Below, piece after piece: positions 1 to 64,000 of a DNA stretch of 64,000 nucleotides. Source of the DNA: Takakia lepidozioides. Taxonomy: Eukaryota > Plantae > Bryophyta. Every line of letters begins with the position of its first letter. Positions within the stretch are counted from its first letter, which is position 1. The notes under the pieces were generated by a model, which saw nothing but the letters and a program-made list of their open reading frames with translations, made no database searches and was not told where the DNA came from. The position numbers and the translations under genes were made by a program. The stretch covers positions 21,142,001 through 21,206,000 of the forward strand of contig CM060731.1 in NCBI GenBank assembly GCA_030704615.1. Reading direction: 5' to 3'.

Positions 1-599
1 CTCCAACTAGCTTTCGGGTTAGAGTAGTACAACGCTCCAACTTCACCCACGATATTGGAACCCTATCGAACAGCATCTTTGTTCCCTGTACAATCTGGTT
101 ACCTAGCGTGAGGGTCGAGGGTCTTTTCCAAATCCCATGAGAACGTGTGTGGCTAGCATATTGCCGCGGCGCCATGTCTCCACACCCCGCCCCACTAAAG
201 GCACCCATACGGTCTTTCTGCTCCACAGTGGACGTTTATACCACCTGCCCCGCCAATGCAAGCCCCCAGAAGGTGCACCACAATATCTCAGCTCAATTTT
301 GGCTTGGTAGGACTTTTAAGGCAGAATGTCGCCTGTAATTTACAACCTCAAATATAACATCTGTGCATTTGCTCATAATCGTCACTAGCCTGGTCTTACG
401 GATACACTAAAGAACACAACTGTGCCAGCAATATTGCATTCCACATGTAGACACAAAAAATCAAGCTTACAGATCTTCATGATGCACAACTTTCCCGTCT
501 TCGACCTGCATCGACATCAAGCCAACATCATGACGGGTCAAAAAGCGCAGAAGAACAAATCCTGAGGAGCTAGAGAGAGGAAGAGAGAAAACCTTTCGC

Positions 600-3500
600 A
601 TAAAAAGCCACATGCAGAATAACATGTTCTTTTGTTACAATTCTTTCCCCTAAAGCCTATAATAAGCTTGCATAAACCAGGGATTGGAGCAGTGCCTGAC
701 CTGCAATTTGATCAGGGACCTCATGTCAAATGCTGTCCCCAAGAACTTATATCGCTGCAAGTTATCTAGCCGGAGCTGCGCCATTGCAAGGATAAACAGT
801 CAAATTTGATCAGAGTTTTAGCTCATAGACATGATTGATGAAAAGGTTAGACATCCAATACCCATGGTGACGGTCCCAATGGGAATTTTCCAGTCTAAAA
901 CTTGCAAAGGCTCTTGATACTTCAACCCCTCTTCCTCTTCCCCTTCTTTAGAGTCAATCCAACCGCTGACAAAGTGCTAGTTCTGGACCTCTTGTTTTGG
1001 CTCTACGCTACCATTTGTTATGGTCGCACGTAGGAACGGGCAGAACTGGATACCGTTCACAGGGAAAGTCCTAAAATTAGGTCGTTGTGATTCATCATTT
1101 CTTCCGTAAACTAGTTCTAAACATCCCTAGGGAGTCTGCAGTTTTATGTACCTTGTCCACTCATCATACCTCTAAATAACCTCCTAGATAGGACAAAAGC
1201 ACATTACCTCGCCAGAGCCTGGGGTTGTTTCCTCCTCCTGAACTGTGTAGTCCACAATCTGAGATTCCTTGAAAACCTGCCAGGTACTCTCAGTCAGACT
1301 TTGAACAGGACGATAATTAAGCACCAGAATCGAGACCTAAAAAAACTCCTCTACTCCTCCTCGTCATCAATTGAGGATGTAAGATCCAATGCACTCTGGA
1401 CAGAAGGTAGAGTTTTTAAGTGCAGAATTGTAGTACTTACTAGATCTCTCAACTTGCTATCAGCTCGCTATCAGTTGGCCAACTGTTAAAAGAAAACAAG
1501 TGAGGTGCTCAGGATAGTCACCTTTGGAATGGCGTAAAATGCTGATTTTATTTGTTTCACACTGCAAGCAGCACCCGAGCAGCACACAGCGCGTCAAAAA
1601 AAGCAGTATTCATGTCTTTCTCTCTCCAACTGGTACGCTCTTAGATGAGCTTCTACCCCGCTTCTACTGGATGTTATACTCTTTCAGATTCTGTTCTCCT
1701 AGTCTTCCTTCAAACCCCTTCCATCTTCCGAAGTCCATGACCACACCGCTAATACCCCACAGTCCATCTCGAGCTATCCTCATGTCTAACGAAGAACAAC
1801 GTAATTGCCACTGAGGTAGAGAATCACCCGAAAATACTCTCCTTATCTACCAGAACTCATGGCAAGAGTGTTACCCGTGAGCCTGCATGAGAGGGTCCTC
1901 GAAGATTGCGTTCTGGGCATAAATCTCGTAGTCAAGCGCCGTTGCATTCGAGTTATATCTGCCATTAATTATCCGGCCAAGTTAAGATCAATGAACCAGG
2001 GTACTCTATGCAATAGATTTTGTTCCTTTCTTGGTACGAAGTTGACGAGGCAAAAACCATTTAGTTCCATAGCTCCATGAAAGACAAGGTCAGTAGTTAA
2101 ATGTACAGATTGCAAGCAAGCAACTTATGTATTGAGGAGCGTTGAAAATACTTTGAGTAGATTCGAACAACACTGAGCTTGAGCAATAATTCAAATGTCT
2201 TTCATATGAGATTGAGCATTGGATGCAGATTTAACGACACTTAAAGACGCTTCGATCGCTCAAATGACTTACTTGGGACTACAGCACTTGCAGTGCTCAA
2301 CCAGAACTTCAAGTTGCAGGAAAGTTACCCTTGAAATGAACTTAAGGCACACCCGAGTCCAAATTAGGGTCCGAGACTTACAGATTGAGAAGGTGGGGGA
2401 TGATACCGGTCGCCAGCCTCCCCAGCTCCTTGCTAGTGTCCACACTGTCCATGCCTGTAGCGGAAGCCTGTGTTGTGGGGGCCGACTCTCCTGGACACAT
2501 CAAAAACAGGACATTCAGGTTAGCTTAGAAGATGAAAGACCAAAAAAAAATTCCTGGAAATTATGTATGCATGCGTGTTTGCCTCTACAAGTTGACTCTC
2601 ATCAGTTCTATCATTCCTGAAGATTCCAACAGTTTGTAATCGCAATTAGCATGATTGTGACGATCCTGTAATGCAGGAATTGGACTTTGACAGAATATAT
2701 CCCTGATACATCTGCCACGACTACAAGATGTCCATATACTTACAGAAAACGAAAGCGCCCGTTCTGAAATCACATCATACCACCTCTGCTCTAGTATAAC
2801 TTGGGATCGAAAAAACTGTAATCTATGCATATCTCGAGCTCTCACATGCACACACACTTCGAAAAAGGAAACAAATGTATGCATGACGGAGCCGAAAGTA
2901 CGATGTGAGCCAATTTTAATTCTCAAAAGCACGAGGTCATGGTCAATTGTTACGGGCCCTTGCCAGTACGAGAAGGAGCCAGCGCAATACTTAGCCTACT
3001 ACCATACTGTTGGATCCTTAGATAACTTGTCTTGAAAACCATCCCAGGAAGGAGAGCTAAGGGTAAAAAAAGATCTCTAGCACGAGCTTAATTCTAAGAT
3101 TTTTTGTAAAGATCTCATAGCAATCAGGACTATGAGAACCTTCATGCACAGCTGAAGCTAACTGTAAGTGCACTCCACCTGAAGACCCACAGATTAGGAT
3201 AACTTGACTGGGCCAGGCATGCTTCTTTCCATCTTTCTAGAGCTGGTCACGTACAAGCTACATGCTCGTCTAGTGCGACACGTACCTTGAACATCATCAG
3301 CCATGGCGAATGCTATAAGTGGAAGCTGCAGGGCAAGCACACCAAAGGGAACGTGTAAAGATCTCGGAGAGGAGCTTCTCAAACGCAGGGAGTTAACGCA
3401 TGCAAATTTTGCAATGCCTGCCAAGACCATATCAGAAGCTAGAGCTCTAGAGACGGGCACAATCTGAATAGAGTGAGAGATAGGTGGAAGAACTACGTAT

Positions 3501-3650
3501 ACAATATGCTTACTGCCTAGTCTATTCTTTGGGCCAGCATGCATGCAGCACAATATGCAAATTTTACTTTCTTGGAAGGCCTCGACTCCAACTTGAAACT
3601 CTTTGCTGAACTGCAACCTCACAATTCCAGATCGACTTTGCGTTCCTCTC
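600..3650 (-). mobile_element. Probable highly degraded retroelement (gag-like trace near 2600-2930)
   Basis: No spliceable gene found. The minus-strand peptide FVSFFEVCVHVR...RLQFFRSQVILEQRWYDVI loosely resembles the retrotransposon gag pattern F..FE...L.FF.S.L...A..WY. Many stops; boundaries are guesses. Confidence 0.25.
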
Positions 3651-5459
3651 AACTGCTCAGTCTTTCATTTCAGGGAAAACTCGGCCTCGGTTCTCGGTTC
3701 TTCTTCAGGAAATCCAAGGTCGACGTAGCTTTCCAGATGTCGAAGCAAGCTACACTTGGCGCACAGGGCTTTGCTGACCGGTGAGCTTTGCTGGTCTGTG
3801 AGGTGGCTTGCGTGCAAGCAGGCAACTGTACTCTTGATGGGTCCCATTGGGCCTGGAAAGCCAGGTACCAACCTCTTAGGGCACATACTTGTCACGTCCA
3901 CAAACCATCGCTCAGACCATTGTATTGGTGAGGTGGGATGACAAGTGTCATGCGTGACGATAATCAGAACATCTCCACTACGACAAACTCGTGTGATGCA
4001 CACGAATTGATTGATTCTACGTCAGGGATACTCAGTGATTCACGAGCAGGCATCAAACGTGTTGATCTCGCTTTGGATGAGGTGCGAAATGGTGAGCAAC
4101 AATAATGAACTATGTGTCATGAGAAGCTAAGTTGTCAGCTGCAATCTACACAACCCTTCTGATGATGTAACATGGTTTATCTAACATCTAATCCATTTTC
4201 AGATCGCATTATCAACATATAATTGCTCCTCCTTCGGCAACAGAATCATTTAGGTACCAGGGCTCTCCTGAAGTTGTCACTGTGGACTAACCAAAAGATG
4301 TGTGAAGCATATGGAGGAGAAACGAGACTGACAAAAGAAGTGGCCAGTTCTTTGTAGCAGCCAAGAAAAATCCATTCAGATAAGCCAGGATACCCTGGAG
4401 AAAAAGACTCAATCATTCCCAGACCCCATCATTCCCAGACCCCAGCTGCATGTTAAATATCCAGGACAAACAGGAGAGGGGGAAGGGCAGGGGGATGACG
4501 GTGAGAGAGCAGCATTACAAACTTGTCAACCTGGTGAGTGACTTTTAAGTTCAGTGGGGCCAGTACCTGACCACCATGAATCCAATAAAGTACAATATTA
4601 TTTTCTCTAAAGAGCATCTGCTTATATACAGACAGAGCTAAGCATGGGTCCATTACTGCTTGGTAACTCACAACTCCCCAGCTGATGATTCAGTCAGAAT
4701 AACTTCCAACCGCGTTCCTCCTCAATAGGTAGGAGCGTGATTCCTACTGTAAGGGAGACAACTGCCCTCGTGCCCAAAGTCCTCCTGCATTTCCCTTTAT
4801 AATAAGCTCAGTTGCCACACATCAGGCATCCCCCTTGAAATACACATCGTATGCCTGCCAAACTTATTCTGTACTCGACCCCCTTCCACAGCTTTGGTTA
4901 ACATGTGACGCATAGAATGTTGAGCTCCCAGTTGTTGTCCAGAGTTTCGACAAGTCAGCAAATCAAAGAAACCTGCAGGGTGTAGGAACAAAGGAGCACT
5001 GGTAGACTACCGAACTGCACAAATATTCTCCTGCATCAAGCCAATGGACACATATGAGTAAATTTTTCCTTCCTCCAGCTCTTTTTATCCAGTTGTCTCC
5101 ACCTCAACCCAAATAGATTAGAGACATTGAGAAAAGATTGGCAACAGAGGTGAGATGAATATTCTCCAATGCAAGAGGAGTTGACAGAGGAAGGAGGAAA
5201 GCTCACAGATAGAGTCTTCACAGGTTGGGAAGATCCACAAGAAGGATGACATTCGCCTTTTCATCAACACTAAGATGCACACTCTCCGTTGCTGGTTTCT
5301 TTCGGAGGAATACGAGACTGGACATCCCCTCTCCAACATCATGACAAATTGTTGAGCCAATGTTGTTTGGAATGGGGATTTTCCATTCCAACCAGTTAAA
5401 ACCCTTTCTTGACAACCATATCTTGGTGAGCTACTCCTTGAGTGCAGACCCCAACTGCT

Positions 5460-8400
5460 CTACCACTGGTTGGGATAGGCATCCCTATATCTAGCATCCT
5501 CCTCCCTTGTTAGATGACATACAGTGGCGTCTCTAACACGAGCATTCAATAGTTTTCGAGCAAGTCTATCTTTAGCAGTGGGTTTTCTCTGCAACAAGGC
5601 TGTCAAGCCCCCCCTAGTCTTCTTCTTCCCCCCCTGCCCATATCCACTCCCACTAAAGGGATCTTCTAACTGCTCATTTAGGGCCTCCTCCAGTCCTTGA
5701 GCAGTGCGGGCTATTGCAGCTGACCTCAGCACAGCTTCATTGTGCTCTCTGTCTCTCCGAGATTGTGCTCGCCGAGTTGATCCCCTCTCCTCTCTCTTTC
5801 TTTTAGCATCGACTTCATCTCTCTCTCTTATATTTGCAACTGCCTGGGCAACTATGGCTCCCACTACTGCCTCTTTGGAGGATTCATGTTCTATCAGAGA
5901 CTCGACATCGCTACCCTCTACTCCCCAGTCTGCAGCATGGGTACCCAGTATACCCCCATCCAGTGGGCCCTTCCTCGGCAGTTTATCCATATGTTCAGAT
6001 GCTGGCAGCTGTTTTCCATGCTTTTCCACGACAGAATTACCAACTGCATCACGAGGTATTACAGGCCCATGCAGAGGGCATCTGTTACGGTCCCTACGTT
6101 GGCACAGGCCTCCCTTCTTCAATGGTGCCAAGCACGGCGGGATTTCTCTCTCAACTGGTTTATAGGGTGTCGATCTGAGGTTCATTTCGGCAATCTTTTC
6201 CGGTGGGATGATCGCATCATAGTCCACCTTTCCCCAGTGATTTTCAAATTGGAGGCCACGCTGGTTTGCAGGCACAGCGCTCTGTGAGCCCCATGTATCC
6301 AGAAACGAACCCCATGCCAAAAGAGGGGCCTCTTTCAATAACTTCTGCCTGGGTCCAGCCTCATCCTCTTTCACCTGATCTTGCAATATAAAATTCTCAT
6401 CCTCTCTTGATGAGTTACTTGTACTGGCCACAGCAGAGCCTCGTCCTGCTCTCTCCTGACACTTGGATGATTCCCCATGCATGAACGCACCTTTCTCTCC
6501 AACTGCCTGAGGCATGCTTTCTGCTTCAGGATTCTCGATACGTCCTTCCTCCCATACAATCTCATCTGGATCCTCAAAATTGTCAGGGGCCGTGCTTGAT
6601 AGCTCAACTTTAATGCCCAGGCCCTCACATGTATCCCGAGCAGCCAGTAACTCATTACGCAAGTCAATAACACCCTTCAGCAACATATCACGAGCGCCTT
6701 TATCCGGGGGATCAACCCTCATGAGAATTGATAGCCATTCTTGAGTACTTGACAGATACCGTGTGCCCAATAGTTTGTACAAATCCCTTAGTGTCTCAAA
6801 AACGGCTGCATTATCTTGGGTCTCCCACTGCATCACCAAAGATGTCTGTCATCAGCCTACTGGTCAATCTTTGAGCCACCATAGACTGCTATCATTGCGG
6901 GATAGAGAACATGACCAGTCCTTTTTACTAAAGGTAGGCTACGCTGAAAAGCATGTAGAGAGTCATGAATAGAAACAGATATTTCGCCAAAAATTAAGTT
7001 TGTCACATAGGGTGAAAGCTGCTGCCACTTTCCAACGGATCAGCTGGCTGCTCTTTGCAGCAACAACACGAAATTATTAACAATGGTTACCTCAAAACAA
7101 TAGGGTATCAAACCTTGAGGGCGGATCTTTATAAGCAACTCTAAGGTGACACCCTACTCTCAGACGGGATGACAATAATCTGCCATAATACTGTGCCAGC
7201 TATTGAGAGCAACCTGGCAATGTATGCAATATGCATGCCAAGTGCACCCAAACCCAGCAAACCAGATAAAAAAGGACTAAAAATTGCCTATATATGACTT
7301 TGCCGCAGAAGTCATCTCTCTCTCTCTCTCTCTCTCAGTCTCCTCACTCTTTTTGACACGTTCCACAAAGGTGTATACTCACCAGCTTCTCAACAACAGT
7401 GGTGTCTTCTCCAACATCTTCATGAAGTTGCCGTCGCAAACTCCAGTCACCATATTCCTCGTACTCATCCTCGTCCTCCTCCACATCTGTTCCTATTTCC
7501 AGCACTCCCTTGTTAAACTGAAAATTTTCCTTTGCCCCAAGTGTGGCACCTTCAAGGTCCCCATCTTCTCTCTGATCTTGAACAGCAAACTCCTTTATAC
7601 TGTTGGGGGCAAGTATGTTGAAGCACTCTGCCATTTGATCTATCGTTGACTGAACCTCTGCCTTCAGATTGGGGAACTCATGTCTCAAGTTTGCATACTT
7701 TTTCTGCACAAGTGCCTGCATGAATAAAGTTGAAAGATCAATGCATCAGACATATCATTGTCAGGCAAATTAATCCATCAACTGCACCTCAGAGCCGAAG
7801 GGGAATCTACTTAGCATATCATACAGTGCATTTCTCTCAAGAGTCCTCAAAAGAAACATGATGAATGCTATTACTGGCTGCCTTCCATCTTTCTGCGCAC
7901 TGTAGAGAGAGACGTCCAAAAAGTAGGTAATTCATTACTGACTTGCATGGTGCAACCATACCTGGGTTCGCTCCTCCCTCTCCAGTCGCTGCTGTTCAGC
8001 AAGTGCCGCTGTCTCCCTCAGGTTAGGAAACTGTAACCTGAGTGTCTTTTTCAAATAGTCATACCCCAGGCGCACCTGCTTGTAATGTAACCCAAACATA
8101 TCGTTCCATTTTTCCACAAACTCCATACTTTTCAGCCGTAGTAGTGTGGCTCGGTCAGAGGGGGGTGGAAGTGGGTAATCAGCTCTATACCCTATGCTAA
8201 GAAGCATGAATGTCTCGAACTTGGAGACCAAGAAAGACCGAAAGAGCTTTGATCGGGTGAACAACTCATCGATAAGCATGACTGCAAGGTAGCGCACCTG
8301 TGGGCAGATACAAGAGGAAAGAGCCAAATATTCCTTTAAGATTTGATTACCCTGCAGAGCGCCTGCAAAGGAGAGAGTACTGGATAGAAAAGACAAGAGG

Positions 8401-9069
8401 CAGCCCAACCAGACTCAAAACTCAAAAATCTCAAAACAACTAGCCGACAATCCTTGCCTTTGAAGTTGCTCAAACGCCAGTTTGAAGGCTACTTGGACAT
8501 ATTAAGTTCACTCCTTCAAATTCCAACACTGATGCCTTCACCTCAGGTTCTTGGCAGACTATAATTGAAACATACTGTAACTGAAGATTATTTTTAAAAC
8601 AACTGCACATAATACTGTACGTTTCCAGTACATAGTGTGCTAGATGCAAAACAGATATTCATCTTCTGCAATTTGATGACAATCTCCGTCTTAGTTTAAG
8701 GAAGACACTGCCCGGCGTTCACACATAAAGACTCCAACCACTCAACCCATGTGGCGTTCTTATGAATAGGAGGCGAGTAGGGATGACTGATGGTTCAGCT
8801 ATTAGAATTGGGAGTAAGGGGAGAACCTGAGAGTGATTCTTCTTGAGCTTTTCAAAGAGAAGCTCAAAGGCCGTGTGCACGTTGCTGTCTGAGGAGCGGA
8901 CCAGAGACTTGATGGCCTGCAGCAAGCCCAAGTCCACATGCTTATCGGGCGACGTAGTGGCACTTTCAATAAGATCCGAAAGCCTGTTTCGATCCCTGTC
9001 CAAACTCTGGGGACCAGCATCTGGTGGACGAGTGTCGTGAGCTCCACCCCTGCGTCTATTGCTCGCCAT
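5460..9069 (-). CDS. UVSSA: UV-stimulated scaffold protein A (transcription-coupled repair); exons 9069-8827, 8297-7962, 7715-7383, 6827-5460
   Basis: N-terminal VHS/ENTH-like region (LLQAIKSLVRSSD...KKNHSQVRYLAVMLIDELFTRSKLFR...PLPPP). C-terminal DUF2043/zinc-finger motif C-x-APLKKGGLCQRRDRNRCPLHGPVIPRD. Ends PNQW. All three introns are GT-AG, phase 0, and join in frame. Confidence 0.93.
7315..7336. repeat. (CT)n microsatellite in UVSSA intron
   Basis: Direct reading of a ctctct run. Confidence 0.85.
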
Positions 9070-9553
9070 AGCTCTCAGGTTTTCGTGAATCTGGGTTGGG
9101 GGGTGGAAGAAGTCCTTTTAGAAACTAGAAACACAATATCAAAACATACCCTAACAGTCAACATGATTCCACGTGGTAGCCATGGGTAGTTTCTGTCTTT
9201 GTGGGTCCCAACTGTGTGATCGGAGGGAGGAAAGAAGACCTCTTGTCTAGACTGTCCAGCAGCCACGCAAGCTGCAATCTTCACACTCGAGGGACTCGAG
9301 GGCTTCAATAGATCGATACGACAGTAGTTGTTTCTTTGGGTTCGGGCATGATATGAATCCTGGCGTGGGATTCTTGCGCAAGGATGTCTGCTAGCAGAAG
9401 GGGTTACCAGGTTTCTCCGAATGCTGTGGTGGTCTCACCGTTGCACTACGTCTTCGCAATAACGGTTTTTCTTTCATTGCTAAGTACAGGCCGCGTTCTT
9501 TCCAGGTCCCCCTAGAGAGGATTACTGTAAAAGCTCAAATAGAGAAAGTTGTT

Positions 9554-10927
9554 ATGGCTGCATTGATCGAGGGGTTGCCCGATGCGGTGGTTTTGATATG
9601 TCTAGCACGCGTACCTCTGTCACTACACCCCACTTTACAGGCCGTTTGCAAATCATGGCGCGCTCTTGTCCGAAGCTCTGAACTTTTTCAAGCCCGGAAG
9701 CTATTGGGGACAGCTGAGGACTGGCTCTATGTTTGCACTTATGAACCGGACAAAATCTGGAAAGCATATGATCCGGTCTGTAATCGTTGGAGTGTTCTTC
9801 CCCGTCTTCCCTCTCGTCTGCCTCTTTTGAGCAATTTTGGAACGGCTGCATTGGATGGCAAGCTCTATGTTCTGGGTGGCACCAGTGATTATGTGGATTG
9901 CGTCACTGGTGACTTTGTTACCTTCGCAGCAACTAATGAGGTGTGGGCGTACGATCCAGTGCATAGAGTATGGACACTTGTGGCACCTATGATCACAGCT
10001 CGTTCACAGTTTGCTTGCTTCTCATGGGCAGGCCAAATAGTGGTGGCCGGAGGGTTCACAGGTGCAAGGAGATCTACTGGAAATGCAGAAAGATATGATC
10101 CAGCAGAAAACAAATGGCATTCGCTGGCAGACTTGGTAGCAGTGCCCATGACAGCTTGCTCTGGCGTATTGCTGGAAGGCAAGATGTATGTGGTTCATAA
10201 ACGGGAGAGAATGGCTCAGGTTTATGAGGAGGCAACCAAAAAGTGGGTATCCCATGGCCAGAGAATGGATTGTATGTGTTGCTTTTTATGCTGAAACCTG
10301 TGAATCTGCTCTAGACAAGTGCGGACTAAGTCTTCTGATATGAAGGCCTGTCACCCTCTAAGTGTGGCAGGAACTGGTGTTTTCCAATTTCTCTGCGTCC
10401 AGGCCACGTAGGTCGTAGGAGGAAAGTGACAGTTTACTTCTCATGCTGAGCTGAGTTTTGGTTTTTGAAAAGGGCCTCCTTACAAATTTTTGCCTTGTTG
10501 ATGAGCGGGTCTTGTCTTAGAATCACACACCGAGACTCTCTTACGGACTTTCCTCATCACCTAAAACGTTTGCAGGTGGTTGCAAGTAGAGGACAGCTGG
10601 TCTGAGGGGCCAAGTGCAATTGTGAACGAGGAGCTCTACGTAGTGCGCCATGGTGTGGTGAGCAGGGAGCACCGGCTTCCGACACTTAGGAGATCTCTTT
10701 GCTCCTGGCCTCAGTGCTTGCGTAGGATTGGATTTGGGGTGGCAGGGCTTGGAGGTGATTTGTATGTGGTAGGGGGTATTCTAAGGCCTGGCCCAGATGT
10801 TGTGGAAGAGTACCTGGATGATGTTGATATTGGCACTGTTGGACGTGAAGACATAGTCTGGAGGAAGGGTGCGAGCTTACCTCTCTCCAGAGGGACAGTG
10901 CTTGGCTGCAAGGTCCTCCGGCTTTGA
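9554..10927 (+). CDS. F-box/kelch-repeat protein, SKIP30-like; exons 9554-10242, 10576-10927
   Basis: F-box LIEGLPDAVVLICLARVP...VCKSW and kelch repeats (LYVLGG, IVVAGG, AERYDP, LYVVGG). The intron AA|GTGGGT...TGCAG|G joins K-W-L-Q in frame. Confidence 0.9.
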
Positions 10928-13112
10928 GTTTTGATCTTAATGGTACATTAGGGGGCCAGTCCTCATTGAAATTCATTCTGGTGCCCCTGTTTCTCTCCAT
11001 CTGTGTCCTTGGTCAGTATGTATGGCCACCAGGTTACAGAAGGCTCAGTCCTCACACTCACCACCTCGACTGCCTTGCTTGAAAGGGGTTGCTTGAAAGG
11101 GGCTGAATAAGATTCCTGATGGGTGTTGTGTGTAGGATTGGTTCAATGGAGAGGTGCCATCTCTCAAAGTTAGGCCTGTGGGAGCATGTAGATCTGAATG
11201 AATTAGTTCCAGGTCATGGCTGGAGTCCCTCTGCTGCAAGTCAGTACCACAACATCCCTTGAATGCCCACCAATTTCCAAATTTTCTATGACAGATGCTC
11301 CTTCCAAATCTGAGTGTGCAGCACCAGCTGCAAAATCATGTGAAAACATTATGGATCATGTCACATGGGTGCTTCGTCTTCCCCTTGAACACCCCTCCCC
11401 TGTCTCCTGCTTTCAGTCTAGCATCAGTGTCCAAGACCATCTCTGGCAGCCCCACCTGTCATCCGCTCATCAACTACACTTGAAACGAGTGTGATGAAAA
11501 GAGAGAGAGAGGGTCGTCAGAAAGGTACTTATTGGATGCCTACCTGGTGCCCATAGGCCTGGTTACTCTGTTATGCTGCTATGTGACGTTTCATATCACT
11601 CTCCCAGAGCCAATGGAAAGTCCATTTCAAGTTACAACAGTTGCAAAAAGATTGCCTCACTTGCTGATGATCTAGTCACCACAAATGTGCATACAGCTTG
11701 TTGGGAGCAATACTGACATACTGGTGTTTTTCAAAGAACAATTCAGACTTCTACTGTTGCACCATAGAGTGACAGTTGGTTGAAAATTGGAACCTCCATG
11801 GGTGAAGTCAGATTGTGCTTTTTTTTTCATGTCACACAGGAGATCCAGGAAGCCAAGGAAAGCAGGTGCATGCCCATGTGAGCCAAGGTGGATTCAAGCC
11901 AGCACTAGTCTAGCCACTGCCCATGTCACGAATGCCAAGAGTGGGGGAGTGCAGGATGCACACTTCAGCAGCTTCATACGACTAATTTCTTGACTATTGC
12001 AAGTGTCCGTCTATCCAAATCTAATAATTGCTCCCCTAGCAGTGGCAAAAGAGGAGGAAACTCAGCACTTGAGCTGCGGAGAAAGAAACAGAGATCACTC
12101 ATGAGAGATTGTCTAATGTAGCCTCAAGCCTTGACCTGGTTGGGATAGAGCAAGAAAGGGGAACAATCCACCTGACATACGAAAGATAAGTATGACTGTC
12201 AGGTGTCTCATTCCTCACCCTTTTGCTGGATGTTGGGTGCATCTGTCACAAATCAAAATTGTTGTTCTCTAAATAACACATCTGCGGTGGCAACAACAGC
12301 TTTCCTGTGCAAACCACAGAGCAGATAATTAAATACCAAGGGTGAATTCTTCCACTGGTCCAGAAGATTAACCCTCTGGTCTCGGTCAGTTACAGAAGTA
12401 GCCTTGTTACAGCTTGTTCTGACGCAGCCTGCCATAGTTCGATGATCTAACACTAGTCCATGCAAGGGAAAACAAGAAAGAGAGGATCTAACTATCTGAG
12501 ATTAGCACTCATACTTCATAAGACAATTCATACATATGCTACAAGCTTTGAATGTTGAGTCCAACAATCGTTGGATACAGAAGAGAGTGAGACGGTCAAA
12601 GACTATGACTGACTGTGGAGCAATGCAGGTTCCAATATTACTGCAATGCCTCTTTCCACTATAAAGGCAAGTCTCTGATCAAAGGTTATCTTTAACCTGC
12701 GCCCTACCAAGGGAATCAGACTCTATGGTGATCGTCCCTTTCCCTGCTATGTGATGGTTGTGAAGCACATGTAGCATATCAGGAATTTCAGCATAGTAAA
12801 CAATGAACCAGAAGTTGATCACCGTTTACATTGCACTGTGGGAAATCTGTGCAACCTTGAGCATCTAGACATATCCAGTATGAAGGATGGAGCCATAGAA
12901 ACCTTTCATTCCCCTAATTATATGCCCGGTCAGGTTTGCTGCGTATCTGGATCTAGCTGAAAGTGGAAGCAGCTGACCCGTATTTTCTTGTTTTGGTGCA
13001 ATCTTGGCTCAAGCAAGTGACATGAGCTCAGTATTGGCTCCACCCTAGGATTTTTGAGCCACCTACAGATAAGTATACATGAAGATTACAAGGTAGTCAG
13101 ACGGTCACCAGG

Positions 13113-13979
13113 TCAGACAATCAGAAACTGAGCACTAGGATTATATACAAGGAAGGCAATGAAACCGATGTTGGCAACCATGAATGACCAGGTAGGTGGG
13201 GCACCGAGAAGAAATGGACGCCGCTCACGCGCCTTTCTATAAATCCGTCGCTTTTCCTCCTCCGATGCAAACCGTTCCGGTGGCCATTGCAGCCCCTTTG
13301 CAAGAAATGGTGGTGGTGGTGAGTGCCATGGCATTTTGTTCTCCCAAGAAGTTTCCGGGAACCCCAATCTCTGGACCTTTCCCCAAAACTTTCCAGTCCT
13401 CTTGAGAAATTCTCGTACGTCGTCGATATCTAACAGGGGCTGTTGGCCAGCCACCTCTGCATCGAACGCAGGAGGTGAAACAAACCAGCTGTATTCCACA
13501 TTTGTTTGCTCAGCTGCTGGGGATGCCTTGCCTTCGTCGAAGTTTAGGAGAGAGGGTCCGACCGTTCCAATGTCAAAAACAGAGACCCCTGACGCAGCAT
13601 CATGTGATGGCAGAGTCGAAGTAGAAGAGGAATAAGTTCGGACCTGTGGCTGCTCCTCGGACGTCGGCGAGAATGATTGAGATGCAGAGGGTGATACAGG
13701 ACAGGAGGAAGGACAATGAGAAGAAACCAGAGCAGGGGAGCACGAGGGCAGATCGGGCAGTAGAGAAACTGTATTCTTGATCCCCAAAGCTTTTCTCACA
13801 GACTTTCGCACATCCTCAATGTCAACAAGGGGCCGTTTGTGTTTAGAGCCCTCGCTCCAAACAGATGGTGTAGGACCTTCTGATGAACTCGCAGCTGGTG
13901 CCAAGCTACGAACCCTCCGAAATGCTAACCCCAATATCACAACAGGATTATTCGAGCGCTCCATATCCATATCCACCAT
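13113..13979 (-). CDS. Hypothetical protein (~290 aa), Ser/Pro-rich, possible C-terminal membrane anchor
   Basis: Uninterrupted 302-codon ORF with first ATG at 13979. Repeated motif PL[VL]DI[ED]DVR and hydrophobic tail FMVANIGFIAFLVY. No family recognised. Confidence 0.5.
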   Translation of the reverse strand: MVDMDMERSNNPVVILGLAFRRVRSLAPAASSSEGPTPSVWSEGSKHKRPLVDIEDVRKSVRKALGIKNTVSLLPDLPSCSPALVSSHCPSSCPVSPSASQSFSPTSEEQPQVRTYSSSTSTLPSHDAASGVSVFDIGTVGPSLLNFDEGKASPAAEQTNVEYSWFVSPPAFDAEVAGQQPLLDIDDVREFLKRTGKFWGKVQRLGFPETSWENKMPWHSPPPPFLAKGLQWPPERFASEEEKRRIYRKARERRPFLLGAPPTWSFMVANIGFIAFLVYNPSAQFLIV

Positions 13980-14339
13980 GGAAGGTGCCCTTGGAGCACC
14001 CTTGTTGATGGGCAGCAGCAATTTGTCTGGTATGGAAGATACAAGATACAGTCGCAGATGGGTTCATTCCAATCTCCCAGCGTATCGCCGGTGTGGCTAG
14101 CTGACTTTCGGAGGAGAGAGAGACAAACATGCAACAGCGCTAGGTGTCCTGGCCCGCCATATTTAGAGGGCGCTTTGCAATTTCCCTCTGAGCTGTGCGT
14201 TTGTCGTATGTGAGTTTTAGTGGGTGCAGCCTTCTACTTTTGCAGCCGGCTCTAAACCAGCAGATTGATCACCGCAGCAAGACCAGCGAGCTTGCAAGCT
14301 TGTGAGGGAGGGGTTTAGTGTTTGCTAGTTGATGCAGTC

Positions 14340-15224
14340 ATGGCACCGGCTCGGCGGGGCGCAAGACCGCAGTCACAAGCAGAGTTATGGCCTGACTCGG
14401 CAGTACAGCATTTCTTGGATGTTTACAACGGTAAGTGCCTTGAACTCCGGGAGAGACGTTTGAGGGAGAAGGATTGGCATGATGTACAGCTAGAATTGCA
14501 CAAGAGAGAGGGCACGCCTTTTCCAAAGGGGCTCAAGCAGCTTAAGCACAAACTGGATGGCCTAATTAAGCGATACAAGAGCGAGAAGGAGCGTCAAACC
14601 ATTGTCGGTGTGGCATCCTCTTGGCGGTGGTTTGCGGCAATGGAGGTTATGCTTAGATCGAACCCCAAGATGGCATCAGGTGCAGTGGATGGTGATAACC
14701 GAAATTCAGCTCTTCAGCTTGAGGAGGATGACATGGCGGGCAATGATGTTGAAGATATGGTGCCGGAAACTGGAGGGGTGGAAACAAGGACACCGCCTCC
14801 GAGGGACACGGCTTGTTTTCATGATCTCGTGGGAGATGGTTTGCCTGATACTCCACCAATTGAGAGCACAAAGTTTCCAGAGCAGGTGCCCTGCAGTCCC
14901 AATCCAGACCAGATGCAAGCGCAGCGAATTGGGGTCGCGGTTAAGACCATCAGTAAGCAGGGCAAGCGCAAGTCCTCAATTGACAGCCCTGCTGTGAGAG
15001 ATCTTGCAAAGGCGATACGTGAGTTCACTGATGTGTATGCCCGTCATGAACGTGCAAGATACGAAGCAAGAAGGGAGGAAGTGAGAGAGAGGGAGAGGAA
15101 TGAGCAAGCTCGGCTCATAATGTTGGCAAACATGGAGGCCAGTAAAAATATATTTCGATTGGAGGTGGCCAAAATCTTTGCAGCAATGGTCAAGCAGCCT
15201 CCTCCGGATCCACGACATGAATAG
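14340..15224 (+). CDS. Trihelix (Myb/SANT-like) transcription factor, ASIL/SIP1-clade-like, single exon
   Basis: W-PDSAVQHFLDVY...LREKDWHDV...QLKHKLDGLIKRYKSEK...SSWRWFAAMEVML trihelix domain. C-terminal coiled coil LAKAIREFTDVYARHE resembles the ASIL-type LA.AI..F.E.Y.R.E motif. Confidence 0.8.
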   Translation: MAPARRGARPQSQAELWPDSAVQHFLDVYNGKCLELRERRLREKDWHDVQLELHKREGTPFPKGLKQLKHKLDGLIKRYKSEKERQTIVGVASSWRWFAAMEVMLRSNPKMASGAVDGDNRNSALQLEEDDMAGNDVEDMVPETGGVETRTPPPRDTACFHDLVGDGLPDTPPIESTKFPEQVPCSPNPDQMQAQRIGVAVKTISKQGKRKSSIDSPAVRDLAKAIREFTDVYARHERARYEARREEVRERERNEQARLIMLANMEASKNIFRLEVAKIFAAMVKQPPPDPRHE

Positions 15225-16412
15225 GTATGAAAACTTACACATCCCTCCTGGGAGTAATCCTCCAGTAGTGCTAATTGTAATTTTTTTCTCTCCATCATCT
15301 TGTTCTTGAGTCCAATGCTCCCCATTCAGTTTACAAAAGTCATGTTAGAAAATAACGAGCAACAATTCCTCGAGCAAGACATGCAAAGGCAACTATGCAA
15401 GATAGACCACCTGTTTCCAGAAGTTGGAAATTTTACTAGCCCTCTGGCCTTAGTTGTATGCACACTGTAAGGGAGTGCCTCTTCCATGTGCAGAATAGGG
15501 TTTCTGCTGAAATGGGGAGACTTGCCACTGCTCTCCACAGAGCAGGTGATGACATAAGTTGATGGATATATCGGGTTGGAAGCATCACAGCTACTACTTG
15601 AGAATTACATGCAACAGCTAGACAATTTTTCTAGCCCAGAACCTTGCAAGAGTGATGGCTGGTTTTGATGCCAGGGCTCCAAGGAAACATGAATAGACAT
15701 GTAGATTACTTTTTCGAGTCTCTAAAGTGGGTGTGTTGGATTGATGCAGGATCGACAGTGTTCTAGGTCCAGCCTAGCAGAATGACACCCACCTTGGTGA
15801 AAGAAGGTTGTACACAAGTGCAAGAGACACCCTTGTGGTTCTCCTCCTAGCAGATGTCAGCATCCGCTCAAGAACCTGAAATTTCTTCTTTCCACTCAAC
15901 ACTCCCATCAACAGGGTATCCACAGCGGTATGGGTGCCAGCAAGCAACATTCCGCAAGAACTTCATTCTCACAGTGGTTAGAATGATGACAGGCTTACAC
16001 ACAGCTCATGGAGGCCTGGCTGCATGTTGCAAGACATGTAAATGTGGAGGATACATTGCGTGATCCCCCCATGTCAACAGCAAAGGGCCATTAGAAAGAG
16101 CCCAGTAGACGTCAAAGATGAACAAGGCACTCATTTATGCACACAGCTTTCTCACACTTGAGCTAGCAAGTCTTCCCTTACAAGAAAAGCAGCTTTGTGA
16201 GGGCACTGCAAGAGGTTGTCTTGAGTTGTCTTCAATTTTTCAGTTTCTGATTGCCTGCGTACCTTGTTGTAGTTTATCTCACAAGTACCCTGGGCCACAT
16301 TCACATCTAAGAGTACCTTGCTATGGCCACTGCAGGTATGGAGTGCACATGGTACTGCCTCAGACATTTCAAACATTTCTTTGGGAGTAGATCTCCTTTA
16401 AAGAGAGTTGAC

Positions 16413-18638
16413 CTAGTTAAAGAGAGCTGCAAGAGGGTCTTTGTAGCAATTGGTGGTATCGGTTCCTGAGTAGTCATCTGGTTGGAAGTCCTTACAAAGG
16501 ACGTTGATGCTTGCATCCATCCCTTCGCATTTCATACCACTGAGGCCAGCAATCACTGAGAGTGCCGCCTGGTCTTGGCGATGATTCTGTCTGTCGGAAC
16601 CATCAGGCTCGATGCATTGACGAGTATTAGAGCATTCATACCACGGCCTGAGCACCTCTGTGTACCTGCGAAAGGCCATTGTGTTTCTGGATTGAGATTC
16701 TAACTTCAAGGTTTCAAGATTCATGAGGGACATTGACACACAGACGCCCCTTCACAAAGATGAGAGTTCTCAAACGAGCTGCTAGAACTTGTAGCGGATC
16801 ACTTACGTCTTCAGTGTGAAGCCACAAAGTGAGGCATCGCAGAGTTGCTGGTCCAAAAGGGCTGGAAAATCGGCTCGAAGGTATCGGAGCTCCTCCTTGT
16901 AGGTCAGTTGGCCCACTTTTCCCTCACCGCTTCTCGAAGAAAATCCTCGGGCGAGGAGGTTGTCGAGAGTCTGGACTACAGACTCTGAGTCGAGATAACG
17001 ACAACCGGCATCTTGCCATACCGCAATTCCACGCTCCAATAGCACTGTGTGAATCATTGTTGCCTTCGAGACATACAGACCTGCATCTGAGCTCACAAAA
17101 ATCGTTTCAAGACACAAAGAAGTATCTTCGAGAGTCAAAATCAGCGAGGGTTCTTGTATCTCAAAAATACAGGTAAGTACCTACTGCGAGCTCCAGTACT
17201 GAGTTTCTGCTCCTTGACGGATCTCTAATCTGGCCACCTTAGAGAAAAGCACCTCTACAGTGTGAACAAACTACTCTTGGTCACGGAGTTGTCGTTCTCA
17301 CCTGCACCATCAGGAACGGCGCCATTGTCTATTTCATTTGTCTGATTCCACGCAGGAGAAGTTGAGAGATTATACTGGCGAACCTCTGTGGCAATCCTGT
17401 ACCTTTCATTGAGCTCCTCCACCACGCAGTCAAGAAGTGCCCTGTGAACTCGATTGAAATCCCCCATCGCCCAAACAACTACAGACACGTTATGCTTTGA
17501 TTGTCCCGCTGCTGCCTTGCCTAAGGACCGGAGCATTAGAAGACCCACAGCAAGATGGTTGCTGCTGAAGCCTGTCACAAAAGTGGGTCTCCAGTCAGGC
17601 ACTGCTGGGGGATTCCAGTCCGGATCTTCAGCGTCTAAGTCCACTGTCACAATGCTCTCCCAGAATATTTCATCGCCTCCAGCCAGCAAAAGCTGCGGTA
17701 CAAAGCGCTTTGTTTTCCCCACCACCAGATGTTTGCATTGTACCTGCAAAACAGTGTTCCAACATGTTTGTGACAGATGAATTTGATCAACCTTTCAACA
17801 CAGGACCTCTGGAATCGGTAATTGGGCGTTGATGGGCTATGCAGAGATGAACCTAACGGAGCAGTACTGCCTGAGCAGCGTTACCTTCCAGCACGGTCCG
17901 CCTCTAAAATGAACTGGAGTGTGCTTGGAGATACTGGCATAGAAGGTCTCCAATCCCTGCACATTCAATAATCCAGTTGACGAGCAAGTTGTGAATAGGT
18001 GTACATACCTGGGTCTCCATCGCTCGAAGCTCGTCGAGATCGGTGCAGACAGCTGATGGACCCAGGGAGTCCTTTACCATTTTGCAGACTAAAGATGGAT
18101 AGTCCACTCCCACCAAAATTTCACGTGAGTAGATCGAACTTTCGGTGGAATTCGCATCTACAATATCCAACTTGGTAGATTTCTGGGCCGTCAGAGTCTG
18201 CTGCTGATGTGATCTCTCTACTTCGTCAAACAGTCTGTAAAGCAGAGAGTATGGAAGTGCTTTTAGATTGGGTTGGCCACCATCATCTCCAATAGTTATC
18301 ATGAGACAGACCCCGTATTTTGGTAGATTATTGGAGGTATGGTTAGTACTCGAGCTAGGGGCAGGCCGCTTAGATGATCCTGGCAGAATTCCCCTACATG
18401 AATATGCGCGTGGTGCAATCACCCAATCAATACCAGTCTGAAAATATGGCCGCACCCCTACGATGGGCTCGTTGTACAGAACAAAGACTCCCAATGTCAC
18501 GATAAATAAACCTCCGATAGGCATCCAGGCTGAGTGCGATTTCTTCCTGCTGAACATGATTGGCCTGTCAAACTCTGTGTGAGTGCGACTTAGCTCCAGA
18601 GTTCTCATAGTGGAAGTCGTGCTACCTAGAAACTGCAT
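16413..18638 (-). CDS. DUF1647-like type II membrane protein (possible glycosyltransferase-like fold); exons 18638-18009, 17956-17885, 17743-17302, 17080-16807, 16665-16413
   Basis: Four GT-AG introns join in compatible phases into one ORF. N-terminal TM segment GLFIVTLGVFVLY. Motifs FVTGFSSNH, Y.SK..MIHTVL.ERG.AVWQDAG and W.EC....CI.P.GS.R.NHRQDQAALS match the DUF1647 pattern as I recall it. Start codon uncertain. Confidence 0.75.
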
Positions 18639-18949
18639 GCATGTGTATTGGTGACAGTTCCATCTCTCTACTTATCCAAGGAGCTGCGACCCCGTCTGGT
18701 ATTTTCTCCACCCTATCGGCAGGGTTGAAGCAAGGGCGTCGATGAATTGAGTCGGACCCAGCGCTCGTGGAAGATAGATTTACGACAAGCAACAAGACGA
18801 TGATCAGTCGATATTCAAACTCTTGCCAGACATTGCATCTGGGCAGACGATCATGCCCCTCAATTGTTGAACAGATGTGCGTGTGCGTGCGGGAGCAGAG
18901 CAACTGGCCATGCAAATTGGTAAGCTGCTAATGAGCCCTGTACGTACAA

Positions 18950-19435
18950 ATCTTTGCACGAATGATACAGTATTTTGTTCGGAATCTACTCGAATCTGCA
19001 ATACATCTAACAACAGTTTTCAAAATTCGAAGAGAGACCTCAGAAGTGGCTCGTCGTTTATTTTGAGATATTGATGGATCCCAAAAAACTTCGATTATGA
19101 GAAACAAGATCAGATATAGACTTCGGAAAACTAGCACGATTGAAACGATTGACAGTTGACCAACATTAACAATTCATGCACAGCCTTCTCAAGCGAGCTG
19201 GCAGTAAGTACAAGCTGCACCAGAAAGCGGTGAGCACAATGCAGATCACTCTGCACGAATGATACAGAATTTTGTTGGGATCTCCCTAAGCAAGAGATGC
19301 AACACATCTACAACGGTTATCAAAATTTGAGGAAACAGCTTAGCAGTGGTCTCATCATCACCGTCTCCAACCAGGTTAAGTTGCTCGATCTCTCGATCCA
19401 ACGTTTAACGGTTGTGGATTACGAGAAACAAGCGA
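18950..19435. repeat. Diverged ~300-bp-period duplication upstream of the DUF1647-like gene
   Basis: tgcacgaatgatacag(t/a)attttgtt at ~18955 and ~19252; ca(t/c)acatcta..caac(a/g)gtt(t/a)tcaaaatt in both; gatta(t/c)gagaaacaag at ~19093 and ~19417. Confidence 0.75.
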
Positions 19436-19673
19436 ATGAGAACCCGAACATTATTTATGCATGTGCACGAAACGGGTGCTAGGCATGGGATGGCTTGCAG
19501 AGCATTGTGCAGTTGACCCAAGTGCGAGAAGGTGGGGAGGGAATGTTGGAGGTTCGTGCAGTGAGGAAGTAGAAGAGTGTGGAGGTGGTCGGTCCTGCCT
19601 AGTGCTAAGTGCAGTCGTGCTGGTCGTGGCCTTCAACCATGTGCACCACGTTGTGCCGCCCTCCTTCTCCCAG

Positions 19674-19745
19674 CAGGTAGCCAAGTGGTTGGGTATTGTT
19701 TGCCTCTGCATAACCTGGGTGATCCTGGGTTCAATCCTTCAGCAT
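19674..19745 (+). mobile_element. tRNA-like Pol III head (SINE-like, family B)
   Basis: A-box TAGCCAAGTGG and B-box GGTTCAATCC. No cloverleaf. The pre-B-box segment resembles 21340-21420 (-) and 56790-56860. Confidence 0.45.
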
Positions 19746-19914
19746 GTTTCTTCACACCGTCCATTGGGCCTAGATGTTTTCAGGGTAGTTCCGTTGAAGT
19801 TGGGGGGAGGTTCGGAAAAGCTCGCTCATGCTCATGCGCTCACCGCTCATGCATTTGCAATCCCCCTTCAAGTTCAATGCGTGTTGAGCAGTAGGCTCTG
19901 TAAATTCACCGACA

Positions 19915-20052
19915 ACCAAGTTGTAGCCCAGTGGTGATGGGCAAGTACCACCTTGGGAGTGGTTGTGGGTTCAATCCACCCTTGGTGTCACAATGCAGCA
20001 ACCCTTCGGGGTGAAGAGACACCATAATTTACGCTTCCTTGGGAAGGCGTCA
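19915..20052 (+). mobile_element. tRNA-derived SINE, family A, copy 1 (internally deleted)
   Basis: A-box TAGCCCAGTGG (19924), B-box GGTTCAATCC (19968). The 3' body gaagagacaccataatttacgcttccttgggaaggcgtc is shared with 21070-21120 and 57040-57090. Confidence 0.75.
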
Positions 20053-20730
20053 AATATTGTAACTTCAGTTGACGTTAAACAAACTTTATCTTTATCTTTA
20101 TCCGATAATATCATCACCTTGAATGTTGTGCGGGTTAAGACATTTATCCATATTTAACCCAATGGTAAATAAGGGTAAGGATAAATGATTTGTGCAGATG
20201 TACCGTTTTTATATATCCTTGCCCCTGTCACCATAGGTTGTCCTCATAACCACTACCAGTTAGCGGGTGACCTCTCTTGTTACCATTGCCACTAGGGTAG
20301 CCTCCGCCGATGGGAGGTCGGGTAGCGCGTGAGCACAAGGGCATACTCCCTGAATTTTTGCGAAATTTCCGTGAATTTTTCACAATGAAACGAAATTGGC
20401 GAACTAACAATTATGTGAAACTAACACATAAATAACAAGTAGCCCCTATAGCTGATGAACATATTATCCTATAGGCGTCGCTTTTTCTCCATATAACAGG
20501 CGCAAGAGTGGGCAGTGAGGCTTCACCTCAAGTTTAAGGTCATCACCCATGGATAATTTTGCAGGGCGAAACCAGCATGAGAAGAAATCACACTGTAGCT
20601 GAAAAGATGAGTATGTCACTATTAAAGCCCTCACCCATTTCGATTGTTGGGTGATGGGATTTCGTATAGAAAGTTTTGACTCAAGCTATATCACTAAGGG
20701 TTTCTCAATGCGAAACCCACTGCTACTTAA

Positions 20731-20862
20731 GTTTGTGCCCATATCACATATCATTTCTCAATGCGAAATGCGGTTTGTGCCCATATCACATATCATTCCT
20801 CAATGCGAAATGCGGTTTGTGCCCATATCACATATCATTTCTCAATGCGAAATTCGGTTTGT
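20731..20862. repeat. Tandem repeat, 3 x 42 bp, within a MITE-like element
   Basis: Unit gtttgtgcccatatcacatatcatt(t/c)ctcaatgcgaaat(g/t)cg. A partial unit lies at ~20700, and an inverted repeat follows (taccagtgttggccgg ~20862 / ccggccaacattggta ~20972). Confidence 0.92.
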
Positions 20863-21008
20863 ACCAGTGTTGGCCGGGTATGGCATCTTGACATGCATAT
20901 CCGGCGGTTATTTGCCGGTTATGCACATGTGCATAACCAAAAAGTACCGCGGATATGTAAAATTCTTATAACCGGCCAACATTGGTATGGACATACCAGT
21001 ACAACACT

Positions 21009-21138
21009 GGTTCAGTCCACACCGATTGATGTCACAAAAAATGTCCACATTCCAGCCGGAAGGCAACAGGCCTTCTGGGTCAAGAGACACCATAATTTCC
21101 GCTTTCTTAGGGAGGTGTCATGTATTATTATTATTATT
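21009..21138 (+). mobile_element. tRNA-derived SINE, family A, copy 2 (5'-truncated, (TAT)n tail)
   Basis: Begins at a B-box-like ggttcagtcc, carries the shared body tgtccac...ggaagg...aagagacaccataatt, and ends in tattattattattatt. Confidence 0.75.
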
Positions 21139-21334
21139 GGCTCTGTCCCGAAAGGGATATAGGCCCGCATTGTGGAGACATCTTGCCTAGGGGGAGAACT
21201 AGGCTTATCCATTAAGCCTAGTCTATGGAGGGTTGATGGGTATGATTCATGAAGCCGAGGAAAAAGTATAAAACAACAACCCCAAAATCACCCAAGGAAA
21301 GAGCAAGGAGCCTCTTGTGGCGGAGCCGCTTGTT

Positions 21335-21420
21335 ATACATAGCACATCCAACAATGTAGCAGAATTTGAACCCAAAATCACCTGGGTGGCACTCAGTGCT
21401 ACTCTATCCACTGCAATCCA
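21335..21420 (-). mobile_element. SINE-like repeat, family B
   Basis: Reverse complement gcactgagtgccacccaggtgattttgggttcaaattctgctac aligns with gcactaagtgcgacccagatgattctggggtcaaatcttgctac at ~56795. Confidence 0.6.
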
Positions 21421-21519
21421 ACTGACTATATAGTAGACTTCTTAAAAATTCAAAAAGTTAATAATTTTTGAAATCCCAAGTGATGAGTCACTCATGACAA
21501 ATCATTGTCCTGCATGCAT

Positions 21520-21600
21520 GGGGGCTCTGGCCAAGTGGCATGGGGCCTGTGGGTCTGGGGTTCAATCCCCTGGACTATCGTCTGCCCTGGGGCCAGTTGT
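21520..21600 (+). mobile_element. tRNA-like Pol III head (SINE-like, third type)
   Basis: Starts GGGG; A-box TGGCCAAGTGG and B-box GGTTCAATCCC. No anticodon or acceptor stems evident. Confidence 0.45.
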
Positions 21601-22380
21601 GAGCTTTAGCGGAGGCAAGCGGGTGTTGTGTGTTGGAGGGCAGCGATGGAGGAGGAGGAGGCACCCGAGATACCGGGGGCAGCATCAGATGCAAGGCTTT
21701 CTGTAAGAGGATCGTACCGGATGGGATGTCCATGAAGCATTTCAGTGATGCAGTAATGGTGTGTTATGTTGGCTGGACTGCATCTCAGGCTTTGGTTTGG
21801 TGAGGATTCTGTGTAGATGTTGACATAAGACTTGGTGTTGCACAGCGCACTTCTGAGCGCAAAATGGAGGTGACAGTGGAGCGAAAGTTTGAGGTAAGTA
21901 TTCGTCGTCTTCATCGTTTTCTGAAACTGGGTTTTCTTATATTGGTGGGAGTGGTAGTCGATGCAATCTAGTTGCAATGAAGAGTTCCCATATCCCGCCA
22001 ACGAAAAGGAGCCTCCTCATTCTTCTTGCATCCACCTCTCTCTGTCTCTGCTGTCTCTGAACGAAAGAGTTCAAGCTTGAAGAGCTAGGGTCTAGAGGTG
22101 GTAATTTGGACTTTTACTTCAAAGTCCAAGTGATTGTCGTGAAGTGATTGTTACTTGTGATTGTTATTTGTTAGTACTGGGAGATGCAAGTAGTGCAATC
22201 ATGAATGATCAGATGTCAATGCGGAGATTTCCAAAATTAACTTCTCGCTATTGAGCTCTGTGAATACATTGAGGTGTTTAATTGGAAGTAAACTGCCGGC
22301 AGTGGATGAAACACAATCGCCAGCTGATTTCATTCTTATTATGTAATTTTGTCAATCTGTGCCATGTGTGAAACTCGACA

Positions 22381-25269
22381 ATGGGTTCTGAGTATAACCT
22401 TCAAGTTGCTGGGCAGTTTGTGGAGGTGTCAGGCCCTGATGGAATCAAAAAACGGTTTGCAAAAGGGACATCCGCAGGGTTTGCAGTTGAGAGATTCAAC
22501 ACATTGCTTGCGACCCCCTCGAATCCGGTGGTGTGCATAGTGGCAAGTAAAGAGGGAGAGGAGCCCATAGAATTTGGGCAAGATGTTGAACTTGTATTAT
22601 ATGATGAGACCTGGACATTACAGACTCACCAAGAAGGTGTGTTTTATGTTTGAACCTATGGCTGGTTAAGCAATTGAGTCAAAACATGATGCACCTCAAC
22701 ATTCATTGAAAGGGAGTGTCAAAATATAACAAGATCAAACGTTTCTGAAGTGGAGAAATATGGCTGAGGATGCTAGTGAACATGCCTTGCATGTTGTAGC
22801 ACTCATGAGTAAGCATGCATATGCACAGAAAGAATCCGTCGTCAACGCAGAGCTCATGACACATGACAACACCTGGATATTGTTCACCTGGACACCTGTT
22901 CAAAAAGGTGTGTTGTGCTTCATTCTGCTCGCACACTTTGTCCCTCAATGAAGCTTAAGGTACATAAAAATCTTAGCTTCTTCGAGTTGCAATGTCAAAA
23001 CTGTAGCACTGAAGAATAAACTGCTAAGCTAAATGTCTGTCGCTTCTTACCATGCACTTCTTTCACTCTTTAATGTCATGTTCCCTTTTCTCACTGCAAA
23101 CTTTTGCATACCTTCCGTTCTTGTTTCTAACCTTATGGAGGCCACATAATGTGCTCAGAAATCTGTAGTCCTTTAAGTTGCAATTTCAAACCCTTGACAT
23201 TGAAAGTGAGATGCTAATCTAATAATAATGGGTTTACATGCTCTTCCTCACCCTCTTATTCATCTTTGTTGGGGCACCAGTACCTGCACTAGATATTATG
23301 TTGCGTGTTTGTACTTTCTTTTGTCCTCTGTCGATCATAATCCAATACATGAGACTACGTAAGTGAGACAATGGTATCCTTGCACAGAGAGAGCTAACGT
23401 GTATCAGAAATTCTAATGTGATTCATTTGTACTCCTGTTGGGGTGGACCAATTTCACACAAATAACAACCACTTTGATTCCAGGTTAAGTCTGCACATCT
23501 TGTATACTAGCTGTGGCATTCATGCCAATACAAGTGAAGTAGGTTTGATGGAATGAAGAAATCAACATGTTCATGTTCTTCTTGAACTGATACAGCCGAA
23601 TCAAGACTGTGTTTGAGTGTAACTAACCAAGGTTAGTTTTTTGGGCAGAGTTTATTCCACTGGAGGACAGGCATACCAGACAGACAGAGGCAAAGACAGA
23701 GTTGAGTTATGAAGAGACTTCTGCAATGGAGGAGGTCTATGCTTGGAGCCCTTCCAGTACAGCCCCTAGGGCAGTTGCTGCAGGCAAGCACTTCAGGAAT
23801 CACAATAGAGATGTAGTCGGTTTTTTTGTTTCATTTATATTTGAGTTTGTATTTGGATCTGTTTGCCCCCATCTATGTGCAGTACACTCGTGGTAGCTTT
23901 CAGGCGATGGATTAGTATGTTTTTTGATGCTCCGGTTGTCTTGTGTACTCTTTAGCTTCCTTGGCATCAATCTGACTCTCATGTGGGACTGCTACCTGAC
24001 TATTTCTGTTTTGTTTCTCTTGTCAGAAAGTGTGAGCAAGGCTATGCTAAAAGACACAACGAAGGAATCGGCAGACATTGACCCTCAGCAAATTTATGGT
24101 GCAAAGGTGAGTTTCCAAGGCACTTCTCTCTCTCTCTCTCACATACACACACAAATTGAAGTCATCTTTCATTCTATATTTCTGATTGTCACTGTGCCAA
24201 AGTAGTTCCATGGTTTTGTACTGTGGTGTTCCTTGGGTTATTGACATAATGAAAGTTTCTTCCTTTCTCTCCCTCTCAACCATGTCTGTTGCCAGGAAAT
24301 TGTCTGATGGAAATGAAGTCAGGCAGAAAACTTCCCTGAACTTTGTTTCCAGTCTGTGACATGGGTGAGGCCATCATGGACGACCTCAAGAAATTTAAAC
24401 TCAGGGCGGGAAGCCTATCTTTGAACAGCAATCAGACACAGAGAGAAAAGGGGGATTGCAAATGCCCGTTGTGTGGGCAACCTGAAGACAATGTCCACTT
24501 TCTGATTCATTGTCCTGGGTACTCTCACCAGAGAGACACCCTCTTCAAATCCATGAAGGGAATTGTTCATGTACCTCTGTTTACCAACTTTGAAATTCTC
24601 GAGGCTGAGCCAAAAACCCAGGCCCTTTTGGGGTCTAGTTATTGGGCAAATTACACACGGCAGATAAATTGTCTGTTTCAAGGTAAGTTGTACTACTAGT
24701 GCCCCTGACAAGCTTAACTCTAGTGGGTGTGAACCCCACAAAAGGCTCCGGGAGGGTTAGTTTCCTGCAGGGTTGAGGGCCATAAGGCTATGGCAAGCCG
24801 ACATTTACAGGGAACAACATGAGTGCATTCTCTCTCTCTCTCTCTCTCTCTGTGCCCACTAGGTAGTCTACTTAATGAGTGAGCTTGGCATTGTAGTAGA
24901 TAAACATCTCTGTGACCAGATGTCGGTATTGTGACCCCTTGCCTATGTTTGTTTGACCTGAAGCAGTTTGATTCAGGTAAGTTAGTGCATTGGATCATCC
25001 GGAGATCTGTCCAGCTCATTGGTTCATTTAGACTAGGTTGGGCCTCCATTACTACCATGTGCCACATTTCACCTAACACTGCTTCATTTCACGTACAGGG
25101 CTGGGAGGAGCTTTTCCCAGGAGGAAGGCTGCTGCCTGAAGGAGGAAAGCAAGAATGCACACCTGCCTACTTTGTGAAAGTACTCCTTATGTTTTTCTTC
25201 GTGTTTGCGTTTGCTGGAGGCCTGAGTTTCCTGTTGGAAAGGATGCCTGAAAGACCAGCCCCAAGCTGA
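22381..25269 (+). CDS. Conserved uncharacterised plant protein with C-terminal TM helix; exons 22381-22636, 23649-23783, 24027-24106, 25099-25269
   Basis: The N-terminal motif KRFAKGT.AGFAV...KEGEEPI.FG....LV.Y...W.LQT and the tail YFVKVLLMFFFVFAFAGGLSFLLERMP resemble a conserved land-plant family. Exons join in frame if intron 2 uses a GC donor. Confidence 0.75.
24370..24700 (+). mobile_element. Non-LTR retrotransposon (LINE) 3' fragment in intron 3
   Basis: KLRAGSLSL...CPLCGQPEDNVHFLIHCPGYSHQR is the C-x2-C...E...H....C zinc knuckle typical of the LINE ORF2 C-terminus. No RT domain present. Confidence 0.75.
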
Positions 25270-25873
25270 CACTCATATATGAACAGAGAGAACCTTTTCT
25301 TGTGCAAAATACCCTGTTTTCACCTACAACATTTCATCCTTTTTTGTAAGCTGTAAATGCAGTTCTAGTTAGATTTTGGCTTCTGTGTAGTAAATAGAAA
25401 TCTCGTGCAGACGAAGAGACAATGAGGCTTTAAACTTTTAACTTTTAACTTTTGGTGCATCTGAAGAGTCACTATCTTGTCACTTGCTCTCACGGTTGCC
25501 TGAACCGTGACAAGCCAGGAATTTGTTACCCCTCATTTGCCGAGCATTTATCCTAGGTTTCTTCAAACATTTCTTTGCAAACTATATCTCATCCCACCAG
25601 TGATTGAGGGTTTGCAAGCTACTTTTTAACAGGGGTGCATCCCACCTGACCTGGAGGGCATATCCAAGGTAAACACCACAGCTCCCTGTGAAAACCTGAG
25701 CTTGTAAAGTTGTTACAGCACTGTTGTGTTTGCCTAAACTGGGCTTTTGAGTGCAGAGACTAGGAGTACACATTGGAACAGTCTGCATGAAAGAAGGAAA
25801 GAGGAGTGAATGGATGATCCTCACACTTCCTTTCACAAGACCAAGTCTTCATGAGGGATACCCATCTCTTAAA

Positions 25874-28015
25874 CTAAACCTGTGCGTGAGTTGTGGGCTC
25901 GTACAACCAGTTTGCCAAAATTGTTTCTTTAGCAATGAAACCTGGATTCTTCTGAATCTGGTTCCATTTGTTGGTCTTCACATTGTAGGACGTAATCACA
26001 GTTGCCTTGTCACGATTTAGAAACGAAATGCAATCCATGGAAGAGACGCAATCGAACTCAGACTTCCTGAATCCGGGTATGAAGCATGAAGATAAGAGCT
26101 TTTGCGGCATTTTTGTTACTTGATGACAATCAGGCACCTCGTACAGATGCGGGATAAATCTCCAGATGTTTATTGTCGCTGGTTCTGATGCTCCTCTGGC
26201 AACTATGTACAGCTGATGGTTGCACTCTACAACTTGAGGAGATTCAACCGCAGAAGCTGGTGGCCAGTTATAAGCTTTCCAGGTTCGGGTAGCTAATCTG
26301 TACCCTAAGATTGCTGGAGCATATATACCAGCCTTCTGGGTCGCCAACTCTCCACCTAGAAATAGTGTGGGACCTTCAAAAAGTCTTGTTATGAGGGGAA
26401 GAGCCCGACCATAGGAGGTCTGGCCAGGCCGGAAGAGCTTGCCAGATGGCACAGAAAACATCCTCCATTTTTGCTTTAGAGAATTGTAAATGGCAACCCG
26501 CAGTCCTTCTGATTCTGGGCACTCTTTAAAAGGTCGATGGAGGCCTACGAGATAAATAATGTACGAGGTGGACATAGAACTGACGAGCATGTGAGCCACA
26601 GGGTTTTCCAGGTTACAGTGCGTAGGTGGCAGGATTCGAAATGTTTTAGCAATAGGATTACAGACAACAAGAAGGTGCTGCGGGGGGAATAGTGGTCCTG
26701 GAGGAGGCTGCTTCTTTTCAGCAGGCTTTACATCAGCTGGTTTTCCAGGTTTTTCATCAGCAGGTTTCTCTTCAACGGGTTTCTCTTCTTCAGCTTCCTC
26801 CTCATCAGGTTTCTTAATGGAAACCTTTTTCCCAGCTGGCTGTTTTATGGAAGTCTTTCTTTCAACAGGGGGTTTTATAGAAACTTCTTTACCAGCCGGT
26901 GTTTTGACAGAAGGTTTCTTCTCGACAGGTTTACCATCAGCAGGTTTCTCCTCTATTGGTTTTCCTTCAGGAGATTTCCCATCAGCATGTTCATCAATCG
27001 CAGGTTTTATTTCCTCGACTGGTTTTTCCTCAACAGGTTTGACTGCCAAGGGATCTACATAAGGTCGTATATCTCCACATAACAGTAAGAGTCCCCCTTC
27101 TCCTGCAAGGATCCTATTTACCTTTGGTGGGAGGAAGTTCAAAGAAGGCATTTTTACCCACTTTTTCTGGGCGCTGTGGTATGCTTGTACTTGGCGAAGT
27201 AGATCAGCTAAATTGATCACTCTTATTCCCAGTATTACTGTCGCAAACTTGATATCACCTGGGTTTGTTTGTAATTCAAGCTGTACGTATGGTTTAGGTT
27301 GAAGTTGCTGATACTTGTCATTCTCACCTCTTACTTTTAGTGAACCAATTTTTACATATGAATCACCTTCCAGCAGCTCGATTTGTACATACATATCTTG
27401 CAGGTCAATGCCTTCCAGAATAAAGTCAGTCTCGGGAAGTGTAATATACTCAAGCTCAACTGTTGCATCTAGGGACTCACCTTGTTGCTTTCCTGCCTCC
27501 TGTTTAACGTCTTTTTTTGGTTCTTGTTTTGTTTCTTGTTTTGCAGCATCACTTCCTTGTTTTACAGCCGGGTCAATTTTTACGTCACTTTCTTTTTTGA
27601 CCTTTGAAACAACTTCCTTTTGTTCTCGTTCTCTCGTGCAGAATGAACTGAGAAAGTACTCCTTTTTGTGGAAGAGGTGTCCTTGCAAGTAGGGGTTGAG
27701 ATGAGCATTAAACATGCGTTCCCTGTATGCAGGCACACATCCTACAGCAAAAAGCTTGGCAACAGGTAACTTGGACAATATAAGATCTCGCATATTATCC
27801 CTGTCTACCTGTTTTTTACTCAAATAGCTGAACCAGGCATGCCACCATGGTATGCACGTGGCTTTATTGGGTTCACGCATCAGTGCAGTCAAAGCAGCAC
27901 GAGCTTCCTGATTAGGTTCAGGACGAGGTCGTCTGCTCTCATCAGGGCCCACAAGAGTTACCTCAAACCTTTCCACAATTTTCAGCTTTACTCTCACATT
28001 CTTATCACTAGCCAT
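25874..28015 (-). CDS. Divergent F-box/kelch-like beta-propeller protein with large low-complexity insertions, single exon
   Basis: 728-codon ORF (ATG at 28015). Degenerate F-box LILSKLPVAKLFAVGCV; propeller motifs KKW.KMPSLNFLP, AGEGGLL, VVCNPIAKTFRILPP, IYNS....W, YNVKTNKW. K/E/P-rich repeat at 26700-27050. Confidence 0.75.
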   Translation of the reverse strand: MASDKNVRVKLKIVERFEVTLVGPDESRRPRPEPNQEARAALTALMREPNKATCIPWWHAWFSYLSKKQVDRDNMRDLILSKLPVAKLFAVGCVPAYRERMFNAHLNPYLQGHLFHKKEYFLSSFCTREREQKEVVSKVKKESDVKIDPAVKQGSDAAKQETKQEPKKDVKQEAGKQQGESLDATVELEYITLPETDFILEGIDLQDMYVQIELLEGDSYVKIGSLKVRGENDKYQQLQPKPYVQLELQTNPGDIKFATVILGIRVINLADLLRQVQAYHSAQKKWVKMPSLNFLPPKVNRILAGEGGLLLLCGDIRPYVDPLAVKPVEEKPVEEIKPAIDEHADGKSPEGKPIEEKPADGKPVEKKPSVKTPAGKEVSIKPPVERKTSIKQPAGKKVSIKKPDEEEAEEEKPVEEKPADEKPGKPADVKPAEKKQPPPGPLFPPQHLLVVCNPIAKTFRILPPTHCNLENPVAHMLVSSMSTSYIIYLVGLHRPFKECPESEGLRVAIYNSLKQKWRMFSVPSGKLFRPGQTSYGRALPLITRLFEGPTLFLGGELATQKAGIYAPAILGYRLATRTWKAYNWPPASAVESPQVVECNHQLYIVARGASEPATINIWRFIPHLYEVPDCHQVTKMPQKLLSSCFIPGFRKSEFDCVSSMDCISFLNRDKATVITSYNVKTNKWNQIQKNPGFIAKETILANWLYEPTTHAQV

Positions 28016-29439
28016 AGCTAGAGTCAGATCTGCAGAATCGGATGTCCACAATAAACGCAAACGGAGGTTATTGATCGCCGCACAGTGGTATGACTAGCAA
28101 TGGACCAGCAAGCAGGTGGATTATTGTGCAGTTCAAGGTGCCATACTTTATTTGGCATACCTGTAGGGCAATCAGAAGTTCAGTCTAATTTTTTTCCTCG
28201 AGGAAGAGGAGGGTAATTTGTCTCCTAAGGGTAAAGTGGGTGTGTTTCCATGTTGCCCAATCAAAAGGTTCTCAGAGATCTGCAAGAGATGCTTGACTTT
28301 CAATATGATCGGTCATCATATCCGTTTAGTCTATGGCGCATCTGAAGGAATGATCCAAAGTCAATTTGGTGGTGGACACTCCTGGAAGGAGACTATGTTC
28401 AGTGCACTAACCCTCTCTTGATTTGTGATTTGGTATTTTGCAAGTAATATGGTAGTGGATTGTCACGCCAATAAGCTATGACCAGTATGCACAATAGATC
28501 ACACGCAGAGATGCAAGATTTGAAGACATAATCGCAGTGCACGAAGAGGTGGGAGAGATGAAGAGGTAAGTAGCTTTGGTACACTCTGAATCTCAATTGT
28601 TCGCTTTGGAGGAGCGCCACATATCTGTGAAGAATCTCCACCATCTATTGTAGACAGAATGGACGAACCCTAATTAAGAAATCGTTGGTGCATACATTCC
28701 AATGGACACCACCAACGGTTTTGGTGGAAACCATAGGTTCATAACTGAAGGGTCTGGACAAAACAAGAGCTGCTGTGGACATGAGTATTTGTTTGCCCAG
28801 CATCGCCAGTACATTCAACCTCTTGAGCCAGCCTCAGATACTAGGGCCCAAACTAATACCCAGCTTAGCTCAACTTAAATGCGAAGCCCTGCAAAGAAAA
28901 GGTCCCAAATAGTAATCATCCCAAGGACCTAGCATATCTGGCCTTGGGAATTTGGTGGCATACATATCTCAGCATTTACACTTGTAATGCGGATGCGGGA
29001 TACATATATCAATCATCCAATGCTAAGCAATTTTGTGTGTAGCCACAATAGGTGGCCAAACCATGAAAGTTTTTACTAAATGCACATAAGGTCCATGACA
29101 TGCAATATAATAGAGAAGAGAATGACTGACATATTAGGACACCCCAAGGTACTAGGCGATAATTGCTTGCCTTCAGACCCCAGCAGGAAAGTGGAGATAG
29201 AAGGAATGACAAAGAAAGAAAAAAAAAAAAAAAAAACCCTGAGGCTCTACCCTCAAGGCACAATTAGAACCACATAACAAGTAAAACCAAACACGTCACT
29301 TAATTTAATAATCCTCTATTTTTAACACACACACAACCCAGTATATCTGGGAGAAAAACAACTGGCAGAGGTTCTCATTCAGCCTGATGCCCATCAATGA
29401 ACATGGACTGCGCGCTAAGAAAATGAAAGGATGAAGGAA

Positions 29440-30863
29440 GGACTTGAATTAGGGAATATATGATGACCCTAGCATACTAGCAGAATAGGGTTGGGAGGAT
29501 TTTCCATCCGAGTTAAGGTGGACAATGGTGAGATGCAAAAAATTTGTGAAATGGTATCACATCAATTGGTTGTGGCCTAACATAGGCATGTCGTGCAAAC
29601 CAAAAATAATTACGCAGAGTCTAGGCCTTGCACGAACTTGCATTTCCAGCAACGAGGGCGAAAGAGGTGCATCACACGTTGTGGGGTCAACCATTCTTAA
29701 CGGGCCAGATCTCGCACAGCTTGGCAACCATGTTGTACGTGGAGGTTATAATGTTACGTCCAGTGGAATGACAAACTGCTAACAGGAAGAAGGCCGCGAT
29801 GCAATACCTGTTCGTCGACATCCCAGACACATTTGTGCCACCCCAGCCTGTGATACTGGGCGTGCTCGATGCACAGGTGCAACAAGTATCTCGAACATTT
29901 CAGGAACAACTGGAAAAAAGAGACCAGCGAATCAGGACCCTGAAGGACGTTGTGGAATAACAAAGAATGCGCATAGCCGAGTTGAAGTGTAGATTTTAAA
30001 ACACGCCTCCAAACAATGAAGACACTGTCCACAATGAGATTAGAACAAACGACGTAGACGTGGACGCAGAGTTTACAACGTCCGATCACAGTATTGACCT
30101 CATCATTCACAGAATAATGGACATCCCTGACCCTGCGGCCAATGAAACCATGGTTGACGAACAAAGAATTGCGGATGAGAGAAGGAGAAAAAGAAAAGGA
30201 CCAGTAGTGGAAACCGAGGAATGCTCAAGGGTAGCCATTCAATCCGATACCATGTCTGATGTCGATCGCGTTACAAGAGAGCGGGACATTGCCATGACAA
30301 TTGCATGACGCTTGTCAAAAACATTAGAGATTCGGGCATGGGTGCCATTGAATGGCGATTGGGAGAATTGGGCACAATGGGCGACCCAACTGGCCTCCAG
30401 AGAAGCACGGATAGAACGCGTACCTTCAGCCTTGCAATGTGTCGCATGTATGTCAAACCGTAATGTGGAAACATTGTCCGCTTTTGAGTATATCCCAGGC
30501 CACTACGCCTTCGAGCGGGGTGACGATCTTGGTCTGAGGAGTCCATGGCTTCTGTGCATCCTTGATTCCGATTTTCCCAGCTACGACGGACACCCATGCA
30601 GAAGAATGCGCATTGCTATGCTGTTGCGGTGGAACTGCTGCCAGTGGACGTGGGTGGACTCCATCGGAGAGACGTATATTCCTGAAGGAGTGCGCTCCTC
30701 TTCTCCATTGTATGGGGACATTCGCATTGGTGTGGACGACGAAATCGTGAAGCTTTCCATATTCGATGGTGGTATGATTGAAGGGCACGACATTGTGGTG
30801 AACATCAACAGGGGCGATACAACGGCTGCACTCACCAAAACTATTTATTGTACTCATCTCTAA
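29440..30863 (+). pseudogene. Decayed intronless ORF, probably a transposon-associated accessory gene
   Basis: One reading frame from ~29586 to 30863 gives protein-like text across isolated stops at 29607, 29622, 29769, 29958, 29997 and 30306. It includes a coiled-coil segment and an RRRKRK NLS-like motif. Confidence 0.55.
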
Positions 30864-31295
30864 TGGGGTAACCTCCACTGTTAAGGTTTCCAGCATTGGA
30901 AATTACAACATGGGAATGTAAGGCCTGAAAGAAGCGTTCCACTTCTAATGACCACTTCTCAACAACAACCAATAACTGTCTTGACTTGCAATGACAGAAA
31001 CTTCATGATGACTCTTCCAGAAGGAGCTGGCAGAAGCTGGTCTTGGGTCTGATTCCATAAATGAATGAGCCATCAAGCTCTGTCACGGCTGAAACCTTGT
31101 GGCCTGCATCCGAGGTACAATCTCACTATCTCACCACCTGCAGAGTTAAGATCATTCCTGGGAGTTTGTGGACCTAGATAGAGAGTTCTGTACCAAAAGC
31201 CCTTATTTGTAAAGCAGATTGTTAAAATCTGCCCACTCCCTGAGAAAATGCAGTGCATAGTGGGTCAAAGACATACGAGTTCCTGTTCATGTGAC

Positions 31296-34200
31296 CTACT
31301 CAACCATCACAGCTGGTGTAAGACGCCTCTTCTTTCTCACCCTCTTTTGGACCTCTCTCTCCTTCTCCCTTTTCAGGGCTTGCTTGTTGATCGACTTGCC
31401 AAACAGTGATGGTGCATCTCGTAAGCCAAAGCTCTTTGCCACATGCCCAAGATGCAGTTTCCGGACCTGGAAAATGGACTTTAAGTCTCCACGGTGAGCA
31501 GCATAGGCACGTACATAAGATCGAAATGCATCCACCGCTAGCTGTCTTGCATCTGTCTGGAAAATCAAACAATGCATAAAACCCAATCAATCAAAATAGA
31601 AGGAAATCCTATGTCCCAGACCTGAACCCTCGTGATGAACAAGATCATGTCCCAAGCACCGAAAACATAAAGCACGCTCTTGCCTCTAAGAATGACACAG
31701 AAAGAACCAGCCTAACCTTCAATTGCCTTTTTGAAGGCCACCGCAGTCCAACTGGGGAATTTTCCCTACCGAGCTACAAGTCCTCTCTGCAAATTAGCAA
31801 GGAAATCTGCTGCTTGCAGCAGAGTTGACAATGTAGCAAACCCTCTGAGAAAGGATTGAAGCAGAGGACCGATCATCAGGCCCTAACCACTGAACTATTG
31901 ATGTGTGCTCTCTCTGGAAACAATATGACAACAGCTTCCTTCTAAATTAAGTAGCAGAACTTTATTTTGCAACCTAAAAGCACAAATCCACCATCAACTG
32001 GTACACAGCTATACTTAGGAAGGCTCTGTCTCTCTCTCAAACACAACCCACACCCCCCCCATTAACATACACCAGACTGTAGCTGATGTATATGGAGAGA
32101 ACCTGTGGTAACAGCTTCTCACCATCTTCTAATCAGCAGAAAGCTTTGGTCTAGGCCCTTCGTGGCAGATAGTCTATCAAATGTAGACCACTACTAGACT
32201 CGTGAAGGGCACCTCCACTCTCTAACTAGCTATTCATATAGAAACAAGGTGCTATAACAGAATCTCAAGATCTTCCAACCAGCACAAAGCTCTGCTCTGG
32301 TGTCTTAGAAGGCAAACAGGCAACTCCACTCATTCAACCTCTGCTAAACTAACTCCACTCCCTGGGTCATCTTCTTCTTCTCCACTGTCTTTCACACATA
32401 AGGGGCACACAAGTACGTGTTGCTGAAATATATGGAGAGAATGTGTGATTACAGCTTCTCACCATCTTCTAAACAGCAGAAATTTGATCTGGGCCCTACG
32501 CGGCAGATAGTCCATCATCAGATAAAATGGCCACTGCTAGACTCATTAAGGGCCTTCTATTTGTCAAACAAATAGATAAACATGTGCACAAAGACTTGTA
32601 GCTGATTATAAGGAGAGAATGCGTGAATGTCCCTCAAAATCTTCTAACAAGCAAAAAGCTTGTGGATGCTTCTATGTACCAGAAAAGGCTAGCTGATGTC
32701 TATTGGCAAGATAACAGGCTCTCGCCATCCTCTCAGCAGTTCTACGTGGCAGATAGTATACCATCAACACGACTATGCTCACCAAGGTCATCTTCTCTCT
32801 CCCCTCTCTTGGGGCTTTTCTTATCGTTCCTTGTCCCATACGTCACAAAAGGAATCTTATCTAATCAAATGACTCACACGCATAGATTGGGACTGTCATC
32901 ACCATACCTTTCCAGCAACAAAGGCCTCTAGAGCATTCTGCATTAAGGAGGCTGCTGGATGCATCTCTACTGCCATCCAAGCATCGTCTCTCTTAACCCT
33001 CCTTGACTGAAGTCCGTCCAACAGCTGTCGTACAGGGAGCTCCTTGAGCGACACACCGTGCTTGAGCAAGTCCTGCAAATAGTCCTTCTCACTAGGTTGC
33101 AAGAAGAGCACCGCTTCTCCCTTTTGACCCAGCCGGGCCGTCCTCCCTACCCTGGAGAGAATTTGATCAGATTCAGGACTGTGTAGTTTTGTAAAATTAC
33201 TTTCCCTTTTGGTTGTGTTCGGAATTCCCATCATCTCTAACCAGCACAGCAAGACCGGTCCTCTTGGTTGTGACCTAACCAGAGAAGTCATTCCAAAAAC
33301 AGCGGCCTTTAATATACGCCATTCCAAGCAAGGAGACGAAAGATAGAAGATTGAATCCAAAAACTACCTGTGCACGTATTCTGCCGCATCGCCAGGGGGG
33401 TCATATTGAACAATGCCTGAAACGCCCTGAAAATCCAATCCTCTGGCTGCAACGTCTGTGCAAAGCAGAACTGCTGACTTGGCACTCCCAAATTGGTGGA
33501 AAGTTTCAGTCCGATCTGCTTGTGCCATCCTCCCATGAAGACGGAATGTTTCACATCCCAGAAGTCCACTCTCCTCCCTCTCAGCCTCTCCTTTCCAAGG
33601 GGTTGATGACCAATGAAACCCACTGACCACCAAGTAGAGGAAGTCCACAGCATCGCATGTTGAGAAAAACACCACTAGCTGTTTGGAAGAGACAGGGAAG
33701 AAAGGTGACCAATTTACACTTCAAGGCATTGCAAGCAAGGCCGAGAGAGACAAAGACAGTCTTGATTAAACAAACGAGGTCAAATTATCCAGCCTAGATG
33801 GAATGGACACACCTTGCATGAACCATGGCCTTGGGACTTTTGTTGCAGCAGCGCCAACAAGGCAACAAGTCGCAACTTGCAAGGCACTGCAAACAGACGA
33901 CCAGGTCCCAAAATTTTAGCAGGTTGTTCAGGCCCTAAGTGATTGAGTGCATGGTCACAACAGGGTTCTCTGAACTAATGTCTTGCCAGCTGGGGAGGAA
34001 AGATTTGATCATTATTCAGCCTTGCCGTACTGCCATAGACCAATGCCACTGAGGACAGAGCAGAAGGGAACCCTGGATGGGTGGAAGGAAAGAGAGAAAG
34101 AAAGAGAGGACTTAATAATGTCCAGAGGGAGAGAGAAAATTAAACCATGTACATGCAATACAATACCCTATGCAACACAGCAGATCTCACCTAACAAACC

Positions 34201-37200
34201 AGACCCCAAGACCTCCTTTCTAACAATCATGCCCCTGTGCAAACACTATCTCAATGCACTGGAAAGAGTACCCTTAAAAAAACTTTGAACGAGCTGGGCT
34301 GGAATCTTGTACTCTGTGTATCCATCAGCAGGCTGGGGTTGCCCTGTTCCTGTTTCCAGCTTCTGGCTTATGTCCTTGGCTGGAATCGTACTGTCCAGGC
34401 CTACAGTTGCGGGTTCACTTAGACTTAGACTTGCAAGTTTTTCCACACGCTCATTCAATGTCGCCGAAAGAAGCACATGCTGCCTTTCCTCTCCCCCATG
34501 TCTAGATTGGTCTTGTTGGGGGGCTGCCGCTGAATTTCTTGAGCCTAGCAAGCTCAAAATGCTTTCAATATCCTTCTCAAACCCAAGGTCAAGCAATCTG
34601 TTTGACCCCAGTTCCAATCCAATCCCACCACCCAAAAGAAATCAATATGTGGACACCAATATTATTGAGGCATGGGGCAGCGTACAATGGTGCCAAGATA
34701 GAGTTCACCCAAATTCCAAAGCTCTTTTACACAATCCATGGACGCCTGCAGTCTAACACATAATTGCATTAGTGCATTGGCAAGCCTGGATTTCATTCTA
34801 GTTATGAGCACAGGTGGACAGGCCTGGAGGGGAATAATCTCTAGGTGATAACTCAAAACCAAGCAAACAGGTCCTCAATATTCCAATCAAAAGCTTGAGA
34901 AGAAAAAATCTGCAGGGATGATACTCCTGAGTATATGTTATCACTTGATTGTTAGTGGGTGTTTCACCTAACATTCAACATGTGAGATACTACACGAGGC
35001 TTGTTGCTTACAGTTGGAGCAACAAAGGCCCACAGGCATGACCCTACACTAGGTGTCAGACTAAGAGATGGGAGAAGACCTGTCAGCTTCATCGAAGACC
35101 AGCCACCGCAGACACTCACGCCGAAATGATGATGTGTTGCTGAGGTGGTCTAACAAACGGCCCGGGGTAGCCACCAGAATGTTGATACCTAGAGATATCA
35201 CCACCACATAAGATGAGTTGTTGTATTTAGGAAACACAGAAGTCTAACTTACACGTCATGCCACAGAGAAGGATGAAGAGAAGGGCAGAGATGGCCACTG
35301 GCATAGGTTGATGAATTCAGAAGCTGGGACCAGATCATCTATAGTAATTTTCACTTCAAAAAACAAAAGCAGAACTCTGAGAGAACCATTGCCATCTCAG
35401 TGCATAAAGACAGACCAGTACATTTACAGACCTTTGCGAAGGCGGGCTTTCTCCTTTGAGCGCTTTTCACCCCCCATGACACAGCCAGGCACCAGCCAAT
35501 GAAAGCGATGCAGCAGCTGCTCTGCTACTCCACAGACCTGCACACAAAGCTCCCGTGTTGGCACCAGCACCAGCGCTGTGCTCCCTTCTGTCAGACTCTT
35601 CCTCTGGATCTTTATTCAAACAACACTACCATTGATACAGAAGCACGGAATGCTATGCCATACTTACATGGCTTTTCTCAAAGACATTCAAAGGGCATTC
35701 TAAGGCAGAGCTGGAGATTATATGGGTCCACATTAGGGTAGACTGACACATTTAGATGTCTAATCATCATGCCCTGTGCATGATAAGAGTCAGGAAGTGA
35801 CTAATTACGTGAATTCTGGCCATATTGCCTAGTCCAGGAAGGATTGGGCTGGGCCAACAGGTCTGCAGTGAAGACCAGGTTTGTGGGTCTAATTCTCACA
35901 TGTCACAAGACTTGGTGTGTATCAGCTATCCTCCACTGGGTATGTTCAAAGAAAACTTCGATTAGTTGTACCTTACAAACTCCACAAAGTTCTGAAGTTC
36001 TCAAAGAAGGTAGTAACATACATGCAAGGAATGTCACCCCTGCTCATGGCCAAGCCGGCAATAGTACAGAGTGAAAGAAATAAACATTACAATGTCCAAG
36101 GTAGGACCTGAGAAGCCATGCTAAAAGCGAGGAAGTACTTACCCCCAAGAGGGTGAACAACTGGCAGAGACAGAGAATCAATTATCAGGAAACACAACAA
36201 AAGAGCAGAGCATTAACATACCAAAAGTGCCATCATTTCGGGAAACGCGAGGTGTGGATGCTTGCAGGGCATGGATGATGGGAGCCAGGTATACAATGGT
36301 CTTACCCGTTCCAGTTCCGGCATTCACGAGCCTGTCTTACCTCTTGTCAGGGGGAAACAATGCGAAAAAAAATGCAGGAGCACAACACAAACAGTTCCTT
36401 TGAAGTATAGTGCCTCTCTGTGTGAACCCTCTCTCCTATACCAAATAATTCAACATACTGTTAGCAAAAGGAGAAGAGAAACCTATGTCTGCATGGTTAC
36501 ACGGAAGACAAAGAGTTTTGTATCCATAGCTACACCATTCAAACTTCTCAACCGGAAGACAGCCCGTCACTGCTCCATGGTATCTTTCCTTACTCCCACT
36601 CTTTGAACTTTCCATTCCTTCATCCATAAGCTGTGAAACTCAGCAATACAGCAGCATCCATGGCCAAGTGGCCATATGCAAGCTAGATATTACAATAATA
36701 AAGTAAGGCATGATTCCCACCACTCAATATCTGATATCAGTCATGAGCTATTAAACCATTGGCCACCAAGCTTTTCATTGTATCATCATGGTTTTCCAAA
36801 AATATGTTGATCAGGCCTACTACATCACTGTCGGGAGATACCAGTATATTAAGCTCATCTCATAACTCATGGAGATCCCACAGCACAGGAGTACAAAATT
36901 AACCAACACAAGATAGTTGTATACCATGTGACTGAAAGCATCAGCACATTCAAAAAAACAAGGATACACATCACGCCCTGAAAGGACAAGAGGGATGGCG
37001 GTTTGTTGAATGTAAGTAGGTGCAGTGAAACCCATTTTGTCTGCGGTGCCCACCCACAGAAATCATCAGGTTTAGGAAAATATAGCACATCTGTCAAATC
37101 ATGGCTGCAAAAATTCAAACAAAAAAAATTAGTGGATGTGTTACCACACTTTGCCGGGGTTGACATGATTGTTACATTCTGTCCGAAATGCATGCTGGAA

Positions 37201-37595
37201 TGCAGTCTCTAGATTAGCTTGAAATGTAAAGTTTATCAGGGAATTTCTTTCTTCAAGCTTACAAAAACACAATGGAAGCAAGTCACAAATACGGAGAAGC
37301 TCAAATTCCTAATCAGAACCATCTTTCAACTCAGAGGAAAAAGGGTTGGGCGATGACCGTGGATATAGTCTGCCAGAGACGCTGAGAGACCTAAGTCATG
37401 GAATCGGCCCCCGGCAAAGACCCGATCTCCCCCCTCTGTAGTATTTGGCTCTGAATCCATCTCGTTCTCCACCGCCTCTTCACTTGAATCATCCTCTATT
37501 GACTCCTCACGATTTGAGTCTTGGGGCTGAATGGTGCCCCCCTTGTATGGACGTCGCAAAGGCCGGCTAGCCGATGTTCCGCGCTTGGATCGCAT
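31296..37595 (-). CDS. RH17: DEAD-box ATP-dependent RNA helicase 17 (DBP7/DDX31 orthologue, 60S biogenesis); exons 37595-37358, 37040-36968, 36331-36222, 35575-35432, 35188-35080, 34597-34272, 33886-33813, 33678-33368, 33151-32908, 31556-31296
   Basis: Q motif [79 protein letters not shown], and C-terminal [12 protein letters not shown]. All junctions are in phase. Start codon uncertain. Confidence 0.93.
32075..32212 (-). ncRNA. Candidate intronic box H/ACA RNA, copy 1
   Basis: On the RH17 sense strand: hairpin 1 GCCCUUC...GAAGGGC with upper stem UGGUCUA/UAGACUA; H box AGACCA (32152-32147); hairpin 2 GCUGAU...AUCAGC with upper stem GAGAA/UUCUC; then ACA (32080-32078). About 136 nt. Confidence 0.7.
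32415..32554 (-). ncRNA. Candidate intronic box H/ACA RNA, copy 2
   Basis: Paralogue of copy 1: GGCCCU...AGGGCC hairpin, H box AGAUCA (32490-32485), UGCUG...CAGCA hairpin, ACA (32420-32418). About 140 nt. Confidence 0.68.
36332..36967 (-). other. Probable U12-type (minor spliceosome) GT-AG intron in RH17
   Basis: 5' splice site GTATCCTTG. Branch-like TTCCCCCTGAC lies about 15 nt from the 3' AG with a purine-rich spacer and no polypyrimidine tract. Confidence 0.75.
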
Positions 37596-37879
37596 GGTTG
37601 GAAAGGGCAAGAAAAAACAACAAGATGTGGGACAGATACAAGGGGTGCTCTACTATACGACCACAGAAGGGGTATCAGCGTTTTGAACGAATTGCCCAGT
37701 TCAGTTAACACAATACCCATGTAAGCCTGACGGGCCACAGTACAGCAATCAGACTGGGTGCCTGTAATTGAATATCACAGAGAAACACTAAGGTAGCTTG
37801 AACCAGAGGTGCAGAACACCAAGGTTCACATGGACCAAGCACCATTCTTGCTCGCACCTCGGAAACAGAGGGTTTGTGT

Positions 37880-37896
37880 TTCAACCCTAAACCCTT
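37880..37896. promoter_or_regulatory. Telo-box-like motif between divergent RH17 and PPR genes
   Basis: aaccctaaaccct about 290 bp upstream of the RH17 ATG. Telo-boxes are common at plant ribosome-biogenesis genes. Confidence 0.35.
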
Positions 37897-40238
37897 TACA
37901 GCCCCGGTGACACATTCCAGCCCTAACGACCACCTTCCAACCTACAGATACTCTGCAAGTACCAGGACCATGGCATGCGCGTGGTCTCGATCCAACCTGT
38001 CCGCTTTCTTCAGCGAATTTCCCAGTGCTTCCTGTTGGTTGTTCCGTAAGCATTCAAGAGTAAGTTCACATAGCAAAAGGTTCAACTCTTCAAGATTTCG
38101 CTTTGAACTGCCAATCGCCTTGGCAATTTTGGGCGGTGCCCAACCTCTCAATTTGGGAGTTCTTCCGTTTTTCAAGCAGGATTGAGGACTGATGCAGATT
38201 GGATGGAAAGCTTCAGCCTATTACGTTCTCTACTTGAATTGACATATACAATCATCCTAGCATATTGCATTATACTGTGAGCTACGAGGAGGACAGAGAG
38301 AAGCATGGACTGGGAAGAATTGGGGACGATTGTGAGATGTTAGGTTCAGTGGACGAGCAAGAAGCAGAATATCGAACGGGGTTTGGAAGCCGAGGCACGG
38401 AGAAACCAGCTTGCATTAATTTGAAGAGTCATTCAGTGAGTGATGGGGGCTTGCTTGTGAATCTTCAAATACTATCAGGCATGGAAGGGAGCAAATTTGT
38501 TGAATGTGAAAACCGCAATGACCCCGTAGACAGTAGCCCCACTTTTTCAAGGGAGGGCCCAACTGCGATGATTTTGCAGGCATTACCGATGTGTTCAATC
38601 TTAAACTGGCATGGGAGGTCCAGAGTTTCATGGACACAGCTAGAGCAACAGAGGGTGATTGAAGATTTCCCTAGCCTACGCTAACATTCCTGAGTAGGAC
38701 TCTGCAACGGGGAGCTACTAAAGATTTCTGCTAGCAGTATTTGCCTGGCAGGAGTTCATGCCAGATCTTTCGCAATGGTTGGCCAAGATTTCCAACAAGG
38801 TGAGGCTATCTCTGAGGTTACCCTTAATTAGAAGAATAAAAGGATAAATGGCATTTTTGCTGAGTGAAGCTAGCATAATTTATGTTGGTAGACCGTAGCG
38901 GTTCTTATTGTTGATCAGTCAGCTGTCAATTTACACTGCGATTGCAGTTGGTTTGGCTCAAAGTTGTGACTGTTATGTGAAGCAATGCTTGTAGAGTTCT
39001 TGTCGTTGTATCCAGGCTGTGGTTAAGCTATTACTCCTCAAACTGCACATGTGGTCTTCATAGAATAGTCCAAGACATCAGAATCTGGACATGAGTGGAC
39101 AAAGGACGTCCTTTCGTTTGAGGGTTGGTCAAACCCTCCTGCCATGGTTGACGGTCAAGAGCAATGAGATGGTGGATGGATATCAGTGGGTGTCCTGGAT
39201 TTTGGTATTTTATCTTCATTGAAGTTTGGAGACAGTTGGAGACCAGATTTCGGTGGGATGGCCTATTATGGACGAAGGACACAATCAGGTCAAATACGGG
39301 CTGTAGAGTTATGTGAGTATCACACAACAAGCAGCCTGGCTTGAAGGGTGCTCTTGGCCACCGCAAGCTTCAGTGCCTTTGGTGAATTTGGGTATGTTTG
39401 TATGTCTCTGTATGCACGAGGCAAAGAAATAGCCAACAGTGACTAGCAGAATTTCCTCAAAAAGATACATCAGCACTCCTCAAGAAAGACTGAGGCAATT
39501 GGAAACTGGCAAAGTTCTCATGTTATTGGAGTTCCTGCATGCAGATCAAGCAATGAGCGTAGGACAGCTCTGGGAGGAGCTCTTTGCAGATCCCTCACAG
39601 TTCTTTGACAACGGATTTTATTGGGTGAGGCTGTATTCTTAACATGCGGAAAAGATGTCTTGGATGTTGGTTACGTTGTGGCAATTTTCCACCTCATTGT
39701 GTTGCAGGAGCAAATCTCCTTGTCATTATCAGTAAGCTATCCAAGTATGCTGTTATATAGAAGAGGCGTGGTGGTTAGGTTGTTGTAGTGGGGTGTATGC
39801 GATGCTGTGCATTTAGCTCTGGTTGCTCAGCTGCCTGCTGGGGGATTCGCAGAAAAGCACAAGACCACTAGCCTTCAGACATAATGGCTCAAACAAGGTC
39901 CTTTGGATCAAGAGTTGGTTGGATCCTCCTTTGGTGAAAGCAGAGCCTGTTGCCATCATACAAGATCGAGCACAATTTGATGATGTCTCTGTTGATGTCC
40001 AACATGGAGCTTCAGGCCAAGAATACTATGGGTATTTTTTCGTTGCTGATTCAAGGGTTCCAACCTAGATTTGGTACAGACTATTCTCAAAGTGGATGAC
40101 TGCAGTAGCTTTGTAGCCCTGTGATTATCTGCGAAGGTGTTCTTAGGAAGACATCCTTCTGACGTATCTTCAAGCTTTGAGATACCTTGTGAGTTTGTGT
40201 GCAAATGTTTTATAACAAAAAAATTCGAGTCATGCAGG

Positions 40239-42755
40239 ATGACAGGGTTCACCAAGGCACACATATTGAAATCAGGCACCTCCACTGTCACCCCTGGTTT
40301 TGGAGGTGGGCCAAGAGAGGGGGTCAGCAAGAGCCCTCATGGGGACATGAGGGCTCTATGTATGGCAGGACGATTGAAAGAGGCACTGCATATTCTGAAC
40401 CTAGGAGGCGTTCAGGCAGATTCCAACACCTATGTCTGTGTCTTGCAGGAGTGTATCAATAAGAAAAGCCTTGCAGAGGGAAAGCATGTGCACAGCCACA
40501 TTCTCCGAAGTGGATTAAAACCAAACATCTTTCTACTCAACACCCTTGTTAACATGTATGCCAAGTGTGGGAGTGTGGCGGAAGCACGCCAAGTGTTTGA
40601 TAGAATGCCTGAACGAAATTTGTTTACATGGACTATAATGATAGCAGGATATGCCAAGCATGGGTATGGTAGGGAGGCTTTTGAGATGTATGAGCAAATG
40701 CAACAGGAAGGGGGGACACCCAACAGGGTCACATTCATTTGCGTTGTCAACGCATGTGCCCGGCTTGGAGACTTGGAAAGGGGCAGAAAAGTCCACGCTC
40801 AAATAATCAAAACTGAGATTGCTCCAGATATCATTCTTGTGACTGCCCTTGCTGACATGTATGCCAAATGTGGGAGGGTAAAGGATTCACGTCAATTGTT
40901 TGACAACATGACTAAACGAAATGTGGTCTCATGGAATGCCATGATCACGGGATATGGCCAGCATGGGTGTGGTAGGCAGGCTTTGGAGATTTATGACCAA
41001 ATGCAACAGGAAGCGGTACTACCCAGCAGGGTCACATTTATTTGCATTCTCAATGCGTGTGCCAGCCTGGGCGCCCTGGAGAAGGGCAAGGAGGTTCATG
41101 CTGACATCATCAAATCTGGGATCGCAGCAGATACCGTTCTAGAGACTGCCCTTGCTGACATGTACGCCAAATGTGGGAGTGTGAAGGATGCGCGTCATGT
41201 GTTTGACAACATGGCCGAACGGAGTGTGGTCTCGTGGAATGCCATGATCACAGGATATTCTCACCATGGGTGTGGTAGGCAGGCCTTTGAGATGTACAAG
41301 CAAATGAGATGGCAAGGGGTGACGCCCGACAAGGTCACGTTCATTTGCATCCTGAATGTGTGTGCCATCCTAGGAGACCTTGAAAATGGTAAAGAGGTCC
41401 ATGCTGACATCATCAAATCTGGAATCACAGCAGATACCATTCTGGAGAGTGCCCTAGCTGACATGTATGCCAAATGTGGAAGCATAAAGGATGCGCGCCG
41501 AGTGTTCGATAATATCGCACAACAAGATGTGGTCTCATGGAACACAATGATCGCAGGATATGCTCAGCATGGATGTGGTAGGGAGGCTTTTCAGATCTAT
41601 GAGCAAATGCAACAGGAAGGGGTGGTGCCTGACAAGGTCACATTCGTTTGTATTCTCAATGCGTGTGCCAGCCTGGCAGCCCTGGACAGGGGAAAAGAGG
41701 TACATGCTGACATCAACAAAGCTGGGATTGCAGCAGATGTCATTTTGGAGACTGCCCTTGCTGATATGTATGCCAAATGTGGGAGCTTAAAGGATTCACG
41801 TCAAGTTTTTGACAATATGGCTCAACGAAGTGTGGTCTCATGGAACACAATGCTTGCAGGATATGCTCAACATGGGTGTGGCAGGGAGGTCATGAAACTA
41901 TTTGAACAAATGCAACAGGAAGGCTTGAAGCCAAATGGTATTACCTTCACATGTGTCCTTTCTGCATGTAGTTCTGTGGGCCTGGTGAATGAAGGCCATC
42001 AGTACTTTGATTGTATGAGACGAGAGTATGGCCTCACTCCGACATTGGAGCATTTTGGCTGCATGGTGGACCTTCTTGGCCGTGCAGGGCGATTGGATGA
42101 TGCAGAGGACGTAATTAAGGAAATGCCAATTGAACCACATGCTTCTGTATGGGGGGCTTTGCTTGGTGCCTGCAGAATTCATGGCGATGTGAAGCGAGCA
42201 GAACGTGCAGCAAAGTGCCTTCTCAAGTGGGATCCCCAGGATGCTGCAACATATGTGCTTCTATCAAACATCTATGCTATGGCCGGCAGGTGGGATGATA
42301 AAGCAAAGTTGAGAAAAATGATGGAGGACAGAGGTGTCAGAAAGGAGCCAGGGCGTAGCTTCATCGAGGTTGACAACAAAGTGCGTACATTCATTGTAGA
42401 TGACAAATTGCATCCAGAGATTGAGGACATACATGCTGAGCTGAAGAGATTGTATTTACAGATGAAGGAGGCTGGGTATGTGCCTGACACCCGCTTTGTA
42501 TTGCATGATGTGGATGAAGTCCAAAAGGAATTTTCTCTTTATCACCACAGTGAGAAGCTGGCCATTGCTTTTGGGCTCATCAGCACCCCCCCCGGGATGC
42601 CCATCCGCATCATCAAGAATCTTCGGATGTGTGGTGACTGCCACACGGCCACCAAGTTCATCACACAGATTGTTGGGCGGGCGGTTGTTGTACGGGACGC
42701 CAACCGCTTTCACCACTTCCGAGATGGGGTTTGTTCTTGTGGGGATTACTGGTGA
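40239..42755 (+). CDS. PLS-class PPR protein with E/E+/DYW domain (organellar C-to-U editing factor)
   Basis: Repeating P-L-S motifs, PG box PGRSFIEV, deaminase signature HSEKLA...CGDCH, and terminal CSCGDYW. The first in-frame ATG is at 40239; upstream exons cannot be excluded. Confidence 0.96.
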
Positions 42756-43099
42756 ACCTAGCAACATCTGTGGTGGCAAGTGGACCGCCACAAACGTGAG
42801 GATGTAAAGATCACACTAGCCTTATCTTGAACCCAAGTGTAAGGTTGGAGTACCCATTTGTGTCATGAATGCAAAACTGAGTCCCTCCTTTTGTGTGAAC
42901 CGCAGCTGATGATTACAATTTGGAAAGTCTATCTAATAGCAGATTGCTGATTCATTTTGCCGTTAATTCACCTCTTTGTTGGTCAGCCCTGAAGGCAGCA
43001 AATCGAGTGGTCATGTTTTTACCTAGTTTCCCGTTATCCGTGTCAGTGATGTCAGGTCATGACAGACCTGATTCTGACGTTGCCTGCATCACATTGGTT

Positions 43100-43620
43100 T
43101 AGGTATCGGTAATGTAATTTTTAGGGGGGTGAAAAATGTGACATGTAAGTATCCATGTCCCTTGGAAATTACATACATGAAAAAAATTAGTTAAATGGAA
43201 TTTTAATAACTTGAAAGAGCGTCCCGGCCATTCGGTGGTCGCCGTCGGCACATAACGGTGAGCAAACCGTTGGGCGGTCGTCCATCGATTGGCGACTGGA
43301 GGGCGAAGGTGATTTTTTTCTTTGTTTTTTTTTTTTTTGGTCTGGCACTGTGGGGCAACTGGAGTCAGATAGCTGCCCACGGTTGCCTAGCCAAAAAAAA
43401 AAATTAAAAAGAAAAACCTATTGTCCGGCTCGCCCGGACTTTATCCAAAGGCAGACGGCCTAGAGGGGAAATAAAATGAAAATAAAAATAAAAATAAAAA
43501 TGCACTACATGTCCGTCAACTCGACAATGGGATAAATTGGGTCGCGTGAAAGTAAAAAAAATACTCAACGTAAAGTCGGTTTTGGACGTTACCCTGCTCA
43601 CGTGTTTGTGCAAGTCGCAT
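43100..43620. mobile_element. Possible DNA-transposon terminal/subterminal sequence
   Basis: CpG-rich patches alternating with long A/T runs, unlike the neighbouring genic DNA. No TIR partner confidently located. Confidence 0.3.
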
Positions 43621-43649
43621 CATAATTGACAACTAGGACCTAGTCCCCC

Positions 43650-44290
43650 CGTGTTGGCCAATTCTTTCAAAGAATATACACTTGATTGTGGCTCCATGGC
43701 TGAAGCTGGAAACATGTCAAATGTAGTAGCCATATCATCTTCATGGTCCATAAATGGAACCTAAAATTTGGCATGGTGTTGCTTTCTCTTGTTTTCAGAC
43801 AGGTCCATCAACCTAAGACGTACCTCATCTAACATAACATCAATATCACCGAAAGTACGACGTTGTCCCCATTCCCTAACTTCAGCAAACAAACCCCTCA
43901 AAAAATGTAATTGGAACATCTTCTCCCTAACGGCAACATCTGAAATATTCTCTGTGGCTGCAGCTTACAGGTCCCAGTAGTATTGCCAGAGGGATTCTTC
44001 TTCCTTGTAAGGTCGATCATACAATTTATCTAGGCTATCCAAGGGTCACTCTGCAGGTTTGAATATCCTAAGTGCTATCTTTTTAACATTTTTCCAATTT
44101 AAATCTGGTTCCCCACGGAAATAAACATGAATGAGATCGCATGCCTCCCATTGCATCATGCTCATACGAAAGGTTCTCATATTGACTTTTTCTGAGGCTT
44201 TGTTCATATTAGCCGTTATCTCAAATATCTCTCTGTAGTTCCCGATTTCCCCTCCCATTTAGTACTTAGGTTATGGATGAGTTACAATGT
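43650..44290 (-). mobile_element. LTR-retrotransposon gag remnant
   Basis: Single frame with a few stops: PKY*MGGEIGNYREIFE...LNWKNVKKIALRIF...EESLWQYYWDL*AAA...FQLHFLRGLFAEVRE. This fits the Retrotrans_gag/MHR-like pattern. Confidence 0.6.
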
Positions 44291-45256
44291 GAACAACAGC
44301 CCATATCTGACAAGTAACCTTGTTGTCACTTGAACCTATAGGTGAGCATTCACAGGCTGATCCTCACTACTCTCAAAATCAAGCTTTCTATGTCTCCCAT
44401 TGTGGACTATCACCTCTCCCATGGCTCGGGAGAGAGGTAGCACCGATAGCTAGGTGGACCAAGAGTCCAAGGCAGGCTGACCATGTCTAAACATGTTGCT
44501 GGTGCCAGATTAGCATTGTGCTGTAGCGACTCACTCTGAATAAAAGAAAAACCCGTGTATAAGAAAAGAAATATGGCTTCGAGGGAAAAAAAAAACCAAA
44601 AACAAAAAATAAAAAAAATCAATCAATCTTCTGTAGGCGCCTTACATATTCAAGAGTGGAACGGCACGACTCCATCCCTGCATACTGGGAGTTCTCTTAG
44701 TGCCATATGCTCCCCTGCCGACGGTGACGAACCTGAAGTGAACTAGCGGCATCGCCAGAGCTTTAGAAAAGGGAAATCTAAGGCTCAGCTCTCTTTTGAT
44801 CAACCAAAGCGCAAGGCAGCTTATAGTCTTCTTGTTGCTTCTGTTCCTATCTATGAACTTGGTCACGGAGTAGTGTCTCTTTCATCAGCCTTCATGGCCT
44901 TCGCAAGGTTATTATTCCTTGCTTTAATAAATTTTAAGCACCTCTGTCCCCTTTTTTTTTCTTTTTTTTAAAAGGAACTTGGGAGTGACAGCCCACAGTT
45001 CAGGCCCTTGAGGAGGGGGGGGGAATTAACGAATTAACCCCTTTTTTTTTAAAACGATCTTTTACTCTGCCACGCAGGCGAGTAACTTACGAAGTCGTCA
45101 CGCCGAGCGACCCTAAAATGAACTACGAAGTTTCTTATGGTTCTCCACGATGGTGGGAACTCGGGAGCTATATTGGGAACGTGATGAGAACGTGAAGCGG
45201 TGCCCTTGTTTCTTGCAAGGAGAAAAGGGCTGAGAGAGGAGCAAAGCGCAGTAGCG

Positions 45257-48200
45257 ATGGCGGCAGGCGTCCAGAATGGTGCTGCGGCCATGGATCCTAC
45301 TTCCTTCAAGGACACTGTGGCTGCCATGGCTAACGGAGATGTGCAGATACTCAAGTCCGTGATTAGAGGGCAGAATGGAGATATTGCTGATGCCAAAAAG
45401 GCGCGGGAGGTGGAGAGACGGCGGAGGCGCCGGAAGCAGAAGAAGAAGTCTAGAAACGGCGTTACCAAGACCGATGCATCGGAGGACAAGACTGATGCGT
45501 CGGAGGATAATGATAGTGATAAGGAGGATGCCACTGCAGAGGTATTATCCATCTGTAATGTGGCGTGTAATTCGTGAGCCTTGTTTCATGTTTCGGACTA
45601 CCTCAATGTTCTTATACACATAGTGATGAGGAATGTTGTTGTATGGTATTGTTTTGCGAGATGAGTAAACCCTAGTTTAAGAGGCCAGTACTTGTTGTAA
45701 TTGATAAGGTGAATGGGACTACAGGGTGAAGGCAGATTTAATGCTATAAGTTTTCTAGTGTCACACCTTGTATCTAAGCCCTCTGGAATTGTAAACCTAG
45801 TCCTGCTGAAAGTATTGTGTACAAGCTTCGTATGTTAGAAATGGAAGTGGGTGTTGTGTTTCAAGCTTCACTTTAACCTTAATTTAGGTCTCTTCTTCCA
45901 TTTTCCTTAGCTAGGTGTCTCTGTCAATATGTGGTCAGAAACCTTTGGAAACACTGCTAGGTATGTAACACCTGAATTGTTTATTCCTTTTGCATGCCGG
46001 ACATCTGGTTTCAGGTGGAAGAGAAAGTAGAGGTGGTGTATGTTTCAGAAAAGGCCGATTTTGAAGATGCAAATGGTCACATGAATCCCGTCAACCAGGA
46101 CTTTTTGAGGGTTTTTGAGAGGTTTTCAGCTGTGGAAGACATGTTCCCTGTTGCAAAGAAGGTGTGTTGCAGACTGTGACACCATCCATTGGCTTATGCT
46201 TTGCCTGCACTTGGAAGTAGTCCATCTTGACCTTTGCAGTAACCATCGTGAACAAATATGGATTGGTTATGGGGATAGTTAGTCAGAGTTCTGCAGCACA
46301 GGAAGGAATCTTCGGGAGATATAGTTTCTTCCAGGCACTGGCAAATTGATAGTTACCAGCCCAATTGACTGTTTGGATTTTGCAATTCATGAGACACTGC
46401 AAAGTTCTGTGTGATTATATCGGATTATGTGGCCTGGAACTCCACTTCAGTTTTATAGGGTCTGACTGCTCCTGTCCCTTGGTAGGATGAGGATGCAAAG
46501 GTGGAAGTGACACAAACAGAGGAGCCAAAGAAGAAAACAGATGATGATTCTTCAGATGAGGAGGAACAAGACGACAAACTAAAGGAGAAAGGGCTCTCTA
46601 ACAAGAAGAAGAAGGTGAGCTGCATGTTCATTGCAGGGTTACAGATGAGCTGTTTTCCAGCATATATAGAAATATGGTTGTGACTGTAGTTTCCGGATTA
46701 TAAATATTGAGATCCATTGCCATCTACTCAACCCGTGATGGCAGAAAACTAGTATTAAATTGTGTTGGCTTGGTTTGTGCAGTTGCAACGACGTATGAAG
46801 ATTGCAGAGCTTAAGCAACAGTGCATGAAACCAGATGTTGTTGAGGTAAATTTCACAATATATTGCTTCACTTCATTTGATGTACAATTTTGAGGGCTCT
46901 TCTTACCAGCTGGAATGTTGCAGACTCTTGTAATATTTCATCTTTTGTTTTTGGCCTTTATTGAGCTTCTGGTTAGGAATCTTAGCATTCGAACCTTCAT
47001 TAAGTACCTTGTTAGGACTTCAAACCCCTTCTCGCTCCATTCAGACAATGTGTCTGAAGACTGGTGGCTTCAGGGAGAGTGCTTGTTATGTATGCTAATG
47101 AACAGCTGTTCTTCTCGTGTTGGCCAGGTTTGGGATGCAACTGCTGCGGACCCTCGGCTGCTTGTTTTTTTGAAGGGCTACCGCAACACTGTCCCTGTTC
47201 CAAGGCATTGGTGTCAGAAGCGCAAGTTCCTTCAGGTTGGTCACACAGTACAGGGATATCTAAGGACTGGGAGATTACATCCCTGGTTGGGTCGGGCGGG
47301 GTGACTAATGTGTGATGGAAGAGAGATGGCAAGAGTGACCTGGGGGTCTTGCACTTGAGAGAGTTGACAGACGGCGAGCTGGCATTGCCTCTTATTTGGT
47401 AAATGTGGTTTCTGCAGGGTGCGGGTCGTTGCCAATTGTGATTTATGGACGGAGAACTGGTATGTGGGTGGCTGCGGTGGAGAGCCGCCCCCCCCCCTCC
47501 GCTGTTCCTACTTAACAGTGTTTGCCCAGATGGCGCATAGTCTACATGTTAGGTGTGTCGTGGGGGTGGGGTTTTTATCGTACCGACACTTGTAGGTGTG
47601 GCTTAGATCATGGGTGACTGGTTTGCGTTTGAGGAGGGATTAGTGAGAGAATGTCAAGAGTTCTGCTCGACTCTTAGCTTCTTGAAATCATCGTGGTTCA
47701 ACATTTGTAGCCACGAGGTCTAGATATAGAGTAGATACTCAACGGGGAGATCTTCAGGGGGCTGCAACCTTAATGAATGGAACTTTGCATCATGTCTGCA
47801 TATAAGAGTGTCATCACGACAGGCTTGAAGTTTGTTGATCTGTGAAGAGCCTTCCTCGTTGATTCTGTCCCCCTTTTCTTTCTGACTGGGAGCTTTTGAT
47901 CCTGGCACTGCAGAATTCACAGGGCGTTGCAACTTTCCCCTTCTGGTGTTGACCCTATGTAGCGTGCTTGTGCAATGCAGAACAAAACAGACTTGATTTC
48001 ATTGTCACAGAACCCACAATGCTGCTTCTTATGTTGCATATGTGTATGGTTTAGTATGTGAGACAGGAGGAACATTTATCTGGCACATTGTCAGGCCTCA
48101 CAATTTTCTGGCCCTGCAGCTATGCCATGCTAAGGAGCCTCTCTGCAGTCCTGTCTTGCATATTATGCCATGCATTTATGCAATATTTTGCCTCCTGCAT

Positions 48201-51200
48201 CCTGAAATCTATATGACTGTGTTAACTTCAGAGGGACACAATGTTGACATTGCTTTGCTAATGTGTTGACTGAGTTCTTATTTAGATCAAGCACATCTTT
48301 GCAACAGCATTGTCATGTGGTTCTAACTGTAACTGTGCTTTCAGGGGAAGCGTGGTATTGAGAAGCAGCCGTTCCAGCTTCCTGATTTCATTGCCGCAAC
48401 TGGCATTGAGAAGATTAGACAGGTATGGATGTGCTTTTAGATTTAGGCGGCACGCATTCCTACTGAGATGTGTAAGTCTGGTGTGACTCCAGTGTAAGTT
48501 GAGGTTCCTTGATGAACTGAGTTAAGCATGTGCTTGCACATTTAGCATTGAAACTACACACACCGGGAAAAAAGCTTATTTGAGACTGAGTGATTAAGCC
48601 AATATGCGATAAAGGAGACTTTCTATGGCATGCACTTCAAGTATGACAAAGATGGAATGCGGGATGAAGCAAGGAGCCCAGGTGGAATGAGTCTTGGATT
48701 GGGAGTTGGGTGAATGCACTGTACGAAGTTGGCCTTTGTGTCTCTTAACCTTAGTGGTGTCAGGGTTTTGGGTTATGACATGACCAGTTGAATTTGTTTC
48801 TAGTGGATGACCGAGTCTTATTCTTTTGGTTATTTCCTTCTCAACTGATACCATCTGTCAACATGCTGTGGTCCCAGGCATACATTGAAAAGGAGGACAG
48901 TAAGAAGCTTAAGCAGAAGCAGAGAGAGAAGATGCAACCCAAGATGGGAAAGATGGACATTGATTATCAGGTGTGTCTTATCTCAAGGTGTCTTGATGGC
49001 TATCTTGTTCTTTATCTGGAGAGTGCATACCAAATCAATGCTGCGTTATGGTGATGGCAATGAATTGCCACATGGTGATTAGCTGGCTCAGAACACCCAG
49101 ACAAGTCAGAAGTTCAGTTATCATTATGTGAAGTTTTACTTCTTTCTGCCTAGTGATGAAATTTGAGCTAAGGTGTCGCATTACCTTCTGGCAATGGTGT
49201 GTTTGCTACTGGTGTGGCAGTCTTCCTGCATTCATTTTGGTATGGTTTGTGTACGTTATCATCCGCTGCCACTTCCCAGTTCGGGAATATTGACCCGATC
49301 CCCAGTATGAGAAATTATTCTTAAATTCTGGCTGGCTTACTTTTGTCAACCTTTGTCAGGTGCTGCATGATGCCTTTTTCAAGTATCAAACAAAGCCAAA
49401 GCTTACTCATCACGGTGATCTCTATCATGAAGGAAAGGAGTTTGAGGTGAGGTTTACATTTGAGAGAGTCATGGTCAATATGGTGTTCAGCTTGTCTCTG
49501 CTCCAGGATTGTGATGGTAAAATGATGTGTTCCCCCTGAAGCCTCAGTTCTTTCTGTTTACTTTTTGGTGTCCTAGGATCTTAACTACTCGGAAATGTGT
49601 CAGTGCAAAGAAATGCAGGGTGCTATGACAGTTTGCCAATTGACTGTATAGCCTAATGCACATTGCAATGTGGATGAGTAAAGAAGCACCGAATCAAACA
49701 TCTAAGGCTGGTTTTTCTGTTGCTGGTTTCTTTTGTGTATAAAGGTGAAACTCCGAGAGATGAAGCCCGGACAACTATCCCAGGAGCTGAAAGAAGCCCT
49801 TGGCATGCCAGATGGGGCACCTCCTCCTTGGCTTATTAATATGCAGGTCTGCTGGATTGGTCTTCTTACCATTTTCACCCGGGACCTCTGTTCTACTGTT
49901 TTTAATTTCCATATATATATCAAGCCTTGGCATAGAGGTAGGAATAGTAGGTGAATGGAGGTCAGGATAGACATAATAACACTTTGGTTTGAGTTGCCTC
50001 TATATACATGCCTTAATTTTCATAAAAGTTTGTTAGAGAAGTTTTCTATGCTTTTGCAAGTTTTATTGAATCTAATGCATCTTACTCGGACAACGTATTT
50101 TTTCGGGTGTCTGGATGTTGTGTCACATCCGGGCAATCAGACACTTTGGTTGGGTTCATGAAGATTTGTTTGTAGTTGTCTCTAACGATCTCTAGACCTT
50201 GCTTGTCTCTCAGCCATTTATACTCGTTTGCTCATTTCGGACTTATGTTGCTGCTTTTCAGCGATACGGGCCTCCTCCTTCTTATCCACACTTGAAGATT
50301 CCTGGGTTGAATGCACCAATCCCAGATGGCGCTTCATTCGGATACCATGCTGGAGGTTGGGGCAAGCCTCCTGTTGATGAGGTGAGCCAAGCAAATCACT
50401 TCCTAGGATAATTCTATGCAATTATTGGTGTGCACCAGGGATAGGGTGATTCCAGGAGGTCTGCCATTGCAAGAATCCTTTTGGAGCCACACTTTCTATT
50501 TTTGTTAATGTGGCTGATACAATAAAAGTTATTTGGTAGTAAAGTAGTGCTACAGGGCCTTAGTGCAACAAGATAAGTAATACTCAATAGAGCAACTATG
50601 TAACTTCTGAAATCATAAGAGATTGTCTTACTGTGCTTGACCTAGGACCAGGACACGCAGTAGTTCCACTACTCTGTGCTGTCTTTACTAATGCATTGGT
50701 AGGTTACCTTGCTCCAGTTCGCGTCTTTTATGGATAGGATACAGTTGAGTTAAATCCCAGTTAGTGACAGCTTCTTTGTGAAGGGCAAACTTGCATGTGA
50801 CAAGAGCTTAACTTAAGAGTGCATGTATGTGTGGCTGCAGTTTGGACGTCCTTTGTATGGAGATGTATTTGGCGTCCAGCAGCCAGAGCCTGATCTCTAT
50901 GAGGTATGCATATATCGTACTACTCGAACAGAACAGCTGTGAGAGTTTAGAAGCAGGAGACAATTTTAGTGTCATGCTCAAAATACAGAAGTTCAGTATA
51001 TTTCTGTTCAAGTTGAAGTTTTTGGTCCGAAGCTGTTAGGTTTACTTTGTGAACTTGTATTCCCAATCATGGATTTTCTATTTAATTTACAGCAGCTCCA
51101 AAATCTAGATCAACGTTGAAGAGGTAAAGGGTTTTACAGGAGGAGCCAGTTGACCGATCAAAGCATTGGGGTGACCTGGAAGAGGAAGAAGAGGAGGAGG

Positions 51201-53236
51201 AGGAGGAGGAGGAAGAGGAAGAGGAGCTTGAACTGAACGAAGAGGAGCTGGAAGACGGCACGACCTCTGTTGACACACTTTCTACGTATGCTTGCTTACC
51301 TTGTCATGGCAGGGATTTCCTTAATTTCCGCATGTATCTTCTTGTTCTCAACCCCAGCTCTTTATTGCTAGAACAGCTATGTAGCTGCATTTGAGTAAAA
51401 CCACTGTGATCATCCAGTCAGCTGATTACATATGGATCTTTGTTTGCACAGGACACCTACTGGTGTTGAAACACCCGATGTCATCGACCTGCGCAAGGCA
51501 CAGCGTAAAGAGCCTGAAAAACCACTGTATCATGTAAGTTATGAGATTTTGATGTGTCTGTACAAGCCGAGCATGGTCCTGCTTTATTAAATCTTAAAGG
51601 CCTATAAGCTGTCATACAGTCTAGGGTTGATCTCCTTCTACTTATGTTTCCTTGACCCTTCACAGGATTAAGCCTTCTCCACATGGAGGCTTATAAAAAC
51701 AGAGATTTTCACGTTGTCTGGAAGTGGGAAAATTTGGGCTGCAGCTTTGGGTTGATGTGCTCTGAAGATGAAGGTTGAAGTATGTCTGAGATGTAATGGT
51801 TGTGGCAGGTTCTTGAGGAGAAGGAGGAACGCATTCAACCAGGGACCCTCATGGGCACAAGTCACACGTATGCTTTTCAAACCTTCTGTTCTCTTTGAAG
51901 AGTAGTGGTATGTAGGACAGTCTTGTTGACAGGTATTGTTTTCCTCAATCTTTTGAAGGGAACTCCGGTCCTGCATTGGGAGGTCTGGGGAGATCAGGAA
52001 TACTAGCAACAAGGTGTATAGCTGGGACAAGTGGTTCCTGTATTGCATTAGATCTCAGATTCTCACTTGTGCTATTTCCTTTCCAGGTATGTGCTTCCCA
52101 CAGGTGACAAAGCGGCATCCAAGAAGGTACATGCGCCATCCGGTCCCTCATTTCCCGTCTTTGTCTGTCTATTTCTGTGTGCTTCTATTTGGTGCCATCT
52201 CCTAATCTCTGCTCTCATTGATAGGATGCTACACATTCCGACTCTCTATACTTTTGCCCTGATTTAATGAGCAGATCAGATCTTCTCAATACTTTTCTGG
52301 TTACCTTTAATTGTTGAGTATGGTGCTATCTCAATACTTATAAGGATATATATTGCCCTCATTTAATGTTTTTTCGTTTGGGATCCCTTTGGTTTGATTT
52401 TGTTATTTTTCTAATTTAAGGTTGGGACTTCACATGTAACCACACTACTGGCTGTATTATTCAGGTTGATTTGCTCAAGAGCCAGAGGACTGATAAAGTG
52501 GATATTACTCTTCGCCCAGAGGAACTGGAGGGACTCGATGATGTTGCCCTTGCTGCCAAGTAAGGATTATGCATCTCCCAAGGCCTTCATCGTGTGTAGG
52601 CTAAGAGCAATGCAGATTTTATGGATCCAACCTCTTAGACTTCATCTGTATGTAACTTACATGAGAGATTGCATATCTTGTGTAGAGGTGTGCACATAAC
52701 GTTCTAGAGCATCGAACTGGCCCTGGCAGCTTTGGCATCTGGAGGTGAGGGTTCAATATTCCGTGAGAAACTCACGTTTTTCGCCAGCTGGTCTTGATGC
52801 CATCAGTGGTCTTGGGTGTCCACTGTTGATAATATGGGGACTTGTGGGTGTAGATATGAGGAAGCTAGCCATGAAGCCACTCTTGCGACACAAAGAGAGG
52901 ACTTCAGCGACATGGTTGCCGAGGTCTTTTTCCTCCTTAATAATCTTGTTTCAAGATGCCATATAGATGTCTCATGTTTGCTGTACATTGTGGTCATGTT
53001 TAATTGCCAGGATGCAACAGTTGTGAAAGTACTGTTGGTCAGGAATTGCTGGATCAGTGGATCAGTGTGGATCAGTGTGGTGTATGTCTGTGGCTGTTAT
53101 TGTGGGAAATGTCACCCTCAGATATACTAAGCAGGGTGTTGGGATGTTATTTCTAATTCAGGTGGAAAAGAAGAGAAAGCGGAAAGCACAGGAGAAGGAA
53201 GGGAAGGCTAAGAAGCAGAAGGATTTCAAGTTTTAG
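45257..53236 (+). CDS. SF3B2: Splicing factor 3B subunit 2 (SAP145); exons 45257-45541, 46015-46161, 46486-46614, 46783-46845, 47128-47235, 48345-48422, 48878-48970, 49360-49446, 49745-49846, 50262-50381, 50841-50903, 51140-51285, 51452-51533, 51809-51867, 52087-52126, 52465-52559, 52854-52923, 53162-53236
   Basis: DUF382 motifs YRNTVPVPRHWCQKRKFLQGKRGIEK, FQLPDFIAATGIEKIRQ and PKMGKMDIDYQVLHDAFFKYQTKP. PSP domain PPPWLINMQRYGPPPSYPHLKIPGLNAPIP. Ends KDFKF. Canonical GT-AG junctions. Confidence 0.96.
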
Positions 53237-53787
53237 GTCTGTCCTATGGTGGTGTTTGGGAGTCTTTGGTCAAGGCATTAAAGTACACATTTAAAATGTT
53301 GTGTATGGTCTGCCGAGTGTAAACAGTTTGAATAGCTGGAAATGTAGTACCTAGGTCACTAGTCTCACGAGTATCAGGAGGGAGGGTCACTCTTGTGTAA
53401 TCTGTGCAAATGTGCTCTCTTTCACTTCGGTTTTCTTTATGAAACTTGACAGGTTCTAAAACGTCCCCTGCAACTGTAGGGAAAGATATTCTAGTGCACA
53501 CCGTACGGAGTACGTAGCAAATTGTCACAAGCTGTCAACTTGAGTGAGTGGAATGTTATTAGTCACATTGCAAACCTTTGAAAGGAATTGAATAGATCTT
53601 TTCACATATAATCTTGTCTATATGAGATGGATTCAAGGGTTCCATCTGGTCTGGTCTCAGATGATTCATGCCTTGCATTGCATAGCAGGACAACCAAATG
53701 TCAGTCACACATGTATGACAGATGTAGCCTTTGGAGCTTGTTTTTCAGTCTGCAAATTTAATTGCTAATTTTGCAGCTACGCTGGAG

Positions 53788-53883
53788 ATGTTACTGCCCT
53801 AGTATTCTTATAATTGGAAGCTGTATGTTATTGCTATGTTACTGCCCTAGTATTCTTATAATTGGAAGCTGTATGTTATTGCT
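53788..53883. repeat. Perfect 2 x 48 bp tandem duplication
   Basis: atgttactgccctagtattcttataattggaagctgtatgttattgct occurs twice, adjacent. Confidence 0.95.
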
Positions 53884-54239
53884 CCTTGAGGAACCTTAAG
53901 CGGCTCACAATGTGTTGCAGGACTTGTCCTGGATAGCAGGACTGCTTCTCTGAAGCAAGAACACATACTCCGATGGATATTCAAAGTAGGGTTGGCCAGC
54001 CAGCAAGCCCCGCATGGAATGTCTCTTTGCCCTTCTTGGTCCTCTCTGCAAGTAATGATGATGAAACCAGAGGTGTATGCAACATGATTCAATCCCCCTC
54101 TTCACAAGTTGGACTGAAGGCATGGACATAACTTTTGGTAGACAAGTAGTCCCAAAGTAAGGCATGAATGTTAAACCTTCAAGGTCTACAGCTTTTTTCG
54201 GGAAGAATTGGAATCTTATAACCTTTTTGTGAGCACGAA

Positions 54240-54505
54240 AGTTCTCTGCAACCTTTGCAAAGTAGGAAAAAAATTCGCAAATTTTATTGAAATTCCTAAA
54301 TGTCTGAGCCAATTGAAACTCCATAGGAGCACACCAGTGTTGTACTGGTATGTAGGGTATTCCGGGTATTAATATTGGGTATGAACCTGGTATTCCAGAA
54401 CCTACCAGGCGGATACGTGTCAGGCCGCAAAACCTAGGGTAGACCAGTACTATCCCTTTGCTACCAGGCTCATACCCTTCCAAAAGCCGTAGCTTGATAC
54501 TAGTA
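54240..54505. mobile_element. MITE-like repeat related to the 20330-21010 element
   Basis: accagtgttgtactggtatgt (~54333) is the exact reverse complement of acataccagtacaacactggt (~20991). Both regions carry multiple ggtat/atacc subrepeats. Confidence 0.55.
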
Positions 54506-54510
54506 CTCTA

Positions 54511-54820
54511 GACACAGATTGCCCCATTTTTCCTCTGGATTCCTGGGAGTGATTTTCTTTCTGGCGAAAAATCGCCAGATTTCGACCTGGAAACTCGGTC
54601 AGCTACTTGTATAAAGGAATTATGGGGGGTAAAATCCGAGATTTTCGCCAAAAAGCACCAGGAGATAAATTTTAGGAGCCTAATCTTGCCGATGTGGACC
54701 AATGAATCGTTCAGCTTCGGGGAGAGGTACCGAAAGCTGCCTGTTTGCAATCACATATTTCACCAGAAGTGCATTGATAAGTGGCTGCAGATTGTAGCTA
54801 CCTGCCCAGTTTGCAAGTAA
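54511..54820 (+). pseudogene. RING-H2 (ATL-like) fragment interrupted by a ~170-bp insertion
   Basis: 54701-54820 encodes [39 protein letters not shown]. 54511-54528 encodes DTDCPI, the missing start of the finger. Confidence 0.7.
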
Positions 54821-56789
54821 AATTAGATGCTCAAAAGACTTTAAGAGATTGGGTACAATGTTAGAAACTGTTTGTAAGAATGTACCTACTTGAGCACAAG
54901 AAATTTTGGAATATCCAACGTGTTTAAATTCGCTGGCGAAACACTAAGAGCATGGCATCTGCATATTGTTGAGCATCTGCATTATGGGCCCGATCAAGTG
55001 AGATTAATTGCTCTTGTTGTTCTAGCGTTGATGTTCTGTTTTATCTCCATGTGTTGTGAAGCTATAATATATAACTGAAATTAGAAATCAATCCCACTTC
55101 ATTGCCTTAAATGGGTGAAGAACCATCTTTCTCTTCCACTCTGCTTTGTGGAAAGTGGGTCTCAGACAGCTATGAATAGCAAAGACGTAACACGAGCAAG
55201 CCCAAGAAGCTTGGGAAGGCTGTAATATCAAGCAGCCATGTAGAACGAAGAGCACCAGTAAAACAACTTTTGCACAATTGCACCAGGCAGTTAAATATAC
55301 TTTCAGACAATAGGATGTTCCAAGCTTGCACAATGGTAGAACTCATATCATCATTTCTCTTTCTCCATCACTGTATATTATGAGAGTAGTCCTAGATTGT
55401 AGTCCTGGCTCTTGTTGTCTTACCTCGACACCCGACCTCTAGCCATAGCATTGGTGGTTGTTGGTCAGAACCATAAGTCGATTGTCTTTTTAATGTTCAT
55501 TGGAGTGTACCATGACGCGAGCCTCCATCCAATTTTTCATTGTACCTGTCCATGCACAAAAACAGGCTCCCATACCTGGTGTATTAGAACACCAAGAGTT
55601 CCAGGAGAACATCTAGTGGGGCTAAGCGTATGGCAATCTTGACATTCACAATGAGTGCATCTGTTAAAACTGTTGTTTCTTAGATTTCATGCCAGCTTCC
55701 ATTTCAATGACTTTGACTGTTTGCTTCAAGAGATTATCTAAGGTTAACCTCGCTGCGAGCATAGACCAAATCTTCTGCATTTGTTGCTCCGAGAAGTATC
55801 TTCTGGTGAGCCGTCAGGCAGGCATTGTATATCGTTAGAGTGTGCCATTGCTCACCTTGGAGACAAAGGATATCCTTAAATTACGTCCTCGAAACCTTTT
55901 GCCCTCGAAACCATTGAATAATGACGTTCTCAACGATACCTTCATTTTTTGCAGGCGAGAATCAATACATTTGCTTATTTCGCTGGCGAATCCCGTTGTT
56001 TGCCTCATTTTTCAATGTCGGTGGAGATATTTCATTCCTCAAGAATTCTCTTTTTATCATGTTCAATTATCTTCGAACGTCCTACTTCTTTATTTTTCTT
56101 AATTTCCAAATCCTTCAATCTCTTTGCTTCGATTAATGTCTTTTGCCTCAGCAAGATAACGTAAAGCTTCAGACTCAAACTCATAAAGAAACTCAACTGA
56201 GTTTGGCTAGCCTTCCTCCACACTATGCTGCCACAACCTAATTAAATATGGAGAAAATCCGTGAAACCTTAGAACCCTTGCAAGACCTACCTACCGTGCA
56301 ACTAGGTACGTCCATATTATCAGTTGAATCAATCTAAACCCTCCATAGCGAGTAATCGGAAAGGCTAGCCATTCCCTGCAGCTAGTTATGTCAAGTAACC
56401 TCCTCGAAGCCCTTGGTTACCCTTTCATTATTTCGATGGCGAATCCCTTTGTTTGCCTCATTATACGAAGTCGTTAAATGATTGTTTGTTTTTTAGGTGT
56501 CATGGATGGTGTTGGTTATTATGTGTTTGTTGTGTGTTGTGGGTAGGATACCATATCTGTAAATATTTGGAACATGGAGCTTGTAGATATACATTACGGA
56601 TGCCCACTTTCATTAGGGTTTAGGGATATAATAAGGGGCAGATATAGGCACGAAAATAGTCACCCAACAATGATTTTCGCTATTACGGAAACCTAATCCT
56701 GTGAATTCTATTTCCGTGGAAACATGTAAACCCTATTGCCGTGTTTCGTGCTCACGCCTATGTTTTCCGTCACGTTTCTAGCAACCCCC

Positions 56790-56860
56790 CAAGTGCACTA
56801 AGTGCGACCCAGATGATTCTGGGGTCAAATCTTGCTACTGATGGGTGTGGTATACTCTGC
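56790..56860 (+). mobile_element. SINE-like repeat, family B
   Basis: Aligns with the reverse complement of 21340-21400. Confidence 0.55.
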
Positions 56861-56926
56861 TCCACGGTTCCGGGTGGTGTCCCATTCCTGCGCCTCATGG
56901 CGCGGTTACTGTGAAAGAGGTTAGAC

Positions 56927-57105
56927 AACCAACATGTAGCCTAGTGGTAATGGGCACATATCACGTTGGATGTGATTGTGGTTCAAATCACAGGCTAGTG
57001 TGTCATGAAGGTGTCCACCTTTCAACTGGAAGGTAGTAGCCCTTTTGCTGAAGAGACACCATAATCTACACTCCCTTCGCGAGGCGTCTACATATATATA
57101 TATAT
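56927..57105 (+). mobile_element. tRNA-derived SINE, family A, apparently full-length copy with (TA)n tail
   Basis: A-box TAGCCTAGTGG (56937), B-box GGTTCAAATC (56980), shared 3' body, then catatatatatatat. Confidence 0.78.
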
Positions 57106-58049
57106 GTTTTTTGAAAGAGGTTATTTTCTCTTCTCACTATGAGGGATTTGTGAGCTGTTGCTCCCAGGTGTTTCCTTAAAAAAAAAAAAAAAACAATCAT
57201 GACGACCGAATAGACCCCATCAACAAATTAACAATTCATCCATTGCCGTATTTTCTGGACGTTGTTCTCAGAAGTCGTCGCGAGTAGTGCGGAGCAACGC
57301 GAGGCCCTAGTATTTATTGTATATGTTTATCCCCTCGGCCCACACAGAGATTTGAGCCCTAGCTCCGGTGGGCATGGGTAAGTAAGAACCATCCAAAGAT
57401 GAAGATAGTGCACAGAGTGTAGTCCATCCATCCCTTGTTGCTCCTCAAAAGTCGGCGGAGAAGCAACGAGAGAGAAAGAACAAAGAACGGTTTGCGTGCT
57501 TGTCATGTCCGCAGAGCGTGACTACGAGATAGTCAGTTGAGCAGGTGTCTACTTAGAGGGATGGGCCACTACAGACCTCGGAGACCATTTATCTGGCAAG
57601 ATGAAATGACAGAGGTTCGCGAGCTCTTTCGAAGAGTTGCACGTGTTAAACACAGTGGCTTCACTGGATTTAGTGTCTGGGGGGAGGAAACCCCCACAGC
57701 AGAGACCCTAAGTAAAAATCGTTTGAGGAGGCGGCGAGCTCAGTTTGCAGTTGACCTCACACATTTGAATTACAAGGAACCCCCTTTTGAAGCCTTAACG
57801 CACTTGCACAACATCCGGGGTATGTGCTCCCGCATCCAACGGCAGGTACATTTGTGCTTTAATTCAGAATTGTGCCTTTTTCTTTATGTTTGAAAAGTTA
57901 GACTGTTGGAGGATTTGTCTTGTCCTCTCTCTCCGATCCTATTTCTCTTTGAAGACCTCTTCAGTGCTCTTCAGTGTCGCTTCAGACAGAAGTGCCCCCT
58001 ACAGACGATGAATTCTGCAGTGAGTGCATTTTCAAGTTTGCTGATGAGT

Positions 58050-60621
58050 AAAACTACAATGGCAGGAGACATTCACCGAGAGAAAGAAAAAGGATGTGGA
58101 TTTGGAGGTGAGTCCTGCATTGCTTCGTCGGCCAATGACAGCGACCAATCCTCGCAGGGCGAAACAAAACCCAGACTTCGGCAGGCCTCACTCAGCTCCT
58201 ATCCCTGACCTGGGGCAACCCCCACTACAGTATGCACCTCCAAAGCCTAAATTTTTATATGATGTCACCCACAGGTCTACGAGGACTTCCAGAACAAGTG
58301 GTGCTTCTTCGGACTGCCCTCCTGTGAGTCGCAGTAACTCTAGGCATTATCACTGCAAGAGCGCTGATTATTCCTCAGTGAGTCCAGGTTTGCACAATAT
58401 TTCTAATATTACTAGCTCATTGAATTATTTTGACAGATGTATTTAGGTTGCATTGGATCTATCTAATAGACAGGATCCTATTTATCTGGGCTACCAGGCA
58501 TTGATGATGGAGGTCTGGTTGCACTTGAATCAATTATGATATCTTTTGATTGAGGGTGCCGGAGACCCAGGTAAAGGATTGGTATACGGTGGGCTGCATG
58601 AAGCATGAAACGTCCTACATGAATGTTTGCAGATAATTTGCAACATCTAGGATGATCTCTTGCAAATTCTTCAACCTGTAGTTCGTATCTACAGCATGGA
58701 ATTAAGTCTTACTTATATTTAATTGGGCTTACAGAGGATGTAGGTGCAAGAGAAGACAACGAGAAGCCACAGAAACTTATATATCCACGGGAAGCCCAGA
58801 GAGGGTTGGGGGGTGGAATGGATAGGAGCTTGGTTCAAATAGATCATTGTGGGTGCCAACCTAATGTGGCCAAAAACAGGGATAGAGAGACACTAAATGC
58901 ATTTAGGCAGAAGCAAAGGATTTATTTTGTAGCTACGAAGAGAAGAGAAGATGCTGTACAAAGAGAAAAATCACATCTGACTGAAATTTTTCATCTGCTT
59001 ATTTGGCAGAAGGCTCAAACCGGTCATCCCCTGGCCTTGATAAGAAGATGTTGAGCAGCGAACTTCATAGCTTTTCTGACCAGACTTATGGCGAGTCTTC
59101 CCCAAGATCAATTTATTCAGAGCATCCTGGAGCAAGACAAGGTGGTAGTAGACCTGTGATAATGGCTGCACAGCACATAGAAAGACCTCCCTCACGAATG
59201 ATGCATGAACGGCCTCTGTCAGAAAACCGCACTGAAAGACCTTTATCTCGGAATGTGGTAGATAGGCTCCCGTTAGAGAGACTCAATATGAACCGGGTGG
59301 GGGACATCTCGTCTTTGATGTCATCAAGCAATGTGGAGATCACATCATCTAAGAGAGACTCACTAAGTCTTGCACGGTCAATCCACGGTGATTCGCGAAG
59401 GACTGGTATGACATCTCTCTCCCTCTCTCTATCCTTATTATGTGTCATAGGAGAGTTAAGGAAAAAGTATTACATCTCCCTTCTCTGTCTCTCATCTCTT
59501 TGAATTACAATGTTTGTACGTTCTTACCATATTGAGTGGCATAGTTGCCTTTACTCCCACTCAATCTATCCTCAAAGGTTTCAGTGAAGAGTATTTGCCT
59601 TAGCAATTAGTTCTCAAGTATAAATCAATTCTGCTGTCTTTCAATAGGTGTGAAACATCCCCCTTCGGGAAAATCTCAGGAGGAACCCATCTTTTATGTA
59701 CCTCCTGCAGCCTATGATGCATCATCAGAGAGGGCTCTAGTACCAGTCTTAGAAAGGCCAGGTTCCTCCCCTATCAAAGTTTTTCCCAATGGTGAGATCA
59801 TTAGGCAACTATCTCCCCGTGGAGTCGGGGCAGAGGCCATTGACTTCCGCAGGTGGTCGAATGCACCTCATGAAAGTGGATGAAGCTGAGCTTGCCCCTT
59901 TGAAGCAAAGAGTGAAGTTCGCTAGTCCATCTCGACGGCCTGAGACAAGAAAAAGTAATCACGATTTTCACTCCAAGTACTTAGAGGAATCATCACAGGA
60001 AGATTCATGGTCACAGAGAACCCAAGAAGACTTGTTGATCGAGTCTGAAAGAGTGGATGCCCAGAGAATTGTGAGCAGTTCACCTCTGTCCAGTATCTCC
60101 AGAGGGGGCAGTGATGCAGAGCCTTTTGATGAAAGAATTGGTACGATGGAGGATAGCCATGTTCTGATCAAGCATTCGTCAGACCCATATCTTGACTTCA
60201 GAAACTCCATGTTGGGCATGATTCGGGAGGAGCACTTGCAGGTATGACAGCACACACTCTGTCCTTCACATCTCTATTTGAAGAATAAAGTACTGCCATG
60301 CTTTTGGTAATGTCATTCTCTTGAAGTTGGACTGGAAGATTGCAGTATTGTTGGATCCATTGGTAGGGATTGGAGGGTGCTTTAACAGAATCAGTCAAAG
60401 TTTGATGTCCATGAGTAACTTCTACAAAATCTTTACATGGTTCATTCTAACCCTAGATCTTTTCCACTCTTCCCCAGGACCGGCATGTTGAGATGGAAGA
60501 GCTCTTTCAATATTACTTGGATCTCAACCCTGTTGTCCACCACCATGTTCTCAAGCAGGTTGTTGCAGACATCCGGAAAGATGTGTTGGCAGGCAGGTTG
60601 GGAGTTGACCACAGTTTTTGA
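58050..60621 (+). CDS. OVATE family protein (OFP), multi-exon; confident exons 59010-59405, 59648-59791, 59853-60241, 60478-60621; 5' exons (58050-58387, ~58735-58850, perhaps 57561-57845) uncertain
   Basis: OVATE domain SHVLIKHSSDPYLDFRNSMLGMIREE|...EMEELFQYYLDLNPVVHHHVLKQVVADI. A 61-nt intron at 59792-59852 resolves the apparent frameshift. Confidence 0.8.
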
Positions 60622-61173
60622 GATTGCAAGTGTAGTATAACCTATATGTGTTCTTCGCCTGTGGAACTATAGATGATATCTCATAGAACGGACATGAATT
60701 CGTCCTACCTGAATCTCCCAGGGCCACAGGGTGGAACCAAGGGTTCAATGACCCCGCCCCCAGTCATGCACAAAAATCCTTCACTTCCTCCCTGGAAATG
60801 AACAACAAGCGAGTTGTACCAGTTGGCATCTATCATCTTTCCGGTTTGAGTTGCTTGAGTGGTCTACAACCATTTCCCAACTTGCGAGATGGTTTTGCAG
60901 TGTATGTTGAAAGATGAATGATCAGATCAAAATCAATTCTCTTGGAACTTTAGTCACAATTCATTTACAAATCTCAGGACCAGTTTGGAGAGTTGCATTT
61001 CATGCAAGGCATCCAAATTGAAAACATTATTTTGTGTAGGAAGATGGGAGATGACACCTGCAATTATCTAGATTGACGAAAGACCATGACATAGACATTG
61101 AAGCATAAGGGGGTAGATCTGGCAGCGGAGAAATCGAGCAGAAAATGTATGTCAATCAATCCATGTGGACTAT

Positions 61174-64000
61174 CTACTTAAACAGTCCTGATTTTGTATC
61201 ATTCCTTAAAGAAAAGTGAGATTCTCCTGCTACCTGCCTCAGGTCCTCAACATCCCCATTCAAAACATCTGGAGTAATGCCTATATCTGCACTAATCAAG
61301 GGGCCCCACTGCTGTCTCCGCTGCTTCCTTTGCAACCGCCTCAATCCCTTCAACTCGTGCCTGAGCTTGGTTCTCAGAGCCTTAAGATAACTGCGAGAAT
61401 CGTGGTTCTTGGATATAGTTCCCTCAGTGCCATAGGCAGCTGGATCACTCAATATTTCTAAGGGATGAGGAGTATTAAAAAACAGCCGCTCTGCAGAGCG
61501 CACACGACTTGCTGGAGAAAAGTCCCCATCATGTTCCTGTGGCTCCGAGTAATTGGGATATCGTACGGCATATAGCCCACCACCCACAGGAAGTAAAGGG
61601 TGTGGAGGGGCCTGTTCCTGCTCAGGTTGTAATATCACCAACTGACCCATTGGAGCATAAAGAAGTCTCTGCACATTCACAACAGGTGACATTGTCCCAT
61701 AAAATGCATTTCTGAAGGTGGATTTTATTTGTAGCTGTCCATTTCAACTGACGACCTACACAATACAATGAAAAATGGCAGACCAAGCACAACTGTCAAA
61801 AAATATGGGAGTACCTGCTGAAGAAGGCACGAATGGCTGCGAAAAATTCCATTGACCCGCTTGAGCACTTCTGCAACATGGTCAGGATAAACACAGGAAA
61901 ATGTACGAGGAACAATGTCAAAATGCATGGCCACTGACTGAATGAGGCTTTGCGGAAGCCCCAGCTGTTCCAGCAAGTAGTCACCCCCACACATGATGCA
62001 TGGTGACCCAAATGTATAAACAGGTAACAATGCGGTGGAAGGTACAACGTCCCGATGTCGAAGCATGAGGGGGAGAAGAGTAGCTAGACTGCCTCCTAGT
62101 GAATGGCCAGTGAAGCGGAACCGTGCTTTCTCCCCAAATGCCTCAATGTGCTCAAGAACCAATGGTATTAGCTGCTCATAGAGCCCCTTTGCAGCCTCGT
62201 AAATTCCACGGTGGACTCTGACGCCCAACTCTGGACCCTGCAAAAAAAAATCATTTGTAAACCTTGATAGCATCCTGGCTGCAATTTTGACAACACGGCA
62301 AGACTAAAGGGCCCAAAATTTCCACTACAGATATCTACAGCCAAACCACGTTCCTTCTGTACCTTAATGGCACAAACAAAGTTATTAAGAGCCTCAAAAG
62401 AGATGAGAGTGCTCACCTCAAATTGGGTTGGTTCAAATAGCAGATTAGCCTGCCAAGAAGCAAGAGAATCTGTGCCCTGAATGACAAAATGCCTGGTTTG
62501 GATGCCTGGATCATCACAAACAAACCACTCACATGGGCAACTATACTGTGACTGCAACTTGTTTGCCACAGCCTGCTTGGACTCTTCTTCAGCAACAACA
62601 GGGGCAAGAGTTGCTGCCGCACTGGAGGAGGTTACAGCAGAAGATAACCCGGACTCTGCATCTTTTGAGTCAGCAGCAGCATCTAATGACCTGTCGTCAC
62701 CTTCATTCGCCAAGATAGCCTCCAATTTCTTCGAATTATCATTATCTTTGGGAACTCTTTCTAGTATATTCCTGCTCACAAAGTCACCAAAGCCCCCTCT
62801 ATAATCACCAACCGCAATACCATCCTTGAAATGTAAGATAGCTTTTGTGTATGACTGGAGATAAGAGGCCGCTGAGGCAGCCAATGCATAAGTGGCGGCT
62901 GCAGCGCCTGAAGAGGATTCTTGTTTGTTGATATCTTGAATATTGCTGCTATCATGTCCACCTTCTGTTTCAGCACTGCTGCTATCAAGTGCACCATTGG
63001 CTTGGACATTGCTGCTATTAAATTCACCCTCTGCAACAACACCTGAGGGGGTAGTGGTTGCAACCCCTTCCTTGTTGGGGAGTGGAGTCAGGTTCTCTTT
63101 GGCTGCAGCTTTTCGCTCCAGTGATGAAGTAACATATATCAGATTATGAGGAGTGAGGAGCTCGGCTGGCTGCATACACATCATTTCCTTGTAAGATCAA
63201 GGAGAACCTTGCTGTGCCATGCAAAAAATGTAGGGGAATGCAATCACAACCACAATCAAAGGACCTTCAACACACTAACAAAGCCGCAACTGAAGTGACA
63301 CAATCTCGTGTAAATTATATCCTCCTCATCCCAGTAAAACAGAAACGAGAGGGCAGAAAAGAAAGGGATGGACCTCAATCTCTGGAATGAAATAGGCCTG
63401 ATTGCTCAGAAAGGCCAACTGCGTAATTAATTTCAACTCAGACAATGGAACTTGATGAAGGTAGTCTGCAAACGAATCCTTCTCGAGCAGGATACTTATC
63501 CGTGTCGATTCCTCCATAATTGGTTGACTAATTCCCTGCCGTGCCTGCATGCTATCAGCTTCACAGCCTGGGCAACCACATACCATAGTTGGAGACGCTA
63601 CAGCTCTCTCATCACCACTATTCTGCCTCCAAAAAAACTTCAGATGCCCTAGATTTGGCACCCAACTCCTTGAGGCACCATTAGCGGACATAGAAGAATC
63701 TTCTCCCACCGAACCTGTCTCTGTCCCTGATGTGCTGGTAGTTATGATTTGAACTGGTTCTACATATTGAGTACCCTCAAACTCCTCTGCTCTAGATGCA
63801 AGCCCATCAATACTTACTGAATTTTTGGCTCCATTGTCTAAAGTGGTACTATCTACATCTTCATCACGTAAACTAATGCCATGTACACGCTCTTCCATTG
63901 GAAAAGAGGCATTCTTCCCGGGATCATCAGTGTTGGTCGCTTTATCGTCTTTATCTTTCGTAAACCAAAGAAATCGGAGAGGCCCGGGAAGAACAGTTCG
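61174..64000 (-). CDS. Class 3 lipase, plastid phospholipase A1 PLIP-like (5' end outside the window); exons >64000-63374, 63169-62417, 62237-61815, 61668-61174
   Basis: [10 protein letters not shown] lipase motif; [10 protein letters not shown]...[48 protein letters not shown] and [15 protein letters not shown]...HD match the PLIP1-3 family. Confidence 0.92.

Follow-up and report, generated by a model that had tools for sequence, protein, structure and literature searches.

A tandem cluster of H/ACA-type snoRNA units in the last intron of a Takakia lepidozioides DDX31/DBP7-type helicase gene and its probable target in helix 42 of 18S rRNA

Plant H/ACA snoRNAs, such as those of the Arabidopsis and rice snoR families, are RNAs of ~140 nt with the order hairpin-ANANNA-hairpin-ACA and with pockets 14–15 nt from the box, and they occur in introns of ribosome-biogenesis genes and as tandem duplicates. 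In mammals, two intact snoRNAs in one intron yield sno-lncRNAs. The locus described here, part of a 64-kb stretch of Takakia lepidozioides DNA (the window), is like the plant snoR families in all of these respects and like the sno-lncRNA layout in carrying two intact units in a single intron. We consider it quite probable that the array is a tandem cluster of one H/ACA snoRNA family, with its 3′ hairpin as the most likely guide for a pseudouridine in helix 42 of 18S rRNA.

Contigs of two RNA runs of the same species, X1 and X4, splice position 31556 to 32908 with GT..AG ends on the minus strand (CT..AC on the plus strand), which delimits a phase-0 intron of 1351 nt; because a stop codon closes the downstream exon, this is the last intron of the gene. 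The open reading frames on either side encode the end of a Helicase_C domain and a CTE_SPB4 (PF13959) tail, a protein search with the last exon returned PF13959 proteins named DDX31/DBP7 by JGI and DDX31 by NCBI, and single-exon searches at the orthologous loci place DEAD and Helicase_C domains on neighbouring exons. To judge from these encoded domains, the host is a DDX31/DBP7-type DEAD-box helicase gene, resembling Arabidopsis RH17.

A covariance model built from two units, A and B, and searched over the 64-kb window and the moss loci, together with a direct-repeat search, gave four sense-strand matches in this intron (Table 1). RNAfold predicts two hairpins for unit A (minimum free energy –41.4 kcal/mol, z –1.8) and for unit B (–48.8 kcal/mol, z –3.2), and these two units and the best unit of a second moss, L6_2, adopt one common two-hairpin fold. 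The H box lies in the hinge, as AGAUCA at 32490–32485 in A and AGACCA at 32152–32147 in B, and the ACA trinucleotides at 32420–32418 and 32080–32078 are each followed at 3 nt by the predicted 3′ ends, 32415 and 32075. From the closing G-C pair of the 3′ hairpin pocket to ACA there are 13 nt, which would put the target U at 14, and the corresponding distance from the 5′ hairpin pocket to the H box is 12 nt with all pairs closed and 13–14 nt with the top one or two pairs open. The apical loops read CAUUUGA and UUUUAUCUGAUGA in hairpin 1 and UACC and AAUC in hairpin 2; no CAB box (UGAG) is present in any of them, the sole UGAG being base-paired, on the 5′ side of the stem of hairpin 2, and this counts against a Cajal-body snRNA guide.

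Table 1. Features of the intronic array (positions in the 64-kb window).
Feature	Position	Strand	Evidence or remark
Last intron of the DDX31/DBP7-type helicase gene, host of the array	31557..32907	-	spliced contigs, runs X1 and X4
Two decayed partial units	32591..32794	-	covariance model, 29 bits over both; direct-repeat families D2–D5
Unit A, intact H/ACA	32412..32557	-	covariance model, 176 bits; two-hairpin fold
Unit A 5′ hairpin, left pocket strand GAGUCUA	32538..32544	-	same in B and in the best L006 unit
Unit A 3′ hairpin, left (5′) pocket strand UAGAAGAU	32464..32471	-	predicted 18S pairing
Unit A 3′ hairpin, right (3′) pocket strand AUAUA	32429..32433	-	predicted 18S pairing
Decayed unit between A and B	32219..32341	-	covariance model, 28 bits; 62% identity to B
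Unit B, intact H/ACA	32072..32215	-	covariance model, 173 bits; two-hairpin fold
Unit B 5′ hairpin, left pocket strand GAGUCUA	32195..32201	-	same in A and in the best L006 unit
Unit B 3′ hairpin, left pocket strand UAGAAGAU	32124..32131	-	predicted 18S pairing
Unit B 3′ hairpin, right pocket strand AUAUA	32089..32093	-	predicted 18S pairing

The other copies have lost one part or another of this architecture. Of the two partial units, the upstream one (~32794–32690) has neither H box nor ACA and keeps of hairpin 1 just the 3′ half, followed by a stem like that of hairpin 2, and the downstream one (~32690–32591) retains hairpin 2 and ACA without hairpin 1; they fold no better than shuffled sequences (z –0.9 and –1.0). 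The decayed unit between A and B misses its ACA (AGCUAGUU), and a slightly wider stretch, 32228–32375, folds worse than shuffles (z +2.0). In total, two copies in the intron are intact and two or three have decayed, all of them in sense orientation, in agreement with the first-pass annotation, which from the letters alone had described about five related sense-strand units in a last intron of 1.35 kb, two of them with the order hairpin-ANANNA-hairpin-ACA and the remainder lacking a hairpin or a box. Its finer observations also held: differences between the two intact units preserve pairing (U.G to C-G in hairpin 1) or fall on an N position of the H box, the pocket strands GAGUCUA and UUAGAAGAUGG are the same in both, and the presence of intact beside decayed copies fits the birth-and-death family that it had proposed. 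Tandem Repeats Finder gave no report for the array, because the spacing is irregular (146–340 nt) and the copies have diverged; the array is a cluster, not a regular satellite.

Comparison of orthologous introns, suggested by the same annotation as a check, showed that another moss (L006/L007) carries a homologous array, of four units, in the corresponding intron. When the two introns are aligned by blastn, the units alone align, at 79–80% identity over 128–144 nt, and the remaining intron gives no alignment; the flanking exons are 70–78% identical. The best unit of the second moss, L6_2, scores 103 bits with a fold z of –3.7. Its boxes deviate (AGACUG and AUA), those of L6_1 read AGAAAA and ACA, and in the L006 copy with canonical boxes the pockets have diverged. 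Five stem pairs are altered on both sides, 93.8% of cells are paired as against at most 52% in slid controls, and 500 shuffles never gave as high a share of paired cells, as many changes on both sides or as high a covariation score. Since the array has a homologue in the corresponding intron of the other moss and its stems covary, it is more than a product of chance, and, as far as alignment of the two species tells, the units are under selection and have been kept in both mosses.

What, then, might these units guide? The 1178 uridines of seed-plant 18S, 5.8S and 25S rRNA (L049) were scanned with a register of 14 nt to ACA, the plant-like rDNA contigs in the genome collection all carrying a seed-plant 5.8S signature; a search by way of a spurious ORF in 25S likewise retrieved seed-plant rDNA alone, and viral contigs scanned for eukaryotic rRNA gave none. 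The 3′ hairpins of A, B and L6_2 each gave a single match, and in every case it is U1569 of the L049 18S rRNA, with a duplex of 3+6 bp for A and B and 3+8 bp for L6_2. By prediction, the left strand UAGAAGAU would pair with GUCUUC of 18S rRNA, immediately 3′ of the target U-G, and the first three bases of the right strand AUAUA with U-G-U, immediately 5′ of the target U. Among 25 seed-plant rDNA loci this stretch of the target does not vary, and the predicted pairing also holds on the algal-type variant UUGAUCUUC. U751 and U1060 of 18S rRNA were considered as well and rejected, the pocket being too near ACA. A lead at 25S U767, with a left arm of 10 bp and no right arm, was also rejected.

The matched uridine is a mapped pseudouridine, tomato 18S Psi1567, identified in the RNase T1 fragment U-Psi-G 1566–1568 as 85–92% modified, located in helix 42, listed as conserved and flagged as found in human (PMC9483110 supplement). 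Human 18S rRNA has Psi1625 in helix 42 (PMC10227372). The proposed duplex has a right arm of just 3 bp, and the 9-bp match alone is near the chance level, shuffled pockets giving 0.19–0.8 matches and matching some uridine in 17–47% of trials. As ~9% of uridines are modified, we estimate the joint chance that a match would coincide with a mapped site at p ~0.02–0.07, and the support for the target comes from this coincidence and not from duplex length. We take human Psi1625 and tomato Psi1567 to be the same position, from the tomato flag, the shared helix and a count on the human sequence. In yeast, 3+5 bp suffices for guided pseudouridylation (PMC6049503), and the equivalent Arabidopsis uridine, 18S U1563, has neither a pseudouridine nor a guide entry in the compendium for that species (PMC8351944 supplement). 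The first-pass annotation had recognised no target and leaned to an orphan or non-rRNA guide; for the 3′ hairpin this view is not supported, since the hairpin matches one mapped 18S pseudouridine with canonical geometry, and its most likely role, as predicted from the pairing, is to guide the helix-42 modification.

For the 5′ hairpin no convincing target emerged from seed-plant rRNA: under canonical geometry, the seed-plant rRNA scan gave no site common to A, B and L6_2, yet the pocket strands are conserved as well as those of the 3′ hairpin. Several candidates were set aside. Pairing with 5.8S U19 of L049 (6+7 bp) requires a pocket ~20 nt from the H box and depends on a base of the Rubiaceae host rDNA that is lineage-specific, and the mapped pseudouridines, Psi22 in Arabidopsis and Psi23 in tomato, correspond by our own count to U17 and not to U19. 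In the UUCG loop of ES12, the second U is a weak candidate (5+4 bp, with A and L6_2 only), the mapped Arabidopsis Psi1702 being the first U of that loop. The invariant left strand (GAGUCUAG plus flanks) has a one-sided pairing of 8–12 bp, including G.U pairs, with 18S rRNA directly after the mapped tomato Psi912. The yeast DBP7-type helicase helps to free snoRNAs from pre-ribosomes. One could imagine that the 5′ hairpin is no guide and would instead anchor or chaperone the RNA on pre-18S rRNA, while the intact units would stabilise an intron RNA that feeds back on the helicase, a scenario that we regard as a long shot.

The readings that compete with an rRNA guide family differ in what they make of the same features. 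The array might be a decaying repeat or transposon-derived set of hairpins, for example a MITE, which mimics H/ACA architecture and makes no functional RNA, and degenerate copies are indeed the majority in both species. However, every copy is in sense orientation, the units are more conserved than the adjacent coding exons and their stems covary; beyond the array no copy was found in the 64-kb window on either strand (one other match had E ~1), nor, apart from the orthologous intron, in 14 moss loci, and a scan of metagenome contigs, including moss host DNA, with the 5′-hairpin pattern gave one bacterial chance match (L118). Judged on the DNA covered by these searches, we hold this origin to be extremely improbable. 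Somewhat more has to be said about a genuine H/ACA family that is an orphan or guides an snRNA, an mRNA or some other RNA, its match to helix 42 being coincidental. An Rfam search, another of the checks proposed at the outset, found no match at gathering score in the whole 64-kb window and none to H/ACA families at E up to 10 in 31500–33300; the equally conserved 5′ pockets with no common canonical rRNA target, the short 3′ duplex, the frequency with which shuffled pockets find some uridine and the missing Arabidopsis entry speak, like the Rfam result, for such a role. On the other hand, the only site common to the three good copies is a mapped and conserved pseudouridine, a coincidence with the low joint chance estimated above, the distance of 14 nt to ACA is canonical, and the apical loops lack a CAB box. 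On balance we find such an orphan or non-rRNA role rather unlikely; as the 3′ hairpin probably serves a known conserved 18S site, the family probably belongs with the ordinary rRNA guides rather than with the orphans.

The units could also act mainly in cis, as a structured or stable intron or as a sno-lncRNA that regulates the host helicase, with the guide role secondary or lost. Intron-derived RNA is present in run X1, where unspliced contigs tile 31573–32859 at a depth of 4.8–8.2 against 6.5–10.6 for the exons (the last intron standing at about half the exon depth), and of the other seven introns six have none and one ~1.2. These contigs cover the whole intron beyond both units and none bridges an exon-intron junction, and the intron has the two intact snoRNAs of the mammalian sno-lncRNA layout. 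Stable lariats carrying a snoRNA have been reported (PMC8609340). Against a role in cis, the RNA data are assembled contigs from which neither ends nor levels can be read, run X4 of the same species has no cover of the last intron, and conservation is centred on boxes, pockets and stems as for a trans-acting guide. In other mosses, moreover, the last intron is short and without H/ACA units, and the units are therefore dispensable for the host gene. We regard action mainly in cis as very unlikely.

Returning to the reading of an rRNA guide family, which we favour, let us assume the usual course of events. The intron would be removed by splicing, and exonucleases would trim it to RNAs of ~140 nt shielded by the H/ACA proteins Cbf5/dyskerin, Nop10, Nhp2 and Gar1, which would then direct pseudouridine formation. 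In the 3′ hairpin, AUA would pair with U-G/A-U 5′ of an unpaired U-G, and GAAGAU with G/A-UCUUC 3′ of it, 14 nt from ACA. That a discrete RNA is processed from the intron, that these proteins bind it and that the moss rRNA is modified are inferences.

If this is true, the family would become a candidate in plants for guiding the conserved pseudouridine in helix 42 of 18S rRNA, which was detected by mass spectrometry in tomato, neither site nor guide appearing in the Arabidopsis compendium. The locus also enlarges the thinly described snoRNA repertoire of mosses, and it is a clean case of an intronic snoRNA cluster that mosses of deep divergence have retained in one and the same intron, with decay of the copies beside it. 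Neither a novel type of RNA nor a novel mechanism is indicated. The moss units differ from the plant snoR families in having no sequence or structure match in Rfam and in a predicted site, equivalent to Arabidopsis 18S U1563, that has no entry in the compendium (PMC8351944 supplement). Sno-lncRNAs and snoRNA lariats are alike to the locus in the two intact snoRNAs per intron and in the intron RNA of run X1, but the moss contigs overrun both units and are not bounded by them. With the guide of human Psi1625 and tomato Psi1567 the moss family would share the uridine placed in the pocket, a likeness at the level of the site.

The minus-strand array groups intact and decaying copies of a box H/ACA snoRNA family within an intron, a cluster that is old within mosses. 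Sequence inspection placed a set of related segments at 32800-32070 (-), and the surrounding intron was delimited by spliced RNA contigs from this species (two runs, X1 and X4), which agree with the window at 100% identity. Because these contigs connect 31556 with 32908, the intron is 31557-32907 (1351 nt, phase 0, GT..AG on the minus strand); seven further introns upstream were delimited likewise. The exon downstream of it, used alone as the query for host-gene identity, ends in a stop codon and codes for a CTE_SPB4 (PF13959) helicase tail. Relatives of this helicase bear the names DDX31/DBP7, so that the first-pass annotation, which had put the array on the sense strand of the last RH17 intron, was right in substance. 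Downstream of the helicase gene lies an uninterrupted 728-aa ORF with a long Lys-, Glu- and Pro-rich repeat region (25874-28060, -).

A direct-repeat search found repeat families common to up to four places in the array, in which Tandem Repeats Finder reported nothing because the unit spacing is irregular. We built a covariance model, R1, on the two best units, A and B, with the structure checked by hand. Both fold in the order hairpin, hinge, hairpin, tail, and their R1 scores stand far above those of the decayed copies, where a box or a hairpin is missing and the fold is no better than in shuffles; the proposal of one family with intact and decayed members holds, as do the differences described between A and B (U.G to C-G in hairpin 1, an H-box change at an N position, identical pocket strands). 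Rfam gave 0 matches at gathering over the whole window and no H/ACA family in the intron at E up to 10.

Coordinates and R1 scores of the H/ACA units, their boxes and a box C/D-like element
Feature	Position	Strand	R1 (bits)	Remark
Unit A	32557-32412	-	176	intact
Unit A, H box AGAUCA	32490-32485	-
Unit A, ACA	32420-32418	-
Unit B	32215-32072	-	173	intact
Unit B, H box AGACCA	32152-32147	-
Unit B, ACA	32080-32078	-
Two partial units	32794-32591	-	29
Decayed unit	32341-32219	-	28
Box C/D-like element	35689-35778, within 35617-35933	-		helicase intron 35576-36221
L006 unit (L6_2)	3048-3193		103	best in L006
L006 unit	2830-2971		53
L006 unit	3563-3699		48
L006 unit	3379-3520		12

Were the unit a dispersed MITE, copies would be expected outside the intron; R1 found no further copy in the 64-kb window (sole additional match at E ~1) and none in other moss loci, and the 5' hairpin pattern had a single chance match, on a bacterial ABC-transporter contig, among metagenome contigs that include moss host DNA. 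A second moss points to constraint on the units. With the last exon as protein query we collected exon-sized ORFs from moss assemblies and compared their contigs; in one of these mosses, represented by the Logan runs L006 and L007, the last intron, ~1870 nt long, holds four R1 matches, the best of which has the same fold type as A and B (z -3.7). By blastn, the units alone align between window and L006 (79-80% over 128-144 nt), the remaining intron sequence showing no similarity; because identity in the coding exons on either side is 70-78%, the units are, by sequence comparison, at least as constrained as the host protein. Across the five best copies, standard pairs fill 93.8% of pair cells, versus 39-52% with partners slid, and both-sided changes occur at five pairs, all within the two lower stems; 0 of 500 shuffles matched the observed percentage paired, both-sides counts or covariation score, in an alignment that was fitted to R1 and so somewhat favours the structure. 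Since L006 has the array and other sampled mosses, about equally distant from the window, have short last introns with no R1 match, the array is old but not fixed in this intron. The best L006 copy carries non-consensus boxes (AGACUG, AUA); that at 2830-2971 has consensus boxes (AGAAAA, ACA), yet both pockets diverge from the family (ACAAAUCCAUC replacing AUGAGUCUAGC, and GAAGUU..UUAUG replacing GAAGAU..AUAUA), and this copy is drifting away, unless it has come to serve another target.

The window holds no eukaryotic rRNA, and plant rDNA for the target search was drawn from contigs contaminating the assemblies of bacterial genomes. The recovered plant-like loci are all from seed plants; the one used here, L049, is a leaf-nodule Burkholderia assembly with rDNA of its Rubiaceae host, in which Rfam placed 18S, 5.8S and 25S. 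As assembly contamination, eukaryotic rDNA occurs on more than 100 contigs filed under bacterial or archaeal genomes (L017, L049 and about 20 other loci among them); leaf-nodule Candidatus Burkholderia assemblies, and those of several cultured actinomycetes, include complete seed-plant units.

Under loose pairing rules the 3' hairpin had many weak matches. Under canonical geometry (pocket strands only, unpaired U-N, each arm at least 3 bp, register from box distance), A, B and L6_2 each gave one match among 1178 uridines of seed-plant rRNA, L049 18S U1569 (context UUGCAAUUGU[UG]GUCUUCAACGA), with a predicted duplex of 3+6 bp in A and B and of 3+8 bp in L6_2, lengthened there by an A-to-U change; shuffled pockets gave 0.19-0.8 matches. 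In yeast, 8 bp as 3+5 suffices (PMC6049503). Because L049 numbering runs 2 nt ahead of tomato in this part of the 18S, U1569 is tomato U1567, a pseudouridine mapped by mass spectrometry (RNase T1 fragment U-Psi-G 1566-1568, 85-92% modified) in helix 42, which is classed there with the conserved modifications and marked as present in human (PMC9483110 tables S7, S8). Helix 42 also contains human Psi1625 (PMC10227372). With ~9% of uridines modified, a random pocket would fall on a mapped site with a probability of roughly 0.02-0.07. On a count from the conserved Cm, we take human Psi1625 to be the same position as tomato Psi1567. For the equivalent Arabidopsis U1563, the compendium enters neither pseudouridine nor guide (PMC8351944 supplementary table 3). 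The pairing should hold in moss 18S, because the segment is unchanged across 25 seed-plant loci and the algal variant UUGAUCUUC is also compatible with it. Although the right arm of the duplex is only 3 bp, the 3' hairpin most likely directs formation of the conserved pseudouridine in helix 42 of 18S rRNA.

The family had been proposed as a possible orphan, a reading not supported for the 3' hairpin, whose sole canonical match is a mapped site; it may apply to the 5' hairpin, for which A, B and L6_2 have no common site in seed-plant rRNA. Two weak leads concern the latter. One is, for units A and L6_2 only, a 5+4-bp match at the second U of the UUCG loop in ES12, a loop whose first U is the mapped Arabidopsis Psi1702. 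The other is a one-sided, G.U-rich pairing of 8-12 bp directly after tomato Psi912, without a right arm: the left strand (32195-32206 and 32538-32549, -; L006 3057-3068, there UCAUGAGUCUAG) is complementary to 12 consecutive 18S bases, UUGGAUUUAUGA, four pairs being G.U, and these bases lie exactly two bases past the uridine equivalent to Psi912. The apical loops have no CAB box.

Expression was read from assembled contigs of four runs, which are recorded as RNA only by guess, yet include spliced contigs. Three X1 contigs together cover 31573-32859 at a depth of 4.8-8.2, against 6.5-10.6 in spliced exons; cover is absent from six of the seven other introns and ~1.2 in the remaining one. X4 has no cover of the intron. 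The signal is compatible with a snoRNA-host intron that is long-lived, whether excised or retained, the contigs not resolving RNA ends. Because the X1 cover falls short of the splice sites by 16 nt and 48 nt, with no contig bridging an exon-intron junction, an excised intron or lariat would fit better than unspliced pre-mRNA, though contigs are no proof of this.

Another intron of the helicase gene holds a box C/D-like element, in which UGAUGA directly follows a terminal stem of 6 bp (GGGCAU/AUGCCC). The element has no clean D box, and its match to snoZ266 is weak (17 bits, E=5). Because deep RNA contigs (106 in X1, 79.5 in X4) are only ~90% identical to its surroundings, a paralogous copy elsewhere seems to be highly expressed, and the copy here may be decayed. 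As for the H/ACA array, ribosome-biogenesis genes with a snoRNA cluster in an intron are already well known.
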